A stretch of 64,000 bases of DNA. It comes from an uncultured Sphingomonas sp. (GTDB taxonomy: Bacteria; Pseudomonadota; Alphaproteobacteria; Sphingomonadales; Sphingomonadaceae). How positions within the stretch are numbered: position 1 is the stretch's first letter; every line of letters begins with the position of its first letter. Both the position numbers and the translations under genes were made by a program. Under the pieces are notes generated by a model. It did not search any database, was not told where the DNA came from, and was given only the letters and a program-made list of their open reading frames with translations. Shown here piece by piece: positions 1 through 64,000 of the stretch. The stretch spans positions 3,209 to 67,208 of the forward strand of contig NZ_CADCVZ010000008.1 of assembly GCF_902806265.1 (NCBI RefSeq), read 5' to 3'.

Positions 1-525
<525 letters not shown>

Positions 526-574
526 GCACCCGATGTGGGGGCATCGACCGGGAAAGTGCAAGCGAACAACGTTC

Positions 575-590
575 TTAGGACTTTGTTAAC
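575..590. promoter_or_regulatory. CtrA-like binding site TTAG-N7-TTAAC
   Basis: ttag gactttg ttaac, one mismatch to TTAA-N7-TTAAC, in the divergent intergenic region upstream of the M23 peptidase. Confidence 0.5.
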
Positions 591-631
591 CAATCTTACC
601 GACAAGGCCCGCCGGGGAGCGGAGGGTCTGC

Positions 632-2056
632 TTGTTCTATTCGCCGATCGTTCCGCAGGGGGGTCGGCCGCTCACCGCCATGCCGAGGAGTTTCGGTATA
701 GCGGTGCAGCGGCCGCAGCCCGGCTGGCTGATCGTCGATCTCGGTGCCGACCTGTTTTCGCCGCGCTGGTGGTGCGGACTGCTGACGTTGTTCGCGCTCA
801 CGGCGAGCGCGGCGCTGCTCGCGCCCGGGCTGGAGCCGCTGCCCGGCGGACGGCCGGCTCCATTGGAGCCGGTCCAATTGGAACAATGGCAGGCGCTCGC
901 GATCGCTCCGCTGAGCGAAGGCTCGGATACGGGCTTGGAGATGCTGGAGACCAAGGCGGTGCGGCCGCTGCTGAGCGTGCCGCGGCGGACCTCGCTGTCC
1001 CTGTTCGCGACACTTGGCGCAAGTGAAGGGATCGCCCGGCTGCTGCTGCGGAGCGGTGCCGCCGCTGGGGATGCGGCAGAAACGGCCAGGCTGATCGCGG
1101 GTGCGGGCCGGGCGATCGCGCCCGGCACGAGCGTGGCAATCATCTTGGGGGAGGCGGGGGCAAGCGGGCGGCGGGTGCAGCAGGTTAGCCTGCGCGCTGG
1201 GCTCGACCTCAAGCTGACCGTGCAGCGCGGCGGGGGCGGCCTAGCGCTGGTGCGGACCGCCATCCCGATCGACACGGCGCCGCTGCGGATCCGCGGGCGG
1301 GTCGGCGGCGGGCTTTATTGGTCGCTGCGCTCGGCCGGCGCCTCGCCGGAAGTGGCGGCGGCCTACCTGCAGGCGCTGGCGACCGCGGTCGAGGTGGGGA
1401 GCGAGGTGGCCGCGGACGACCGGTTCGACCTGGTGCTCGCCAACCGCCGCGCCGCGTCGGGCGAGAGCATCGCGGGGCCGCTGCTCTACGCGGGGCTGGA
1501 GCGCAACAGCGGTGCCGCCGTGCAGCTGCTGCGCTGGCCGGTCGGGGGGCGGCTGGGATGGGTCGACGCGGCCAACGCCGGGCGGCCGGCCCCGTCGAGC
1601 GCGGGGCTGCAATGGCCGGTGCAGGGGCGAATCACCTCCGGTTTCGGACGGCGGGTCCACCCCATCCTGCGCTTTGCCCGGATGCACCGCGGCATTGACT
1701 TCGGCGCCGGCTGGGGCGCACCGATCGTGGCGGCGGCCGACGGGCAGGTGGTCCGCGCCGGCTGGGCGGGCGGCTATGGCCGGCAGGTGCGGATCGCCCA
1801 TGGCGATGGCCTGCTAACCAGCTATAGTCACATGAGCCGAATCATCGTGGACGCCGGAGGCGCGGTGCGCGCGGGGCAGTTGATCGGCTATGTCGGGTCA
1901 AGCGGACTGTCGACCGGACCGCACCTTCATTACGAGACCATCCGTAACGGCGTCGCCGTGGACCCGCTCTCCGTGCGCTTCGCGAGCGTCAGGCCGGTCG
2001 ACGCGGGCGAGATGCAGGCGATCCGGACGCGGCTGAAAGCGCTGCTCGGGGCATGA
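632..2056 (+). CDS. M23 family metallopeptidase (membrane-anchored peptidoglycan endopeptidase)
   Basis: HRGIDF (HxxxD) and PHLHY (HxH) zinc motifs; N-terminal hydrophobic helix; start codon uncertain. Confidence 0.9.
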   Translation: MFYSPIVPQGGRPLTAMPRSFGIAVQRPQPGWLIVDLGADLFSPRWWCGLLTLFALTASAALLAPGLEPLPGGRPAPLEPVQLEQWQALAIAPLSEGSDTGLEMLETKAVRPLLSVPRRTSLSLFATLGASEGIARLLLRSGAAAGDAAETARLIAGAGRAIAPGTSVAIILGEAGASGRRVQQVSLRAGLDLKLTVQRGGGGLALVRTAIPIDTAPLRIRGRVGGGLYWSLRSAGASPEVAAAYLQALATAVEVGSEVAADDRFDLVLANRRAASGESIAGPLLYAGLERNSGAAVQLLRWPVGGRLGWVDAANAGRPAPSSAGLQWPVQGRITSGFGRRVHPILRFARMHRGIDFGAGWGAPIVAAADGQVVRAGWAGGYGRQVRIAHGDGLLTSYSHMSRIIVDAGGAVRAGQLIGYVGSSGLSTGPHLHYETIRNGVAVDPLSVRFASVRPVDAGEMQAIRTRLKALLGA

Positions 2057-2129
2057 GGGAAGCCTCCATTGCGGACCTGAACGCCGCCAAGCGCAACAAA
2101 TTGTTAACCGCCAAGGGGCCAACGTCCAG

Positions 2130-2699
2130 GTGAAGGAGACGACCGTGGGTCTTGTTGCTTATCTCGACGACGGCCGCGCCGCCGCCCGGCCACGCCGCTC
2201 CACTCGCCGGACCCTCCGTCTGGAAGTCGCGGCGACCGCGGGCAGCGGTTCGGCGGCCATGGTCATCCACGACCTGTCGCCGACCGGCCTATTGATCGAA
2301 ACCGACGAAGCCCTGGCTGTCGGCCAGAAGCTCAGCGTCGAGCTGCCCGAGGTTGGCAAGTTCCCGGCCGAGGCGGTGTGGAGCAGCGGGCGGTTTGTCG
2401 GCTGCCGGTTCGACGAAACCCTGCCCCAGGCGGCGATCAGCGCGGCGCTGCTGCGGAGCGACCGGCCCGGGGTGCGGCCCGAGGCAGCGAGCCCGGCCCC
2501 GGTACAGGAACTGCAGGCGCGGGTGCAGCGGCAGCTGGCTTACACCGGCGGCGAGAAGGCCGCGGCCGAGGCCGTGGGTGAGCCGCTCGCCGAGTATGAC
2601 CGCCTTCCCCTGCATGTACGCGGGCGGATCATGGTGGGCCTGGCCGCCGGATCGGGTGCGATCTGGGCGGTGCTGCTGTGGGGCGTAGGGGTGATCTGA
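2130..2699 (+). CDS. PilZ domain protein with C-terminal hydrophobic helix
   Basis: RxxxR (RSTRR) and DLSPTG (D/NxSxxG) c-di-GMP-binding motifs. Confidence 0.85.
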   Translation: MKETTVGLVAYLDDGRAAARPRRSTRRTLRLEVAATAGSGSAAMVIHDLSPTGLLIETDEALAVGQKLSVELPEVGKFPAEAVWSSGRFVGCRFDETLPQAAISAALLRSDRPGVRPEAASPAPVQELQARVQRQLAYTGGEKAAAEAVGEPLAEYDRLPLHVRGRIMVGLAAGSGAIWAVLLWGVGVI

Positions 2700-2715
2700 A
2701 GCTTACCCCCGAGCG

Positions 2716-3111
2716 CTACTCGGACTCGGGAATGGTGATGAACATGGTGGTCAGACGAACGAAGCCGACCATGTTGCGGGCATTGTGCACGGCCTGTTTG
2801 ACCTGAGGGCGCACCCGCCTCAATGCCAAGTTTCGGCAATGGTGCTTCTCAAGCACGCTATCGGACGGGCACCCGCGAACAACCGCGGCGCTGACCCGGC
2901 GCAGAAGTTGCCGCTCACCAGCCTTGGTACGCAAGTCCAGATCCTGATAAGACACCCGGCGGGTAAGAGCGGCAGGGCGCTGACCGTAGATAATGGTCTC
3001 GGACGGTTCTTCCGCCAGACTGGCAGCCTGGTCTGTTGCCGGTGATCCGACCCCAAGCGCCGAAGCGACCAAAATGCCCAATGTTCCGGTTAAGCTCAAC
3101 ATAGCCGCCAC
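2716..3111 (-). CDS. UrcA family secreted protein
   Basis: Signal-like N-terminus; VSYQDLDL...G...L.RRV..A...C and a second Cys are typical of UrcA-family proteins. Confidence 0.7.
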   Translation of the reverse strand: MAAMLSLTGTLGILVASALGVGSPATDQAASLAEEPSETIIYGQRPAALTRRVSYQDLDLRTKAGERQLLRRVSAAVVRGCPSDSVLEKHHCRNLALRRVRPQVKQAVHNARNMVGFVRLTTMFITIPESE

Positions 3112-3196
3112 CCCAAGCTAGCCCCGTCGGCGTGCGCTAGAGGCCACGCTCGACTCGCGAACTTGATAATGCAAGCTTCAACTCACAACAAGCATA

Positions 3197-3213
3197 GTTA
3201 AGGCGGGTTTAAC
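3197..3213. promoter_or_regulatory. Perfect CtrA box GTTAA-N7-TTAAC
   Basis: gttaa ggcgggt ttaac, an exact consensus match in both orientations, about 85 bp upstream of the UrcA gene. Confidence 0.7.
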
Positions 3214-3251
3214 TTGCCTCCGAAGCACCCGTTGTCAGCGCGGCATGTCGG

Positions 3252-4937
3252 CTACCTGCCGTGGCCGCGCCAGCGCTTGATGGTGCGCCCGATGATCTCC
3301 GCCTCGCCGCCGGTCTCCCGCCACAGCGCCGCGAAGCTCGGGTCGCTCGACGCTGGCCGCTTCTCAGGCTCGAGGTCATCGAAACGGACGCGGATGGGGA
3401 TGGCGACGCCTTCGCCGCACACGATGCACTCGCGGTTGCGGAGCGCAGGGATGGCGTCGAGGAAGCCGCGGGCGCCTTCGGGCATGGCGGCACGGACGCA
3501 GGCCTGGTCGCGGTCGTTGTTGAGGCGCATGGAGATGATGGTGCCGCATTGCGACAGCACGCCTTCGGCAAGGTCGGACGGGCGCTGGGTAATGAGGCCC
3601 AGCGACACGCCGTACTTACGGCCTTCCTTGGCGATCCGCTCCAGGATCTTGCGGACGGCCTGCCCCTTGGCATTTTCGTCCTTGGGGACATAGCGGTGCG
3701 CTTCTTCGCAGACCAGCAGCAATGGGCGCTGCGCTTCCGTCCGCGACCAGATCGCATAATCGAACACCATGCGGGCGAGGACCGAAACGACGACGGAAGT
3801 GATGTCCGACGGCACGCCCGACACGTCAACGATCGAGATCGGGCGGCCGTTGGCGGGCAGGCGAAACAGCTTGGCAAGAAAGCTGCCCATCGAGTCGGAC
3901 ACCAGCATCCCTGAGAACATGAAGCTGTAGCGCGGGTCGGCGCGGAGTTCGTCCAGCTTGTTCTTGAGCCGCTGGTAGGGCGTGGTGTCGCCAGCGCGGT
4001 CGAGCTTGCCCATCTCCCCGACGAGGATCTGGTTGAGGTCGGTCAGCAGGTAAGGAATGGGGCTGTCCACCGTGACCTTGCCCGCCCCTTCGGCGGCCTT
4101 GGTCTTCATCCGTGCGGCGAGCAGGCATTTGGCGAGGATGTCGGCGTCGCGCTGCCGCTCGGCGCCATCGGTGGTCAGCAGCACCTCGCAATGCTCCTCG
4201 AAGTTGAGGAGCCAGTAGGGGAGCTGGAGATTGTCGACGTTGAACAGCTCGCCACAGCCCTTGAATGCGGCGCTGTACTCGCCGTGGGGATCGATCATCA
4301 CGATGTGACCCTCCGGGCTGTACTGCGAGATGCGGTGGAGGATCAGAGCGACGCTGGTCGACTTGCCGGTACCGGTCGAGCCCAGCACCGCGAAATGCTT
4401 GGACAGCATCGGGTCAATGTAGAGCGCGCCGCGAATGTCGTCTGTCGGATAAACGGTGCCGATCTCGACAAAGGCGCTATCGCTGGCGGCGAACACCGAG
4501 CGAAGGTCCTCGGTGGTGACGGGGTGCACCGCGCAGCCCGGGATCGGATAGCGGGTGACGCCCCGGCGGAAGTGGGTCATGCGCCCCGAGCTGTCGCGGC
4601 TGCCTTCGCCCAGGAAGTCGATGGCGGCCATCACCGTGCCGTTCTCGCCCTGCTTCATGGTGCGGACGTTGGCGATCAGCCAGCTGCCGAACACCTCCAT
4701 CTTGACCTGGCTGCCGACCTGGCCGGACATGGCGAGCGAGGGATCGTCGTTGCCCTGCAACGCGGTCAGCCGCTCGACGTCCAGGCGGATGCGGGAACCC
4801 GAGCCGGCGATCTCCAGCACCTGGCCGATCGCCGCCTGCGGCTGCTGTGGTGCGGGGACATGGCCGGCGGTGGCGTCCTCGTCGGTGTAGGTCGACAGCT
4901 CGGTGAGGAACTGCTTGAGGTTTGGCTGGTCGGTCAT
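3252..4937 (-). CDS. HerA/FtsK-like ATPase (DUF87/DUF853 type)
   Basis: Walker A GSTGTGKS, MIDPHGEY, Walker B LLVCEEAH, IAKEGRKYG, ITQRPS. Confidence 0.9.
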   Translation of the reverse strand: MTDQPNLKQFLTELSTYTDEDATAGHVPAPQQPQAAIGQVLEIAGSGSRIRLDVERLTALQGNDDPSLAMSGQVGSQVKMEVFGSWLIANVRTMKQGENGTVMAAIDFLGEGSRDSSGRMTHFRRGVTRYPIPGCAVHPVTTEDLRSVFAASDSAFVEIGTVYPTDDIRGALYIDPMLSKHFAVLGSTGTGKSTSVALILHRISQYSPEGHIVMIDPHGEYSAAFKGCGELFNVDNLQLPYWLLNFEEHCEVLLTTDGAERQRDADILAKCLLAARMKTKAAEGAGKVTVDSPIPYLLTDLNQILVGEMGKLDRAGDTTPYQRLKNKLDELRADPRYSFMFSGMLVSDSMGSFLAKLFRLPANGRPISIVDVSGVPSDITSVVVSVLARMVFDYAIWSRTEAQRPLLLVCEEAHRYVPKDENAKGQAVRKILERIAKEGRKYGVSLGLITQRPSDLAEGVLSQCGTIISMRLNNDRDQACVRAAMPEGARGFLDAIPALRNRECIVCGEGVAIPIRVRFDDLEPEKRPASSDPSFAALWRETGGEAEIIGRTIKRWRGHGR

Positions 4938-5009
4938 GAACGGTTTCCGGGCTGCTGAGCTGTCCGGCCGATGGCTAATGCCGTTACGGTTAAGATTGTG
5001 CTTAGAACC

Positions 5010-5768
5010 TCAGGCGCCGCGGCGGCGGAACAGCTCGGCCGCGGCCCAGCCGAGCAGCAGCGGCAGGAGCACCGCGGCAAGGCCATAAAGCAGGCTGTAG
5101 CGATCGGCGGACTCGGCCACGAAGCGCTCGAAGCCCGACTTGTCGACAGTGATCTCCCGAGTGGCGGCGGCGATGACCTTGCCCCGGTCGATTAGAAAGG
5201 TCTCGGCCGTGAAGGTGCCGACGGGCACCTGGCTGGGGATGAAGATGCGGGCACGGTAGAGGACGTCTTCGCTGATCTCCACGCCGTCCGGATCCTCGAC
5301 GTACAGGCCCTCCCGGCGGCGCAGGTCGAGCAGTCCGGTCTCGAACCGCCGTTCCTTGTCGGGCTGAGCCCCGCCACCGGGCGACAGCTGCAGGTTCTGG
5401 AGCCCGAGTTCGTAGATGGCGGCGGTACGCTCGTTGACCAGCTCGTCGATCGGCCGGGAGGAAGCGACCGCGTAGAAGCCCGGGGCGGAGCGGAAGCGGT
5501 GGCTGTCGGCGTTCATCCAGATGCCGGCGATCTTCTGCTTCTCGCGCACGGTGATCGGCTGCACCGGTCCCTTGAGCACGACCGCCACATCGGCCGGACG
5601 GCGTGGAACCCGGCCGCCCGGGTAGAGGATGGCGCCGAACAGCAGCAGCTCGGCGCCGGTGAAGCTGTATTGGATCTCGACCGCGCGCGACGAGATGTCG
5701 GGCACCAGCTTGGGGCTCGCCTGGGCGAGCAGCAAGGGGGCCAGCGCGAGGAGGAGAGCGCGCCACAT
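5010..5768 (-). CDS. TIGR02186-type conserved alphaproteobacterial membrane protein
   Basis: Signal peptide, I...F.G..LLLFGA, REKQKIAGIWMN and a C-terminal TM; sits directly downstream of TauE as is typical. Confidence 0.82.
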   Translation of the reverse strand: MWRALLLALAPLLLAQASPKLVPDISSRAVEIQYSFTGAELLLFGAILYPGGRVPRRPADVAVVLKGPVQPITVREKQKIAGIWMNADSHRFRSAPGFYAVASSRPIDELVNERTAAIYELGLQNLQLSPGGGAQPDKERRFETGLLDLRRREGLYVEDPDGVEISEDVLYRARIFIPSQVPVGTFTAETFLIDRGKVIAAATREITVDKSGFERFVAESADRYSLLYGLAAVLLPLLLGWAAAELFRRRGA

Positions 5769-5774
5769 TGCCGG

Positions 5775-6686
5775 TCAGAGATACTCTATCGAGAAGATCT
5801 CGTCGGGCCGGTAGGTCAACCCGAACGCCATGCGCAGGGCCACCAGGATGATGATCACCGCGAGGCTGAGGCGCAGGAGGTCGGGCTTCAGCCGGGTGGT
5901 GAGCTGCGCGCCGTACTGGGCGCCGATCACCCCGCCGACCAGCAGCAGCGCGGCAAGCACGAGGTCGACCGCTTCGGTAGTCAGCGCATGGATCATGGTG
6001 GTGGCCGCGCTGACCGCCAGGATCATCACCAGGCTGGTCCCGACCACCACCCGGGCGGCCATTCCGAACAGGTAGATCATCGCAGGCACCAGGATGAACC
6101 CGCCGCCGATGCCGAGCAGCACGGTCAGGATGCCGGCGATGAACCCCAGGGCGAGCGGTGCGATCGGCGACAGGTAGAGGCCCGACGCATAGAAGCGTGA
6201 GCGGAGCGGCAGTGAGGCGATCCAGCGGTTGTGACGCGGCCGAGGCGACGCGTTCTCCGCCGGCTGCATCCAGCCGAGCGCCAGCGCCGCGTCGCGCAGC
6301 ATCAGTACCCCGATAGAGCCGAGCAGCAGCACATACATGAGGCCGATCACCGTATCGATCTGGCCCGAAGCCTGGAGCAGGCGGAACAGCCCGGCACCGG
6401 CCAGGCTGCCGAGGAGGCCGCCGGCGACCATCACCGCGCCCATCCTGAGGTCGACGCCGCCGCGCCGCATGTGGGCCAGCACGCCCGATACGCTGGAGCC
6501 GGTGATCTGGGTGGTGGCGGAGGCGACCGCGACGCTGGGCGGAATGCCGTAGAAGATCAGCAGCGGGGTGGTGAGAAAGCCGCCGCCGACCCCGAACATG
6601 CCCGACAGGATGCCGACCAGCAGCCCCAGTGCGACGATCAGCGGTGCGTTGACCGACATGCCGGCAATCGGAAGGTAGATGTCCAT
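5775..6686 (-). CDS. Sulfite exporter TauE/SafE family protein
   Basis: MDIYLPIA; GMFGVGGGFL and GIGGGFILVP repeats; multiple TMs. Confidence 0.9.
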   Translation of the reverse strand: MDIYLPIAGMSVNAPLIVALGLLVGILSGMFGVGGGFLTTPLLIFYGIPPSVAVASATTQITGSSVSGVLAHMRRGGVDLRMGAVMVAGGLLGSLAGAGLFRLLQASGQIDTVIGLMYVLLLGSIGVLMLRDAALALGWMQPAENASPRPRHNRWIASLPLRSRFYASGLYLSPIAPLALGFIAGILTVLLGIGGGFILVPAMIYLFGMAARVVVGTSLVMILAVSAATTMIHALTTEAVDLVLAALLLVGGVIGAQYGAQLTTRLKPDLLRLSLAVIIILVALRMAFGLTYRPDEIFSIEYL

Positions 6687-6741
6687 GCGCTTGCCAGGGG
6701 TCTAGCGGCACGGACCGGCGACCGCAAAGCGGTGGAGCGAA

Positions 6742-7260
6742 CTATTGCGGCGAGGTCGCGCCCCGCAGCTTGGCCAGCGCCGCAAAGGGCCCCGCCTGTT
6801 CCTCGCTCAGCACGCCCGCCTCGCGCAGCGTCGTTTCGGCATTGGCGGAGCGCGGGTAGGGATCGAGCGCCAGCGCCAGCGTGTCGGCCAGCGCGCCGCC
6901 GAGGTCGATCGCCGCGCCGTCGTGGAACACCACGTCGCAGTCGCTTTCACTAAGCTCGACCTCCTCGTCGGCCGCCGTGGCAGGCTCGGGCAGGAACAGC
7001 AGCTCGAAGGCTTCGTCGACCGCGACCGGAACGGGTTCCCCGGTGGCCACGCAGCTCTGCTCGAGCTGCGCCTTGATCCGCCCGGTCGCCCCCACCTTCT
7101 CGCCGTCGCGGGTCAAGGTCACGTGCGCGTCGAAGCGGCCTAGGCTCGGGAACCGGAGTCGTTCGGCGATGGCCTGGCGCTCCGCTTCGTCGGCATGGAG
7201 GTCGCGCCGCTCGCCGTCGCGGACTTGAGCGAGCGGCAAATGGTGGGCAAACTCGCTCAC
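6742..7260 (-). CDS. YceD/DUF177 family protein
   Basis: QSCVATGEPV; IDLG....D.LALALDPYPR; PFAALAKL. Confidence 0.85.
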   Translation of the reverse strand: MSEFAHHLPLAQVRDGERRDLHADEAERQAIAERLRFPSLGRFDAHVTLTRDGEKVGATGRIKAQLEQSCVATGEPVPVAVDEAFELLFLPEPATAADEEVELSESDCDVVFHDGAAIDLGGALADTLALALDPYPRSANAETTLREAGVLSEEQAGPFAALAKLRGATSPQ

Positions 7261-7769
7261 GGCAGGGTTCCGCCGACCAGCGCCTCGTCGGTCCGTGCCT
7301 CCAGCGCCGCCCAGAACAGCCGCAGCTGACGCTCCACATAGTCGCGCGCCTCCTCGGAAACGCGGCCCTCGCGGTAGACGCTACGCCCGATCACCGCCGG
7401 CCAGCTCTCCTCGCCAGCGATGGCGCGGCGCCAGGCGCCGACCCGCCCGCCGAGCGCGCCGACCAGGCTGCCGACCTTCTTGGACATGACGGGATCGCCC
7501 GTGCCCATCTGCCGCAGCTCGGCGTCCATGTCGTCGATGAAGCATTCGGCCAGGCTGATGCTGGCGAAGCGCGCCGCCTCGCCGCCCGCCTCCAGGCGCA
7601 GGTCCACCAGCGCGAGCAGAGTGGCGAGCATCGCGAAACGGCCTTCCACCGTGTCGGGCACCTCGCCCTCGCGGAACCAGTGCGGCTGCCGGGCGCGGGC
7701 CACCACTTGGTCGTAGAGCGGCTTGGCCCCCCGCGGTTCGGCGCGGAACAAGCGCATCAGCGATGCCAT
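7257..7769 (-). CDS. Ubiquinol-cytochrome c chaperone (Cbp3-like)
   Basis: LY...V..AR.P; VPDTVEGRF.ML; F..DMD..LR.MG.GD. Confidence 0.82.
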   Translation of the reverse strand: MASLMRLFRAEPRGAKPLYDQVVARARQPHWFREGEVPDTVEGRFAMLATLLALVDLRLEAGGEAARFASISLAECFIDDMDAELRQMGTGDPVMSKKVGSLVGALGGRVGAWRRAIAGEESWPAVIGRSVYREGRVSEEARDYVERQLRLFWAALEARTDEALVGGTLP

Positions 7770-7877
7770 TCGTCAGTCTCCGTTCAGCGTAGGCGGCGCA
7801 CTTGCATGAGCCGGGGCCATCCGGATATTGAGCCGGCGCTTGTTCGAGGCAAGGGCTGGCCGACAGGAGTGGGTGTG

Positions 7878-8342
7878 ATGACGGTTCGACTGATTGGGGC
7901 AGCGGCCCTGCTGCTCGCGGTGTCGGGCTGCTCCGGCTACCGGGAAAGCAAGGGCTACATCCTCGACAAGGAGCTCACCTCCGCGATCCAGGTCGGGGTC
8001 GACAACAAGGATTCGGTGGCCAAGACGCTTGGGCGGCCGACCTTCACCGGCCAGTTCAACGACAATGAATGGTATTATGTGGCCCGGTCGACCAACGCAT
8101 TGGCGTTCCGGCTGCCGCGGGTGACCGACCAGACGGTGCTGCGGGTGCGGTTCGACCCTGCGGGCAACGTGGCCGGAGTCGACCGCACCGGGCCGGAGCA
8201 GATTGCCTCGATCGATCCCTACGGCAAGCAGACCCCGACGCTCGGCCGGCAGAACAGCTTCTTCGAGGATTTGTTCGGCAACATCGGCGTGGTCAACGGC
8301 GGCGGCCTGCCCGGCCAGACCAGCCAGGGCCGCGGGCAGTAA
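7878..8342 (+). CDS. bamE: Outer membrane protein assembly factor BamE (lipoprotein)
   Basis: Lipobox VSGC; V...LGRPTF; WYYV; true start ATG 7878 lies inside ORF 7680-8342. Confidence 0.9.
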   Translation: MTVRLIGAAALLLAVSGCSGYRESKGYILDKELTSAIQVGVDNKDSVAKTLGRPTFTGQFNDNEWYYVARSTNALAFRLPRVTDQTVLRVRFDPAGNVAGVDRTGPEQIASIDPYGKQTPTLGRQNSFFEDLFGNIGVVNGGGLPGQTSQGRGQ

Positions 8343-8406
8343 GCTCCGCGCCGGGGCGGGGGAGCGAGGCTGTCCGCCATCCCCGTTTTCGCCTAAGCCG
8401 GCGGCC

Positions 8407-9141
8407 ATGACCGCGACCCCCGCCGGCATGAGCTATGCCGATTATCTCCACCTGCCCGAACTGCTCGGTTGCCAGCGGCCGCTGAGCTCGCTGCATGACG
8501 AGATGCTGTTCATCGTCATCCACCAGACCAAGGAATTGTGGCTCAAGCAGATGCTCCACGAGGTGGAGCTGGCGGTGCGGCTGATCGGCGAGGAGCGGTT
8601 CGCACCGGCCTACAAGGCTCTGGCGCGGGTCAGCCGCATTCAGTCGGTCATGACGCTGTCGTGGGACGTGCTGGCGACGCTGACCCCGGTCGACTACAGC
8701 AAGTTCCGCGGCGTGCTCGGCACCTCGTCGGGCTTCCAGTCGGCGCAGTTCCGCGAGCTGGAGTATCGGCTCGGCATTCGCGATCCCAGGTTCCTCGACT
8801 ATCATGAAGGCGGGTCCGAAGGGCAGGGGCGGCTGCGGGCGGCGCTCGAAGGCCCGAGCCTGTGGGACGTCGCGGACGCGGCGCGGCAGCGGGCGGGGGC
8901 AGAGAGCTGGCTCGCGGTGTATCGCGACGCGGACCGCTGGTTCGAGCTGTACCAGCTGGCCGAGAAGCTGGTCGACGTCGACGATGCGCTGGCCGGCTGG
9001 CGCCACAAGCATGTGCTGACGGTGGAGCGGATCATCGGCGGCAAGACCGGGACCGGCGGCTCGGCGGGGGTGAAGTACCTCGAATCGACCCTGTCCAAGC
9101 GCGCTTTTCCCGAGCTCTGGTCGCTACGTACCGAATTATGA
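8407..9141 (+). CDS. kynA: Tryptophan 2,3-dioxygenase
   Basis: Y.DYL.L..LL; HDEMLFIVIHQTKELW; SSGFQS.QFR.LE; GTGGSAGV.YL. Confidence 0.93.
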   Translation: MTATPAGMSYADYLHLPELLGCQRPLSSLHDEMLFIVIHQTKELWLKQMLHEVELAVRLIGEERFAPAYKALARVSRIQSVMTLSWDVLATLTPVDYSKFRGVLGTSSGFQSAQFRELEYRLGIRDPRFLDYHEGGSEGQGRLRAALEGPSLWDVADAARQRAGAESWLAVYRDADRWFELYQLAEKLVDVDDALAGWRHKHVLTVERIIGGKTGTGGSAGVKYLESTLSKRAFPELWSLRTEL

Positions 9142-10298
9142 GCTTCAAGCATCTGTTCTCGCGCAGCCTCCATGCCGCGCCCGGGCGGCTGCACCTGGCG
9201 GCGCACAGCCATCATCTGTGGCCGGATGCGAGTTTCGCCGGGCAGGTCGAGTGCTGGGAGGACGCGGCGCGGCTGGCGGATGCCAAGTGGGACCGGATCA
9301 CCGGGGAGGTCTGGCGCGAGGCGCAGGCCCATGTGGCCGATGAGCTCGGCAGCGGGATGGCGGACGCTATCGTGTTCGCGGCCAACACCCACGACTTCCT
9401 GATCCGGCTGGCGGCGGCGTGTCCGCGGCGCGACTCGGCCAGGCTGCGGGTGCTCATCAGCGACGGCGAGTTCCACAGCGCGCGGCGGCAGTTCGCGCGC
9501 TGGGAGGAGGACGGCTGGCTCCACGTGGAGCGGGTGGCCGCGGAGGGCGATGGCTTTTCCGAGCGGTTCCTTGCGGCGGCGCGGGCAAGCGAGGCGGACA
9601 TGATCCTCGTCAGCCAGCTGCTGTTTGGGACCGGGCGGCTGTTTGAACGGGCCGGGGAGCTGGCCGAGCTGGCACGGCCAGAGGGGCCGTGGGTGGTGAT
9701 CGACGGCTACCATAGCTTCATGGCGCTGGAGCGGCCGCTCGGACCAGCGGCCGCGGCTGGCGCCTTCTACCTGGCAGGCGGCTACAAATATGCGATGGCC
9801 GGCGAGGGCATGGGGCTGATGCACTGCCCGCCCGGCTTCGGCCCGCGCCCGCCGATCACCGGCTGGTTCGCCGAGTTCGAGGACCTGACCCTGCCGCCCG
9901 GCACGGTGGGCTACGCCAAGGACGCGATGCGGTTCATGGGGGCGACGTTCGATCCGTCGGCGCTGTACCGGTTCAACGCAATCCGCCGGATGCAGGCGGA
10001 GCACGGGCTTACCACCGGTGCGATCAGCGAGCATGTCGCGGCGCTGCAAGCGGAGTTGGTGGAAGCGGTCCTCGCCACTCCGCTGGGCGAGGCGGAGCTG
10101 CTCAACCCGCTCCGAAGCGAAGCGCACGCCCGCTTCCTGGCGTTTCGCTCTCCGAGAGCGGCCGAGTGGCAGCGGCAGCTCGCCGCGCGAGGCTGCGTCA
10201 CCGACGTACGCGGCGACGTGCTTCGGGTCGGGCTCGGCCTGTACCACGACCTCGAGGACATTGGCGCCTTCGCGCGTCTCGCCGCGAACCTCGGCTAG
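9138..10298 (+). CDS. kynU: Kynureninase-like PLP enzyme (class V aminotransferase fold)
   Basis: ATGA overlap with kynA; IDGYH and GGYKY PLP-lysine motif; P.ITGWFA; MGATFDP. Confidence 0.78.
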   Translation: MSFKHLFSRSLHAAPGRLHLAAHSHHLWPDASFAGQVECWEDAARLADAKWDRITGEVWREAQAHVADELGSGMADAIVFAANTHDFLIRLAAACPRRDSARLRVLISDGEFHSARRQFARWEEDGWLHVERVAAEGDGFSERFLAAARASEADMILVSQLLFGTGRLFERAGELAELARPEGPWVVIDGYHSFMALERPLGPAAAAGAFYLAGGYKYAMAGEGMGLMHCPPGFGPRPPITGWFAEFEDLTLPPGTVGYAKDAMRFMGATFDPSALYRFNAIRRMQAEHGLTTGAISEHVAALQAELVEAVLATPLGEAELLNPLRSEAHARFLAFRSPRAAEWQRQLAARGCVTDVRGDVLRVGLGLYHDLEDIGAFARLAANLG

Positions 10299-10957
10299 GC
10301 GGTCAGACCGCCCCGCAGCAGGCGGTTGGTGGCTTCGGCGACGGCCTCCTCATCCTCGTCCCCCCACACGCCGAAGCGGAGGCCGAGGAAGACGTTGGCT
10401 CCCATGATCGCCCAGGCGGTCACTTCCTCGCCCAAGGGCGCCACGGGCCGCAGCTCGCCGCGGCCCGTGGCGGCGCTGAGGCGCCCCCGGATGCGCTCGG
10501 CGGTGCTTTCGTAGTGGCTGCGGAAGCCCTCGGGGTCGACGAACTCTGCTTCGTCGATGATCCGATAGACCTGCTTGTGCCCGCGCACGAACCGCAAAAA
10601 GGCTGCAAGGGCGCGGCGCTCGGCGTCCAGCGCGTCCGTCGCTCCATCGAGGGAGGGTGCAACGCTGTCGCGGACCTGTAGCGACATGTCGCGGACCAGC
10701 GCTCGGAACACCGCCTCCTTGCTGTCGAAATAGGTGTAGAAGGTGCCCAGCGCCACCTCCGCGCGGGTCGTGATGCCGACGATGGAGCTGTCGGCGAAGC
10801 CGCGCTCCCCGAACTCGTGCAGCGCCGCGTCGAGGATCTTGCGCAGCGTACGGGCGCCGCGGGCGGTGCGCGGGGCCTTGCCGTCGCTCGCCCAGGACGC
10901 GCTCTCGTCCAGCGCGTTCGCATCCGGCGTTTCAACCTCAGGCCCGCTGCTGCTCAT
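10295..10957 (-). CDS. TetR family transcriptional regulator
   Basis: ILDAA..EF.ERGF; HTH GTFYTYFDSKE. Confidence 0.92.
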   Translation of the reverse strand: MSSSGPEVETPDANALDESASWASDGKAPRTARGARTLRKILDAALHEFGERGFADSSIVGITTRAEVALGTFYTYFDSKEAVFRALVRDMSLQVRDSVAPSLDGATDALDAERRALAAFLRFVRGHKQVYRIIDEAEFVDPEGFRSHYESTAERIRGRLSAATGRGELRPVAPLGEEVTAWAIMGANVFLGLRFGVWGDEDEEAVAEATNRLLRGGLTA

Positions 10958-10988
10958 CGGCGATCCCCCGCTCCCCGCGCCTCTCGAC

Positions 10989-11018
10989 TTGACAGCAAGT
11001 TGAAAGTCGGTTCAACTT
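10989..11018 (+). promoter_or_regulatory. -35 TTGACA overlapped downstream by a perfect inverted repeat AAGTTGAA-N6-TTCAACTT (probable TetR operator)
   Basis: ttgaca at 10989-10994; palindrome at 10997-11018 between divergent tetR and the TonB-dependent receptor. Confidence 0.72.
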
Positions 11019-11088
11019 TCATTACGCAGCTTGCGAGCTGAGTGCAATGGCCGACGCCGTTGCTTGGGGCCCTGGAGGGGGAACATTG

Positions 11089-13635
11089 ATGAAGTTGACC
11101 ATTCGCACCCGTGCCGTTCTGCTCGGATCGGCTGCCGCCCTGCTTGCCGTGGCTTCGCCCGCCGCCGCGCAGGAGGCGACCCCCGCACCCGCGCCTGACG
11201 AGTCGAGCGCCGAGCCCGAGCCGGGTCAGGCCAACGCCCAGACCACGGACGAGTCTGCAACCGGCAGCGACACGGAAATCGTGGTCACGGCGCGGCGCCG
11301 CGAGGAAACGCTGCAGGATGTGCCGATCGCGGTCACCGCCTATTCGGGCGAGCAGCTGAACCGGCAGGGCGCGCTGGACATCACCGATATTGGCGACACC
11401 ACCCCCAACGTCACGCTTGAGACCTCGCGCGGGACCAACACCACGCTGACCGCATTCATTCGCGGCGTTGGCCAGCAGGACCCGGTCGCCGGGTTCGAGC
11501 AGGGCGTCGGCATCTACATCGACGACGTCTACCTCAACCGTCCGCAAGGCGCGCTGCTCGACATCTACGACGTGGAGCGGATCGAGGTGCTGCGCGGACC
11601 GCAGGGCACGCTGTACGGCCGCAACACCATCGGCGGCGCGGTGAAGTATGTGACGCGGCGGCTGGGCGACGACCCGCGCATGACGCTCCGCGCCAATCTC
11701 GGCACCTACCAACAGGCCGACCTGGTCGTCTCGGCATCGGTGCCGGTGGCGCCGGGGCTGGCGGTCGGCGGCGCGTTCGCCCGGCTCAGCCGCGGCGGCT
11801 TCGGCGACAACCTCACCACGGGTGAAGAGAACTACAACCGCGACCTTTATGCCACCCGCGGGACGGTGGAGTTCGAGCCCAACGACACGATCTTCTTCCG
11901 CCTGTCGGGCGACTACACCTGGGACAACAGCAACCCGCGCGGCGGGCACCGGCTGATCCCCGATCAACTTGCGCCGTTCGAGTTCCCGGTGCTGGACGAC
12001 GAGTTCGACAGCCGGGGCGGGCTGGAGGACCCGGAACAGAGAGTGAAGGGCGGCGGGCTGGCGCTGCACGGCGAAATCGGTCTGGCGGATGGCCTGAAGC
12101 TTCGCTCGATCACCGCCTACCGCCGTGACAAGAGCTCGACCCCGATCGACTTCGACGCGCTGCCGGCAGCGGACGTCGACGTGCCGGCCATCTACCGCAA
12201 CAAGCAATTCAGCCAGGAAGTGCAGCTGCTGGTCGATCGCGGCCCTTTGAGCGGCCTGGTCGGCGCCTATTACCTCAAGGCGAATGCCAACAACATCTTC
12301 GACGTGATCCTGGCAACTACCGCGCCTGCCATTCTGCCGGGCTTGACGGCGTCCACCTTCGGCGACGTCGACACCAAGACCTGGGCGGTATTCGCCGACT
12401 TTTCCTACGACATCACCGACCAGCTCTCGGTGTCAGTTGGCGGGCGCTACACCAACGACAAGCGGGAAGCGACCGTGATCCGCCGCAACCTGCTGTTCGG
12501 GGCGTCGCCCGAGCTTGGCGGATCGCCGGTGAACGGCATCTTCAACCCGGTGACCAACCCGACCGGTCGTCAGCTCGGGCTGCTCACCTCCGATTTCCAG
12601 GGCGAGGAGACCTTCAAGGAGTTCACCCCGCGGGCGTCGATCAGCTTCGAGCCCGACGCCAATAACACCTTCTACGCCAGCTTCGCCAAAGGCTTCAAAG
12701 GCGGCGGCTTCGATCCGCGCGGCCTGTCCACCGCCGCGCCGGACCTCAACGGCAATGGGGCGCGGGAAGCCGACGAGATCTTCGACTATTTCCTGTTCGA
12801 GCCGGAAAAGGTCACCAGCTACGAGCTTGGCTACAAGGCGAGCCTGTTCGACCGGCGGCTGCGGCTCGCGGTTGCGGGCTTTTACGCCAACTACAAGGAC
12901 GTGCAGGTGCCGGGCTCAGTCGGAGCGGTGATCAACGGGGTCCCCACCTTCGTCGGCGTCACCACCAACGCCGGCCGGGCGAATTTCAAGGGCTTGGAAT
13001 TCGAAGGCACCGCGGCCCTGCTGCGCGACTTCGCCGGACCGGGCTCACGGCTGAACTTCTCGGGCACGCTCGGCTATCTCAAGGCGCGCTACAAGGAGTT
13101 CATCACCCAGGTCGCCTTCTTCGATGAAGAGGGGAACCCGGCGCCGACCTCGCCCGGCCAGCCGATCGACGTGGCCGACTTCCGCCGCATCCAGAACACG
13201 CCCAAGTGGACGACGTCGGGCACGGTGGACTTCTCGGTCCCGGTGGGCGCGGGCGAGCTGTCGGGCAACGCCACCGCCTCCTACCGCAGCAAGACGTTCC
13301 AGTTCGAGACGCCGAGCCCGTACCTCGATCAGCCGGGCTACACGCTGTTCGACGCCAACCTCATCTACAACTTCCCCGGCGACCGCGTCCGGCTGGGGCT
13401 TCACGGCAAGAACCTGACGGACAAGCGCTACATCACCTCGGGCTATCAGTTCCTGACGGTGAACCCGGTGACCGGCCAGCCGATCTTATCGGGAGCGCCC
13501 TTGCTGCCAGGCGGTGTTCCGAACCCGAACTTCGGCGTTCCGGGGGTCGCCCCGTCGCTCGGCCGGGAAGGCGTGGTCACCGCCTTCTACGGCAGCCCGC
13601 GTCAGGTCTTCCTGTCGCTGCAGTTCGACTTCTAA
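11089..13635 (+). CDS. TonB-dependent receptor
   Basis: Signal peptide, TonB box EIVVTA, plug motif DVERIEVLRGPQGTLYGRNTIGG, terminal Phe. Confidence 0.96.
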   Translation: MKLTIRTRAVLLGSAAALLAVASPAAAQEATPAPAPDESSAEPEPGQANAQTTDESATGSDTEIVVTARRREETLQDVPIAVTAYSGEQLNRQGALDITDIGDTTPNVTLETSRGTNTTLTAFIRGVGQQDPVAGFEQGVGIYIDDVYLNRPQGALLDIYDVERIEVLRGPQGTLYGRNTIGGAVKYVTRRLGDDPRMTLRANLGTYQQADLVVSASVPVAPGLAVGGAFARLSRGGFGDNLTTGEENYNRDLYATRGTVEFEPNDTIFFRLSGDYTWDNSNPRGGHRLIPDQLAPFEFPVLDDEFDSRGGLEDPEQRVKGGGLALHGEIGLADGLKLRSITAYRRDKSSTPIDFDALPAADVDVPAIYRNKQFSQEVQLLVDRGPLSGLVGAYYLKANANNIFDVILATTAPAILPGLTASTFGDVDTKTWAVFADFSYDITDQLSVSVGGRYTNDKREATVIRRNLLFGASPELGGSPVNGIFNPVTNPTGRQLGLLTSDFQGEETFKEFTPRASISFEPDANNTFYASFAKGFKGGGFDPRGLSTAAPDLNGNGAREADEIFDYFLFEPEKVTSYELGYKASLFDRRLRLAVAGFYANYKDVQVPGSVGAVINGVPTFVGVTTNAGRANFKGLEFEGTAALLRDFAGPGSRLNFSGTLGYLKARYKEFITQVAFFDEEGNPAPTSPGQPIDVADFRRIQNTPKWTTSGTVDFSVPVGAGELSGNATASYRSKTFQFETPSPYLDQPGYTLFDANLIYNFPGDRVRLGLHGKNLTDKRYITSGYQFLTVNPVTGQPILSGAPLLPGGVPNPNFGVPGVAPSLGREGVVTAFYGSPRQVFLSLQFDF

Positions 13636-13643
13636 GGCGCTAG

Positions 13644-13671
13644 CGGGGCGCTTGCCGCGGCAGGCGCCCCG
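13644..13671 (+). other. Intercistronic GC hairpin (possible mRNA stabiliser or attenuator)
   Basis: cggggcgcttgc-cgcg-gcaggcgccccg; no U-tract. Confidence 0.5.
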
Positions 13672-13684
13672 TGCCACCTCTCCG

Positions 13685-14953
13685 ATGATGCAACAGCCCT
13701 CGACCGCCGCCAGCCGCAACCCCAATCTGGTGCTCGGCTTCCTGCTGGTCGCCTACATCTTCAACTTCCTCGACCGGCAGATCCTGGGCATTCTCGCCGG
13801 ACCGATCATCAAGGACCTGCAGCTGACCGATGCCGAGTTCGGCGCGATCGCAGGGCTTGCCTTTGCGCTGCTCTACTCCACCCTGGGAGTGCCGCTCGCC
13901 CTGCTCGCCGACCGCACCAGCCGTAGCCGGGTGATCGCCGCCTCGCTCGCGGTGTGGAGCGGGTTCACCGCGCTGTGCGGGACCGCCACCAGCTTCGGCC
14001 AGCTGTTCTTCTACCGGCTGGGCGTGGGGGTTGGAGAAGCAGGGGGCGTCGCGCCGGCCTATGCGCTGATCGCCGACTACTTCCCGCCCGAGCGGCGGGC
14101 CCGGGCGCTGGCGATCTTTTCGTTGGGCATCCCGCTTGGCCTGGCCGGCGGAACGCTGATCGGCGCCTATCTGGCGGCATGGATCGACTGGCGGGCCGCG
14201 TTCATCGCCATGGGCGTTGCGGGCCTGCTGCTGGCGCCGGTGATGCTCATCTACGTGCGCGACCTGCCCGGCTCGCGGTCCGACGCGAGCACGTCCGTTC
14301 CCCTGTCCCAGACCTTCGCCATCATCGCCCGGAAACCGACCTTCTGGCTGATGGCCTTTGCCGCATCGTTCAGCTCGCTCGCGGGCTACGGGCTGGCGCT
14401 ATGGACTCCGACGGTGCTGGAGCGCAGCTTCGGCTTCGGCCTGATCGAGCGCGGCCAGTTCCTCGCGTCCATCTTCCTGATCGGAGGAACGGCCGGGGTG
14501 TTCGCGGGCGGGTGGCTGGCGGACCGGCTCGGCCAGGGCGACCGGACCTGGTATGCCAAGCTACCGGCGATCGCCTGGCTGATCACCGCGCCCACCTTCG
14601 TCGTCGGGCTGCTGGTGCCTAACCCGTGGGTCGCCTGGCCGCTGCTGCTGATCCCCAATGCACTCAACATCCTGTGGCTGGGACCGGTCACCACCGCCGT
14701 GCAGCACTTGGTGCCGCGCCCGATGCGGTCCACCGCGTCGGCCAGCTTCTTGCTGATCAACAATCTCATCGGCCTGGGGGTCGGGCCGACGCTGATCGGC
14801 GCGCTGTCCGAGCTGTTCAAGGAGCGCTTCGGGACGGAAGCACTACGCTATGCCGCGGTCAGCGTGGTTGGCTTCTACCTCGTCGCTGCGTTGCTGATGT
14901 TCTTCGCTATCCGCCGCCTGCGGGCCGATTGGGTGGACGATAACGGGAGCTGA
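13685..14953 (+). CDS. MFS transporter (spinster-like)
   Basis: FNFLDRQI; motif A-like ALLADRTSR; GVGEAG; about 12 TMs. Confidence 0.92.
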   Translation: MMQQPSTAASRNPNLVLGFLLVAYIFNFLDRQILGILAGPIIKDLQLTDAEFGAIAGLAFALLYSTLGVPLALLADRTSRSRVIAASLAVWSGFTALCGTATSFGQLFFYRLGVGVGEAGGVAPAYALIADYFPPERRARALAIFSLGIPLGLAGGTLIGAYLAAWIDWRAAFIAMGVAGLLLAPVMLIYVRDLPGSRSDASTSVPLSQTFAIIARKPTFWLMAFAASFSSLAGYGLALWTPTVLERSFGFGLIERGQFLASIFLIGGTAGVFAGGWLADRLGQGDRTWYAKLPAIAWLITAPTFVVGLLVPNPWVAWPLLLIPNALNILWLGPVTTAVQHLVPRPMRSTASASFLLINNLIGLGVGPTLIGALSELFKERFGTEALRYAAVSVVGFYLVAALLMFFAIRRLRADWVDDNGS

Positions 14954-15016
14954 AAGGCGCGGAAATCCGCCGTTCACCTGCAAGGGTCCAAAGGAGGGAC
15001 GTGATCGACGAGCGCC

Positions 15017-15042
15017 GGAACGGAGGTGCTTGCCTGACCGTT
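15017..15042 (+). promoter_or_regulatory. EcfG (sigmaT) general stress response promoter
   Basis: GGAAC-N17-CGTT exact match, 24 nt upstream of ATG 15066. Confidence 0.7.
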
Positions 15043-15065
15043 GCCAATCCGAAAGGAGTTCCCTC

Positions 15066-16244
15066 ATGCGTAACATCTGGCTTCTGGCCGGCGCGGCAGC
15101 ATTGGCCGCAGCAGTTCCGGCAGCCGCCGACAAGGGCGGTAAAGGCGGCAAGGGTGGGGGCGGCGGGCATGCCGCCAAGGTCGAGCGCGGCGGCGGCGGC
15201 AAGGACAAGGCCGAGCGCCGCGCTGGGGGCGGCAAGGTTGCCAAGGCCGACCGGCGTGGCGGCGGCGACAAAGCACGCGGCGGCGGCGATCGCAAAGCAG
15301 CGAAGGCAGACCGGCGCGGCGGCGGCAAGCAGGAGTTCCGCTCCGCCGAGCGGCGCGAAGCCAAGGGGCGCGGACCCAAGCAGATCGAGCGGTTCGCCGA
15401 TCGCGGTCCAGAGCGCGGCGGCAAGGCCAAGGCCGAGCGCAAGGTTGAGCGTCGCGAGCCGGTCCGCTTCGCCCGCGAGGACCGCCGCCGGGACAGCCGC
15501 GAGGCCCAGCGGGACGTCGTCCGCCTGAACGGCGACCATCTGATCGACCGCGACATCCGCTACGACGACCGGGTCCGGCGCGACGCCTACTTATCAAGGT
15601 ATAACGATGGCGACCGCTATACCGCTTCCTACGGCAACTGCCCGCCGGGCCTGGCCAAGAAAGGCAATGGCTGCCTGCCCCCGGGGCAGGCCAAGAAGCT
15701 GGTCGGCCGGGCACTACCCGCGGCGTTCGCGACGAGCGTGCTGCCGTCCTACTACCGCAACTGGTACCCCGACACGGACGATCATCTCTATCGCGCCGGT
15801 GAGGACTGGATCTACCGGGTCGACCGCGACGACGGACGGGTCGACGGCTACATGCCGCTGTTCGACTATGCGGATTACGAGTCCGATTACTTCACCATCG
15901 GAGAGCCTTACCCGACCGACTACGTCAGCTTCTACAACGTGCCCGCGCAGTACCAGAACTACTACCAGGACGAAGGCGACTGGATGTACCGCTACGGCGA
16001 CGGCGCCATCTACCGGGTCGACCAGTCGTCGGGGCTGATCGACTCGATCGTGCAGCTGCTCGCGGGCGACCTGGCGATCGGCCAGCCGCTGCCGGCCGGC
16101 TACGATGTATACAATGTGCCTTACGCATACCGCGACGAGTATCAGGACTCGCCGGAGAATATGTACCGGTACAACGATGGGTACATCTACCAGGTCGATC
16201 CCAAGACCCGCCTGATCGAAGCGGTGATCCAGGCGCTGGTCTAG
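15066..16244 (+). CDS. Secreted protein: basic Gly/Lys/Arg low-complexity region, CPPGLAKK motif and three Tyr-rich RcnB-like repeats
   Basis: Signal peptide; NCPPGLAKKGNGCLPPGQAKK; three repeats ending IYRVD/IYQVD. Confidence 0.72.
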   Translation: MRNIWLLAGAAALAAAVPAAADKGGKGGKGGGGGHAAKVERGGGGKDKAERRAGGGKVAKADRRGGGDKARGGGDRKAAKADRRGGGKQEFRSAERREAKGRGPKQIERFADRGPERGGKAKAERKVERREPVRFAREDRRRDSREAQRDVVRLNGDHLIDRDIRYDDRVRRDAYLSRYNDGDRYTASYGNCPPGLAKKGNGCLPPGQAKKLVGRALPAAFATSVLPSYYRNWYPDTDDHLYRAGEDWIYRVDRDDGRVDGYMPLFDYADYESDYFTIGEPYPTDYVSFYNVPAQYQNYYQDEGDWMYRYGDGAIYRVDQSSGLIDSIVQLLAGDLAIGQPLPAGYDVYNVPYAYRDEYQDSPENMYRYNDGYIYQVDPKTRLIEAVIQALV

Positions 16245-16253
16245 GGATTGAGA

Positions 16254-16284
16254 AGGGGGCGAGCGGCCGCGCTGCTCGCCCCCT
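16254..16284 (+). terminator. GC-rich hairpin after the repeat protein gene
   Basis: agggggcgagcgg-ccgcg-ctgctcgccccct; weak U-tract. Confidence 0.45.
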
Positions 16285-16304
16285 CGCGGCAAGGAAGCAG
16301 AAGC

Positions 16305-16892
16305 ATGTACAAGCGTATCGCGATCGCCGCCGCAGCCGCCGCAGCCGCCGCGGCCTTAGCCGGGTGCCAGGCGGACGAGGCCGGCGACAATGCGGCCGCC
16401 ACTGCCAACAATACGCAGGCCGCAGCTGCGCCGTCCGGTAACCTCGCGCAGGCCGTGGCGGGATCGGCCCGCTTCCGGCAGGCGGTGGAAGCGGCGGGGC
16501 TGCAGGCCACGCTGACGGGGCCGGGGCCCTATACGGTGCTGGTGCCCGCCGACGCGGCCTTCGCCAAGCTGCCGAAGGACGAGGTCGAACGGCTGATGCA
16601 GCCCGCGGCCAAGCCGGAGCTGACCGCGGTCCTCACCTACCACATCCTGCCCGGCACCATCCTGCGTGCCGACCTGCAGCGGGCGATCCAGAACGGCGGC
16701 GGCAAGGCGGTGCTCGCCACGATGGCGGGCAAGACGGTCACGGCCACCGGCCAGGGTGACCGCATAATCCTGACGGACCAGGCCGGGCGGCAGGTGGCGC
16801 TCACCGGGCCGGAGAAGCTGGCCACCAACGGGGTCGTGCACCAGATCGACGGCGTGCTGCTGCCGGCGACGAGGCCTGCCCGGCCGAGCTGA
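16305..16892 (+). CDS. Fasciclin (FAS1) domain lipoprotein
   Basis: Lipobox LAGC; GPYTVLVP.D.AF; LTYHI; NGVVH.IDGVL. Confidence 0.9.
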   Translation: MYKRIAIAAAAAAAAAALAGCQADEAGDNAAATANNTQAAAAPSGNLAQAVAGSARFRQAVEAAGLQATLTGPGPYTVLVPADAAFAKLPKDEVERLMQPAAKPELTAVLTYHILPGTILRADLQRAIQNGGGKAVLATMAGKTVTATGQGDRIILTDQAGRQVALTGPEKLATNGVVHQIDGVLLPATRPARPS

Positions 16893-17019
16893 GTCTTCGC
16901 CGCCCGGCAACCCGGCGTGTTGCCACTGGCACGGTCCAATCCGCTCGCTATAACGAGCCGCGAACAGCGAGCGCGCGGGTCCCGCGGTGCTCGACCAGGG
17001 GCAAAGGGCGAAGGGCGCG

Positions 17020-18123
17020 ATGAAGGCGACGATCGAACGGGCGACACTCCTGAAGACCCTCAGCCACGTCCAGTCGGTGGTTGAGCGACGCAACACCATC
17101 CCCATCCTGTCCAACGTGCTGCTCGACGCGCGGGAGGACGGCTCCATCCGCCTGATGGCGACCGACCTCGACCTGCAGGTGGATGAAAGCGTGTCGGCCA
17201 ACGTTTCCCAGCCCGGCGCCACCACCGTGTCGGCGCACACTTTCTTCGATATCGTCCGCAAGCTGCCCGAAGGGAGCCAGGTCGAGCTTTCTGCCGCCGA
17301 GGGCAAGATGCAGGTCGTCGCGGGCCGCGCGCGCTTCAACCTGTCGACCCTGCCACGCGACGACTTCCCGGTGATCGCCGAAGGCGACCTGCCGACCCGC
17401 TTCGAGCTGCCTGCCGCGACGCTGCGCCAGATCGTCGACAAGACCCGCTTCGCTATCTCGTCCGAAGAAACCCGCTATTATCTGATGGGAATCTTCCTCC
17501 ACGTGGCGGACGAGCAGCTTAAGGCCGCGGCGACGGACGGCCACCGGCTGGCGCGGGTGACCGTGCCCAAGCCGGACGGGGCGGACGGGATGCCGGACGT
17601 GATCGTGCCGCGTAAGTGCGTCGCTGAGTTGCGCAAGCTGCTCGACGAGGTGGAAGGCACGGTGGAAGTGTCGCTGTCGCCGACCAAGGTGCGGTTCGTG
17701 CTCGGCCATGCGGTGCTGACCAGCAAGCTGATCGACGGCACCTTCCCCGACTACAACCGGGTGATCCCGACCGCCAACGACAAGCTGCTGAAACTTGACC
17801 CCAAGACCTTCTCGGCCGGGGTCGATCGGGTCGCCACCATCGCCAGTGAAAAGACCCGCGCGGTCAAGATGAGCGTCGACCGCGACCGGGTGACCCTGTC
17901 CGTGACCTCGCCGGAGAACGGCCTCGCGACCGAGGAGCTGCCGGCCGACTATAGCTCGGACGGGCTCGAGATCGGCTTCAATGCCCGCTACCTGCTCGAC
18001 ATCCTCCACGAGATCGAGGGCGACAGCGTGGAGGTGCACCTGGCCGACGCCGCCGCGCCGACCCTGCTGCGCGAGAATGACAAGAGCAGCGCGTTATACG
18101 TGCTGATGCCGATGCGGGTGTGA
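17020..18123 (+). CDS. dnaN: DNA polymerase III beta clamp
   Basis: VERRNTIPILSNVL, ATDGHRL, SKLIDGTFPDY, C-terminal YVLMPMRV. Confidence 0.98.
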   Translation: MKATIERATLLKTLSHVQSVVERRNTIPILSNVLLDAREDGSIRLMATDLDLQVDESVSANVSQPGATTVSAHTFFDIVRKLPEGSQVELSAAEGKMQVVAGRARFNLSTLPRDDFPVIAEGDLPTRFELPAATLRQIVDKTRFAISSEETRYYLMGIFLHVADEQLKAAATDGHRLARVTVPKPDGADGMPDVIVPRKCVAELRKLLDEVEGTVEVSLSPTKVRFVLGHAVLTSKLIDGTFPDYNRVIPTANDKLLKLDPKTFSAGVDRVATIASEKTRAVKMSVDRDRVTLSVTSPENGLATEELPADYSSDGLEIGFNARYLLDILHEIEGDSVEVHLADAAAPTLLRENDKSSALYVLMPMRV

Positions 18124-18446
18124 TGATCTGCCGCTTGTGGCGCGGGTGGACGGCGCCCGAGGGTGCCGATGCTTACGAGCGCATCGTTCGCGGAGAGGTC
18201 ATCCCCGGCATCGAGGCGCACCGCGTCCCGGGTTTTCGGGCGATCGATCTGATGCGCCGCGAGCTTGGTGCTGAGACCGAGTTCCAGACGCTCATGTGGT
18301 TCGACAGCTTGGCGTCGATCCGCACCTTCATGGATGAGGATTATGCCGTCAGCCATGTTCCTGCGGCGGCTCGCGCGGTGCTTCGACGCTGGGACGAGCG
18401 GGCCGCCCATTTCGAGGTCATCGAGCGGCGCGAGCAGCTGAGCTGA
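18123..18446 (+). CDS. Antibiotic biosynthesis monooxygenase-like (dimeric alpha+beta barrel) protein
   Basis: MI.R.WRGW, F.TLMWFDS...I..F; TGATG overlap with dnaN. Confidence 0.72.
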   Translation: MICRLWRGWTAPEGADAYERIVRGEVIPGIEAHRVPGFRAIDLMRRELGAETEFQTLMWFDSLASIRTFMDEDYAVSHVPAAARAVLRRWDERAAHFEVIERREQLS

Positions 18447-19387
18447 TGACGACGGGCCCTCGCATGTGGCTCTACAAGCGGCCGTTTTGCGTGGGCTTTC
18501 ACGAGGGACTGGTGCTGCTCGACGCGCGGCTGTCGGGCCTGACCAGCAGCTTGTGGATCGACGGCGAGGAGGTCGCCACTGATTTCACGCCGGCAGCGGG
18601 TCCGGAGGCGGTGCGCAACCACCGGCTCCATGCGAGCTTGCCCGACGGCCGCGCGGTGGACGTCGAGGCGGGGTATGTCAGCTGGACCAACGCCGGGATC
18701 GCCGTGCGCGTGGAGGGGCAGCTCGTACACGAAAGCCATCCCGGCCGGCGCATCGCCTACCCGGCACGCGCCGCGAAGATGATCGCACAGCAGACCGCGG
18801 ACGGGCAGGCCGCGTACGACATCGACAAGCTCAGCCGCAACAAGGTGCCGATCATCGTCGACATCGCCACTGGCCTCTTGTTCTTCGTCGTCGCCAAGCT
18901 GACCGACCTCAGGACTGCGGCGCTGGTGGGCGCGGCGATCGGCATTGCGCTGGTGATCGCGCAGCGGTTCGTGAAGGTGGACCTGCTGGGCGGGCTGGCC
19001 ATGTTCGGCATCGTCATGCTGCTGATCTCCGCAGGGTTCGCCATCGCCTTCGAGGACGACGAGCTGATCAAGCAGCGCTCCACCATCGTCGGCCTGATCG
19101 GGGCGGCCTGCTTCCTGTTCGACGGGCTGGTGCTGCGCGGGCGGCGGCTCGGGCACGGGCTCAACCGCTACCTTGCCTACACCGACATCGACGAGCGCCG
19201 GCTGGCGATCGCGATGGGGGTGCTAGGGGTGTTCACCGCGCTGGCCAATTTCGCGGTGGTGCGGCTGGTCTCCACCGACGCCTGGCTGTTCTACACCACG
19301 TTCCTCGACTTGCCGCTGGTAATGGCCGGAGTGCTGGTGGCGGTGAAGTGGGCGCGGTCCCGTCCGCCGCTGCCGGCCACGGCGTGA
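18446..19387 (+). CDS. Membrane protein: soluble N-terminal domain fused to an IspZ/YciB-like 5-6 TM domain
   Basis: C-half: LFFVVAK; D.LIKQR.TI; W..Y..F.D. TGATG overlap with the upstream gene. Confidence 0.62.
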
Positions 19388-19388
19388 C

Positions 19389-20447
19389 GTGCCGCTCAGC
19401 CGCCTCGCGCTCACCGACTTCCGCAATTACCGCGAGCTGCTGATCGAGCCGGGGCCGGGCTTCAATTGCCTCCACGGCGAGAATGGCGCGGGCAAGACCA
19501 ACATCCTGGAAGCGGTGTCGCTGCTTGCACCCGGGCGCGGGCTGCGCGGCGCGGCATTGGGCGAGATGGCGCGCGGCGATGGACCGGGCAGTTTCGCGAT
19601 TGCCACGCGGCTGGGCGGGACCGACCTCGGCACCGGCACGCTTGCCGCCGCGCCCGAGCGGCGGCAGGTGCGGGTCAACGGCGGTGCGGCCGCGGTGAAC
19701 TCGCTGGGCGAGTGGCTGTCGGTGCTGTGGCTGACGCCCGCGATGGACCGGCTGTTCAGCGGTCCGGGCGGCGACCGGCGGCGCTTCCTCGACCGGCTGG
19801 TACTCGCGCTGGAGCCGGGCCACGCGCATCATGCCGCGCGCTACGAGGCGGCGATGCGGGCACGCAACAAGCTGCTGGCGGAGCCGGATGGCGCCGACCC
19901 GGGCTGGCTGTTGGCCTTGGAGGCGGAAAGCGCCGAGCATGGCGCGGCCCTGGCTGAGGCGCGAGCGCGCACCGTGCAGGCGCTTGGGCAGCGGCTGGCG
20001 GCCACTCCGGACGACAGCTTCGCCCGGGCGGAGATCGCGCTGGCGGGCTGGTCGGGCGGCGACCTTGCCGCAATGCTGCGCGCCAACCGCGGTCGCGACG
20101 CCGCGGCTGGGCGGGCGACGGAGGGCCCGCATCGGCAGGACCTTGCCGTCACCCACCGCGCCAAGGGTCAGCCTGCAGCGCGCAGCTCGACGGGCGAGCA
20201 GAAGGCGCTGCTGCTCGGGCTGGTGCTGGCCCATGCCGAGCTGGTCACCGAGCGGCGCGGCGAGCCGCCGATCCTGCTGCTCGACGAGGTTGCCGCCCAC
20301 CTCGATCCAGGCCGGCGGGCCGCGCTGTTCGGGCGGTTGCAGGGTCGCGGGCAGGTATGGATGACGGCAACCGAGGCGGCGCTGTTCGACGGCGTGGAGC
20401 AGGCCAGCCGCTTCCGCGTGGAGGGTGGAACCGCGCACCCGACCTGA
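19389..20447 (+). CDS. recF: DNA replication/repair protein RecF
   Basis: DFRNY, Walker [31 protein letters not shown]. Confidence 0.96.
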
Positions 20448-20639
20448 GCAGGTGGACTTTTCCGCACGGTTCGCTATATCAGCCGTCAGCGAGGCGCAGA
20501 AAAGCGGCGTGATCGGTCATGCGACCGGCCCGTGCCTCGGTTCTCCCAAGAAGTTCTCCACATCACGCGGGGTTCTTTGATCACCCCTCTCCCGGGTGCG
20601 CTTGCGTGCGCTCGGGCGTGTCATTTTATGTGGAACAAC

Positions 20640-22205
20640 ATGACTTTTGAACAACTCGGGCTGTCCAAGCCCCTGCTTCAGGCGCTCGCCGCCAAGAACT
20701 ATTCGCAGCCGACGCCGATCCAGGCGCAGGCGATCCCGACCGTGCTCAGCGGGCGCGACCTGCTCGGCATCGCGCAGACCGGCACCGGCAAGACCGCGGC
20801 GTTCATGCTGCCCTCGCTCGACCGGCTGTCTGCGAACAAGCCGCAGGTCCTGCGCCCGGGCCAGATCCGCATGCTGGTGCTTGCGCCGACGCGGGAGCTC
20901 GCCTCGCAGATCGCCGCCAGCGCCGAGGCCTATGGCGCGCAAATGAAGATGAGCGTCGGCGTGATCTTCGGCGGTGTCGCCAACCAGAAGAGCGTCCGCA
21001 CCGTGCAGCGCGGTCTCGACGTGCTGGTCGCCACCCCGGGCCGGCTGCTCGACCTGGTCGATCAGCGCGCCGTTGACCTGCGCGCGCTGGAGATCCTGGT
21101 GCTGGACGAGGCTGACCAGATGCTCGACCTTGGCTTCATCCATGCGCTGAAGGCGATCGTCCGGCTGATCCCGGCCAAGCGGCAGACCCTGTTCTTCTCG
21201 GCGACCATGCCCAAGATGATCAAGCAGCTGGCCGATACCTACCTCACCAATCCCGCGGAAGTGGCGGTCAGGCCCGCTGCCACCACCGCCGAGCGGGTCG
21301 AGCAGCAGGTCACCTTCGTCAATCAGGCCGAGAAGACCGCGCTGCTCACCATGTTTTTTCAGGACACCAAGATCGACCGCGCGCTGGTGTTCAGCCGGAC
21401 CAAGCACGGCGCGGACAAGATCGTGCGCTTCCTGGAGGCGGGCGGCATCGGGGCGAACGCCATTCACGGCAACAAGAGCCAGCCGCAGCGCGAGCGGGCG
21501 CTCGGCCTGTTCCGGTCGGGCGAGGTGCCGATCCTGGTTGCCACCGACATCGCGGCGCGCGGGATCGACATTCCGGGCGTCAGCCACGTCATCAACTACG
21601 ACCTGCCCAACGTCGCCGAGCAGTATGTTCACCGGATCGGCCGCACGGCGCGAGCGGGCGCAGCCGGCATTGCGGTCGCCTACTGCGCCGATGACGAGCG
21701 GGCGTTCCTGCGCGACATCGAGCGGCTAACCCGGCAGAAGCTTAGCGTCGTGCCGCTGCCCGAAGGCTTCGTGGCGGCGGTACAGGCGATGAAGAGCCTG
21801 AAGCCCGAGCCGCGCCGCGCGCCGCAGCCGAACCAGCGCAACCGGCGCAACGAGTCCGGCGCGCGCGGCCATGCCCGCGATCCGCAGCGCATGGGGCTGC
21901 CGCGCAACGACCCGCGCCAGGATATGCCGCAGGGCGAGGAGCGTCCCCGCAGCGATGGGCGCCGCCGCGCTCCGCATCCGGCGACCGCGCGTCCGCACGG
22001 CGAGCGTCCCGCGCAGCAACGCACGGAGCACACCCATGCCCGTCCGACGACCGACCACGGACGCCCGCAAGCAGGCGGGCAGCGGCAGGGTTCGGGCGGT
22101 CAGCGTCCGGCGGGTAACGGCGGCACCCGGCCGCAAGGTACCGGGCGTCCGGGCGGCGGCAATCGCGGTGGGCGCCCGTCGGGCAACCGCAACTCCGCCT
22201 ACTAA
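20640..22205 (+). CDS. DEAD-box RNA helicase (RhlE-like) with disordered C-tail
   Basis: Q-motif PTPIQ, AQTGTGKT, PTRELA, DEAD, SAT, HRIGRTAR. Confidence 0.96.
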   Translation: MTFEQLGLSKPLLQALAAKNYSQPTPIQAQAIPTVLSGRDLLGIAQTGTGKTAAFMLPSLDRLSANKPQVLRPGQIRMLVLAPTRELASQIAASAEAYGAQMKMSVGVIFGGVANQKSVRTVQRGLDVLVATPGRLLDLVDQRAVDLRALEILVLDEADQMLDLGFIHALKAIVRLIPAKRQTLFFSATMPKMIKQLADTYLTNPAEVAVRPAATTAERVEQQVTFVNQAEKTALLTMFFQDTKIDRALVFSRTKHGADKIVRFLEAGGIGANAIHGNKSQPQRERALGLFRSGEVPILVATDIAARGIDIPGVSHVINYDLPNVAEQYVHRIGRTARAGAAGIAVAYCADDERAFLRDIERLTRQKLSVVPLPEGFVAAVQAMKSLKPEPRRAPQPNQRNRRNESGARGHARDPQRMGLPRNDPRQDMPQGEERPRSDGRRRAPHPATARPHGERPAQQRTEHTHARPTTDHGRPQAGGQRQGSGGQRPAGNGGTRPQGTGRPGGGNRGGRPSGNRNSAY

Positions 22206-22212
22206 GCACTAC

Positions 22213-22245
22213 CGAGGGGTTCGCCGGCGTTCGGCGGGCTCCTCG
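22213..22245 (+). terminator. Hairpin after the DEAD-box helicase
   Basis: cgaggggttcgccg-gcgtt-cggcgggctcctcg, 14 bp with GU pairs; no U-tract. Confidence 0.45.
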
Positions 22246-22260
22246 CGCACGCGGGCGCGC

Positions 22261-24802
<2,542 letters not shown>

Positions 24803-24808
24803 GGCCGT

Positions 24809-24840
24809 CGGGCGGGCGACCTCTTCAGGTTGCCCGCCCG
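24809..24840. terminator. Hairpin between convergent gyrB and the EF-hand gene
   Basis: cgggcgggcgacct-cttc-aggttgcccgcccg, 14 bp stem. Confidence 0.6.
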
Positions 24841-24847
24841 CCCAGCA

Positions 24848-25360
24848 CTAGCCCTTGAGAAAGGCGGTCAGCTCGTCCTGCGAGACGGTACCGCTCTTGT
24901 CGCCATCAGCCTTGCGGAACGCATTGGACAGATAGGCCCGCGTCGGCGCCTTCTTTTCCGCCGCCGCCTGCAGGTCGCCGATCCACTTGTTGAACTCGGC
25001 CCGGTTCAGGTTCTTGTTGCTGTTCGCGTCATACTTGGCCCAGTCCGCGCTCACCGTAGCCGCGATCGGATCGCTGCTGGCGGTCGTTGAGGCCTGCGTA
25101 TCGGCGGCGGTGGAGTTTGTTTCGCTGGTTGTTGGCGCGGCCGTGCCAGGCGCCGATTGGTCGGTCGGCGTCGTCGTGGTTGTCGTCGGGACAGGCTGCT
25201 CTGGCGTTGGCGTTGTCGTGGTGCTGGGCGCCGGAGTCTGCTCCGATGCGGGCGGCGTGGTCGGAGCGGCCACGTCGGGTGGTCCGGCGGGCTGCGCGGT
25301 CTGGGCCAGCGCCGGCGCGCCGGCGAGCATCAGTGCGGTGATTAGTGCGGCCTTAGTCAT
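24848..25360 (-). CDS. Secreted EF-hand protein with Pro/Thr-rich linker
   Basis: Signal peptide; DANSNKNLNRAEF and DGDKSGTVSQDEL EF-loops. Confidence 0.8.
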   Translation of the reverse strand: MTKAALITALMLAGAPALAQTAQPAGPPDVAAPTTPPASEQTPAPSTTTTPTPEQPVPTTTTTTPTDQSAPGTAAPTTSETNSTAADTQASTTASSDPIAATVSADWAKYDANSNKNLNRAEFNKWIGDLQAAAEKKAPTRAYLSNAFRKADGDKSGTVSQDELTAFLKG

Positions 25361-25479
25361 GCTTATCCTCCACCCCTGTTGGTTTCGGCAGCCCCCACGA
25401 GTTAAATAACGATCGGCGCGCGCAGGAGTTGTTGACTTCGCCCCGACTTTGCCACGCACGGGCTGGCGATTATGCGTTC

Positions 25480-25635
25480 ATGGCCGAAGGTAAACGGCCG
25501 GTCCCGGGCGCGCGCGCGCCGATCACAGCCCGGATCGCACTTGCCAGGCGCGCGCTGGGGCTTCACAGCGGCGGCATGTTGCTCGCTTGCGCCGCACCCG
25601 ACCCGCGGCAAGTGCCTTGTTCCGGCCAGCCGTGA
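25480..25635 (+). CDS. Putative 51-aa small protein
   Basis: ATG just downstream of a TTGCCA-N16-TATGCG element; its stop overlaps the next gene's GTG (GTGA). Confidence 0.3.
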   Translation: MAEGKRPVPGARAPITARIALARRALGLHSGGMLLACAAPDPRQVPCSGQP

Positions 25636-26402
25636 GTTCCCTGCCTCTCACTGTCGCCTCCTACAACATGCGCAAGGCGATCGGGACCGACCGGCGGCGC
25701 GATCCGCGGCGGGTGCTCGACGTGCTGCACGAGATCGACGCGGACGTGGTCGCATTGCAGGAAGCGGACAAGCGGGTGGGCGGGCGCGCGTCGGCGGTGC
25801 CGCACGAGCTGTTCGACGCGCACTCGGGCTACCAGCCGGTGCCGTTGGGGGTGAAGAACCGCCGGGTGCTCGACCGCCTGCCAAGGGTCGGCGCGCGGGT
25901 CGATGAGCTGCTCAAGGTCGATACCCGCAGCATCGGCTGGCACGGCAACGCGTTGCTGGTGAAGCCGCATGTGCAGGTGATGGACGTGGCCGCGCTGGAG
26001 CTGCCAACGCTGGAGCCGCGCGGCGCGGTGATGGCGGAGCTGTTGGTGAACGACCAGCCCTTTCGCGTGGTCGGGCTGCACCTCGACCTGTCCGGCCTGT
26101 GGCGGCGGCGGCAATTAAGGGCGATCCTGGAGCAGATCGGGGCGCGGCCGCAGGCCATGCCCACGGTGCTGATGGGCGACACCAATGAATGGCGGACCGC
26201 GGCGGGGTGCCTCCAAGAGCTGGACGGCGCCTACCGCATCGCGCCAACCGGGCCGAGCTTCCACTCGCGCCGGCCGGTTGCGGCGCTGGACCGGATCGTC
26301 GTCGACAAGCGGCTGCGGATCGAGGCGGCCGGCGTGCACCATAGCGCGGCGGCCCAGAAGGCGAGCGACCACCTGCCGGTGTGGGCGCGACTGGTTCTCT
26401 AG
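25632..26402 (+). CDS. Endonuclease/exonuclease/phosphatase family protein
   Basis: ASYN, VALQEAD, LMGDTNEW, LDRI, SDHLP. Confidence 0.9.
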   Translation: MSSLPLTVASYNMRKAIGTDRRRDPRRVLDVLHEIDADVVALQEADKRVGGRASAVPHELFDAHSGYQPVPLGVKNRRVLDRLPRVGARVDELLKVDTRSIGWHGNALLVKPHVQVMDVAALELPTLEPRGAVMAELLVNDQPFRVVGLHLDLSGLWRRRQLRAILEQIGARPQAMPTVLMGDTNEWRTAAGCLQELDGAYRIAPTGPSFHSRRPVAALDRIVVDKRLRIEAAGVHHSAAAQKASDHLPVWARLVL

Positions 26403-27841
26403 GCCGCCTTGCCCGCGATCGCGCGCTGGCGGCGGCGCTGGATCGAGCTGCCGATCCCCAGCGCTTCGCGGTATTTGGCGACCGTCCGGCGGGCGAGGTC
26501 GAAGCCTTCAGCCTTCAAGAGGTCGACCAGCGTGTCGTCGCTGAGCACCTCGGTTTCGTCGGCGATGAGCTTGGCGATCGCCGCCTTGACCGCTTCGGCC
26601 GAGGCGCCCTCGCCGCCTTCGGCCGCCACGCCCGAGCGGAAGAAATACTTGAGTTCGAACAGCCCGCGCTCGCACAACAGGTATTTATTGCTGGTGACCC
26701 GGCTGACGGTGGACTCGTGCATGCCGATCGCATCGGCGACCTTGCCCAGGGTCAGCGGCCTTAGCGCGCGCACGCCCTCGCGGAAGAAGCCCTCCTGCTG
26801 GCGGACGATCTCGGAGGCGACCTTGACGATGGTCTGGGCGCGCTGGTCGAGCGCGCGGATCAGCCAGTTCGCGTCAGCCAAGCAATCGGCCAGCCAAGCG
26901 CGGCCCTGCTTGCTCTGCGCTCCCGTCTTGAGTTCGTGGTGGTAGCGGCGGTTGATCAGCACCCGCGGCAGGGTCGCGCTGTTGAGTTCGACCTCCCAGC
27001 CGTCGCGGGTGCGGGTGATCAGCACGTCGGGTTCCGGCACCGTGTCCGGCTCGGACGCGAAGCGGCAGCCGGGCTTGGGATCAAAGGCGCGCAGCTCGCG
27101 GACCATGTCGGCGAGATCCTCGTCGTCGACCCCGCAGATGCGTTTCAGGGCCGCCATCTGGCCGCGGGCGAGGAGGTCGAGGTTGTCGATCAGCCGCGCC
27201 ATTGCCGGATCGTAGCGATCCGCGGCCTTGGCTTGCAGCGCCAGGCACTCGGCCAGATTGCGGGCGGCGATGCCGGGCGGGTCGAAGGACTGCACCAGAG
27301 CCAGGCCGGCCTGCGCTTCCTCGGGGCTGACGCCCATGCTTTGCGCCACGGTGGGCAGTGGCGTCAGCAGGTAGCCGCTCCCTTCAAGCTCGTGGATGAT
27401 GGCCTCGGCCGCGCGCGCTTCGGCCCCGCTGTGGCCGCGCAGCTGCGCCATGAGGTGCTCGCACAGCTGCGTCTCGCAGGTCGGAAGCCGGTCGAAGTCG
27501 AAGCCTTCATCGGACGAGCCGCCGAGGTCGCAGGCGCTGTCCGTGTCGAGCGCCGAGTCGCGCCAGTCGGTATCGAGCGCTTCCTCGCCGTGAGCAGCGA
27601 GCTCGTCGGAACCCTGCGGATCGGGCGGATCGTCGCCGGTCTCGCGGTCCTCGCGGACGATCACCGTTTCGCCGCCCTCGCCCGACCGCGACTCCAGCAG
27701 CGGGTTCTTGGCAAGCTCCTCTGCGATCACCGCCTCCAGCTCGAGGTTGCTGAGCTGCAGCAGCTTGATCGCCTGCGTCAGCTGCGGGGTCAGGACCAGC
27801 GACTGCGACTGGCGGAGGTACAGGCCGGGTCCGAGTCCCAT
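26399..27841 (-). CDS. rpoN: RNA polymerase sigma-54 factor
   Basis: LTPQL.QAIKLLQL; HESTVSR; RpoN box ARRTVAKYRE. Confidence 0.97.
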   Translation of the reverse strand: MGLGPGLYLRQSQSLVLTPQLTQAIKLLQLSNLELEAVIAEELAKNPLLESRSGEGGETVIVREDRETGDDPPDPQGSDELAAHGEEALDTDWRDSALDTDSACDLGGSSDEGFDFDRLPTCETQLCEHLMAQLRGHSGAEARAAEAIIHELEGSGYLLTPLPTVAQSMGVSPEEAQAGLALVQSFDPPGIAARNLAECLALQAKAADRYDPAMARLIDNLDLLARGQMAALKRICGVDDEDLADMVRELRAFDPKPGCRFASEPDTVPEPDVLITRTRDGWEVELNSATLPRVLINRRYHHELKTGAQSKQGRAWLADCLADANWLIRALDQRAQTIVKVASEIVRQQEGFFREGVRALRPLTLGKVADAIGMHESTVSRVTSNKYLLCERGLFELKYFFRSGVAAEGGEGASAEAVKAAIAKLIADETEVLSDDTLVDLLKAEGFDLARRTVAKYREALGIGSSIQRRRQRAIAGKAA

Positions 27842-27852
27842 GGCCCCGCTCC

Positions 27853-28626
27853 CTACAGGGAAAAGCTTTCGCCCAGGTAGAGGCGGCGGACGTCAGGATC
27901 CCTGACCAGCGCGTCGGGCGTGCCCTGGAACAGCACCTGCCCATCGTAGATGATGCAGGCGCGATCGACGATGTCGAGCGTTTCGCGGACGTTGTGGTCG
28001 GTGATCAGCACGCCGATGTCGCGGCTCTTGAGGTCCTTCACGAGGTCGCGGATGTCGGCGATGGAGATAGGATCGATCCCCGCGAACGGCTCGTCCAGCA
28101 GCATGATCGACGGTTCCGCCGCCAGCGCGCGGGCGATCTCGCAGCGCCGCCGCTCGCCGCCTGACAGCGCCATTGCGGGCGAGTCGCGCAGGCCGAGGAG
28201 TCCGAACTCGCCGAGCAGCTTCTCAAGCCGCTCGCGCCGGGCCGCGCGGTTCGGTTCGGAGACTTCCAGCACCGCCGAGATGTTCTGCTCCACCGTCATG
28301 CCGCGGAAGATGCTGGTCTCCTGGGGCAGGTAGCCGAGGCCCAGGATCGCCCGGCGGTACATGGGCAGCTGGGTGATGTCGCGCTCGTCGAGCAGGATGC
28401 GGCCGGCGTCGGGCTTCACCAAGCCCATGACCGAGTAGAAGCAGGTGGTCTTGCCGGCGCCGTTAGGGCCGAGCAGGCCGACCACCTCGCCCCGGCTGAC
28501 GCTCAGGCTGACGTCGTGCAGGACCGCGCGCTTGTCGTACGACTTGGCGATCGAGCGCACCTCCAGCCCGCGCACCGGCGCATCGACCGATAGCGCGGTG
28601 CGCGGGCTGGTGCGGGTGTCGAGCAC
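27853..28626 (-). CDS. lptB: Lpt system ATP-binding protein
   Basis: GPNGAGKTT, LSGGERRR, LLDEPFAG.DP, LITDHNVRETL. Confidence 0.96.
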   Translation of the reverse strand: MLDTRTSPRTALSVDAPVRGLEVRSIAKSYDKRAVLHDVSLSVSRGEVVGLLGPNGAGKTTCFYSVMGLVKPDAGRILLDERDITQLPMYRRAILGLGYLPQETSIFRGMTVEQNISAVLEVSEPNRAARRERLEKLLGEFGLLGLRDSPAMALSGGERRRCEIARALAAEPSIMLLDEPFAGIDPISIADIRDLVKDLKSRDIGVLITDHNVRETLDIVDRACIIYDGQVLFQGTPDALVRDPDVRRLYLGESFSL

Positions 28627-28631
28627 GGGGA

Positions 28632-29174
28632 CTAGCTGCCGTTCGGCCGCTGCGGCACGGTAAAGCGACCGGTCACCCGCCCGCCGCTCTGGGCCACGCC
28701 GGGCGAGCCGCCGTCGATCACCGCCCGGCCGGTGTTCAGGTCGATGACCAGCCGCTGCCCGTTGACCTGGTTGCCTTCGCGGGTGAGCTGCACGTCGCCG
28801 ATCAGGGTGATCAGCTTGCGGTCGAGGTCGTAGATGCCGAAGTTGCCGCGCGCGGTTTCCGACGGGCTGCGCACGACGACGCCACCTGCGGCGTCCAACC
28901 GGTCGATGTCGATCCCGCCGCTGGTTGAATAAGCGACGGTCAGCCTGGCCGTTTCGAGCGTCAGCCGATCCTGGCGAGCAACCACGTTGCCGACGAAGAT
29001 GGCGCGGTCGGCGCGTTCCTGCACCTCGATCCGGTCGGAGCTGATATCCACCGGCGCGTTGCTATTGAGGCCGCGGAGCGCGGACACCGGCTCCTGCGCT
29101 GCGGCGAGGCTGCCGATGCCGGCCGATGCCCCAAGCAGGCCGGCGAGGATGATCTTGCGCCCCATCGCCATCAT
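28632..29174 (-). CDS. lptA: LptA/OstA family periplasmic bridge protein
   Basis: PVDI.SD, AIF.GNV, G...V.DL; synteny with lptC and lptB. Confidence 0.9.
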   Translation of the reverse strand: MMAMGRKIILAGLLGASAGIGSLAAAQEPVSALRGLNSNAPVDISSDRIEVQERADRAIFVGNVVARQDRLTLETARLTVAYSTSGGIDIDRLDAAGGVVVRSPSETARGNFGIYDLDRKLITLIGDVQLTREGNQVNGQRLVIDLNTGRAVIDGGSPGVAQSGGRVTGRFTVPQRPNGS

Positions 29175-29893
29175 CTGACGGCGCTCTGCTCGATTTTCAA
29201 CCGTGCGCCGCCATCAAGCACGATGGTTCGGGTTCCAAGGTCGGCCCGGACCCGGCCGGCGGTGAACTGCCCAAGCTTGATCCGCCCGCTGACTCCGCCG
29301 CTGAGCGCGAGCTGCTCGGACCGCGCGTCCCCGCTCACGCCGCCCGCTTGGACGTCGCCGGCGTCCGACCCGCCAGTACCTGCGCCACCCGACACGGTGC
29401 GGTTGCGCAGGTCCACCGTGACGTTCTGGGTGACCAGCTGCTCGCCCTCGGGTCCGCTGACCCGGACGGGGCCGATGATGTTCACCCGCTGATCGTCGAG
29501 GTTATAGCGGCCGCGGTCGGCCCGGATGGTGGCGGTGCCGGTCTGCAGTCCGAGCCGAGCGAGCATGCCCTGGATCATCACGATCGGCTGGTCGGAGGTC
29601 TGCTGGATCGCCCGCTGCGCCTGGACGACGAACGGCTGCCCCTTGTCGTCCTTGCCGGTGTAACGCGCCGACTCGATCCGCATCCGCTCGGGCGCGCTTT
29701 CCACTTCGTTCTTGTCGAGGATGAAGCTCACTTCCGCCTTTTTGGTCAGCGGCGCCATCAGCAAGACGGCCGCGATCACGCCCACCGCGCTCGGCAGCCC
29801 GATCTTGAGCAGCTTCACCACCCGGTCATGGCGGCTGCCCGGCTCGGCCCAGTGCTGCTGCGTTTCGCGCTGCTGCAAGGCCGCTTCAGACAT
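29171..29893 (-). CDS. lptC: LptC family protein
   Basis: HDR.V..LK..LP single TM; Y.G.D..G.PF; synteny; ATG 29893 overlaps the rnd stop. Confidence 0.85.
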   Translation of the reverse strand: MSEAALQQRETQQHWAEPGSRHDRVVKLLKIGLPSAVGVIAAVLLMAPLTKKAEVSFILDKNEVESAPERMRIESARYTGKDDKGQPFVVQAQRAIQQTSDQPIVMIQGMLARLGLQTGTATIRADRGRYNLDDQRVNIIGPVRVSGPEGEQLVTQNVTVDLRNRTVSGGAGTGGSDAGDVQAGGVSGDARSEQLALSGGVSGRIKLGQFTAGRVRADLGTRTIVLDGGARLKIEQSAVR

Positions 29894-30506
29894 GGGCGAA
29901 GATGTCCTGCTCGTCCCAGCCCGCGAGGTCGAGCAGCGCACGGTGCGGCAGGAAGTCAAAGCAGGCCTGGGCCAGTGCGGTGCGACCTTCACGTTCCAGG
30001 CGGACGTCGAGCTTCTCCTTGAGCTGATGGAGGTAGCGCACGTCGCTGGCGGCGTAGTCGCGCTGCGCGTCGTTGATCTCCGGCGCCCCCCAATCGCTGG
30101 TCTGCTGCTGCTTGTTGAGGTCCTGGCCGAGCAGCTCCTTGACCAGCTCCTTGAGGCCGTGCCGGTCGGTGTAGGTCCGGATCAACCGCGACGCGGTGCG
30201 GGTGCAATAAAGCGGGGCGGCCATCACCCCAAGATAGAATTGCATGATCGCGACGTCGAACCGGGCGAAATGGTAGAGCTTGAGGCGCGTAGGGTCTGCC
30301 AGGAGCCGCTTGAGGTTGGGCGCCCGGTAGTCGCTGCCCGGCGAGAAGCGCACCAGGTGCTCGTCCCCGCTGCCGTCGGACAGCTGTACCAGGCACAGCC
30401 GGTCACGCCCGGGGTGCAGACCCATGGCTTCGGTATCCACGGCGATCGGCCCCGGCGCGAACAGATCGCGGGAGGGCAGATCTTCTTCGTGGAAGTGAAT
30501 GGCCAT
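29886..30506 (-). CDS. rnd: Ribonuclease D (stand-alone 3'-5' exonuclease domain)
   Basis: AVDTE, DRLCLVQL, KLYHFARFD, SDW, YAASDV. Confidence 0.9.
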   Translation of the reverse strand: MAIHFHEEDLPSRDLFAPGPIAVDTEAMGLHPGRDRLCLVQLSDGSGDEHLVRFSPGSDYRAPNLKRLLADPTRLKLYHFARFDVAIMQFYLGVMAAPLYCTRTASRLIRTYTDRHGLKELVKELLGQDLNKQQQTSDWGAPEINDAQRDYAASDVRYLHQLKEKLDVRLEREGRTALAQACFDFLPHRALLDLAGWDEQDIFAHV

Positions 30507-30722
30507 GCTGTTCCTTCTGGCTGCCGAGCCCTGTTCGCCCGGCCCTGTTCCAGCACCGCTTAACCCGGCCTTGCCGGAGACGCCATGGAAAGGCTGGAGC
30601 AAGCCTGCATTTTGCGTTAAGAACCGCTTCTGGTGCGCCTCGTCGTGCGCCATGACCGGTTGCGCCGTTGAGCCCAGCGCGTTGGTTTACATGAAGTTTG
30701 GGCCAGGGAAGTTTGGACGGGC

Positions 30723-31583
30723 ATGGGTTACGATAGAGGGCGCAAGGGTGATCGCGGCGGGCGCGGCCGGGACAAGGGCGGCGATTTCGGCGGCGGCGGT
30801 GGCGATATGTACGGCGGTGGTGATCGCGGCGGCTTCGGCGGCGGCGGCTTCGGTGACCGCGGCGGCTTTGGCGGCGGCGGCGACCGCTTTGGTGGCGGCG
30901 GCGGCGGCGGCGGTTACAACCGCGGCGGTGGCGGCGGCTTCGGCGGCGGTGATCGCTTCGGCGGCGGCGGTGGCGGCGGCGGCTTCCGCGGTGGCGGTGG
31001 CGGCGGCTTCCGCAGCGGCGGCGGTGGCGGCGGTGCCGGTGGCGGCATGCCTCCGCAGGTCGTCGGCGAGGGCAAGGGCGTGGTCAAGTTCTTCAACCCG
31101 CAAAAGGGCTTCGGTTTTATCGTCCGCGACGATGGCGGCGAGGATGTGTTCGTGCACATCTCGGCCGTGGAGCAGGCGAACCTCACGGACCTGGCCGACG
31201 GTCAGCCGCTGGAGTTCACCCTGGTTGATCGGGGCGGCCGCATCTCGGCCAGCAACCTGCGGATCGAAGGCGAGCCGATGGCGGTGGAGCGCTCCGGCGG
31301 AGCCAGCGCCGGCGCTGGCGGTCCGGGCGGTGAGCGCGGCGCGGGTGGCCCGCAGCGGCAGCTGACCGGCGAAAAGGCCAGCGGCACCGTTAAGTTTTTC
31401 AACGCCATGAAGGGCTTCGGCTTTATCCAGCGCGACGACGGACAACCGGACGCGTTCGTCCACATCTCGGCCGTCGAGCGCGCCGGCATGCCGACGCTCA
31501 ACGAAGGCGACCGGCTCGAGTTCGAGCTGGAGGTCGATCGTCGCGGCAAGACCGCGGCCGTGAACCTGTCGCCGGTCCAGTAA
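30723..31583 (+). CDS. Tandem cold-shock-domain protein with Gly/Arg/Phe-rich N-terminal region
   Basis: Two CSDs (VKFFN..KGFGFI, DVFVHIS/DAFVHIS) preceded by about 110 aa of RGG/FGG repeats. Confidence 0.93.
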   Translation: MGYDRGRKGDRGGRGRDKGGDFGGGGGDMYGGGDRGGFGGGGFGDRGGFGGGGDRFGGGGGGGGYNRGGGGGFGGGDRFGGGGGGGGFRGGGGGGFRSGGGGGGAGGGMPPQVVGEGKGVVKFFNPQKGFGFIVRDDGGEDVFVHISAVEQANLTDLADGQPLEFTLVDRGGRISASNLRIEGEPMAVERSGGASAGAGGPGGERGAGGPQRQLTGEKASGTVKFFNAMKGFGFIQRDDGQPDAFVHISAVERAGMPTLNEGDRLEFELEVDRRGKTAAVNLSPVQ

Positions 31584-31610
31584 GCATCACCCGCTCACGC
31601 GGGGGCGAGG

Positions 31611-31650
31611 GGCCCGTCCGGTTCATTCCGGGCGGGCCTTTTTATTTTCT
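31611..31650 (+). terminator. Rho-independent terminator
   Basis: ggcccgtccgg-ttcatt-ccgggcgggcc followed by tttttattttct. Confidence 0.85.
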
Positions 31651-31666
31651 GTGGAGGGAAGTCAGA

Positions 31667-32032
31667 ATGAAAATGATGCTCCCGGGGCTTGCCATGCTGC
31701 TGGCTCCGACCGCGGCGACCGCAGCGACGCCGGATCGCAGCGCGTTCGACCTCCAGTGCGCGCTGGCCCTCCAAGAAGCTCATGGAAAGGTTACAGAAGC
31801 GGAGAAGGGTGAAATCCAGGCGGCCATGACCTTCTTCTTCGGCCGGGTCGATGCGCAGGTCCCCAGCAGTGAGCTGGAGACCCGGGTGGTCGCCGCAAGT
31901 GCGGCTCTGCAAGGCAAGGCTCTTGGACCCATGCTGGAGCAATGCGGCGGCTACATGATCGAGCGTGGTAAGGCGTGGAAGGACCTTGGCGAGCGCATGC
32001 TGGCCAAGGAAGGATCGCAGAGGCCGAGGTAG
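31667..32032 (+). CDS. Hypothetical secreted helical protein
   Basis: ggaggg SD, signal peptide, two Cys, MTFFFGRVD. Confidence 0.65.
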   Translation: MKMMLPGLAMLLAPTAATAATPDRSAFDLQCALALQEAHGKVTEAEKGEIQAAMTFFFGRVDAQVPSSELETRVVAASAALQGKALGPMLEQCGGYMIERGKAWKDLGERMLAKEGSQRPR

Positions 32033-33160
32033 CTACTCGCGCCGATAGGGCAGCTCCGCGCGGCAAGCCTCGACTTCCGCGGCGACAGCGTGGCGCTCGC
32101 TTTCTAGGAAGTGCTCGACTGCCTCGCGGAAGGCGGGGTGCGGGATGAAGTGGGCGGACCGCGTGATCACCGGTTCGTAGCCGCGCGCCAGCTTGTGCTC
32201 GCCCTGCGCGCCCGCTTGGACCTCAGCCACGCCGTGCGCAATCGCCCACTCGATCGCCTGATAATAGCAGAGCTCGAAATGGAGGAACGGCACCTCCTCC
32301 GTCGCACCCCAATAGCGGCCGTAGAGCGTGTCGGCGCCGATGAGGTTCAGCGCTCCCGCGATCGGTTGGCCGTCGCGCAGCGCGAGCAGCAGGAGGATGC
32401 GTGTTCCCATGGTCTCGCCGATGCGGTCGAAGAAGCCGCGGGTGAGATAGGGCCGCCCCCACTTCCGCCGTCCTGTGTGCTGGTAGAAGCGCCACATCGC
32501 ATCCCAATGCTCCGGTGCGATGTCCTCGCCCCGGAGCTGGAGAAAGGTCAGGCCCTCGCGCGCGGTGGCCCGTTCCTTGCGCAGCGCCTTGCGCTTGCGG
32601 CTGGACAAGGCGGCGAGGAAATCGTCGAAGCTCGCGTAGCTGCGGTTGAACCAATGATATTGCGTGCCGTCGCGGAGCAACCAGCCGCGCGCTTCGAAGT
32701 CCGCGATCTCAGCTTCGGCGATGAAGGTGGCGTGGGCCGAGGACAGCCCATTCTGCTCGACCACGGCCTCGGCGGCGGCCAGCAGCGCCTGCGGCCGCTG
32801 TCCGAGCAATCGCCGTCCCGGGCACGGCGTGAACGGCACGGCGATCTGCAGCTTGGGGTAGTAGTCGCCGCCTGCGCGCTGCCAGGCCTCGGCCCAGCCG
32901 TGGTCGAACACATACTCGCCCTGGCTATGACTCTTGAGGTAGGCCGGCGCCGCTGCCAGCGGCTCGCCGCATTCCTCGACTAGGATCGGCAGGGGAGTCC
33001 AGCCGCTGCGCCCGCCGACGCTGCCCGACTCTTCGAGCGCGGTCAGGAAGGCATGGCTGAGGAACGGGTCGGCGCTCCCCGCCAGCGCGTCCCATTGGGC
33101 TGCTTCGATTTCCCCCACGCCGCCGCCGATGCGGGCGGTGATCGCTTCACGGTCGGCCAT
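32033..33160 (-). CDS. GNAT/FemAB-like acetyltransferase (DUF482 type)
   Basis: PFLSHAFL.ALE.SG, K.HSQGEYVFD..WA, YYPKL, LYGRYWG, HFELCYYQAI, GAQGEHK. Confidence 0.9.
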   Translation of the reverse strand: MADREAITARIGGGVGEIEAAQWDALAGSADPFLSHAFLTALEESGSVGGRSGWTPLPILVEECGEPLAAAPAYLKSHSQGEYVFDHGWAEAWQRAGGDYYPKLQIAVPFTPCPGRRLLGQRPQALLAAAEAVVEQNGLSSAHATFIAEAEIADFEARGWLLRDGTQYHWFNRSYASFDDFLAALSSRKRKALRKERATAREGLTFLQLRGEDIAPEHWDAMWRFYQHTGRRKWGRPYLTRGFFDRIGETMGTRILLLLALRDGQPIAGALNLIGADTLYGRYWGATEEVPFLHFELCYYQAIEWAIAHGVAEVQAGAQGEHKLARGYEPVITRSAHFIPHPAFREAVEHFLESERHAVAAEVEACRAELPYRRE

Positions 33161-33201
33161 TACGCACCGAGATAAGTACCCCGGCATGAAGTGTCAGCAG
33201 G

Positions 33202-33666
33202 TCAGTCGCGGATCGCGACCACTGCGTCGACCTCGACCGCCACCCCGAGCGGCAGGACGGGAACGCCCACCGCCGAGCGCGCGTGGCGGCCCGCTTCGCC
33301 GAACACTTCCTGCATCAGCTCGGACGCGCCATTGGCAACCTTCGGCTGATCGGTGAAGCTGCCGGCCGAATTGACGAACACGCCGAGTTTCACGATCCGC
33401 TGCACACGGTCGAGCGAGCCGAGCGCGGCCTTGATCTGCGCCAGCAGCATGATCCCGCAGCGGCGCGCGGCGGCCTGCCCGGCTTCGAGGTCGACATCCT
33501 CGCCCAGCCGGCCGGTGATCAGGCTGCCGTTCTCGGCGAAGCTTATCTGGCCCGAGATGTGGAGGAGGCCGTTCGCTTCCACCGCCGGAACGTAGGAGGC
33601 GACGGGCGCGGCGGCTTGCGGCAAGGTTATGCCGAGTTCGGCAAGGCGGTTGTCGATGCTGTTCAT
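33202..33666 (-). CDS. RidA/YjgF family protein
   Basis: ISGQI, VANGAS, GRHARSAVG, LPLGVAVEV. Confidence 0.9.
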   Translation of the reverse strand: MNSIDNRLAELGITLPQAAAPVASYVPAVEANGLLHISGQISFAENGSLITGRLGEDVDLEAGQAAARRCGIMLLAQIKAALGSLDRVQRIVKLGVFVNSAGSFTDQPKVANGASELMQEVFGEAGRHARSAVGVPVLPLGVAVEVDAVVAIRD

Positions 33667-33698
33667 GGGTCAGCCCCAAGCACCGGCGCCGCGGCGAA

Positions 33699-34445
33699 TC
33701 AAGCCTTCCGCGTTACGCTGAACCCGGCGAAGCTCTGGCTGGTGGGCATCAGCTCCAGCGTGTTGATGTTGAGGTGCGGCGGCAGCGTCGCCACCCACCA
33801 GATGGTCTCGGCCAGGTCCTCCGCGGTCATCGGATCCATGTTCGCGTAGAGCGCTGCGGACGCGGCCTGGTCGCCGCCGGTGCGGACAAGGGTGAACTCG
33901 GTCTCGGCCATGCCGGGCTCGATGGAGGTGACGCGCACCCCCGTGCCGGCCAGGTCGCACCGCAGGTCCAGCGAGAACTGGCGAACGAACGCCTTGGTCC
34001 CGCCGTACACCGCGCCGCCGCGATAAGGGTAGGTGGCGGCGACCGAGGACAGGTTGATCACCGCGCCGCGGCGCTCGATCAGCCGCGGCAGGACGGCGCG
34101 GGTGAGCGCGACCAGCCCGGTGATGTTGGTTCCGATCACCTGGTCGAGCTGCTGCCAGTCCTGCTCGTGCAGCGGCTCGGCCGGCGGGGCGAGGCCAGCG
34201 TTGTTGAGCAGCAGGTTCAGCCCGCCCCACTCACCGGCCAGCTCGCCCATGCGGCCGAGCGCGTCCAGGTCGCGCATGTCGAGCTCGAGTGGGAGAAAGG
34301 CTTCGCCAAGCTCCTCCTGCAGGGCGCGGAGCCGGTCGCCGCGGCGGCCGGTGCCGATCACCCGCCAGCCGTTGCGGGCGAAGAGCCGCGCGCTGGCCGC
34401 GCCGATCCCGGCGGTGGCGCCGGTGATCAGGATCGTCTTGGTCAT
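33699..34445 (-). CDS. Short-chain dehydrogenase (YdfG-like)
   Basis: TGATAGIG, NNAG, YGGTK, IEPG. Confidence 0.92.
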   Translation of the reverse strand: MTKTILITGATAGIGAASARLFARNGWRVIGTGRRGDRLRALQEELGEAFLPLELDMRDLDALGRMGELAGEWGGLNLLLNNAGLAPPAEPLHEQDWQQLDQVIGTNITGLVALTRAVLPRLIERRGAVINLSSVAATYPYRGGAVYGGTKAFVRQFSLDLRCDLAGTGVRVTSIEPGMAETEFTLVRTGGDQAASAALYANMDPMTAEDLAETIWWVATLPPHLNINTLELMPTSQSFAGFSVTRKA

Positions 34446-35059
34446 GCCGCGTCCTTCAGGCGATCAAGGATCCAGCCGGTCGCGGTAGGCCAGTCGTCAA
34501 TGCGCGCATGGGCGTGCTCGGCAGTTTCCGTAACCCCCGCCAGCCGCGGCTCGGCGACCATGTGCAGCCGGATGGTCTCGGGCGAGTGTTTGGCGACCGA
34601 CGCGTGGTGCACGGCCAAGTCGTCCACGAACAGGCTGCGGGTGGCGGAATGGCGTTCGACCAGCTGCAGCAGCGGAGCGCCCTTGCCCCCCTGGTTGCAG
34701 ACCACCTCGTGGCGGATGCCGTGGCTGGCGAGCTGGTCCACCCGCCACGGGTGCGCCTCGTCCTGAAGGTTGGTGAGGATCACGATATTCGCCACCTCGC
34801 CGATCCGCCCGAGCCCTTCCAGAGCGCCCGGAACCAGCGTCTGCCGATGCATCTCGCCGCGGAAAAAGGCATGCAGCAGCGGCCAGACCTCTTCGGAGGG
34901 CACCCGCTCGCCGGTCGCTGCACGCTTCATGGAGCCGCCGAAATCGCCGTCCTCCGGGCGGAAGCTGATGCCGTGGGCTTCGTGGAGCCATTCGGCGAAG
35001 TGCGAGACCATATGCAGCAGGACTTCGTCGCAGTCGGTGACCAGCAGGGGACGGTTCAT
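34442..35059 (-). CDS. HAD superfamily hydrolase
   Basis: DCDEVL motif I, ILTN, FVDD. Confidence 0.82.
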   Translation of the reverse strand: MNRPLLVTDCDEVLLHMVSHFAEWLHEAHGISFRPEDGDFGGSMKRAATGERVPSEEVWPLLHAFFRGEMHRQTLVPGALEGLGRIGEVANIVILTNLQDEAHPWRVDQLASHGIRHEVVCNQGGKGAPLLQLVERHSATRSLFVDDLAVHHASVAKHSPETIRLHMVAEPRLAGVTETAEHAHARIDDWPTATGWILDRLKDAA

Positions 35060-35328
35060 GCCTCGAGAGCGCTCCGAGCGGCGACCAGTTCCTCCGGCTT
35101 GCGGCCAAGCTCCGCGGCGACCGCCAGCAGGTCGGGCTCGTGCGCTTCCAGGAAGCGCAGCACGGCGCTGAGCAGCTGCGGATCGTCGGCGCGCTCGCGC
35201 AGGTCTGCAGGTGCGATGCCGCTCAAGTCCAGCAGCCGTTCGGCGCGGCGCTCGTCCCGAATCGTTACGGCGAGCGCGTGCAGTGCAACCGTCAGGGGGT
35301 CGTCGTTGTTTGAGGCTGGGTTGATCAT
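35056..35328 (-). CDS. DUF3572 family protein
   Basis: R.L.LSG..P..LR; L.AVL.FL..HE..L; divergent from divK as in other Alphaproteobacteria. Confidence 0.8.
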   Translation of the reverse strand: MINPASNNDDPLTVALHALAVTIRDERRAERLLDLSGIAPADLRERADDPQLLSAVLRFLEAHEPDLLAVAAELGRKPEELVAARSALEA

Positions 35329-35338
35329 CGCCTATAAG
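35310..35338 (+). promoter_or_regulatory. Putative divK promoter TTGAGG-N17-TATAAG
   Basis: Spacing counted directly; overlaps the DUF3572 start. Confidence 0.45.
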
Positions 35339-35364
35339 GGGAGGTGAGGCTCGGGAGCTAGTAA

Positions 35365-35748
35365 GTGGCCAGGATCCTGGTTGTCGAGGACAACGCCCTC
35401 AACATCAAGCTGTTCTGCGACCTGCTGGCGGCGCACGGGCATGAGCCGCACGCAGTGACCGACAGCCGCGAGGCGCTGGAGCGGGCGCAGGCGGCCAAGC
35501 CCAACCTCATCATCACCGACATCCAGCTGCCGCACATCAGCGGCATGGAATTCATCCGGCAGGTCCGCGACGACCCGGCGCTGCGTGACGTGCCGATCAT
35601 GGCGGTGACCGCCTATGCGGGGGCGGGCGACGAGGAGCGGGTCCGCGATGCCGGGGCGCAGGCTTATGTGTCCAAGCCGATCTCGGTAGCGAGGTTCGTC
35701 GACGAAGTGACAGCGCTGCTCGAACGGCGGGAGCCGGTGGCCGGGTGA
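35365..35748 (+). CDS. divK: Single-domain response regulator DivK
   Basis: ILVVEDN.LN.KLF.DLL, DIQLP phospho-acceptor, AVTAYA, SKPIS; DUF3572/rpmG synteny. Confidence 0.85.
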   Translation: MARILVVEDNALNIKLFCDLLAAHGHEPHAVTDSREALERAQAAKPNLIITDIQLPHISGMEFIRQVRDDPALRDVPIMAVTAYAGAGDEERVRDAGAQAYVSKPISVARFVDEVTALLERREPVAG

Positions 35749-35779
35749 GGCATATCTCGGCGAAGGCCGGGGTACAGCC

Positions 35780-35810
35780 AACAACGAAGAAGGGCGCCGA
35801 AGCGCCCTTC
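35780..35810 (-). terminator. Terminator with UUCG tetraloop (rpmG direction)
   Basis: Minus strand gaagggcgc-ttcg-gcgcccttc followed by ttcgttgtt. Confidence 0.7.
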
Positions 35811-35834
35811 GACCGCTGCCGCGGCTCTATCTTA

Positions 35835-35863
35835 CTGGATCCCGGTCAGCGTCCGGGATGACG
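35835..35863 (-). repeat. CGTC-tagged REP-like palindrome
   Basis: Minus strand CGTC-ATCCCGG-acgctga-CCGGGAT-CCAG; single copy noticed. Confidence 0.6.
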
Positions 35864-35877
35864 ACCCTAGGGGGTCG

Positions 35878-36045
35878 TCACTTGATCTTTGCTTCCTTGA
35901 ACTCGACGTGCTTGCGCACGACCGGGTCGTACTTACGGAAGCTCATCTTCTCCGTCTGGTTGCGCGGGTTCTTCTTGGTCACGTAGAAGAAGCCGGTGTC
36001 GGCCGTGCTGACGAGCTTGATCTTGACGGTTGCCGGCTTGGCCAT
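35878..36045 (-). CDS. rpmG: 50S ribosomal protein L33 (zinc-free type)
   Basis: [21 protein letters not shown]...[14 protein letters not shown]. Confidence 0.97.
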
Positions 36046-36171
36046 CGCAGAAGGTCCCGAATGCTTGAAAAACAAAGAGCGGCAAAAGCGCCGCTCAATC
36101 CGGGCAGCCCCATGCCGCCGCGGCCACGACTTGTCAAGAAAGCTCCTCAGTCACGGCGCTGCCACTGAGCC

Positions 36172-36187
36172 TTAGTCACTCCTTAAC
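36172..36187 (+). promoter_or_regulatory. CtrA-like box TTAG-N7-TTAAC
   Basis: ttag tcactcc ttaac, 40 bp upstream of ATG 36228. Confidence 0.55.
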
Positions 36188-36227
36188 CGGACGCGGCAAC
36201 TCTGGGCCGGTAAATGGAAGGTGAGCC

Positions 36228-36533
36228 ATGACCGAGTCGGCCGACAACCTACACCGCGACCTGCGCGCACGTATCGCGGACGTGCATCGGCGGGCGGAGC
36301 GCCTGTCGCCGCTGGACATCCACCGGCGGATGGATGCGATCCGCGATCTTGCGGCCCAAGGGGGCTTGGCGGCAGTGGAAGGATTGGCGTCCCGCTCCGC
36401 CCAACTGGCGTTGCTGCCCGGCTGCCGGGTGACGGTGCAGAGCTGCCTGGCGCACATGGACGCCGCGCTTAGCAGCGGGTCGGCAGCCGACCGCCAGACC
36501 ATATTAGCTGCAGTTGCCGTGCGCCTGCACTGA
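36228..36533 (+). CDS. Small helical hypothetical protein (Hpt-like bundle?)
   Basis: SD-like ggaagg, 101 aa amphipathic helices; no family motif recognised. Confidence 0.6.
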   Translation: MTESADNLHRDLRARIADVHRRAERLSPLDIHRRMDAIRDLAAQGGLAAVEGLASRSAQLALLPGCRVTVQSCLAHMDAALSSGSAADRQTILAAVAVRLH

Positions 36534-36571
36534 TACGGAAACGGAACGGCCGCTGACGCATTAAGCGGTGC

Positions 36572-38170
36572 ATGCGGGCCTTTTCCCAGCTCCTCGATGC
36601 GCTGGTCTACACCCGCTCACGCAACGGCAAGCTCAAGCTGATCGGCGATTACCTTCGCCGCACCCCCGATCCCGACCGGGGGGTGGCGCTGGCGGCACTG
36701 ACGGGCACGCTCGACATCCCGGCGGTCAAGAGCGCGGTGATCCGTGGATTGGCCGAGGAGCGCGTCGATCCGCTGCTGCTGGGCATGAGCCACAACTATG
36801 TCGGCGACCTGGCCGAAACGGTCGCGCTGCTGTGGCCCGTGCCGGCCGGCAACGACCCGGAGCTGGACGACGGCACGGTGCGCATCGCCGACGCGGTGGA
36901 GCGGCTGCGCTCGGCCTCGCGCTCCGACGCGCCGGGCGTGCTCGCGGCCATGCTCGACCACCTGGACGCGTCCGGCCGCTTCGCTTTGCTGAAGCTGGCC
37001 ACGGGCGAGCTGCGGGTCGGGGTCAATGCGCGCAACGCCAAGCAGGCCTTCGCCGACGGGTTCGGGCTCGATGTCGAGCAGGTCGAGGAGGTGTGGCACG
37101 GTCTGGCCCCACCCTATCTGGAGCTGTTCGCCTGGGGTGAGGGCCGCGGCGAGCAGCCTACGGCGCGCGACGTGCCGGTGTTCCGCCCGTTCATGCTGGC
37201 CCACCCGCTCGAGCAGGGCAAGGTCGCGCTGGCCGACTATGCCGCCGAGTGGAAGTGGGACGGCATCCGGGTGCAGCTGGTGCATGCCGGCGGGCAGACC
37301 CGACTCTACAGCCGCACCGGCGACGACGTCACCCGCAGCTTTCCGGAGATCGCCGATGCTTACCGCACCCCCGGCGTACTCGACGGCGAGCTGCTGGTGC
37401 AGGGCGCGGGCCAGGGCGGCGACGAGCACGGCGGAACGGCGGCGAGCTTCAACGCGCTGCAGCAGCGGCTTGGGCGCAAGGTGGTGTCCGCCAAGCACCA
37501 GGAACAGTATCCCGCGTTCGTTCGCCTGTACGACATGCTGTTCGAGGGTGCGGAGGACCTGCGCGAGCTGCCATGGGAAGCGCGACGGGAGCGGCTGGAA
37601 GCGTTCATGCCGCAGCTGGACGCGAGCCGGTTCGATCTGTCGCAGCTGATCGAAGCGGGTAGCTTTGCCGAGTTGGAGGAGATCCGCGCCGGGGCCCGCG
37701 ACGCGTCTATCGAGGGTATGATGCTGAAGCGGCGGGATTCGCCCTACGTCGCCGGGCGCCGCGTCGGCCTGTGGTACAAATGGAAACGCGACCCGCTGAC
37801 CGCCGACTGCGTGGTGATGTACGCCCAGCGCGGCTCGGGCAAAAGGTCGAGCTATTACAGCGACTATACCTTCGGCTGCTGGGCCGAGGACGGCGAGCTG
37901 CTGCCGGTCGGCAAGGCCTACATGGGCTTCACCGACGAGGAGCTGAAATGGCTAGACCGCTGGGTGCGGCAGCATACGGTGCAGCGCTTCGGCCCGGTGC
38001 GCGAAGTGGAGAAGACGCTGGTAATGGAGGTGGCGTTCGACTCCATCCACCTGTCCAAGCGCCACCGCTCGGGCCTGGCGATGCGCTTTCCCCGGATCAG
38101 CCGCATCCGCACCGACAAGCCGGCACATGAAGCGGATCGGGTCGAGACGCTGCTGGCGATGGTGACCTAG
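36572..38170 (+). CDS. ATP-dependent DNA ligase (ligase-associated damage-response type)
   Basis: Motif I EWKWDGIR, LDGEL, EGMMLK, WYKWK, FPRISRIR.DK. Confidence 0.95.
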   Translation: MRAFSQLLDALVYTRSRNGKLKLIGDYLRRTPDPDRGVALAALTGTLDIPAVKSAVIRGLAEERVDPLLLGMSHNYVGDLAETVALLWPVPAGNDPELDDGTVRIADAVERLRSASRSDAPGVLAAMLDHLDASGRFALLKLATGELRVGVNARNAKQAFADGFGLDVEQVEEVWHGLAPPYLELFAWGEGRGEQPTARDVPVFRPFMLAHPLEQGKVALADYAAEWKWDGIRVQLVHAGGQTRLYSRTGDDVTRSFPEIADAYRTPGVLDGELLVQGAGQGGDEHGGTAASFNALQQRLGRKVVSAKHQEQYPAFVRLYDMLFEGAEDLRELPWEARRERLEAFMPQLDASRFDLSQLIEAGSFAELEEIRAGARDASIEGMMLKRRDSPYVAGRRVGLWYKWKRDPLTADCVVMYAQRGSGKRSSYYSDYTFGCWAEDGELLPVGKAYMGFTDEELKWLDRWVRQHTVQRFGPVREVEKTLVMEVAFDSIHLSKRHRSGLAMRFPRISRIRTDKPAHEADRVETLLAMVT

Positions 38171-39069
38171 AAGCCGTGCACCGCCACTTGCCGACCTTCC
38201 GCGTCCGCGCGCCCGCGGTACATGCCGGCGGTGGTGAAGCCCCACGCCGCCTCGCCCTGCGGTGACACCGCGATCAGCCCGCCCTTCCCGCCCAGCTCCG
38301 CGATGTCCGCCAGCACGGCGTCGAGCGCGGTCTGCAGGTCCTCGCCGAGCATCCGCATGCGCGCGGTCAGCTCGTGGCCGGCGGCGGCGCGGATGAAATA
38401 CTCGCCCGAGCCGGTTGCGGATATCGCAGCGGCGCGGTCGTCGGCGTAGGTCCCGGCCCCGATCAGCGGGGAGTCGCCGATGCGGCCCCAACGCTTGGCG
38501 GTCAGCCCGCCGGTGGAGGTCGCCGCGGCGACATGGCCGTGCACGTCGACCGCCACCGCGCCGATCGTGCCGTACTTGACGTCGGCGTCGAATGCGCCGC
38601 CTGCGTCCAGCACCTTGCTCAGCATCGCCCGGCGTTCGGGGATCTCGAACCAGCCTGGATCCACCGTCTCCAGGCCCTGCTCCCGCGCGAACTCCTCCGC
38701 CCCGTCGAAGCTGAGCAGCACGTGAGGGCTCCGTTCCATCACCGCTCGGGCAGCGGTGATCGGGCTACGTACCGTGCGCAGGCCCGCAACGGCGCCGGCG
38801 GCGCGGGTCCGGCCGTCCATGATCGCGGCATCGAGCTCGATCCGGCCCTCCGCATTGAGCACGCTGCCGCGGCCCGCGTTGAAGGCGGGATGGTCCTCCA
38901 GCTGGCGCGCTGCGGCCTCGACCGCATCCAGCGCCGTTCCGCCCGGGCGCAGCACGGCCTGCCCCGCGTCCAGCGCCCCGTTCAGCCCGGCCAGCCCGGC
39001 CGCTTCCTCTTCCGCCGTCAGCCGCATCGCACCGCAGCCGCCGTGGATCACCAATCGCCATCGTCCCAT
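38167..39069 (-). CDS. iaaA: Isoaspartyl peptidase/L-asparaginase (Ntn hydrolase)
   Basis: IHGG.G, FNAGRGS, ELDAAIM, nucleophile in YG|TIGAVA, ATSTGG, GRIGDSP. Confidence 0.92.
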   Translation of the reverse strand: MGRWRLVIHGGCGAMRLTAEEEAAGLAGLNGALDAGQAVLRPGGTALDAVEAAARQLEDHPAFNAGRGSVLNAEGRIELDAAIMDGRTRAAGAVAGLRTVRSPITAARAVMERSPHVLLSFDGAEEFAREQGLETVDPGWFEIPERRAMLSKVLDAGGAFDADVKYGTIGAVAVDVHGHVAAATSTGGLTAKRWGRIGDSPLIGAGTYADDRAAAISATGSGEYFIRAAAGHELTARMRMLGEDLQTALDAVLADIAELGGKGGLIAVSPQGEAAWGFTTAGMYRGRADAEGRQVAVHGF

Positions 39070-39119
39070 GACCGGGGCCGTAGCCGCTCCTCCGGGCTTC
39101 GTGCAACGCGCGGACGCGC

Positions 39120-40934
39120 TTACCCGAGCGACAACTCGTGCAGCTCGCTCACCAGCCGCCACTCGCCGAGGTCCGCGAGCATGACCCGCGCCGCCTGCTC
39201 GGTGAGGTCGGCGGCGCGGGGGAGGTCGGAGGTGCCGCGGAGATCACGGGCGATCCGGTCGAGCAGCGCTGCCGTATGCCGCGCGCGGTTGGCCGCCGCG
39301 CGGTAGTCGCCCTGCACCCGGATGCCGAAAATGGCGGTGCCGAGCGCCGGCAGCCCGGCCGAAAGGACCGTTGTCCAATTGCCGGCCCGCCCAATCAGCT
39401 CCGGCGCGAACTCCAGCGCGGCGATGGTCAGGAACGTCAGCAGAAGCGTCGCGATGAACAGCGCGAGGCCGACATGCTCCAGCCGGCCGTCGAGCCGCTC
39501 GGCCTGGGTCGCCGCGGCACGATTGTAGGCGATCTGCGGCTGCAGCTCGCGCTCGGCGATCGCGGCGGCGAGCGTGGGCAGGTCCTCCCTCCGCATCCGG
39601 CCTGCGGGACAGCCGACGGTCCGCCACATGGCCGCCGAGTACCAGTCGATCCACCGTCCGGCGATCGGCTCGGCGGCGGTGCCTGGCGGATCGGGCGCGG
39701 CGATGCCCAGCAGCTTGAGGCTGCGCATCGGCCGCAGCCGCTCGGCCAGTTGGCGGTAGTCGAGCCAGCGCTGGTGCCAGCAGCGGCGCGAGCCGGTAAT
39801 GGTGTTCACCACCACCACCAGCACGACCAGGAACTCGGCCAGCGCGAGCAGTGCCGGATCGGCATGCAGCACCAGCCCGGACAGGCCGAGCCACACCCCG
39901 AGCGCCGCCAGCAGGAAGTTGAGCACATGGCTGCTGCGATAGATCTGGGCGAAATGGGTCGCCAGCCGGTCGCTCCAGCCGTAAGCCGCCTCCAGCATGT
40001 CGAACGACGCCGACACGCCATGGCAGCCGACGCAGGTCTCGCGGTAGGCGTGCCATTCGGCCTGGTCCGCAGCGATCTGGGAGCGCGCGCTCAAGTCCCT
40101 GCGCGACAGGGCGCGAGTTCCCGTAAGCGCCATCAGCAGCGGATACTCCAGCCGCCAGCGCAGCAGCCGCTGGGTTTCGGCAAGGAAGCCGCGGGCGAAC
40201 CGCCGCTCGGAGTCGACTGCGGGAGGAGCGAGCATCGCCTCCAGGATCGTCCGCAGGGCCTCGGGCGTGGCCGGCCGGCCGCACGCTCGATCTCCCGGGA
40301 GGGTGACGACCACCGGATCGAAGGCGCTCCACAGGAGTGTGGCCGGCGCGGTGCCGTCCGGCGGGATGTGGAGAATGGGCGTGCCGCGGGTCAGCGCCAG
40401 CTCGACGGTCTCGGCCGTGCCCCCGCGGCCGCGTGCGGGAAGCCCGTCCCACACGGCGATGAGCAGGTCGCAGTGGGCCACCGTCGCGCGCCCGGCCATG
40501 ACATAGGCATCGATTGGGGAAGCCGGATCGCCTGGCAGTTCGAGCACGCAGCGGGAGCGTGCGAGCAATTGTTGAAGCCGGTCCGCGGCTTCGGGCTCGA
40601 GCCGAGCGCAGTCGTCGCTCGGCAAGGGCAATACGGCCTGCAGCTCCCAGCCTTGCTCTACGGCGAGCAAGGCCGCCATCTGGTCTGCCCCGCCGGCCAA
40701 GGGGGAGACCAGGGTGAAGCAGGGCGGGTCATGGGCGAACACCTCGCGCTCGCGCTCCAGGATGACGAGCGCCCCCTTGCGCAAGGCGTCGAGCGCTTGT
40801 CCGATCCGGACGGCAAGTTGGTCAAGGGCGTCGCCCGTCGGCAGCGCCTCGCTGCGGTGCCCGGTGATCCCGACAGTCAGGGAGAAAGGGGGGCGCGGAG
40901 GCCCAAGGCCGGCAGCTCCCCCACCCTCCCCCAT
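39120..40934 (-). CDS. SLOG domain fused to two SLATT/DUF4231-like 2TM modules
   Basis: N-terminal VGITGHR, VSPLAGGADQ, LIAVWDG..GRGGTAETV; TM pair followed by W.DYRQLAERLR; second TM pair and terminal DLGEWR. Confidence 0.8.
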   Translation of the reverse strand: MGEGGGAAGLGPPRPPFSLTVGITGHRSEALPTGDALDQLAVRIGQALDALRKGALVILEREREVFAHDPPCFTLVSPLAGGADQMAALLAVEQGWELQAVLPLPSDDCARLEPEAADRLQQLLARSRCVLELPGDPASPIDAYVMAGRATVAHCDLLIAVWDGLPARGRGGTAETVELALTRGTPILHIPPDGTAPATLLWSAFDPVVVTLPGDRACGRPATPEALRTILEAMLAPPAVDSERRFARGFLAETQRLLRWRLEYPLLMALTGTRALSRRDLSARSQIAADQAEWHAYRETCVGCHGVSASFDMLEAAYGWSDRLATHFAQIYRSSHVLNFLLAALGVWLGLSGLVLHADPALLALAEFLVVLVVVVNTITGSRRCWHQRWLDYRQLAERLRPMRSLKLLGIAAPDPPGTAAEPIAGRWIDWYSAAMWRTVGCPAGRMRREDLPTLAAAIAERELQPQIAYNRAAATQAERLDGRLEHVGLALFIATLLLTFLTIAALEFAPELIGRAGNWTTVLSAGLPALGTAIFGIRVQGDYRAAANRARHTAALLDRIARDLRGTSDLPRAADLTEQAARVMLADLGEWRLVSELHELSLG

Positions 40935-40937
40935 GCT

Positions 40938-41393
40938 TCAGGCGATGTTCTTGATGATAGGATCGCACTCGTAAGTGGACTTGTCCTCGCCATCGAAGAA
41001 CAGGGAATAGGTATAAACCCCTTTGGTGCCGGGGTTTTCTACATCAAGGGAACGGCCGGCTATCGTGGAATCATCGACTTGAGCAGGCCAGTCCTTCGCG
41101 CGGTCTACTGGGCACTCAAGTCCCTCTTGCACACTAAATGGGGTTGAACTGAACCTCAGGTCTAGCCCCGTGTCATCGATAAGCCTGAAGCGTATGATCC
41201 CTCGTCGGCCGGCTTTTGTAATGATCGCGTGAGCGTTCACCTTCTCACCCGGCTTTTTGTCGTCGACGGCTCCGCCTAACGCGAACAACACCGTATCGAG
41301 ATCCCGATCCCAGATTGCGTGTACGTTCACCTTGACCTTTAGTGGCACCAGCGTTTCGGCTTGAGTTTCGTCGCCAAACATTGCCTGATCCAT
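40938..41393 (-). CDS. Small beta-rich protein ending DPIIKN (paralog B)
   Basis: gggaga SD 5 nt before ATG 41393; 151 aa; shares motifs with paralog A. Confidence 0.8.
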   Translation of the reverse strand: MDQAMFGDETQAETLVPLKVKVNVHAIWDRDLDTVLFALGGAVDDKKPGEKVNAHAIITKAGRRGIIRFRLIDDTGLDLRFSSTPFSVQEGLECPVDRAKDWPAQVDDSTIAGRSLDVENPGTKGVYTYSLFFDGEDKSTYECDPIIKNIA

Positions 41394-41425
41394 GGTGCTC
41401 TCCCTGTTGATCGCTGCTGAGCCGA

Positions 41426-41839
41426 TCACAAGCCGTTCTTGATGATCGGGTCAAAGTGGAACGTGCCGCCGTCGCCCTCGAAGTTGAGGGCGTAGCCGAA
41501 CTCGCCATTCTGCGAATTGGTGTCGGTGATCGTGAGCTTCTTCCTGCCGAGTTGCCGGATCAGGAACTCGCCATCCGCGTCGCCCGGCTGGGTCGGGCAG
41601 GCCGATCCGTTCTGAAGCCAGATCGCCTCGCGCGGCGTTTCGGGAAATCGGAGGTTGCGGCCGGTCCGATCGTCGAGGTCGAAGGTGATATCGGCAGGTC
41701 CATCCGCCGTGATCTGAAGTACTTGGCCGTTCTTCCTGCCGCTTCCGGGCGGGACGAAGCGGCAGTCTCTGTCGTCCCAGTCGATCCCGCCGTTCCCGTC
41801 AGGTCTCGCCTTCAACGTGACCACCACCTTGGTTGGCAT
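41426..41839 (-). CDS. Small beta-rich protein ending DPIIKN (paralog A)
   Basis: ATG 2 nt after the TIR gene stop, G-rich SD; 137 aa; hidden at the end of ORF-track entry 41426-42391. Confidence 0.8.
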   Translation of the reverse strand: MPTKVVVTLKARPDGNGGIDWDDRDCRFVPPGSGRKNGQVLQITADGPADITFDLDDRTGRNLRFPETPREAIWLQNGSACPTQPGDADGEFLIRQLGRKKLTITDTNSQNGEFGYALNFEGDGGTFHFDPIIKNGL

Positions 41840-41841
41840 CG

Positions 41842-44013
41842 TCAGCCCCCCTGCTGCATGAACTTGGCGTAGAGCGGGTGCTGGTAGCCCAAGCCACCAA
41901 GGCGCGCCGCGATGCGCTGGGCCTCGCCAGTCTGCCCGACGCGGCTGAGCAACAGGGATCGCAGCGCGAGATCGTCGGGACTGGTGGCCGCTTCGGCCCG
42001 CCAGTTCTCCAGCGCCGTCTGCCAGGCGAGCGCCGCCTCCTGCCCGCGGGAAAGCATTTGCAGCGCATCCCCCGCCAACAGCCGCGCACGGGCCAAATCC
42101 GCTTGACCCCGCAAGGTGTTGTGGCGGGAAGCTTCGGCGTTCGCGACAGCTTCGTCCGCCTGGGTGAGTGCGTCGCCGGGCGCACCGCCGGCAAGCGCCA
42201 GCCGCGCCCGCGCCAGCAGGCATTGACGCCGCAAGGTCTCGCTCCAGCCCACCACGGTGCTGTCGCGGGCGATCAGGCGATCCACGATCCCGCAGCCGGC
42301 TTGCGCCGAGCCTGCGGCAGCGGCCAACTGGTCGTGCGACAGTTGCACTTCCGCTGCAACGAAGTAAGCGCGTGCCGCGCGCTCCGACCATTGCGAGTTG
42401 GCCGGGTCGGTAGCGAGAAGCTGTTTGGCAAGTTTCACTCCGGTATGGGCGTGCACGGAAGCTGACTCCGCCTGACCGGTTGTAAGATGCAGGCGAGCAA
42501 GAGCCGGCTCACCGGCCAGCCGCTTGAGCCGGAACTCCATGTCGTCGGGGAAAGCAGCCATCGCTCGTCCCGCAAGTCCGATCATTCTCTCCCTGGTCCG
42601 AACCGCTTCCCGAAGCCGTCCTGCGCCGGCCTGTGCGTCGGCGAGGTAGGCGAGCGACTCCAACCGCTGTTTCTGGTAGTCGCGGTTCTGAGGCTCGAGT
42701 GCGATCAGCCTCTCGAGCGGTGGGAGGGTGCCGGCGAACAGTCGGCCTGCCTCGGAGTACCGCTCATGGGCCTGGAGCAGAAGCACGCCAAGGTTGTGGT
42801 CGGCATAGATGCCTTCCATCAGATACTCGCGATTGGCGGGCGCCAGCGCGATCATGCGCTCCGTCATCCGCTTGTACTCGCGCCAGGCGCTCGCGGCCTC
42901 GGCGATCCGGCCTCGCTGCCAGGCGATCGAGCCGATGTAGAACAGGTTCTGCGAATGGTCGTACAAGCGCCGCGCATCGTCGGGATGGCGGCGGAGCAGC
43001 TCAAGGGTGGTCGCGCCTGCCTCCCGGTAGCGCCGCAACGCGCCGTCGAGGTCAGCCCGGCGCTGGGCGATGTCGCCCATCATCGTCAGTGCCCTAGCCC
43101 GCTGCGCCAAACCCTCGTCCGTGAGGGAGCGTTTGTCTTGCTCTTCATAATATTCGAGAGCCCGCACGCCGACCACGTCAAGCGCTTCGAGTTTGCCGAT
43201 CGGTTCGAGCCGGTCCCGTAGATCGCCCAGCATAAAGCCGATCAGCCCTTCGGCCTCTCGCCGCTGATGACGCGCTTCGTCGCGCGCCTGGACGGAGCTG
43301 ACCGCAAGGCCGGTGGCTGCCAGCATGCCGGCGATCGATGCCGCGCTGATCCCGACCATGCGGCGATGGCGATGGACCTCGTCGCGCCGAACCAGCTCGT
43401 CGAGTCGGAGGTCGAGCATGCCCGCGACGAGCTTGAGCAGCCCCCGTGCGCGCCCGTCCCCACCCGGGCGAAGGTCGACGGCGATCGGCTCCGCAGCCTC
43501 CCCGGTCGGCTCGCCTTCCTCGTCGAACTGCTCGCGCATCGCGGGTGGGAAGCATTCGTCGGCAGCGCGGTCAGCCAGCCGTGACGCCCAGGGCTCGCCG
43601 GCGACGATGACGGCGAGCACCTCGCCGTCAGGCCGCAGCCGTTTGAAGGTGCGTATCTCCTCGTCGACCCAGCGGCTTTTCGCAGCCGCCGGCGAGCACA
43701 GCACGATCAAGTGTCGCGAACATTCCAGCGCCTGCTCGATCTCTTCCGACAGGTCGTCCGCGGCGGCCAACTCGCTGCGGTCGCGAAAGATGGGGATCAG
43801 CCGTGCCGGAACCAGGAAGCGCTCCGCCCGCCGTCCGACCAGGGCTTTGGGCACCCGGAATCGCTCAAGCGCCCGGTGGAGCCGTTCGGCCTCGCTTGCA
43901 TCCGCGTGGCTGTAGCTGAGGAACGCCCAGTAGCGCTGAACAAAGGGCGCGCGAACGGGTCCTCGCCGAACTCCGGCGGCAACGCTGCGGGACAGGACGG
44001 CCGAGCCTTCCAT
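41842..44013 (-). CDS. TIR domain - transmembrane helix - TPR-like repeat protein
   Basis: AFLSYSH, IFRDR, LIVLCSP.AAKSRWVDEEI (TIR, Glu119); TM about residues 219-241 after RHRR; helical TPR-like C-terminal region. Confidence 0.9.
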   Translation of the reverse strand: MEGSAVLSRSVAAGVRRGPVRAPFVQRYWAFLSYSHADASEAERLHRALERFRVPKALVGRRAERFLVPARLIPIFRDRSELAAADDLSEEIEQALECSRHLIVLCSPAAAKSRWVDEEIRTFKRLRPDGEVLAVIVAGEPWASRLADRAADECFPPAMREQFDEEGEPTGEAAEPIAVDLRPGGDGRARGLLKLVAGMLDLRLDELVRRDEVHRHRRMVGISAASIAGMLAATGLAVSSVQARDEARHQRREAEGLIGFMLGDLRDRLEPIGKLEALDVVGVRALEYYEEQDKRSLTDEGLAQRARALTMMGDIAQRRADLDGALRRYREAGATTLELLRRHPDDARRLYDHSQNLFYIGSIAWQRGRIAEAASAWREYKRMTERMIALAPANREYLMEGIYADHNLGVLLLQAHERYSEAGRLFAGTLPPLERLIALEPQNRDYQKQRLESLAYLADAQAGAGRLREAVRTRERMIGLAGRAMAAFPDDMEFRLKRLAGEPALARLHLTTGQAESASVHAHTGVKLAKQLLATDPANSQWSERAARAYFVAAEVQLSHDQLAAAAGSAQAGCGIVDRLIARDSTVVGWSETLRRQCLLARARLALAGGAPGDALTQADEAVANAEASRHNTLRGQADLARARLLAGDALQMLSRGQEAALAWQTALENWRAEAATSPDDLALRSLLLSRVGQTGEAQRIAARLGGLGYQHPLYAKFMQQGG

Positions 44014-44080
44014 ACGTGCCCCCGAGTCGCGGATGTCGGGTAGATAACAGAAATGGCGGATTACCGCACCGTTGCTTAGC

Positions 44081-44109
44081 TTGGCTGCAAGAGGCGGCTC
44101 GCCTATATG
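44081..44109 (+). promoter_or_regulatory. ispG promoter TTGGCT-N17-TATATG
   Basis: -10 ends 6 nt before ATG 44116. Confidence 0.55.
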
Positions 44110-44115
44110 CGGGGC

Positions 44116-45246
44116 ATGTCCGTTCGCCCCTGGCGCGATATCGCGCGCCGCCCTTCCCGGCAGATCATGGTCGGCAACGTGCCGGTCGGCGGCGACGCGC
44201 CGATCACCGTGCAGACCATGACCAACACGCCGACCTCCGATGCGCGCGCCACGATCGACCAGATCCGCCGCTGCGAGGAGGCGGGCGCGGATATCATCCG
44301 CGTGTCATGCCCGGACGTGGAAAGCACGGCCGCACTGGGCGAGATCGTGCGCGCCGCGAAGGTGCCGATCGTTGCCGACATCCACTTCCATTATCGCCGC
44401 GCGCTGGAGGCAGCGGACGCAGGTGCGGCGTGCCTCAGGATCAATCCCGGCAACATCGGTTCGGCCGACCGGGTGCGGGAGGTGGTCAATGCGGCCAAGG
44501 CGAACGGCTGCGCGATCCGCATCGGCGTGAACGCGGGCAGCCTTGAGAAGGACCTGCTCGAGAAATATGGCGAACCGTGTCCGGAGGCGCTGGTGGAAAG
44601 CGCGCTAGACCACATCCGGCTGCTCCAGGACCACGACTTCCACGACTACAAGGTGGCGGTGAAGGCATCGGACGTGTTCCTGGCCGTCGCCGCTTATCAG
44701 CAGCTCGCTGAGGCCGTGGACTGCCCCCTGCACCTCGGCATCACCGAAGCGGGCGGGCTGGTCGGGGGCACGGTCAAGAGCGCGATCGGCATCGGATCGT
44801 TGCTGTGGTTCGGCATCGGGGACACCATCCGGGTGTCGCTGTCGGCCGAGCCCGAGGAGGAAGTGCGGGTCGGCTACGAGATCCTGAAGGGGCTCGGCAT
44901 TCGCAACCGCGGCGTGCGCGTGGTTTCCTGCCCATCGTGCGCGCGGCAGGGCTTCGACGTGATCCGCACCGTGCAGACACTGGAAGAACGGCTGCAGCAC
45001 ATTCGCACGCCGCTCTCCCTGAGCGTGCTCGGCTGCGTGGTGAACGGTCCGGGCGAGGCGCGCGAGACCGACATCGGGCTGACCGGCGGCGGCAACGGAC
45101 GGCACATGGTCTATCTGTCGGGGGTCACCGACCACCATGTCCAGGACGAAGGCATGGTCGACCACATCGTTCGGCTGGTGGAGGCCAAGGCGGCGGAGAT
45201 TGAGGCTGCGACCGCCTCCTCGGCTGTGCTCGACGCCGCGGAGTAG
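44116..45246 (+). CDS. ispG: 4-hydroxy-3-methylbut-2-en-1-yl diphosphate synthase
   Basis: [52 protein letters not shown]. Confidence 0.98.
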
Positions 45247-45251
45247 CCGCC

Positions 45252-46475
45252 TCAGAGCGGCTCGGCGAACGCGACCCGCCAGAAGGCGGTCTCCGCATCC
45301 TCGATCCCGAAGTCGTTGTCGTTGACCAGCAACAGCGTGCGCTCGTCCAGCAGAGCCATGCCTTCAAGGTCGCGGCTGATCTCCGGGTGGTGGTCGGTGG
45401 AGAACAGCAGCTGCTTGGATAGCACCGGCAAGTCGAGGGTTCCGGCCGCGCTCAGCTCCTCGACCGTGGGCCGCGTGGCTGCGTTCAGATGCTCCGGCGG
45501 CAAGGCGCACTCGGGGTCGAGCTGCACGAGGTAGAGCTTGGTGCTGGCCGAGCCGCGTTCGAGCAGGATCAGGCGATCCGCGCCGAGGCAGGTCATCTCG
45601 CTGACCTTGATGTCGCTTCGCTGCAGCGGACCTTCGGCCGAGTCGCGACGGAAGCTGTCGGGCTCGTCGAGCGCGTACAGATACTGCGCCGCCACTGCGC
45701 CCGTGGCCGTGTCGAGCGTCCACAAGCGGGTGTGCCGGGCGGCCGCGTGCGCGTCCACGTCGGGGTGCGCGAGCGGGCTCTGGAAAGCGAGGTGCAGGCG
45801 GCGGCCGTCGTCGGACAGGGCGATCGCTTCGAACCCGCGGTTGACGTGGCGGGTGGCGGCCAGCGCCGGAAGCACGGCGGCCGTCGGGTAGGGCGCATCG
45901 GCCACCGTCCGCTCGGCGCCCTGCGGCACCCACCGCATCCGGACTTCGCCGGTCGGCGCGACCTGCAGCAGGGACGGGCCGTACTCGTCGCCGATCCAGA
46001 TCGTGCCGTCGGGCGCCACCGCGATCCCTTCGCTATCCACCCCGCCGGGATCGGGGGTGTGCGGCGTTCCGTCCACCCTCACGGCGGGCTCCATCCGGCT
46101 GTTGACGCTGCCGGGCGTGGGCAGCCCGCTGATCGGCTTACCGTCTCCTCCGGCGAGGGGTAAGGCGCGCACCAGTTCAACCGCGTCGTCCGTCAGGCGC
46201 AACTCGGCCAAAGCCGGTCCGATATCAAGCGCCGGCATGACCTTGGCGCCTTTCACCGCGCCGTGCTGCGCCACCGCCTCAAGCCCGTAGGTCTCGACCG
46301 CGAGTTCGACCTTGAGGTTGGGCCCGCGATCGCCGACCGCCCATAGCCGCCCGTCGGGCGCCCGGGTCAGGCCGGAGCCGAGGCCGCGCAGGATTCGCAG
46401 CCGCCGCTTGGGGCAGGGCAGTTCGGCGAGCAGCTCGTCCTGAAAGCGGAGGCGGGTGATGCTAGGTGCAGTCAT
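45252..46475 (-). CDS. Esterase-like activity of phytase family protein (beta-propeller)
   Basis: GDRGPN, DSEGI, DEYGP, NRGFEAIA, EGMA, NDNDFG. Confidence 0.85.
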   Translation of the reverse strand: MTAPSITRLRFQDELLAELPCPKRRLRILRGLGSGLTRAPDGRLWAVGDRGPNLKVELAVETYGLEAVAQHGAVKGAKVMPALDIGPALAELRLTDDAVELVRALPLAGGDGKPISGLPTPGSVNSRMEPAVRVDGTPHTPDPGGVDSEGIAVAPDGTIWIGDEYGPSLLQVAPTGEVRMRWVPQGAERTVADAPYPTAAVLPALAATRHVNRGFEAIALSDDGRRLHLAFQSPLAHPDVDAHAAARHTRLWTLDTATGAVAAQYLYALDEPDSFRRDSAEGPLQRSDIKVSEMTCLGADRLILLERGSASTKLYLVQLDPECALPPEHLNAATRPTVEELSAAGTLDLPVLSKQLLFSTDHHPEISRDLEGMALLDERTLLLVNDNDFGIEDAETAFWRVAFAEPL

Positions 46476-46541
46476 GAACAAGCCAACGGTTCGTCAACGG
46501 CCGGGGTTGCGCGGGGCGGCAGATGCCCTAGCGGCTGGGGC

Positions 46542-47444
46542 GTGCACCCGTTTCGCCACACCCCCGCAGCGGCCTTTCTGGTCGGCAGCATCGGCATCGC
46601 CCTGTTCTCGGGCATGGACGCGGTGATGAAGGGTCTGGTGCTCGCCATCGGCGCCTTTGCGACCATGTTCTGGCGGAGCTTCGCCACGGTGGGCCTGTCG
46701 GCGGCGCTCTATCTGCCGGGGCGCAAGGGTTGGCCAGGCAAGCGGGCACTGCGGCTGCATGTCGCCCGCGGCCTCCTGTCCACGGTCATGGGCCTGCTGT
46801 TCTTCTGGGGCATTGGGCGGGTGCCGCTGGCGCAAGCGATCGCGCTGGCCTTTATCGCGCCGCTGATTGCCCTGTATCTCGCCGCCGTCTGGCTTGGCGA
46901 GACGGTGGATCGGCGCACAGTGGCCGCCTCGGTGGTGGCGTTCGCGGGCGTGCTGGTCATCTTCCTGGGCCAGGCCCGGGCCGACCTTGGATCCGAAGCC
47001 CTGCTCGGCAGCGTGGCGGTGCTGGTGTCGGCAGTATGCTACGCGGTGAACATCATCCTGATGCGGCAGCAGAGCCTGGCGGCGGGACCGCAGGAGATTG
47101 CCTTTTTCCAGAACCTGACGGTCTGCGCGGCGCTTTTCGCGGCCCTGCCCTTCGTGGGCGCCGCGCCGCCGCCCGCCGAGCAATGGCCGCCGCTGTTGCT
47201 GGCGGCGCTGCTGTCCGTCACCTCCATGCTGCTCCTGAGCTGGGCTTACGCGCGGGCGGAGGCGAGCTACCTGGCGACGACGGAGTACACGGCTTTCCTG
47301 TGGGCGGCGCTGTTCGGCTGGCTGTTTTTCGCCGAGCCGGTGTCGGCCTTCACCCTGGCCGGCGCGCTGCTGATCGTGGCGGGCTGCATCCTTGCGGCGC
47401 GGCGCCCGCAGCAGGCCTCACCGGCGCTAGAGGCCGTGGCATAG
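46542..47444 (+). CDS. DMT/EamA family transporter
   Basis: 10 TM, two EamA repeats, AQAIALAFIAPL, EY.AFLWA.LFGWL.F.E. Confidence 0.9.
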   Translation: MHPFRHTPAAAFLVGSIGIALFSGMDAVMKGLVLAIGAFATMFWRSFATVGLSAALYLPGRKGWPGKRALRLHVARGLLSTVMGLLFFWGIGRVPLAQAIALAFIAPLIALYLAAVWLGETVDRRTVAASVVAFAGVLVIFLGQARADLGSEALLGSVAVLVSAVCYAVNIILMRQQSLAAGPQEIAFFQNLTVCAALFAALPFVGAAPPPAEQWPPLLLAALLSVTSMLLLSWAYARAEASYLATTEYTAFLWAALFGWLFFAEPVSAFTLAGALLIVAGCILAARRPQQASPALEAVA

Positions 47445-47453
47445 GAGGCGAGC

Positions 47454-47768
47454 GTGGCTTGGTTTTTCCTCATCCTGGGCGGCCTGTTCGAGGTCGGCTT
47501 CACCACCTCGCTGCGCTTCGCGGACGGCTTCCGCAACCTGCCGTGGACAGGCGCCTTTCTCGTCTCGGTCACCCTGTCGATGGTCTTGCTGGAATATGCC
47601 GCTCGGACGATCCCGATGGGCACTGCCTATGCGGTGTGGACCGGCATCGGTGCGGTCGGGACCGTGGTCGTCGGCATGGTCTTCTTCGGGGAGCCGGTGA
47701 CCACGGTGCGGACGCTGCTGATCCTGGGGATCGTCGCGGCGATCGCCGGGCTGAAGCTAACGGCGTAG
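47454..47768 (+). CDS. SMR family exporter, Gdx/SugE subtype
   Basis: 104 aa, 4 TM, membrane Glu13 (LFEVG), GTAYAVWTGIG. Confidence 0.88.
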   Translation: MAWFFLILGGLFEVGFTTSLRFADGFRNLPWTGAFLVSVTLSMVLLEYAARTIPMGTAYAVWTGIGAVGTVVVGMVFFGEPVTTVRTLLILGIVAAIAGLKLTA

Positions 47769-49313
47769 CGCCGGGGCCGCGAACGCACTCGTCTCGATCG
47801 ACGGCAGGAAGCGCGCGTTCGGCAGGGGGCCGCGCGCCTGTTCGTAGGCGTAGCCGAGGCTGAGTATATCGCCGTCCCGCCACTTGCCGCCGATAAAGCT
47901 GAGGCCCACGGGCAGCCCCTTCACCTGACCCATCGGCACGCTGAGGTGCGGATAGCCGGCGACCGCGGCCAGGCTGCCCGCGCCGCCGCCGCTGATCTGG
48001 TCGCCGTTCACCGCGTCGATCTTCCAGGCGGGCGGCATGGTTGGGCCGACCAGGGCGCTGAGTCGGTTGGCGCGAAGGAGACGGTCGATGCCGTTCGGAC
48101 CGGCCGCGGCGAAGCTCAGCTGGCGCGCGCGGCGGTAGGCGGGGTCGACGGTGCCCTTGGTCGCCTGCGACTGCACGAACAACTCCTGCCCGAACAGCGG
48201 CATCTCACGCGCGGCGTTGGCCTGGTTGAAGGCGATCAGCCCCTTGAGGTCGCGCGCGGGCAGCGGGGCCGGGCTGGACTTCAGATAGTCGTTCAGCCCG
48301 TCCTTGAACTCGGCCAGCAGCACCTTGAACTCGTTGCCGCCGATCGCGCTGTCGTCGAACTGCTTGATCTCTATGAGCGTTGCGCCCTGCGCCTTGAGCA
48401 CCGCCAGCGCGCGCTCGAACGGCTCGTCGGTGCCGAAGCCCGCGGCGAAGCGCATCACCCCGATGCGCTTGCCCTTGAGCGCATTTCGGTTGAGGCCGGC
48501 GGCGAAGTCGCGCTTGCGCTTGTCGGCCTCGGCGGTGGCCGGGTCGGAAGGGTCGCTACCGGTGATGGCCGAGAGCAGCAACGCCGCCTCGCGCACGGTC
48601 GGGGCCATCGGCCCGGCGGTGTCCTGGCTCTTGCTGATCGGGATGATGTGGGTGCGGCTGACCATGCCGACGGTGGGCTTGAAGCCCACGATGCCGTTGA
48701 TCGCGGCCGGGCAGGTCACCGACCCATCAGTCTCCGTGCCGATCGCCAGCCGGACCAGGCCCGCAGCGACCGCAGTGGCGCTGCCGCTGGAAGAGCCGCA
48801 CGGGTTGCGGTCGAGCGCATGAGGATTTCGCGTCTGCCCGCCCACCGCGCTCCAGCCCGAGATGGAGCTGGTGGAGCGGAAGTTGGCCCATTCGCTGAGG
48901 TTGGTCTTGCCGACGATCACCGTGCCCGCGTTGCGCAGCCGGGTGACCAGCGGCGCGTCGCGGCCGGTGACGTTGCCGAGGAGCGCCAGGCTGCCCGCCG
49001 TGGTCGGCAGCGGCCCCGCCATCTCGATGTTGTCCTTGATGAGCACCGGCTGGCCGGTCAGTGGTCCGCGGGGGCCGCCCATGTCCACCCGCGCCGCCTG
49101 GGACAGCGCGGTCGGATCGATCGCGATCACCGAGCCGACCCGGCCGTCGATCTGGCGGATTCGCTGCAGCGCCGCGAGGGTCTGGGTCTCGGCAAACCCG
49201 AGCGGGCGCGCCCCGACCGGCTGGGAGGGGCGAGCCACACCGCGCGGCTGGGCGAAAGCGGTGGAGGTGGCCGCAAGAACAAGGGCGGCGCTGGCGAGCA
49301 GGCGGACGGACAA
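47757..49313 (-). CDS. Secreted amidase-signature family amidase
   Basis: IKDNI, GKTNLSEWAN, GSSSGS, GTETDGS; signal peptide; TTG start uncertain. Confidence 0.92.
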   Translation of the reverse strand: MSVRLLASAALVLAATSTAFAQPRGVARPSQPVGARPLGFAETQTLAALQRIRQIDGRVGSVIAIDPTALSQAARVDMGGPRGPLTGQPVLIKDNIEMAGPLPTTAGSLALLGNVTGRDAPLVTRLRNAGTVIVGKTNLSEWANFRSTSSISGWSAVGGQTRNPHALDRNPCGSSSGSATAVAAGLVRLAIGTETDGSVTCPAAINGIVGFKPTVGMVSRTHIIPISKSQDTAGPMAPTVREAALLLSAITGSDPSDPATAEADKRKRDFAAGLNRNALKGKRIGVMRFAAGFGTDEPFERALAVLKAQGATLIEIKQFDDSAIGGNEFKVLLAEFKDGLNDYLKSSPAPLPARDLKGLIAFNQANAAREMPLFGQELFVQSQATKGTVDPAYRRARQLSFAAAGPNGIDRLLRANRLSALVGPTMPPAWKIDAVNGDQISGGGAGSLAAVAGYPHLSVPMGQVKGLPVGLSFIGGKWRDGDILSLGYAYEQARGPLPNARFLPSIETSAFAAPALRR

Positions 49314-49374
49314 GCGAAACTCCTTCGCGTTCAGACGCTTCGGCAGATCCTCATTGACCAGCTTCGCGCCGGGC

Positions 49375-49956
49375 TCAAGCCTCGATCGCGCGGCCTTCGC
49401 CGAGCGTCGCGTCCGGCGACTGGAAGGTAACGTCCTTCGCCCGCGCCAGGCCGTCGGTGATGACCTTCAACGCCTCGTCACGCCCGCCCCAGCGGCCGAC
49501 CCGGGTCCATTTCTCGGGCTCCAGATCCTTGTAGTGGGTGAAAAAGTGGCTGATCTGCTCCATCACGATCGGCGGCAGATGCTCACCCTCGCTGACATCC
49601 TGGTAGTAGGGCGAGGTCTTGATCTCCGGCACTGCCAGCAGCTTCTCGTCGCCGCCCGCTTCGTCCTCCAGGAACAGCACGGCGATCGGCCGCGCCCGCA
49701 CCACACAGCCGGGCATGAACGGCCAACGCGCCATCACCAGGCAGTCCAGGGGATCGCCGTCATCGCCCAGCGTATGCGGAATGAAGCCATAGTTCGCCGG
49801 ATAGCGCATCGAGGTGTGAAGGATGCGGTCGACGAAGATGGCGCCAGACGTCTTGTCCAGCTCATACTTGACCGGCTCGCCGCCGATCGGGACTTCGATG
49901 ACGACGTTGACACTTGTCGGCGGGTTGCTGCCCGCTGGTACGAGTTCGAGGTTCAC
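49375..49956 (-). CDS. ppa: Inorganic pyrophosphatase (family I)
   Basis: VKYE.DK, YPANYGFIP.TL.DDGDPLD, DEK, HFF..YKDLE; GTG start overlaps the upstream stop. Confidence 0.95.
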   Translation of the reverse strand: MNLELVPAGSNPPTSVNVVIEVPIGGEPVKYELDKTSGAIFVDRILHTSMRYPANYGFIPHTLGDDGDPLDCLVMARWPFMPGCVVRARPIAVLFLEDEAGGDEKLLAVPEIKTSPYYQDVSEGEHLPPIVMEQISHFFTHYKDLEPEKWTRVGRWGGRDEALKVITDGLARAKDVTFQSPDATLGEGRAIEA

Positions 49957-51869
49957 TTGGGCTCCAGAAGGATGTCGAGCGCGCCCCGCTTGGCGCCCAC
50001 TTTGGTGAAGCGCGGATAGCGCAGGCCCCCGTTCCAGGAAAGGGGCACCAGCCGCACTTCCTCGCCGCGCTTGGTGGTGAGCTGGAGGAGGGCCGAGCCG
50101 CCCTTGGCGGTGGTAATGCGCTCCTTGACCGCGGCTTCGTTGTAGGTGCGGCCGTCGACCGCCAGGATCGTTTCCCCGACCACCAGGCCCGCGCGGAAGG
50201 CCGGGCTGCCCCAGATCACCTGGGTGATCTTGCCGTCCTTGTCGATCGTCAGGCCGGCGGAGAAGCTGAGGTCGTTGGCCTTGCTGGCCTTCATGGACGC
50301 GGCCTGCGCAGCGTTGGGCGTTTCGGCGTAGTCCAGCCGGTAGCCCGAGCGGGTGAAGCCGCCGAGCGGCGCGCCGTCCCCGGTCTGGTTGACGCGCTGG
50401 TCGAGGAAGCTGCGCCAATCGTACTGGTAGACGCCGTTCAGCGTGCGCACCACGTCGTCTAAGGTGTAGGAGACCACGCCCCAATCGCCGGGGCGAATGC
50501 CGAAAAAGGCGCGGGCGAAATCGTCCATGCCGCGGCGGTTGCCGGTGCCCCCGCGGATGATCGCGTCGGCCTCCGTCCAGATCAGCAGGCCTTCGTTGTA
50601 ATAGTCTTCCGAGCGCTGCCAGCTGGTCCACGCCTTGGGACGGCGCGCGGAGATGATCGGGTCGTTGGTGGTGTCGACCAGCGGCCGCCACTGCCGTCCC
50701 GCCCGCACGTCCAGGGTCGCGGCGATCACCGCCAGCTTGCCCAGCACCTGTTCCTTGGTCGACATGCCCGAGCGCGCTTCGAGCACATGGCCCCAGAACT
50801 GCGTCTGCCCCTCGTACAGCCACAACAGGCTGTTGCGCATGGGCGTGCGGAAGTCGGGGGTGAACAGATCGGCGGGGCGGCGGAACTTGCCGTTCCAGCT
50901 ATGCACGAATTCGTGCGGCAGCAGATTGTGGTCGGGCAGGCTCGCCTGCCAGTCGGTGAAATAGCCGGGGTCGTTCTGGTTCTCGGAGGAGCGGTGATGC
51001 TCCAGGCCGATGCCGCCGAGCCGGCCGGTGATGGCATGGAGGAAGTCGTAATGGTCGTAATGGCGGGCGCCGAACAGCCGCAGCGACTGGGTGACGAGGT
51101 TGCGGTGCTTCTGCAGCACGTCCGCAGGAACCGCCAGCTCGCTCGGGTGGTCGGCGACGGTGTTGAGGGTGACCCCCTGGCCGAGGTCGTCGGCGCGGAA
51201 GTAGCGGCCAGCGAAGACGGGCGAGTCCTGCAGCACCTCGTAGTTGACGGTGCCGTAAGTGACGCGATTGCCCGCCTGGACCGATGGGCGAAGCGCGGTC
51301 GCGGCGCGCCAGCCAGCCGGGTAGGCGACGGTGGCGGTCACCGGGATGCGGCGGGTGTAGTAGCCCGCGGGATAGAGCGACACGTCTTCCCATTGGAGGT
51401 TGAGCATCTCGCGGGTGACCAGCACCCGGCCCTGGTCCGGGCTGGTTGGGGTCAGGAGCTGAAAGCTGGCCTGTACCTCTTGGACGCCGGCGGGCACGTC
51501 GAGGTGGAAGGCGTACACGTCGGCGGGATCGCGGGTCCAGGGCAGCACCTGGTCGCCGGCGCGGAAGGTCAGCCCGGACAGCTTGTCGAGCTCGCCGCGG
51601 GGCGCGTGGTTGCCGGGCAGCCACTGCGGGTAGAGCAGGGTCATGCGGCCGGGCTGCACGACGGGGATCGTCTGGCGGATGGTCCAAATGCCCTGGCGGG
51701 TGTCGGTCGCGTCCACCTCCAGCCGCACCGTGCCGGGATACGGGATGTCGCGGGCGGCCGGTATGAGGTCGGTAACCGGCAGCGGCTGCGGGGCGGAGTT
51801 GCCGGTGGGGACCTGAGCGGAGGCGGCGGTGGCGGCAAGTAGGGCCGCGACGACAGGCAGAAAGCGCAT
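49953..51869 (-). CDS. M61 family glycyl aminopeptidase with C-terminal PDZ
   Basis: Signal peptide, GLEH..S, HEFVHSWN (HEXXH), LW.YEG.T.YW-like segment, PDZ-like end. Confidence 0.92.
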   Translation of the reverse strand: MRFLPVVAALLAATAASAQVPTGNSAPQPLPVTDLIPAARDIPYPGTVRLEVDATDTRQGIWTIRQTIPVVQPGRMTLLYPQWLPGNHAPRGELDKLSGLTFRAGDQVLPWTRDPADVYAFHLDVPAGVQEVQASFQLLTPTSPDQGRVLVTREMLNLQWEDVSLYPAGYYTRRIPVTATVAYPAGWRAATALRPSVQAGNRVTYGTVNYEVLQDSPVFAGRYFRADDLGQGVTLNTVADHPSELAVPADVLQKHRNLVTQSLRLFGARHYDHYDFLHAITGRLGGIGLEHHRSSENQNDPGYFTDWQASLPDHNLLPHEFVHSWNGKFRRPADLFTPDFRTPMRNSLLWLYEGQTQFWGHVLEARSGMSTKEQVLGKLAVIAATLDVRAGRQWRPLVDTTNDPIISARRPKAWTSWQRSEDYYNEGLLIWTEADAIIRGGTGNRRGMDDFARAFFGIRPGDWGVVSYTLDDVVRTLNGVYQYDWRSFLDQRVNQTGDGAPLGGFTRSGYRLDYAETPNAAQAASMKASKANDLSFSAGLTIDKDGKITQVIWGSPAFRAGLVVGETILAVDGRTYNEAAVKERITTAKGGSALLQLTTKRGEEVRLVPLSWNGGLRYPRFTKVGAKRGALDILLEPK

Positions 51870-51923
51870 GAGGTGGGTGCCTAGCCTTTGCGTGGGCGAG
51901 CGGCTAGGGGCGCCGCGTTGCCC

Positions 51924-53171
51924 ATGGCCAAAATCCAACCACCCCAGCCGGTTCGCGGCACCCAGAGCATGCTTGGCGAGGAGGCCGACCGCTTCCACGC
52001 GGTGGTCGCGGCGTTCGACCGGGTGCGGCGGCTGTTCGGGTTCAAGCGGGTCGAGGTGCCGGTGCTGGAGCAGACGGCGGTGTTCGCGCGCTCGCTGGGC
52101 GAGACCACCGACGTCGTCTCCAAGGAGATGTACAGCTTCAAGGACCGTTCGGGCGACAGCGTTACCATGCGGCCCGAGTTCACCGCGGGCATCGCGCGGG
52201 CCTATCTGTCCGAAGGCTGGCAGCAGTTCGCGCCATTGAAGGTCGCGACGCACGGGCCGGCCTTCCGCTATGAGCGGCCGCAGAAGGGGCGCTTCCGCCA
52301 GTTCCACCAGCTCGACGCCGAGATCCTGGGCGCAGCCGAGCCGCAGGCCGACGTGGAAGTGCTGCTGTTCGCCGACCAGCTGCTCAAGGAGCTGGGTCTG
52401 GGCGAGACTGCGGTGCTGAAGCTCAACACGCTGGGCGATCCGGAGACCCGCCGGGCATGGCGCGACGCGCTTCACGAGCATTTCCAGGGGCACCGCGATG
52501 CGTTGAGCGAAGAAAGCCGCGAGCGGCTGGAGCGCAACCCGGTGCGCATCCTCGACAGCAAGGTGCATGGCGATTGGCCGGTCATCGACAGCGCGCCGGT
52601 CATCGACGACTTCCTCACGAGCGAGGCGGGCGAGTTCTTCGGGGCGGTCACCGCCGGGCTCGACTCCGCGGCCGTCCGCTGGGAACGGGCGCCGCGGCTG
52701 GTGCGCGGGCTCGATTACTACCGCCACACCGCCTTTGAGTTCATGACCGACACGCTGGGCGCGCAGGGCACGGTGCTCGCGGGCGGGCGGTACGACGGGC
52801 TGGTCGAGGCGCTGGGCGGACCGCATACGCCGGCGATCGGCTGGGCGGCGGGGATTGAGCGACTGAGCATGATGATTGCGGCGCCCGAGCCCGAGCGGCC
52901 CGAAGCGGTGCTCGTGCCCCTGGGCGAGCGGGCCCAAGCGGCGGCCGTTCGCCTGCTGGCCGATCTTCGCTTGCGGGGTATCGCCATCGACATGGCGTAT
53001 CGCGGCAACATGAAGAAGCGGATGCAGCGGGCCGCGGCAACCGGCGCCGGCTTCGCGCTGATCATCGGCGAGGACGAACTTGAGGCCGAGGCGGCGCAGG
53101 TCAAGGACCTGAAGACAGGCGAGCAGCGGGCAGTGGCCTTTGCGCTGCTGGAAGCGTCCATCCGGGCATGA
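51924..53171 (+). CDS. hisS: Histidine--tRNA ligase
   Basis: [39 protein letters not shown]. Confidence 0.98.
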
Positions 53172-54247
53172 ACGGCATTTCCTCGGCGCGGATCGTCCAG
53201 ATCGAGGCGAAAAAGGCGGAGCTCGCCGAGGCGCTGGCGGCGGGCGACCTGCCGCCGGACGAGTTCGTGCGCCTGTCCAAGGAATATGCGCAGATCGAGC
53301 CGGTCGCAGCGGCGGCCCGCGAGGTGCGCCGCCTGCGGGCGGAGCGCGAGAGCCTGACCGCCATGACCCGCGACGGCGACGAAGAGCTCCGGGCGATGGC
53401 GACCGAGGAGCTCGGACAGATCGAGGAGCAGCTGCCGCGAGCCGAGCGAGCCCTCGCCCTTCAGCTGCTCCCGCGCGACGCCGCGGACGAGCGCGCGGCC
53501 ATGTTGGAAGTGCGCGCGGGGACTGGCGGCGACGAGGCGGCGCTGTTCGCGGGCGACCTCCTGCGCATGTACCAGCGCTTCGCCGAGGAGCAGGGCTGGC
53601 GCTTCGAGCTGATCTCCGCCAGCTCGGCCGATGTGGGCGGCTACAAGGAGGCGGTGGCCTCGATCAGCGGCGCGGGCGTGTTCGCGCGGCTGAAGTTCGA
53701 GAGCGGCGTGCACCGCGTCCAGCGCGTTCCCGCGACGGAAAGCGGCGGGCGCATCCATACCTCGGCGGCAACCGTCGCGGTGCTGCCGGAGGCGGAGGAC
53801 GTCGACGTGCAGATCGACGACAAGGACCTGCGCATCGACGTGTACCGCTCGTCGGGACCGGGCGGCCAGTCCGTGAACACCACCGACAGTGCCGTCCGCA
53901 TTACCCACCTGCCGACCGGCCTGGTGGTCATCCAGCAGGACGAGAAGAGCCAGCACAAGAACAAGGCCAAGGCGCTGAAGGTGCTGCGCACGCGGCTGTT
54001 CGAGCTGGAGCGCGAGCGGCTGGCCAGCGAGCGGGCGGGCGCGCGCAAGTCGATGGTCGGCTCCGGCGACCGGTCCGAACGCATCCGCACCTACAATTTC
54101 CCGCAGGGGCGGGTCACCGACCACCGGATCAACCTGACCCTGCACAAGCTGCCCGAGATACTAGAAGGTCCGGGTCTCCGCGAACTCACGGAAGCGCTAA
54201 CTGCGGAAGACGAAGCGCAGCGGCTCGCGGGGCTGGAAGAGGCGTGA
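53168..54247 (+). CDS. prfA: Peptide chain release factor 1
   Basis: [18 protein letters not shown] (PxT), GPGGQ, RTYNFPQ. Confidence 0.98.
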
Positions 54248-55077
54248 AGCCGGTCGAGCGCGCGCTGGCGGAAGCGGCGCGGGCGTTGGCCGAGGTCAGC
54301 GACACGCCGCGGCTGGATGCCGAGCTGCTCATGGCTCGCGCGCTTGGGATAGAACGCGAGCAACTGCTGCTATGGCCGCCTGCTGATGAAGTGCCGGCCG
54401 CCTTCCAGGACTCCGTCGAGCGCCGCCGCTCGGGTGAACCGGTCGCCTACATCGTCGGCCGCCGAGGCTTCTGGAACATCGAGCTGGAGGTGGGTCCCGG
54501 CGTGCTGATCCCTCGCCCGGACAGCGAGACCTTGATCGCCGCCGCAGTGCGGCACTTCGCGGGGAGCGGCGGGCCGCGGCGCGTCCTGGATCTCGGCACC
54601 GGACCGGGTACGCTGCTGCTCGCCGCGCTCGATCAATGGGCCGGCGCGACCGGACTCGGGATCGACAGCAGCGAACGGGCGCTCGGCTATGCCCGGGCGA
54701 ATGCCGCGCGATTGGGCTTGGCTGGGCGCGCCGACTTCCGGCTGGGCGATTGGGCCGGGGGCATCGACGAGCGCTTCGACCTGCTACTGTGCAATCCGCC
54801 CTACGTGGCGACGCACGCGGCGCTTGGGCTTGGCGTTGCCGAGCATGAGCCCGCCGGCGCGCTGTTCGCCGGTGGCGACGGCCTGGACGAGTATCGCCGT
54901 CTTGCGCCGGCGATCGGGAGGCTGATCGCCCCGACCGGGCTGGCGGCGGTGGAGATCGGCGCCGACCAGGGCGAAACTGCCGCTGCATTGTTCGCGGCTC
55001 ACGGTCTCCAACCTGTCCTAGAACGGGACTTGGGCGGCCGGCCCCGAGCGCTCCTGATCCAGGTCAAGCAATATTAG
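54244..55077 (+). CDS. prmC: Release factor glutamine methyltransferase
   Basis: [28 protein letters not shown]; GTG overlaps the prfA stop. Confidence 0.95.
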
Positions 55078-55327
55078 CTTGGAAAGCCGTGCGATCCGCA
55101 TTACATCGTCAGTCAGCAACGGGGCCGCCTCACGCACTACAAGGCCTGACGCCACCCGCGGCTACCCCCGACGAAATCGGTCGTGGCAGCGCCGCTCAAG
55201 CGCTCCGACAGAACGACTTTGGGGCAACACGGCGCTTTCCGGCACCGTGCTGCCGCTGCGCGCCGGGGCAGGGTTGTCCCGCGCTGTGGAGAAAGCAAGC
55301 GCCAGTGCGACAAGGAATAAGCATTTG

Positions 55328-56056
55328 ATGAACAATCGCCAGCAGGGTGGCCGCCGTCGCGGTCGCGGTGGGCAGCGTCCGCCGGGCGCTCCGGGGAACG
55401 GGGGGAACGGTCGCGACACTCGGCAGCGGGGCAATGCCGCCCAGCTGCTGGAGAAGTACAAGAGCCTGGCGCGCGACGCCCAGCTCGCCGGCGACCGGGT
55501 GCAGACTGAATACTACCTGCAATTCGCCGACCATTATTTCCGCGTGCTTGGCGAAACCCGCTCCCGCTTCGAGGAGCAGCGGCGCGGCCGCGACGACTAC
55601 GACGACGAGGAAGATTACGACGACGAGGCGATGGAGGCCGACGGTGACGACCGCCAGGAGCCGCAGCGTCCGCCGCAGCGCGACGTACAGCCGCCGCGAA
55701 GCGGACGCAGCGATGGCGATGGTGACGGTCAACCGCGGAGCCGCCGCAACGAAGGCGACGGCGATGGCCGCCCCGAGCGGTTCGCACGCGAGGACCGCGG
55801 CGAACGGCGTGGGCGCCGGGACCGCTTCAACGGCGAGCGTTACAACGGCGGGAACGGGAACGACTCCGAACCGTCGGAGGCTGAAGAAGCGGAACCGCGG
55901 CTCGTAGCCGACATCCTGCCGCCTGCCATCGGCGTGGCCGCGGACCCGGCGGAAACGATCGATACTGCCGAGCAGGAGGAAGCTCCCCGCCCGCGCCGCC
56001 GGACCCGGCGCCCGCGGGTGGCCGAAGGCGGCGACGAGATCGCGCCGGCTGCCTGA
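55328..56056 (+). CDS. DUF4167 domain protein with long charged disordered tail
   Basis: RGNA.QL.EKY..LARDA...GDRV..EYYLQFADHYFRV. Confidence 0.88.
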   Translation: MNNRQQGGRRRGRGGQRPPGAPGNGGNGRDTRQRGNAAQLLEKYKSLARDAQLAGDRVQTEYYLQFADHYFRVLGETRSRFEEQRRGRDDYDDEEDYDDEAMEADGDDRQEPQRPPQRDVQPPRSGRSDGDGDGQPRSRRNEGDGDGRPERFAREDRGERRGRRDRFNGERYNGGNGNDSEPSEAEEAEPRLVADILPPAIGVAADPAETIDTAEQEEAPRPRRRTRRPRVAEGGDEIAPAA

Positions 56057-56077
56057 AGCGGGGGTACATGCGGTAAG

Positions 56078-56115
56078 CAGAGGGCGGCGGGTGCGAACTC
56101 GCCGCCCTTTCTGTT
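56078..56115 (+). terminator. Rho-independent terminator
   Basis: agggcggcggg-tgcgaa-ctcgccgccct followed by ttctgtt. Confidence 0.75.
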
Positions 56116-56140
56116 GGGTACCGGCAGCGGCCTCGGGGCG

Positions 56141-56169
56141 CTGTCACAAAACGGAAAGAAGGCCGTAAC
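56141..56169 (+). promoter_or_regulatory. Degenerate Pho box
   Basis: CTGTCAC-AAAA, CGGAAAG-AAGG, CCGTAAC at 11-bp phasing upstream of pstS; the middle unit is a poor match. Confidence 0.35.
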
Positions 56170-56239
56170 CGACGCGACGCGGCCTCGTCCTACCCACCCC
56201 TTGTCGGCGGCCGCAGAGAGTCGCCCGAGGGGACACCAG

Positions 56240-57277
56240 ATGACCACCAAGAGTTTCGCGCTCACCGCCACCGCGGTGCTGACGCTGGCCATTCCTTCCA
56301 TGGCGGATGCACGCACCCAGATGAGGGCGGTGGGCTCGTCCACCGTTTATCCGTTCTCCAAGGCCGTGGCCGAGCGGGTCGCCCGCGCCAACCCGCGGCT
56401 GGGCACACCGATCATCGAGTCGACCGGCACCGGTGCGGGCATGAAGCTGTTCTGCGCTGGGGTGGGCGCGCGTTTTCCCGACGTGGTCAATGCCTCGCGG
56501 CGGATGAAGGCTTCGGAAGCCAAGCTATGCGCCAGCAACGGCGTCAGCCGGGTCACCGAAGTGCAAGTCGGGCTAGACGGCATCGCCATCGCGACCGCGC
56601 GCGCCACGCCGCTTGCCAACCTGACCCAGCGCGAGATCTACCTAGCGATCGCCAAGACGCCGTTTGGCAAGCCCAATCGGGCGCGCACCTGGAAGGACGT
56701 CAACGGGCGGCTGCCCGCCATTCCGATCCGGGTCATGGGCCCGCCGTCCACCAGCGGCACCCGCGATGCGCTGGGCGAGCTGATCATGACGCCGCCGTGC
56801 GAGGCCAATGCCGGCATGGCCGCGATGAAAAAGGCGAACGAAGCCAAGTTCAAGGCGATCTGCACCGCTGTCCGCACCGACGGCGGCTACATCGAGGCGG
56901 GCGAGAACGACAACCTCATCGTCCAGAAGCTCGCGGCGAACCCGGGCTCGGTCGGCGTGTTCGGCTACAGCTTCCTCGAGGAGAACGCCTCCAAGGTGAA
57001 GGGCATCGCCATTAACGGCGTGCAGCCGAGCTACGCTACCATCAGCAGCTTCCGCTACCCGGGCGCCCGGCCGCTCTACGTGTACGTCAAGAACGCGCAC
57101 GCCGCGGCCATTCCGATGGTGCGCGCCTTTGTCGCCGAGTTCACCAAGGAAAGCGCGATGGGGCCGCGCGGCTACCTGCTCTCCATGGGAATGGTCGCAG
57201 CGCCTACCCACGTGCGCGCCCGCTCGCAGCAGGCCGCCCGGAATCTGGCGCCGCTGAACTTGGCTGCGCTCAAGTAG
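56240..57277 (+). CDS. pstS: Phosphate ABC transporter substrate-binding protein
   Basis: VGSSTVYP, STGTGAG, ASRRMK, SGT.D, FGYSF, RPLYVYVK. Confidence 0.9.
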   Translation: MTTKSFALTATAVLTLAIPSMADARTQMRAVGSSTVYPFSKAVAERVARANPRLGTPIIESTGTGAGMKLFCAGVGARFPDVVNASRRMKASEAKLCASNGVSRVTEVQVGLDGIAIATARATPLANLTQREIYLAIAKTPFGKPNRARTWKDVNGRLPAIPIRVMGPPSTSGTRDALGELIMTPPCEANAGMAAMKKANEAKFKAICTAVRTDGGYIEAGENDNLIVQKLAANPGSVGVFGYSFLEENASKVKGIAINGVQPSYATISSFRYPGARPLYVYVKNAHAAAIPMVRAFVAEFTKESAMGPRGYLLSMGMVAAPTHVRARSQQAARNLAPLNLAALK

Positions 57278-57368
57278 CGGCAACAAGCAGGATCAAAGCT
57301 CGCGCGCCTTCTTAACGGGAGGCGCGCACGCCCTCAAAGGGGGGCACCGGGGGACAAGGGAACGATAC

Positions 57369-58973
57369 ATGACGACCAAGACCATCTTCGCGGCGCTGCT
57401 GTGCGGCAGCGCCATCGCTGTGGCGGCGCCGGCTAGCGCGCAGGACGCGTCCGGCCAGCCTCCTGAGGCGCAGCAGGAGCCGACCCAGCCCGATTCGTCG
57501 GACGCGACTGCCGACGCGGCCATCGCCAATGCCGCACCCGTGGACGATGCCCAGGCCAGGATCGAGCTGCTTCAGCAGCAGGTCGAAGCGCTCCAGGAAT
57601 CGCTTGCGGAACTGCAGAAAGGCATGGTCAAGACGACCCCGAGCTGGAAGGGCGCCCCGCAGTTCGAGGACAAGGACGCCGGCTGGTCGTTCAAGCCGCG
57701 CGGCCGCATCCAGTATGACGCCGGTTACGTGTCCAACCCCGACGATGCGATCGCCACCCGCAATCTCGGCTTCAACAGCCGGGCGCGGCGCATCCGGCTT
57801 GGCGCGGAAGGCACCATCCCGGGCGGCTTCGGCTACAAATTCGAGATGGATTTCGCCAATGCCAGCGTCGGCTTCGGCGACGTGATTCTGACCTACCAGC
57901 CCAAGGACAAGCCCTACAACTTCATCGTCGGCAATCATGAGACCTGGAACGGCCTGGAGCAGATCTCGAGCTCGCGCTTCCTGTCGTTTGTGGAGCGGGC
58001 GGCGTTCGACGACGCGTTCCTCAACACGCGGAGGATCGGAGGATCGGTCGGCGTGGCCAACGCGGCCGGCGACCTGCGCTTCAACGCCGGATTGTTCACC
58101 GCACACTCGATCGACTCCAGCTTCGACAACGACGGTTGGATCGGGGCCGCGCGTGCCGTTTATTCACCGCTGATGGGCACCACCCAGCTCCACTTCGGCG
58201 CCAACTTCCAGCACCGCGAGTTCCAGTCCAACAACGGCGCCACAGCCTCGACCTCGACCGGCGCGCCTTCGACCAACCAGCTGGCCCGCTACCGCGCGCG
58301 CCCGTTCACCCAGACCACCGACGTCCGTTTCGTGGACACCGGCAACTTCGCGGCAAAGAGCGACAACATCTTCGGCCTGGAGTTCGCGGCGATCGCCAAG
58401 TCGCTGCACTTCGCGTCGGAGGGTCAGTACCTCAAGAGCAACGCCTACGGTGAGGGCGACAGCTTCGACGGCTCCGACCCGGCCGACGTGCTCGATCTAT
58501 TCCCCACGCCGGCCGTGCTGGTCCCCGATGGCGACCCGAGCTTCTGGGGCGGCTATATCGAGGCCGGCTACTTTCTTACGGGCGAGACCCGCGGCTACCG
58601 CAACGGCCAATGGGATCGCACCAAGGTTCTCAAGCCCTTCAGCAAGGGCGGCTGGGGTGCGCTGCAGTTGAACGGGCGGCTCGATTACCTCGATCTCGAC
58701 TCCAATCGGCTCAAGAACGGCTTGTCGAACAACTTCGTCACTGGGGTCGGGACGCCGTCCCTGGGTCTTGGCCGCGGCGGCAAGCAGCTTGGCCTGCTCG
58801 GCAGCCTGATCTGGATTCCGGAGGATTACTTCCGCGTCTACTTCCAGTACGCCCGGGCGCAGATCACCGGAGGACCGCAGGCCGCCGTTATCGAGCCGGA
58901 CTCGGGCAGGCCGGTCGACGAGCGCAAATATGGCGTCGACACGGTCACGGCACGCGCCCAGATCGACTTCTGA
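57369..58973 (+). CDS. OprO/OprP family phosphate-selective porin
   Basis: Signal peptide, coiled coil, GRIQYD, RRIRLG, SS..L.FVER, Y.EAGYFLTGE, terminal Phe. Confidence 0.9.
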   Translation: MTTKTIFAALLCGSAIAVAAPASAQDASGQPPEAQQEPTQPDSSDATADAAIANAAPVDDAQARIELLQQQVEALQESLAELQKGMVKTTPSWKGAPQFEDKDAGWSFKPRGRIQYDAGYVSNPDDAIATRNLGFNSRARRIRLGAEGTIPGGFGYKFEMDFANASVGFGDVILTYQPKDKPYNFIVGNHETWNGLEQISSSRFLSFVERAAFDDAFLNTRRIGGSVGVANAAGDLRFNAGLFTAHSIDSSFDNDGWIGAARAVYSPLMGTTQLHFGANFQHREFQSNNGATASTSTGAPSTNQLARYRARPFTQTTDVRFVDTGNFAAKSDNIFGLEFAAIAKSLHFASEGQYLKSNAYGEGDSFDGSDPADVLDLFPTPAVLVPDGDPSFWGGYIEAGYFLTGETRGYRNGQWDRTKVLKPFSKGGWGALQLNGRLDYLDLDSNRLKNGLSNNFVTGVGTPSLGLGRGGKQLGLLGSLIWIPEDYFRVYFQYARAQITGGPQAAVIEPDSGRPVDERKYGVDTVTARAQIDF

Positions 58974-58982
58974 GCCGTCGCA

Positions 58983-59039
58983 CCCGGATCGCGGCGAGGC
59001 CTTTCTGCCACAGGTAGGAAGGCCTTTGCTGCATCCGGG
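58983..59039. other. Long near-continuous hairpin (about 26 bp) after the porin gene
   Basis: cccggat-c-gcggcg-aggcctttctgcc-aca-ggtaggaaggcct-t-tgctgc-atccggg. Confidence 0.6.
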
Positions 59040-59106
59040 CCACGCCTAGTTGACAGTTCATGTGACAGTGTATCTCCTGCCCGCTCGGACATGGTCGGGA
59101 GGTTGT

Positions 59107-60531
59107 ATGCGTAAGATTCTCGCCGCCGTTCTGGCCGCCGTTGCAGTTCCGGCTGCGGCGCAGTTGCTGCCTTCACCCGGGCAGACTGCCCAAGGCGACG
59201 TCGCGGTCACCATCTACAACAACAATCTGGCGCTGGTTCAGGACCGGCGCGAACTGAGCCTGCCGGGCGGCCGCTCGCGCCAGGAGTTCCCCGACGTTTC
59301 GGCGCAGATCCGCCCCGAGACAGTGACGCTGACGGGGAGCGGCGTCGGCATTGTCGAACAGAACTTCGACTTCGACCTATTGTCGCCCCGCGCGCTGATG
59401 ACCAAGGCCGTGGGGCAGCAGGTGACGCTGGTCCGGACCAACCCCGCGACCGGCGCCGAGACCCGCGAGCGGGCGACGGTGCTGGCGGCCAACGAGGGTG
59501 TGGTGCTGCAGATCGGCAATCGGATCGAGGTGCTGCGCGACGACAGCCTGCCGGTAAGGGTGGTGTTCGACGAGGTGCCCGACAACCTTCGGGCGCGGCC
59601 GACATTGTCTGTCACCTTGGAGGCGAACCGCAGCGGACGGCAGCCGGTAACGCTGACCTATCTGACGCCGGGCCTCGGCTGGGCGGCGGACTATGTCGCG
59701 CTGTTCGACGAGGGCGCCGGGCGGATGGACGTCCAGGGCTGGATCACGCTGACCAACAACAGCGGCACGCCCTACGTGAACGCCAGCACGCTGCTGGTGG
59801 CGGGATCGGTCGGGCAGAGGCAGCCGAACTACCGCGAATATGGCGGCTATCCACCACTGCCTCCGCCGCCGCCCCCGGGCATGCCCCTGCGCCGGCCGGG
59901 ACCGGAGACCGCGGGGCGCGAGCGGCTCGCCGACTTCTATCTCTACCCGCTGCCGGTCCGCACCACCATCGCCAACGCCCAGACCAAGCAGGTCAGCTTT
60001 CTCGATGTAAGTGGAACACCCGCCCAGCGCGCGTTCGAGTATCGTAACCCTTGGCTCGGCACCCAGGAGCAGGCGGTTAGCGCCAACACCGTGCTGCGCT
60101 TTTCGACCTTGCGCGACCAGGGCCTTGGCGACGCGCTGCCCGCGGGAACTGTCCGGGTGTACCAGCGCGACGCCCGCGGCACGCCGCAGTTCGTCGGGGA
60201 AAGCGCGATCGGCCACACGCCGATGGGCTCCACCCTCGGGCTGACCACCGGCCAGGCGTTCGACATCAAGGTGCAGCCGGTGGTCGAGCAGCGCGAGCGG
60301 GTGAGCAGCGACGGCTCGCGCTGGCGGACGGCCATGCGCTACCGCCTGACCAATGCTTCGCCGCGTGCCGTCACGGTGATCGTCTTCCAGGACGGTCTAT
60401 GGGGCGACACCCGAATCCTTGCCGAAAGCCAGAAGAGCGAGCGCAACAGCGCGGACGCGGTGATCTGGCGGGTGGCGGTGCCGGCTAATGGCGAAGCCAG
60501 CGTCACCGCGACCTTCGACAGCCGCTACTAG
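59107..60531 (+). CDS. DUF4139/DUF4140-type secreted protein (copy 1)
   Basis: Signal peptide, VTIYN.NLALV, TYLT.GL.W.ADY, LP.G.VRVY. Confidence 0.85.
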   Translation: MRKILAAVLAAVAVPAAAQLLPSPGQTAQGDVAVTIYNNNLALVQDRRELSLPGGRSRQEFPDVSAQIRPETVTLTGSGVGIVEQNFDFDLLSPRALMTKAVGQQVTLVRTNPATGAETRERATVLAANEGVVLQIGNRIEVLRDDSLPVRVVFDEVPDNLRARPTLSVTLEANRSGRQPVTLTYLTPGLGWAADYVALFDEGAGRMDVQGWITLTNNSGTPYVNASTLLVAGSVGQRQPNYREYGGYPPLPPPPPPGMPLRRPGPETAGRERLADFYLYPLPVRTTIANAQTKQVSFLDVSGTPAQRAFEYRNPWLGTQEQAVSANTVLRFSTLRDQGLGDALPAGTVRVYQRDARGTPQFVGESAIGHTPMGSTLGLTTGQAFDIKVQPVVEQRERVSSDGSRWRTAMRYRLTNASPRAVTVIVFQDGLWGDTRILAESQKSERNSADAVIWRVAVPANGEASVTATFDSRY

Positions 60532-60535
60532 GGCG

Positions 60536-62047
60536 ATGCGCCTACTCGCCGCGCTGGCGCTGCTCATGGCTCCGCTGCCTGCGACAGCGCAGTCGGTCGC
60601 TACCTCGGCCGGGCCAGACGCGGTCAAAGTGACAGTCTACCGCAACCTCAACCGCAGCAGCGACGAGCGGCTGAGCCTCGACTGGCTGGGCGGTTATGCC
60701 CTGATCAGCGAGACCCGCACCGTGAACCTGCCCGCCGGCGCCAGCGACCTCCGCTTCGAGGGCGTGGCCGGAGGCATCGTTCCGCAAAGCGCGATCGTGT
60801 CCGGTCTTCCCGACGGCATCGTCGAGCGCAACCGCGACGCCTTTCTGTTGTCACCCGGAACCCTGCTCGACCGTTCGCTCGGACGCCGCGTCCAGCTCCG
60901 CCGCACCAGCCGGGCAACGGGGCGGGTGACGGAGCAGGAAGTCGTGATCCGCTCGGGCGCGGACGGGGCGGTGGTGCTGCAAACGCCCGCGGGGTTCGAG
61001 GCGCTGCGCTGCTCGGGGCAGGCCGAGACCTTGGTCTACCCGGGGGTGCCGTCCGGGCTGTCGGCCAAACCGACCCTGTCCGTGCGGGTGCGCAACGCGC
61101 AACCAGTCAACGCTCGGATTACCCTGTCCTATCTCGCCACCGGCTTCGACTGGCAGGCCAACTACATCGCCAGGCTGTCGGCCGATGCGACACGAGTGGA
61201 CCTGTTCGCCTGGCTGACCCTGGCCAGCACGGACGAGACCAGCTTTCGCGCCGCGGAAACCAGCGCAGTGGCCGGCCGGCTCAACCGCGAGGATGCGCAG
61301 GTGCCCCCGTCCGAGTCGCGGCCGATCCGGCTGGAGTGCTGGCCCGAGGCCAAGACCAGCGACGTGCCCGCGACCCCGGTGCCGGTCACGGCCGTGTCCG
61401 CGGCCGCCCCGCCGCCGCCGCCGCCTCCGCCTGCGCCAGAGCGCGGCGGCGACGAGATCGTGGTGACGGGCTCCCGCATCGTGGCGCGGCAGGAGCAGCT
61501 CGGCGACGTCAAGCTTTACCGCATCCCCGAGCCGGTCACCGTCGCCGCCAACAGCCAGAAGCAGGTCGCGCTGCTGGAGCGGTCCGCGGTGCAGGTCCGC
61601 ACCGCCTATCGGACCATGGTCACTGCGGACAGCGCCGGGTCCGACCGGCTGGCGACCCGGGTGCTGCTGACCCGCAATCGGACGGCGGAAGGCCTGGGCT
61701 TGCCGCTGCCCGCTGGGCGGGTTGCCCTGTTCGGCACGCGCGAGGGCCGCCCGATCCTGCTCGGTGAAGGCTCGCTCGGCGACCTGGCGATCGGCGAGGA
61801 CGTTGAGATCGCGTTCGACCAGTCACCAGGCGTCAGGACGCGCCTGACCAAGGTCGCGGACGACCGCTACGAGCTGACCGTCTTCAACGACTCGCCGGGC
61901 ACGATCCGCCATGAGGCGCAGCTGTTCACCGGCGACGACCGGGTGGTTGCGGCCGTCCGCCTCGAGCGGCGCAATGGGCGGCCGCTATGGGCGGCAACGA
62001 TCCCTGCGAACGGCAGCCGGACGCTACGCTATAGCGTCAGCCGCTAG
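60536..62047 (+). CDS. DUF4139-type secreted protein (copy 2)
   Basis: Signal peptide, VTVYR, LSYLA.GFDW.ANY, LP.GRV, internal poly-Pro plus DEIVVTGSRI. Confidence 0.85.
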   Translation: MRLLAALALLMAPLPATAQSVATSAGPDAVKVTVYRNLNRSSDERLSLDWLGGYALISETRTVNLPAGASDLRFEGVAGGIVPQSAIVSGLPDGIVERNRDAFLLSPGTLLDRSLGRRVQLRRTSRATGRVTEQEVVIRSGADGAVVLQTPAGFEALRCSGQAETLVYPGVPSGLSAKPTLSVRVRNAQPVNARITLSYLATGFDWQANYIARLSADATRVDLFAWLTLASTDETSFRAAETSAVAGRLNREDAQVPPSESRPIRLECWPEAKTSDVPATPVPVTAVSAAAPPPPPPPPAPERGGDEIVVTGSRIVARQEQLGDVKLYRIPEPVTVAANSQKQVALLERSAVQVRTAYRTMVTADSAGSDRLATRVLLTRNRTAEGLGLPLPAGRVALFGTREGRPILLGEGSLGDLAIGEDVEIAFDQSPGVRTRLTKVADDRYELTVFNDSPGTIRHEAQLFTGDDRVVAAVRLERRNGRPLWAATIPANGSRTLRYSVSR

Positions 62048-62431
62048 CGGCTGGGGCGCCTCGACCGGGCGCGGCCGGTTGTTCTCGTCCAGCGCGACAA
62101 AGGTGAACAAGCCTTCGGTGACCTTGATCTGCTGCTGCCCGCGATCCCGGTGGGCGATCACCTCGATGCGGATGACCATGGAGGTGCGGCCAAGCTTTTC
62201 GACGTCCGCGTAGACCGAGATGAGGTCGCGCAGCTCGATGGGGGCGATGAACTCCATCCGCTCGATGGCCACGGTGGCGACGGGCCCCTGCGCGCGGCGG
62301 GAGGCGACGATGCCGGCCGCGATGTCCATCTGGGAGAGGACCCAGCCGCCGAAGATATGGCCGTTGGCGTTGATGTCGCTGGGCCCGGGTACCACCCGCA
62401 GGATGGCATTCTTCTTAAGATCGTTGGTCAA
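62024..62431 (-). CDS. Acyl-CoA thioesterase (hotdog fold, YciA-like)
   Basis: DIN.NG.IFGGWVLSQMDIAAG, VATV, G.TSM, FTFVA.DE. Confidence 0.92.
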   Translation of the reverse strand: MTNDLKKNAILRVVPGPSDINANGHIFGGWVLSQMDIAAGIVASRRAQGPVATVAIERMEFIAPIELRDLISVYADVEKLGRTSMVIRIEVIAHRDRGQQQIKVTEGLFTFVALDENNRPRPVEAPQPLAADAIA

Positions 62432-62724
62432 AGGTCGTCCTCGATTGTTTGTTCGCCGGAGTGGTGGTGCGCTTGCTCGTCGTGCCCGGAACCGGAGCTG
62501 ACGAAGGCCAAAGTCATCAGCGCCGCACCTAGCAGCACGGACAGGCCGGCGCCCAGCGCGGTGGCGATCAGCATATGGATGCGGATCTCCGGCTCGCCCC
62601 GGGCGACGAACCACACGGCTAGCGCGGCCGCAAGGATCGCAGCCAGGCTCATCCAGCGCATGATCCGCCGAAAGCGCCGCCACGCCGAGCCGCGCGGGCT
62701 AGGAACCGGATCGGGGATGGGCAT
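62428..62724 (-). CDS. Small 2-TM membrane protein
   Basis: W.RF..IMRWM, second TM, LM.L.F.SS.SGHD; overlaps the thioesterase start. Confidence 0.7.
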   Translation of the reverse strand: MPIPDPVPSPRGSAWRRFRRIMRWMSLAAILAAALAVWFVARGEPEIRIHMLIATALGAGLSVLLGAALMTLAFVSSGSGHDEQAHHHSGEQTIEDDL

Positions 62725-62793
62725 GCACTTCCCTTTGGGCGGGAGGCATGGGAGTATCAAGCCCATCGGCGACTCTGCCCAAGGAGAAGAGCG

Positions 62794-63222
62794 ATGACCA
62801 TAGCGGCGGTGCTCGGACACAAGGGTCGGGAAGTCGCCACGGTGGAGCCGGGCGCCAGCCTGCAGGCGGCCGCGGCCGAGCTCGCGCGCCGCAGGATCGG
62901 CGCGCTGCTGGTCATGGAAGGCGGCCAAATCGCGGGCATCCTGTCGGAGCGCGACATCATCGGATGCCTGGCGGCGCACGGGGCCGACCTCACGCACCGG
63001 ATGGTCGGGGACGCGATGACCGCCGACGTGATCACGGTCGAGCCGAGCCTGCCGGTGCTGGCGGCCCTGGCGCTTATCACCAGGCGCCGGGTGCGCCACC
63101 TGCCGGTCGTCGATGGCGGCGCGCTGGTCGGGATCGTCTCGATCGGCGATCTCGTGAAGTTCCGAATGGAGCGGATCGAGGCTGAAGCCGACGCGATGCG
63201 CGCATATATCCAGAACTGCTGA
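62794..63222 (+). CDS. CBS domain pair protein
   Basis: IGALLV, GILSERD, RHLPVVD, GIVSIGDLVK. Confidence 0.92.
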   Translation: MTIAAVLGHKGREVATVEPGASLQAAAAELARRRIGALLVMEGGQIAGILSERDIIGCLAAHGADLTHRMVGDAMTADVITVEPSLPVLAALALITRRRVRHLPVVDGGALVGIVSIGDLVKFRMERIEAEADAMRAYIQNC

Positions 63223-63301
63223 GCGGTCGGCTCAGCTAAGCATGCGCTCGCTCGGACAGCCGCATGTCCGAGGAAGGTACTGGAAAAAGAGAACTTTGGG
63301 C

Positions 63302-63329
63302 TTGAAGCGAGCGGCGGTGCCGCTAAATG
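63302..63329 (+). promoter_or_regulatory. Possible upstream rrn promoter TTGAAG-N16-TAAATG
   Basis: Sigma70-like elements about 125 bp upstream of the main promoter. Confidence 0.4.
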
Positions 63330-63427
63330 GTGCTTCAGCGACGGGGCGCCGACGGAAACGGAAGCGCTTCGGGCAAGCGGACTGCATGGTTCGACATCTG
63401 GCTTTGTCACAAAAGCGAAAAAGGGTG

Positions 63428-63456
63428 TTGACGGGCTGAAGAGCCCACCATATATG
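63428..63456 (+). promoter_or_regulatory. rRNA operon promoter TTGACG-N17-TATATG
   Basis: Exact spacing; A-rich UP-like element immediately upstream. Confidence 0.85.
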
Positions 63457-63565
63457 CCGCTTCACAGCAGCGGGGACGGCCCTCCCGGGTCGGTCTTCGT
63501 TTCGCGTCTCTCTCAGTCGGACCACCGGCGCCCGGAACCACAAGGACCGGGTAGGAAAACGCGTC

Positions 63566-63577
63566 GGCTCTTTGACA
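63566..63577 (+). promoter_or_regulatory. rrn antitermination boxA
   Basis: GGCTCTTTGACA versus consensus TGCTCTTTAACA, in the rrn leader. Confidence 0.8.
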
Positions 63578-63769
63578 TTGTTGGTTTAGATGAAGGGACA
63601 TGCGGGCGGCGGCTCGGTCACCTGGAGCCTCTGGGTTCAGGTTGGTCGATAAAGCTAAGCCGTTCCAATTGTCCTCATACGCAAACACACCAGTTTGTAT
63701 ATTTGTGCAGGAACGGCTCCCAGAGATGCCGGTCCGCCTGGGTTATTCCACTCGGACGGATCGTACATC

Positions 63770-64000
63770 AACTTGAGAGTTTGATTCTGGCTCAGAACGA
63801 ACGCTGGCGGCATGCCTAACACATGCAAGTCGAACGAGACCTTCGGGTCTAGTGGCGCACGGGTGCGTAACGCGTGGGAATCTGCCCTTCGGTTCGGAAT
63901 AACTCAGGGAAACTTGAGCTAATACCGGATGATGACTTCGGTCCAAAGATTTATCGCCGAGGGATGAGCCCGCGTAGGATTAGCTTGTTGGTGGGGTAAA
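63770..64000 (+). rRNA. rrs: 16S rRNA, 5' part (truncated by the window edge)
   Basis: AGAGTTTGATTCTGGCTCAG, GAACGCTGGCGGC, CTAACACATGCAAGTCG, GCTAATACCG; Sphingomonadaceae-like V1. Confidence 0.99.

Follow-up and report, generated by a model that had tools for sequence, protein, structure and literature searches.

What is the function of a protein that joins an N-terminal SLOG domain to four transmembrane (TM) helices and is encoded behind a TIR gene? This question is raised by one locus in a stretch of 64,000 nucleotides from an uncultured Sphingomonas sp. (hereafter the window). A description made from the letters alone (the sequence-only reading) had proposed a ligand-gated four-TM effector whose output is membrane permeabilisation. 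In our analysis, the reading that fits best is permeabilisation of the membrane gated by a nucleotide, which we infer by analogy with known systems. The protein would then act as the effector in Thoeris-like signalling by a TIR protein, with a membrane-damaging output, a function to which we attach moderate confidence.

The gene lies last in a tight operon on the minus strand, which runs from a TIR-TM-TPR gene through two small paralogous genes to the SLOG-SLATT gene, with intergenic spacers of 2, 32 and 3 nt (Table 1). The public gene call gives the protein as 554 residues and starts 50 residues too late when compared with the 604-residue reading frame. A spurious reading frame or a pseudogene was rejected on account of the high conservation and a model with a pLDDT of 92. 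The homologues give more than 1,691 matches in a database clustered at 90% identity. At 50% identity they form 869 clusters at E ≤ 1e-30, nearly all of them of about 600 residues, and 6,188 clusters at the looser limit of E ≤ 0.001. Since the architecture is conserved over more than 1,600 homologues, chance is excluded as its origin.

An AlphaFold2 (AF2) model built from 57 homologues reached a mean pLDDT of 92.3 and a pTM of 0.91. It consists of an alpha/beta domain at about residues 18–195, a mostly helical linker (helices at 224–301) and two TM hairpins, each of which is entered by a long helix. The first hairpin comprises helices 312–352 and 360–383 and is followed by short amphipathic helices (386–409), and the second comprises helices 449–509 and 511–542 and is followed by two C-terminal helices (544–603). 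Hydropathy analysis marked hydrophobic segments at 336–383 and 484–515. The SLOG domain is cytoplasmic, and all but two short loops of the protein lie on the cytoplasmic side. The architecture described earlier is borne out by these results: a SLOG domain at about 18–195, which has a DprA/LOG-type fold by AF2 and Foldseek; a helical linker; a TM pair at about 336–380 followed by W.DYRQLAERLR, a motif that reads WLDYRQLAERLR at 390–401; a TM pair at about 488–538, whose last helix carries SAGLPALGTAIFGIR at 525–539; and a terminal DLGEW, in which L589 and W592 are invariant. The sequence-only reading was also right that SIR2 or another enzymatic effector is missing, as profile searches including Pfam, NCBIfam and PADLOC found no enzymatic domain in the protein. 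When the PDB was searched by sequence with the profile of the family, nothing significant was obtained. The Foldseek ranking of the whole protein is noisy from the TM helices of ABC transporters, and only local matches of high probability are meaningful.

Table 1. Genes of the operon and parts of the SLOG-SLATT-SLATT protein (positions in the window)
Feature	Position	Strand	Basis
SLOG-SLATT-SLATT gene (P0001), 604 aa	39120..40934	-	ORF, homologue alignment
SLOG domain (DprA/LOG-like Rossmannoid), aa 18-195	40350..40883	-	Foldseek, Pfam, alignment
Linker, mostly helical, aa 196-311	40002..40349	-	AF2 secondary structure
SLATT module 1, aa 312-410: TM1 ~336-356, TM2 ~360-383, then amphipathic WHxRWLDYRQLAERLR helix	39705..40001	-	NF033634, PF14015, alignment, AF2
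Inter-module cytosolic segment, aa 411-448, conserved PDPPG and W428/W431/Y432	39591..39704	-	Alignment
Probable SLATT-like module 2, aa 449-604: TM3 ~487-509, TM4 ~517-539, two C-terminal helices, DLGEW 588-592	39123..39590	-	SLATT_1, alignment, AF2
Small paralogue B, 151 aa, DP-EP-like beta-sandwich family, C-terminus CDPIIKNIA	40938..41393	-	Paralogy, family alignment
Small paralogue A, 137 aa	41426..41839	-	AF2 model, SO1698 DP-EP match
TIR-TM-TPR protein, 723 aa	41842..44013	-	TIR_2, TM prediction, alignment

The SLOG assignment relies mainly on structure. About 178 N-terminal columns of the model align to DprA (3uqz), ShosA (8zva) and the LOG-family protein TM1055 (1rcu) with Foldseek probabilities of 0.89–1.00, and in a viral library DprA-like, YspA SLOG and DUF2493 proteins are matched with a probability of 1.0 and a TMt of up to 0.80. 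Among sequence profiles, Pfam DNA_processg_A matches residues 73–193 weakly (E 0.004, 16.9 bits, cut-off 29.6); it was detected in 14 of the 57 family members and YAcAr in one, both below threshold. No named SLOG family profile matched the N-domain above its curated threshold, and no ThsA-specific profile matched it. Because the profile matches are sub-threshold only, the N-domain looks like a separate SLOG subfamily. Four motifs are invariant in the 57 aligned sequences and define this subfamily, namely GxTGHR (22–27), AxGxD (80–84), WDG (162–164) and RGxGGT (168–173). By comparison with the motifs of LOG and DprA, we take GxTGHR and RGxGGT to be the glycine-rich nucleotide-binding loops of SLOG domains, and their invariance indicates a small-molecule pocket. 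The motif of LOG enzymes is PGGxGTxEE, to which RGxGGTAE is similar, and E175 presumably corresponds to the catalytic Glu of LOG. In the alignment this position is not conserved and holds E, D, H or Q, which favours sensing over catalysis for the SLOG domain.

The first TM module is firmly a bona fide SLATT domain. It scores 49.3 bits against NF033634 SLATT_1 (cut-off 41), a profile matched by 55 of the 57 members, and 26.3 bits against PF14015 DUF4231 (cut-off 24.7), which matches all 57. The motif WLDYRQLAERLR after the TM pair is nearly invariant in the alignment of 57 homologues, and the TM helices hold polar residues: N339 and E367 never vary, and N377 occurs in at least 90% of the sequences. 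The second module is probably a SLATT domain, as judged from its sequence. Scanned alone, it matches SLATT_1 over profile positions 5–128 of 132 at E 4.3e-5, with 23.5 bits against the cut-off of 41. Its TM4 is rich in Gly and Ala and is almost invariant in the family (SAGLPAxGTAIFGIR). Viral SLATT proteins match the whole AF2 model at Foldseek probabilities of 0.99–1.0, a result that is not assigned to either module. The tandem SLATT-like architecture proposed earlier thus stands above the curated cut-off for module 1 and as probable for module 2. It is drawn from the separate match of each module to the SLATT_1 profile; a direct likeness between the two modules was sought by BLASTP and hhalign and rejected, since neither found any (hhalign probability 0.2%).

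The partner at the start of the operon has a TIR domain at residues 31–138, a TM helix at about 219–241 and a C-terminal region of helical repeats, which is assigned to TPR from faint TPR_2 Pfam matches seen in homologues only. Its TIR domain matches TIR_2 (E 5.6e-12) and ThsB_TIR (E 7.6e-10). E119, within SRWVDEEI, aligns with the Glu of WVRYE in BcThsB, and we take it to be the catalytic residue. Of the partner TIRs in the alignment, a single one departs from this, a TIR-FGE-sulfatase protein (locus L046) in which the Glu is offset by one position; the others keep it.

Small proteins A and B are paralogous (E 9e-10). The AF2 model of A (pLDDT 85) matches the self-cleaving DP-EP protein SO1698 at E 2.5e-6 with a TM-score of 0.65–0.73, and it also matches PixA and MakD. 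The family has an invariant Asp-Pro near the C-terminus (D130-P131 in A), after which some paralogues continue into a C-terminal TM tail. Pfam and NCBIfam gave no DP-EP match for the small proteins even at E ≤ 10, so that the link to DP-EP proteins is one of fold only. PEP-CTERM proteins occupy the same position elsewhere, and homology of the small proteins to them was rejected, as the PEP-CTERM tails match only each other. The family was found beside Sphingomonadaceae versions only, and a search near homologues from outside Sphingomonadaceae gave none. Both DP-EP-fold proteins are accessories specific to their lineage, and no role is assigned to them.

The link of the SLOG-SLATT protein to nucleotide signalling by TIR proteins is strongly supported by gene neighbourhood, both by the operon described here and by comparison across genomes. 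In a phylum-wide sample of Pseudomonadota, homologues are present sporadically, in 14 of 401 genomes. Genes were taken by longest-ORF selection and HMMs, as calling based on GC3 missed the island genes. In 8 of the 13 genomes other than our own, a TIR_2 match lies no more than 4 kb from the homologue, in varying order and orientation. Chance proximity was estimated at about 1% per genome, with 1–17 TIR genes in about 3 Mb. TIR genes also adjoin the homologue in Sphingomonadaceae loci, and the mobilizable Caballeronia plasmid pSBC2-4 carries DUF4231 (SLOG-SLATT), TIR and WD40 genes together. About one third of the homologues have no TIR gene nearby. The partners are of several kinds: TIR-TM-TPR proteins in several genomes, TIR-TM-FGE-sulfatase, SIR2-TIR beside an nSTAND1 NTPase, and a short TIR-2TM protein. 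In most of them a TM helix follows directly after the TIR domain. That the sensor modules of the partners are so varied, with TPR, FGE-sulfatase, WD40 and SIR2 plus a STAND NTPase all represented, speaks for an effector function. Other neighbours in the sampled loci are a trypsin-like protease, PEP-CTERM proteins, a patatin and a TrkA_N-RyR protein.

SLOG-SLATT associations were reportedly predicted by Burroughs et al. in NAR in 2015, and SLATT stands for 'SMODS and SLOG-associating 2TM effector'. A prediction from the Aravind group makes SLATT a permeability effector regulated by ADPr derivatives (PMC9503650). A preprint has since catalogued 29 putative Thoeris types (bioRxiv 10.64898/2025.12.03.692087), and its tables name '4TM SLOG' or 'SLOG and 4TM' proteins as putative effectors beside TIR genes. 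Two 'SLOG and 4TM' systems, one from Streptomyces sp. GKU 895 and the other from Ca. Nitrospira nitrosa, were assayed there in E. coli MG1655, and neither gave protection (bioRxiv 10.64898/2025.12.03.692087); the published effectors are IMG genes 2862473379 and 2691454910. The window protein shares with the '4TM SLOG' class a SLOG domain, four TM helices and an adjoining TIR gene, a likeness judged on architecture. It is essentially a member of this published but unvalidated prediction, assigned by architecture, and the idea of permeabilisation is less novel because the class had already been named as a putative Thoeris effector. Among seven reference TIRs compared, the window TIR best matches the one associated with the Nitrospira 4TM-SLOG protein (E 1.7e-5). 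Unlike the class, the window locus has a TIR-TM-TPR protein of 723 residues, and two DP-EP-fold genes lie between the TIR gene and the effector gene. The four TM helices are not termed tandem SLATT in the accessible part of the preprint. In the literature, we found no earlier description of the four helices as two SLATT units, of predominantly membrane-anchored TIR partners, of DP-EP-fold accessory genes, or of a full, partial and empty allelic series at one chromosomal site. The membrane-anchored TIR partner may account for the silence of the transplanted systems in E. coli.

Among the characterised systems, type VII Thoeris resembles the window locus in pairing a signal-generating TIR protein with a membrane effector of the SLATT type. 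This type (the TIR protein ThsB with the SLATT effector ThsH) has been validated and responds to cADPR, as stated in the preprint (bioRxiv 10.64898/2025.12.03.692087). There, ThsH is described with SLATT only, and prediction places its ligand pockets between the SLATT protomers, whereas the window effector has a fused SLOG sensor and a duplicated SLATT unit. The SLOG domain itself is the point of likeness to ThsA (SIR2-SLOG) of type I Thoeris, in which SLOG is the receptor of an ADPR derivative made by TIR and, according to the preprint, binds 3'cADPR (bioRxiv 10.64898/2025.12.03.692087). ThsA acts through a SIR2 NADase, but the window protein is without an enzymatic domain and its predicted output would lie in the four TM helices. 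TRPM2, a cation channel gated by SLOG (MHR1-2), shares the logic that SLOG binds ADPR and controls membrane conductance. This is an analogy only, as the TM domains of TRPM2 are not homologous to those of the window protein. Foldseek also matched the SLOG-SLATT model to TRPM structures, at low probability.

By analogy with these systems, the following sequence of events can be proposed. The membrane-anchored TIR-TM-TPR protein would be triggered, possibly at the envelope, and would turn NAD+ into an ADP-ribose-derived signal. The signal would bind the predicted SLOG pocket lined by the GxTGHR, AxGxD and RGxGGT loops, and the linker would relay the binding event, together with the juxtamembrane helices, which are conserved (WLDYRQLAERLR and DLGEW). 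The four TM helices may then rearrange or oligomerise and so breach or gate the membrane, a mode of action also proposed for the SLATT effectors of CBASS and for ThsH. Ions would leak or the membrane would lose its integrity, and the infected cell would stop growing or die.

The distribution within the genus bears on whether such an output would be suicidal. Of 36 genomes examined, 29 carry the SLOG-SLATT gene, and its site is constant, with ispG on one side and the asparaginase gene on the other. Cultivable carriers in the genus include S. arenae and S. arvum. Between loci, identity is 49–53% for the TIR-TPR proteins, 59–65% for the SLOG-SLATT proteins and 29–45% for the small proteins, as against 85–95% for ispG and DNA ligase and 79–84% for asparaginase in the same comparison. 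A locus has between one and three small genes. In one genome (G013) the site is empty, with about 1.6 kb between ispG and the asparaginase gene; in another (G021) it holds the TIR-TPR gene and one small gene, and the effector is absent genome-wide; in a third case (L021) the TIR gene is fragmented. The constant site, the fast divergence, the variable small genes and the full, partial and empty states together fit a conflict system that has long resided at one place better than they fit a housekeeping gene. The divergence relative to the flanks and the locus states, as well as the sporadic occurrence in the phylum, also speak for the effector function.

Several observations count against the effector. 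Presence at one site in 29 of 36 genomes is stabler than is typical of abortive-infection systems. The flanks in the window are housekeeping genes (ispG, asparaginase and DNA ligase), no defence genes were found nearby, and PADLOC gave no system-level match on the window; the homologues that lack a nearby TIR gene, the score of module 2 below the SLATT cut-off and the two tested 'SLOG and 4TM' systems that gave no defence belong here as well.

The same stability could be explained if the protein were a physiological, SLOG-gated ion channel of four TM helices, opening reversibly and not suicidally and serving envelope or ion homeostasis, with a logic like that of TRPM2, which ADPR gates through SLOG. 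Its second messenger would be made by a Toll-like envelope sensor with a periplasmic TPR and a cytoplasmic TIR. Such a channel would suit a gene that is near-core in the genus, syntenic and set between housekeeping flanks. It would also suit the invariant N339 and E367, the N377 kept in at least 90% of sequences and the conserved TM4 rich in small residues, which resemble a specific path of conduction or gating more than an unspecific disruption of the membrane. Most partner TIRs are membrane-anchored with modules of extracytoplasmic type, and in the preprint the tested 'SLOG and 4TM' systems were without phage defence. However, the sensor and the accessory genes diverge fast and the locus occurs in full, partial and empty states; the family is sporadic in the phylum, with one member on a plasmid; the neighbours (STAND, WD40, trypsin, patatin) are such as conflict systems typically have; and the characterised SLATT systems are all defensive. 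We regard the channel, which is the main rival of the effector reading, as rather unlikely. A more elaborate proposal is a bacterial counterpart of Toll-like receptors with a TRPM2-like output, in which an envelope event, sensed by the periplasmic TPR of a single-pass TIR protein, would produce an ADPR-derived messenger and thereby gate a channel of two SLATT units, with self-cleaving DP-EP proteins as regulators, vertical retention throughout the genus and a possibly non-lethal result. This is a speculation with a small chance of being correct.

A role independent of TIR signalling is improbable. Here the protein would act on its own, or its SLOG domain would be a LOG-like nucleotide-processing enzyme or a sensor of a non-TIR nucleotide, and the neighbouring TIR protein would be a co-effector that depletes NAD+. 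Homologues without a TIR gene in the vicinity, whether surrounded by metabolic genes or adjoined by patatin or TrkA_N-RyR genes, are in keeping with this, as are stand-alone SLOG proteins of the same subfamily and the similarity of RGxGGTAE to the LOG motif. An enzyme is nevertheless opposed by the variable Glu at position 175, and independence from TIR by the tight coupling of the operon and by an enrichment of TIR genes beside the family far above the chance level of about 1%. Finally, an intramolecular toxin-antitoxin pair, in which a DprA-like SLOG restrains a SLATT toxin until proteolysis or a partner and not a small ligand releases it, on the model of the DprA-like ShosA that neutralises ShosT, would accommodate the weak PADLOC match of the protein to ShosA, the Foldseek match to ShosA 8zva, the trypsin-like protease that one locus encodes between its TIR gene and its SLOG-SLATT gene, and the self-cleaving DP-EP fold of the accessory proteins, but it is highly improbable, as the likeness to ShosA is at the level of the general DprA/SLOG fold only, the invariant glycine-rich loops indicate a small-molecule pocket and the TIR linkage is the dominant signal.

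For the favoured reading of a TIR-signalled membrane effector, the implications extend to a very large family of SLOG-plus-4TM proteins, which is annotated as 'DUF4231' only and for which a role in TIR signalling is predicted. The identity of the SLOG ligand, and whether the double SLATT is a pore or a channel, would bear on the Thoeris class and on the function of SLATT in general. The window locus offers a compact native context, as the 2.3-Mb genome encodes one TIR protein and one SLOG-SLATT effector and the genus holds natural full, partial and empty alleles of the site.

The chromosomal site that the operon occupies between ispG and the asparaginase gene was found in other states in two comparison genomes. 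In one of them (G013, locus L062) the site is empty, with about 1.6 kb from ispG to the asparaginase gene. In the other (G021, locus L061) it holds TIR-TPR and one small gene of the DP-EP-fold family, and SLOG-SLATT was not found anywhere in that genome. The next gene there is a homologue of the gene annotated S1-P1_nuclease, which follows the effector in locus L022.

In most TIR partners of the effector family, a TM helix directly follows the TIR domain and is in turn followed by TPR or FGE-sulfatase modules, which is a Toll-like, N-in/C-out layout. The TIR domain is joined to the TM helix by a conserved juxtamembrane block, ECFPPALR...AEPIAADLR..GDGR...LLKLVAGMLG. In locus L021, the TIR-TPR gene seems to be broken into ORFs of 187 and 381 aa, both without a TIR domain; the effector is intact there, and the sensor gene is possibly decaying.

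The TIR gene is separated from the effector by one to three small paralogous genes, a family found only in Sphingomonadaceae loci. Their predicted fold matches the self-cleaving DP-EP protein SO1698 as well as PixA and MakD. Close to the C-terminus they share an invariant Asp-Pro. In some copies a C-terminal TM tail sits after this DP motif, and cleavage could therefore release these copies from the membrane. Across both small genes of the window, GC falls from about 0.70 in the surroundings to 0.61, which is consistent with cassette turnover.

The public gene model of the effector (P0002, 554 aa) begins at residue 51 of the 604-aa protein P0001 and thus lacks the first SLOG strand and the invariant GxTGHR loop. 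The homologous sequences support the upstream ATG at 40934 as the start.

Furthermore, the SLOG subfamily of the effector (GITGHR ... WDGLPARGxGGT) includes stand-alone proteins without TM modules, some of which are second copies in genomes that also hold the full-length gene. Effector homologues without a nearby TIR gene have as neighbour either a patatin-like phospholipase or a protein with a TrkA_N-RyR domain; 'SLOG Patatin' is also listed among putative TIR-linked effectors (bioRxiv 10.64898/2025.12.03.692087). At a Halomonas locus, a separate 226-aa SLATT-only ORF comes after the SLOG-SLATT gene, with an nSTAND1-ankyrin protein of 1,740 aa encoded upstream and a related 727-aa ORF downstream.

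Features of the window and of the comparison loci (L) and genomes (G)
Feature	Location	Coordinates
TIR partners compared	window	41842-44013
	L001, L002, L012, L013, L022, L046, L048, L049, L050, L056	
Apparently broken TIR-TPR gene	L021	2761-4538
Small paralogous genes	window	40938-41839
	L001, L002, L003, L006, L021, L022	
GC drop	window	41001-42000
Segment lost from P0002	window	40785-40934
Effector start (ATG) supported by homologues	window	40934
Stand-alone SLOG	L059 (S. clavuligerus pSCL4)	4980-5471
	G003, G008, G010, G015, G019, G031	
TIR-less effector homologues	L052	5033-6259
	L053	
	L051	4992-7130
Halomonas locus	L020	795-12094

What the first reader, a model, noticed from the sequence alone, without database searches (positions are those of the whole stretch)
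41842..44013. Toll-like topology: cytoplasmic TIR, single TM, predicted periplasmic TPR array
Seen: TIR (about aa 27-185), then RHRR, a 23-aa hydrophobic helix (43291-43359) and about 480 aa of helical repeats. The positive-inside rule suggests N-in, C-out. Known: Thoeris ThsB proteins are small and soluble. Inference: the system senses an envelope event such as phage adsorption, DNA ejection, toxin delivery or predator contact, rather than a cytoplasmic phage protein.
Basis: partly seen in the sequence, partly recalled or inferred. Interest (0 to 1): 0.7.

Follow-up and report, generated by a model that had tools for sequence, protein, structure and literature searches.

The report
Membrane-spanning bacterial TIR receptor with TPR sensor
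This Sphingomonas-type gene encodes an NAD-cleaving TIR enzyme domain inside the cell, tied by one membrane helix to a large TPR repeat domain that most probably faces the periplasm. It sits in an operon with a nucleotide-gated pore-type protein, so it looks like a Thoeris-type alarm pathway that listens outside the cytoplasm.

Summary
ORF 41842-44013 (-) encodes 723 aa: a TIR domain (Pfam TIR_2, ThsB_TIR) with the catalytic Glu intact, one hydrophobic helix (aa 219-241) and about 480 aa of confidently modelled TPR solenoid.

The N-in/C-out topology is supported, not proven:
- The helix has no charged residue in 204 relatives.
- Positive-inside bias is weak in this protein (5 vs 4 K+R) but consistent in 106 diverse relatives (5.1 vs 3.1).
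- The post-helix part is Cys-poor, with one conserved Cys pair.
- The same TM-plus-TPR module follows Ser/Thr kinases, ToxR-like wHTH regulators and a cyclase-STAND NTPase.

The gene heads a tight operon: TIR-TM-TPR, two small DPxIxN proteins, then a SLOG-SLATT membrane protein. This order recurs in Sphingomonadaceae, always beside ispG, so it is inherited vertically and is not a mobile island. The closest known system is type VII Thoeris (TIR plus SLATT effector, cADPR signal).

It is plausible, given the variable distal TPRs and fast-evolving small partners, some of which are lipoproteins. I rate it a new variant of a known kind. I found no paper that describes it.

The parts
41842..44013 (-). 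Gene for the 723-aa TIR-TM-TPR protein (stop codon 41842-41844)
   Evidence: ORF list. Full-length homologs of 45-86% identity. Codon check.
43414..43932 (-). Cytoplasmic TIR domain, aa 28-200
   Evidence: Pfam TIR_2 and ThsB_TIR. AF2 pLDDT about 80-94.
43657..43659 (-). Codon of Glu119, the predicted catalytic glutamate (W115-x-x-x-E119)
   Evidence: Aligns with the Glu of 'WCLDEL' in the plant TIR 3jrn and with the Glu after the Trp in the bacterial TIR 7uxr. E in 203 of 204 relatives, W115 in 202 of 204.
43291..43359 (-). Single transmembrane helix, aa 219-241, preceded by R-H-R-R
   Evidence: KD19 peak 1.8. 0% charged residues in columns 221-241 of 204 relatives. S226, G229, M230, L236 and A240 are nearly invariant.
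43144..43290 (-). Juxtamembrane helix with the motif QARDEAR..RREAEGLIGFMLGDLR..LEPIGKL, the most conserved part of the protein
   Evidence: Mean top-residue frequency 0.83. The same motif follows the TM in kinase, wHTH and STAND fusions.
41854..43143 (-). TPR solenoid, aa 291-720. The proximal repeats are conserved and the distal ones (aa 401-723) are variable.
   Evidence: AF2 helix pairs with pLDDT above 90. TPR hits in Foldseek. Entropy 1.3 bits proximal versus 2.1-2.4 bits distal.
42220..42294 (-). Stretch bounded by the codons of Cys574 (42292-42294) and Cys598 (42220-42222), the only two cysteines after the TM helix
   Evidence: Both Cys present in 190 of 204 relatives. Among the 14 exceptions, one keeps a single Cys and 13 keep neither. 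They lie at mirror positions of the adjacent antiparallel helices H563-583 and H588-608. The disulfide itself is inferred.
41426..41839 (-). Small protein A (137 aa, ends DPIIKNGL). Its ATG is 2 nt after the TIR gene's stop.
   Evidence: The family HMM finds 1-2 copies directly after the TIR gene in 74 of 80 related loci.
40938..41393 (-). Small protein B (151 aa, ends DPIIKNIA), a paralog of A with GC 53.7%
   Evidence: BLASTP of A against B: 34% identity, E 9e-9. GC content.
39120..40934 (-). 604-aa SLOG-SLATT protein: an N-terminal YpsA/DprA-like SLOG domain plus two pairs of TM helices. Its ATG is 3 nt after small B's stop.
   Evidence: NCBIfam SLATT_1 E 4.4e-13, above the cut-off. Pfam DUF4231. 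AF2 pLDDT 88. Best PDB folds are YpsA 2nx2, DprA and ShosA. Present downstream in 59 of 73 informative loci.

Best explanation
The gene encodes a bitopic inner-membrane TIR enzyme that acts as the receptor-like signal generator of a Thoeris-like pathway.

Shown:
- The TIR domain keeps its catalytic Glu.
- There is one conserved TM helix and a TPR solenoid.
- The gene lies in a tight operon with two small DPxIxN proteins and a SLOG-SLATT membrane protein.

Inferred topology: TIR in the cytoplasm, TPR in the periplasm.

Inferred mechanism:
1. A ligand or partner bound by the variable distal TPRs changes the packing or clustering of the receptor. This passes through the conserved juxtamembrane helix and the TM helix, whose invariant small residues suggest helix-helix contact.
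2. The cytoplasmic TIR domains self-associate. This is what switches on TIR NAD+ cleavage or cyclisation in other systems.
3. The product, a cADPR-type nucleotide, binds the YpsA-like SLOG domain of the 604-aa protein.
4. The SLATT helices then permeabilise or depolarise the inner membrane, causing growth arrest or death.

The trigger is unknown. It could be phage contact, a competitor's attack or envelope damage.
For: - TIR and catalytic Glu.
- TM conservation.
- AF2 model with separate, confident TIR and TPR parts and a low-confidence isolated helix between them.
- Positive-inside bias in 95 of 106 diverse relatives.
- Cys depletion after the TM (0.25% versus 1.17%) and a conserved, co-lost Cys pair. 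DsbB is present.
- The same TM-juxtamembrane-TPR module follows Pkinase, Trans_reg_C (ToxR-like), wHTH-BTAD and cyclase-nSTAND1 domains, always with the TM.
- Operon spacing of 2, 32 and 3 nt.
- The operon order is conserved in 59 of 73 informative loci.
- In other genera a TPR-S (PF20308) protein takes the effector's place.
- SLATT and SLOG assignments.
- Type VII Thoeris shows experimentally that TIR plus a SLATT effector defends against phage with cADPR as the signal: 10.64898/2025.12.03.692087.
- YpsA-clade SLOG domains are described as cADPR sensors: PMC9503650.
- DdvA is a solved precedent for a periplasmic TPR sensor that controls defence genes: PMC11506125.
Against: - No experiment or dedicated predictor fixes the topology.
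- This protein's own flanks give only 5 versus 4 K+R, with four Arg just after the helix.
- A simple Hessa-scale sum for the helix is about +2 kcal/mol, which is marginal.
- The even-Cys bias does not extend to distant relatives.
- SLOG-SLATT is missing in 14 of 73 loci where the TIR gene is intact, so the coupling is not obligatory.
- The locus is syntenic beside housekeeping genes, unlike typical defence islands.
- Both small proteins of this genome lack export signals.
- No ThsH or type VII ThsB sequence was available for direct comparison.
Confidence: 0.55

Rival explanations
1. The architecture and chemistry are the same, but the role is not anti-phage. The operon would be a vertically inherited envelope-stress or cell-state pathway of Sphingomonadaceae that turns a periplasmic or cell-wall cue into an NAD+-derived second messenger, which tunes membrane potential or dormancy.
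For: - The position beside ispG is conserved in 61 of 80 loci, with flanking asparaginase, EamA and S1/P1 nuclease genes. No mobile or defence genes lie nearby.
- The gene is present in about a third of the family's genera.
- The same sensor module serves kinases and transcription factors, which is ordinary signalling.
Against: - The TIR-TPR and SLOG-SLATT proteins diverge much faster (45-53% identity) than their neighbours (ispG about 88%).
- The small partners diverge fastest of all, and one has a foreign GC content. This pattern is typical of conflict systems.
- Every TIR-plus-SLATT system tested so far is a phage defence.
Confidence: 0.25
2. The hydrophobic helix only tethers the protein to the inner face of the membrane, or is a packing or oligomerisation helix. 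The TPR array stays in the cytoplasm, where it senses a cytoplasmic phage or host protein as soluble TPR-containing immune sensors do.
For: - The helix is rich in Ala, Gly and Ser and is only marginally hydrophobic.
- Four Arg follow it.
- TPR and WD40 arrays are usually cytoplasmic sensors in STAND and Avs proteins.
- Both small partner proteins in this genome lack signal peptides.
Against: - A 21-column charge-free stretch is kept in 204 relatives, and the mean KD19 is 2.0 in 106 diverse relatives.
- The N-side positive bias is consistent.
- Cys is depleted after the helix.
- The ToxR-like wHTH fusion has the classic bitopic design.
- Some partner proteins are lipoproteins or membrane-anchored.
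Confidence: 0.12
3. The TIR domain is itself the effector, depleting NAD+ when triggered. The SLOG-SLATT gene would be an independent or accessory neighbour.
For: SLOG-SLATT is absent from 14 of 73 loci that keep an intact TIR-TM-TPR gene and a small protein. Many bacterial TIRs are NAD+-depleting effectors.
Against: - The order TIR, small protein(s), SLOG-SLATT holds in 59 of 73 loci with tight, near-abutting spacing.
- Other genera substitute a different predicted TIR-signal sensor, TPR-S. That argues for a signal-and-receiver pair.
Confidence: 0.08

Closest known systems
Type VII Thoeris (ThsB TIR + ThsH SLATT effector, canonical cADPR signal); bioRxiv 10.64898/2025.12.03.692087
   Same: A TIR protein with the catalytic Glu is encoded with a SLATT-domain membrane effector. 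The predicted logic is the same: a TIR-made ADPR-type nucleotide opens or assembles a membrane-breaching protein.
   Different: - Here the TIR protein is 723 aa, membrane-spanning, and carries a large TPR domain predicted to be periplasmic.
- The effector has an extra N-terminal SLOG domain and two TM pairs.
- One or two small DPxIxN proteins lie between the two genes.
- The locus is syntenic and chromosomal rather than in a defence island.
- Homology to ThsH and ThsB of type VII, and the identity of the signal, were not tested.
Type I and type III Thoeris (TIR proteins with SLOG-containing effectors; ThsA = SIR2-SLOG)
   Same: A SLOG domain is the presumed receiver of the TIR product.
   Different: There is no SIR2 domain. 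The output is SLATT membrane helices. The SLOG domain is closest in fold to YpsA and DprA; similarity to the ThsA SLOG was not shown.
Animal Toll-like receptors
   Same: A single-pass membrane protein with a repeat-solenoid ectodomain and a cytoplasmic TIR domain. Activation is expected through ligand-driven association of TIR domains.
   Different: - The domain order is reversed: N-terminal TIR and C-terminal ectodomain, a type II orientation.
- The repeats are TPR, not LRR.
- The TIR domain keeps the catalytic Glu and is expected to be an enzyme, not only a scaffold.
- This is convergence, with no evidence of common descent of the whole architecture.
Bitopic bacterial sensors that use the same TM-TPR module: Ser/Thr kinase-TM-TPR, ToxR-like wHTH-TM-TPR and cyclase-nSTAND1-TM-TPR proteins
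   Same: The TM helix, the juxtamembrane motif (AEGLIEFMLGDLR.KL.PVGRLD) and the TPR array are homologous (E down to 1e-50).
   Different: The cytoplasmic output domain differs. As far as I could find, none of these relatives has been characterised either.
DdvA of Myxococcus xanthus (PDB 8rw5; PMC11506125)
   Same: A single-pass membrane protein whose periplasmic TPR-containing domain is proposed to sense a phage cue and switch on defence genes (CBASS, CRISPR-Cas).
   Different: The resemblance is only at the fold level (Foldseek rank 39). DdvA's output is an anti-sigma domain released by proteolysis. It has a CHAT domain and no TIR.

Membership tests
TIR domain superfamily (enzymatic, NAD+-cleaving type) | Match to TIR profiles above the curated cut-off | tested here: met
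   TIR_2 46.7 bits (cut-off 28) and ThsB_TIR 39.5 bits (cut-off 21.2).
TIR domain superfamily (enzymatic, NAD+-cleaving type) | Catalytic glutamate after the conserved Trp (W-x-x-x-E) | tested here: met
   E119 aligns with the Glu of the plant TIR 3jrn and the bacterial TIR 7uxr. It is invariant in 203 of 204 relatives.
TIR domain superfamily (enzymatic, NAD+-cleaving type) | NAD+ cleavage or cyclisation activity | not testable with these tools
   Needs a biochemical assay.
Thoeris defence systems (any type) | TIR gene in an operon with an effector that carries a signal-binding domain | tested here: met
   SLOG-SLATT lies 3 genes downstream with 2-32 nt gaps. It is conserved in 59 of 73 loci. 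TPR-S effectors occur in other genera.
Thoeris defence systems (any type) | Enrichment in defence islands or mobile context | tested here: not met
   The locus is fixed between ispG and the asparaginase or S1/P1 nuclease genes in 61 of 80 loci. No PADLOC system match beyond weak domain hits.
Thoeris defence systems (any type) | Protection against phage, with infection-dependent signal production | not testable with these tools
   Needs plaque assays and LC-MS.
Type VII Thoeris | Effector with a SLATT domain | tested here: met
   NCBIfam SLATT_1 49.3 bits (cut-off 41). DUF4231 26.3 bits (cut-off 24.7).
Type VII Thoeris | Sequence relationship of the TIR and the effector to ThsB(VII) and ThsH | not tested
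   No ThsH or type VII ThsB sequences or models were available in the libraries on hand.
Type I Thoeris | SIR2-SLOG effector (ThsA) | tested here: not met
   No SIR2 match in any operon protein.
Bitopic (single-pass, N-in/C-out) membrane receptors | Exactly one conserved TM helix and no N-terminal signal peptide | tested here: met
   The N-terminal 27 residues are polar and variable.
Bitopic (single-pass, N-in/C-out) membrane receptors | C-terminal domain located outside the cytoplasm | tested here: inconclusive
   Indirect support only: charge bias, Cys pattern and module reuse. There is no direct test.
Toll-like receptors | N-terminal LRR ectodomain, TM helix, C-terminal scaffold TIR | tested here: not met
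   The order is reversed and the repeats are TPR. The protein is an analogue, not a member.

The most novel reading that the evidence does not exclude
Sphingomonads, and through the WD40-bearing and kinase- or wHTH-linked relatives many other bacteria, would possess true outside-in pattern-recognition receptors. A periplasmic repeat ectodomain detects an external or envelope event before any phage component reaches the cytoplasm. It switches on a cytoplasmic TIR enzyme through one TM helix, and the resulting ADPR-type messenger gates a SLOG-SLATT pore. This would be a functional, convergent counterpart of Toll-like receptor signalling. The fast-evolving DPxIxN proteins, some of them lipoproteins, would act as co-receptors or decoys.
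Probability: 0.3. Interest if true: 0.85.

Novelty: new variant of a known kind. Interest (0 to 1): 0.62.

Why it matters
All characterised Thoeris TIR sensors are soluble proteins that detect infection from inside the cell. A TIR enzyme wired to a periplasmic sensor would mean that bacterial NAD+-derived immune or stress signalling can be triggered from the envelope. That is earlier in an attack than any known Thoeris system.

It would also give a bacterial parallel to Toll-like receptors that can be tested with simple fusions and an NAD+ readout.

The shared TM-TPR module, found in more than 5,000 clusters at 50% identity behind TIR, kinase, DNA-binding and STAND domains, points to a widespread and unstudied extracytoplasmic input domain. 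Its ligand is worth finding.

Tried and rejected
- PADLOC gave only weak domain-level hits (SAVED_TIR, ShosA) and no system call.
- Foldseek of the whole TIR-TM-TPR model returned only generic TPR proteins. It says nothing about the ligand or the compartment.
- Model coordinates are not exposed, so the Cys574-Cys598 distance could not be measured. I used helix-register reasoning instead.
- I looked for stand-alone 'signal-anchor plus TPR' relatives. The short hits turned out to be gene fragments that start inside the TIR's last helix.
- I tested for an even-number Cys bias in distant relatives. It is absent: 68 even versus 47 odd, against 70 versus 45 before the helix. Only the Cys depletion holds.
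- I searched for ectodomains with an unambiguous periplasmic identity on the same TIR-TM unit in 350 alphaproteobacterial genomes. I found only WD40 propellers, which do not settle the compartment.
- The S1/P1 nuclease that follows the small gene in loci without SLOG-SLATT looked like an alternative effector. It is just the conserved flanking gene.
- Pfam and NCBIfam give nothing for the small DPxIxN proteins.
- Burroughs et al. 2015 (NAR) could not be read; it is not held.
Full report
**What is there**

The minus-strand ORF 41842-44013 encodes 723 aa.
- Pfam finds a TIR domain at aa 31-138: TIR_2 at 5.6e-12 and ThsB_TIR at 7.6e-10, both above their cut-offs.
- A hydropathy scan finds a single hydrophobic stretch, aa 219-241 (nt 43291-43359). 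R-H-R-R precedes it and no other segment comes close.
- An AlphaFold2 model built on 24 homologs has mean pLDDT 84. It gives a confident alpha/beta TIR fold (aa 28-200), a low-confidence isolated helix (aa 209-246) and about ten helix pairs of TPR solenoid with pLDDT mostly above 90.
- Foldseek returns only TPR superhelices.

**Is the TIR likely active?**

The motif W115-x-x-x-E119 aligns with the Glu of 'WCLDEL' in a plant TIR structure (3jrn) and with the Glu after the conserved Trp in a bacterial TIR structure (7uxr). From established knowledge of TIR NADases, this Glu is the catalytic residue. In 204 non-identical relatives E119 is kept in 203 and W115 in 202.

**The family**

More than 2,265 proteins of almost the same length match, at 45-86% identity. 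They come from Sphingomonas, Sphingomicrobium and Allosphingosinicella. A pattern scan of species-representative genomes found 497 loci. Within the family Sphingomonadaceae, 39 of 112 genera have a match.

Conservation is highest in the TIR domain, the linker, the juxtamembrane helix and the first TPRs. It falls sharply in the distal TPRs: entropy is 0.8-1.3 bits against 2.1-2.4 bits. This looks like a constant signalling core with a diversifying tip.

**Topology**

No tool here measures topology, so I collected indirect tests.
1. *The helix.* Columns 221-241 have no charged residue in any of 204 relatives. S226, G229, M230, L236 and A240 are nearly invariant, which suggests specific helix-helix packing rather than a mere anchor.
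2. *Charge bias in this clade.* The positive-inside rule is weak here: K+R is 5.0 on the N side and 4.0 on the C side, with net charge +2.0 versus -0.6. A simple Hessa-scale sum is marginal at about +2 kcal/mol.
3. *Charge bias in distant relatives.* In 106 diverse relatives (clusters at 50% identity or less) that share the TM-TPR module, the bias is consistent. K+R is 5.09 versus 3.11, the N side exceeds the C side in 95 and the reverse holds in 3. Mean KD19 is 2.0.
4. *Cysteines.*
   - The part after the helix holds exactly two cysteines in 190 of 204 relatives, whereas the TIR part holds 2-5 with no pattern.
   - Of the 14 exceptions, only one keeps a single Cys of the pair.
   - In the model the two Cys sit at mirror positions of neighbouring antiparallel helices.
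   - Distant relatives show a 4.7-fold Cys depletion after the helix (0.25% versus 1.17%) but no even-number bias.
   - The genome encodes DsbB.
   - This fits an oxidising compartment but does not prove it.
5. *Module reuse.* The same TM helix, juxtamembrane motif and TPR array follow four other kinds of N-terminal domain:
   - Ser/Thr kinase domains;
   - a ToxR-type wHTH domain (L081, Trans_reg_C);
   - a wHTH-BTAD pair;
   - a cyclase-nSTAND1 NTPase.

   The helix is always retained. All of these N-terminal domains need cytoplasmic substrates, which is the classic design of a bitopic sensor.
6. *No signal peptide.* The N-terminus has none, and a 215-aa TIR domain that needs NAD+ is not expected to be exported.

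I put N-in/C-out at about 0.8.

**Context**

The gene heads a tight operon (gaps of 2, 32 and 3 nt):
- TIR-TM-TPR.
- Small protein A and small protein B, which are paralogs that end in DPIIKN.
- A 604-aa protein whose C-terminal half matches SLATT_1 and DUF4231. The best structural matches of its N-terminal domain are YpsA, DprA and ShosA, that is, the SLOG superfamily.

In 80 related loci:
- ispG lies divergently upstream in 61.
- One or two DPxIxN genes follow the TIR gene in 74.
- SLOG-SLATT follows in 59 of the 73 loci with enough sequence.
- In the other 14 the effector gene is simply missing, and the next gene is the conserved flanking S1/P1 nuclease.

In more distant Sphingomonadaceae the partner is instead a TPR-S (PF20308) protein. 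The Thoeris preprint notes that the TPR domain of ThsI had earlier been predicted to take part in TIR signalling. In other alphaproteobacterial families the same TIR-linker-TM unit carries WD40 propellers.

**Comparison with known systems**

A 2025 preprint shows that TIR plus a SLATT effector (type VII Thoeris) defends against phage using canonical cADPR. Types I and III use SLOG-bearing effectors. YpsA-clade SLOG domains are described as cADPR sensors, and SLATT as an ADPR-derivative-regulated membrane effector.

The locus therefore works like a Thoeris system. It fails one customary feature, the defence-island context, and its TIR protein is unlike described ThsB proteins. Full-text searches found no paper on a bacterial TIR-TM-TPR protein.

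DdvA is a solved example of a periplasmic TPR sensor that controls defence genes.

The likeness to Toll-like receptors is one of logic, not of membership. The domain order is reversed, the repeats are TPR, and the TIR domain is expected to be an enzyme.

**Role**

Two features suggest conflict:
- The receptor, the effector and especially the small proteins diverge faster than their neighbours.
- Small protein B has a foreign GC content.

Vertical inheritance at a fixed housekeeping site suggests a domesticated or physiological sensor instead.

Of 105 small-protein copies, 35 have a C-terminal TM helix and 3 are lipoproteins. Both copies in this genome have neither. This ties the operon to the envelope without settling what is sensed.

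**Earlier notes of this scan**

Notes from this scan describe the same four-gene operon and similar TIR-TM receptors in other genomes. I treated them as leads. Here I re-derived the operon, and I found the WD40 variant independently.

**Verdict**

The envelope-event inference is open. I rate this a new variant of a known kind.

Noticed in passing
window 40938-41839 (-); L001-L080 directly downstream of the TIR gene: There is a family of small (about 140-190 aa) proteins that end in DPxIxN(GG), with no Pfam or NCBIfam match. One or two copies sit between the TIR and SLOG-SLATT genes in 74 of 80 loci. Of 105 copies, 35 have a C-terminal TM helix followed by an R/K-rich tail. Three have lipoprotein signal peptides (L006, and the second copies in L074 and L079). 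L039 has an N-terminal hydrophobic anchor. They are the fastest-evolving part of the operon.
   Followed up: partly
window 40938-41393: Small protein B has GC 53.7%, against 68-72% for the TIR and SLOG-SLATT genes and 62.6% for paralog A. It may be a swapped or recently acquired cassette.
   Followed up: partly
L081:3695-5668 (+) and L081:5722-6204 (+): A ToxR-like regulator (Trans_reg_C wHTH, TM helix, then the same TPR module) in another Sphingomonadaceae genome is followed by a 160-aa protein with an N-terminal TM helix. That protein's C-terminal end (...KYTVNLID...CIDPHVKNLP) resembles the DPxIxN family. If so, the small proteins may go with the TM-TPR sensor rather than with the TIR.
   Followed up: partly
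L102-L105 (other alphaproteobacterial families): The same TIR-linker-TM unit (39-51% identity) is fused to about 800 aa of WD40 propellers instead of TPRs. In L104 a second TIR-domain gene (406 aa) lies directly downstream.
   Followed up: partly
L007, L015, L016, L021, L026, L042, L046, L048, L055: These loci keep TIR-TM-TPR plus a small protein but have lost SLOG-SLATT. The next gene is a signal-peptide-bearing S1/P1 nuclease. The same nuclease lies downstream of SLOG-SLATT in L001-L004, L013, L024, L033, L051 and L075. The window itself has no S1/P1 nuclease gene.
   Followed up: yes
L087:8255-10021 (+), L088:7813-9384 (+): In two more distant genera the gene after TIR-TM-TPR encodes a 520-590 aa protein with an N-terminal TPR-S / MAP3K_TRAF_bd domain. 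Its C-terminal 350 aa are unannotated. It may be an alternative effector.
   Followed up: no
L089:5860-7746 (+), L094:5369-7381 (+): These TIR-TM proteins carry a different juxtamembrane segment (..YLIGTFELTDPATENPRT..) and a different TPR array (TPR_12-like by eye) after the helix. The sensor part has been swapped within the family.
   Followed up: no
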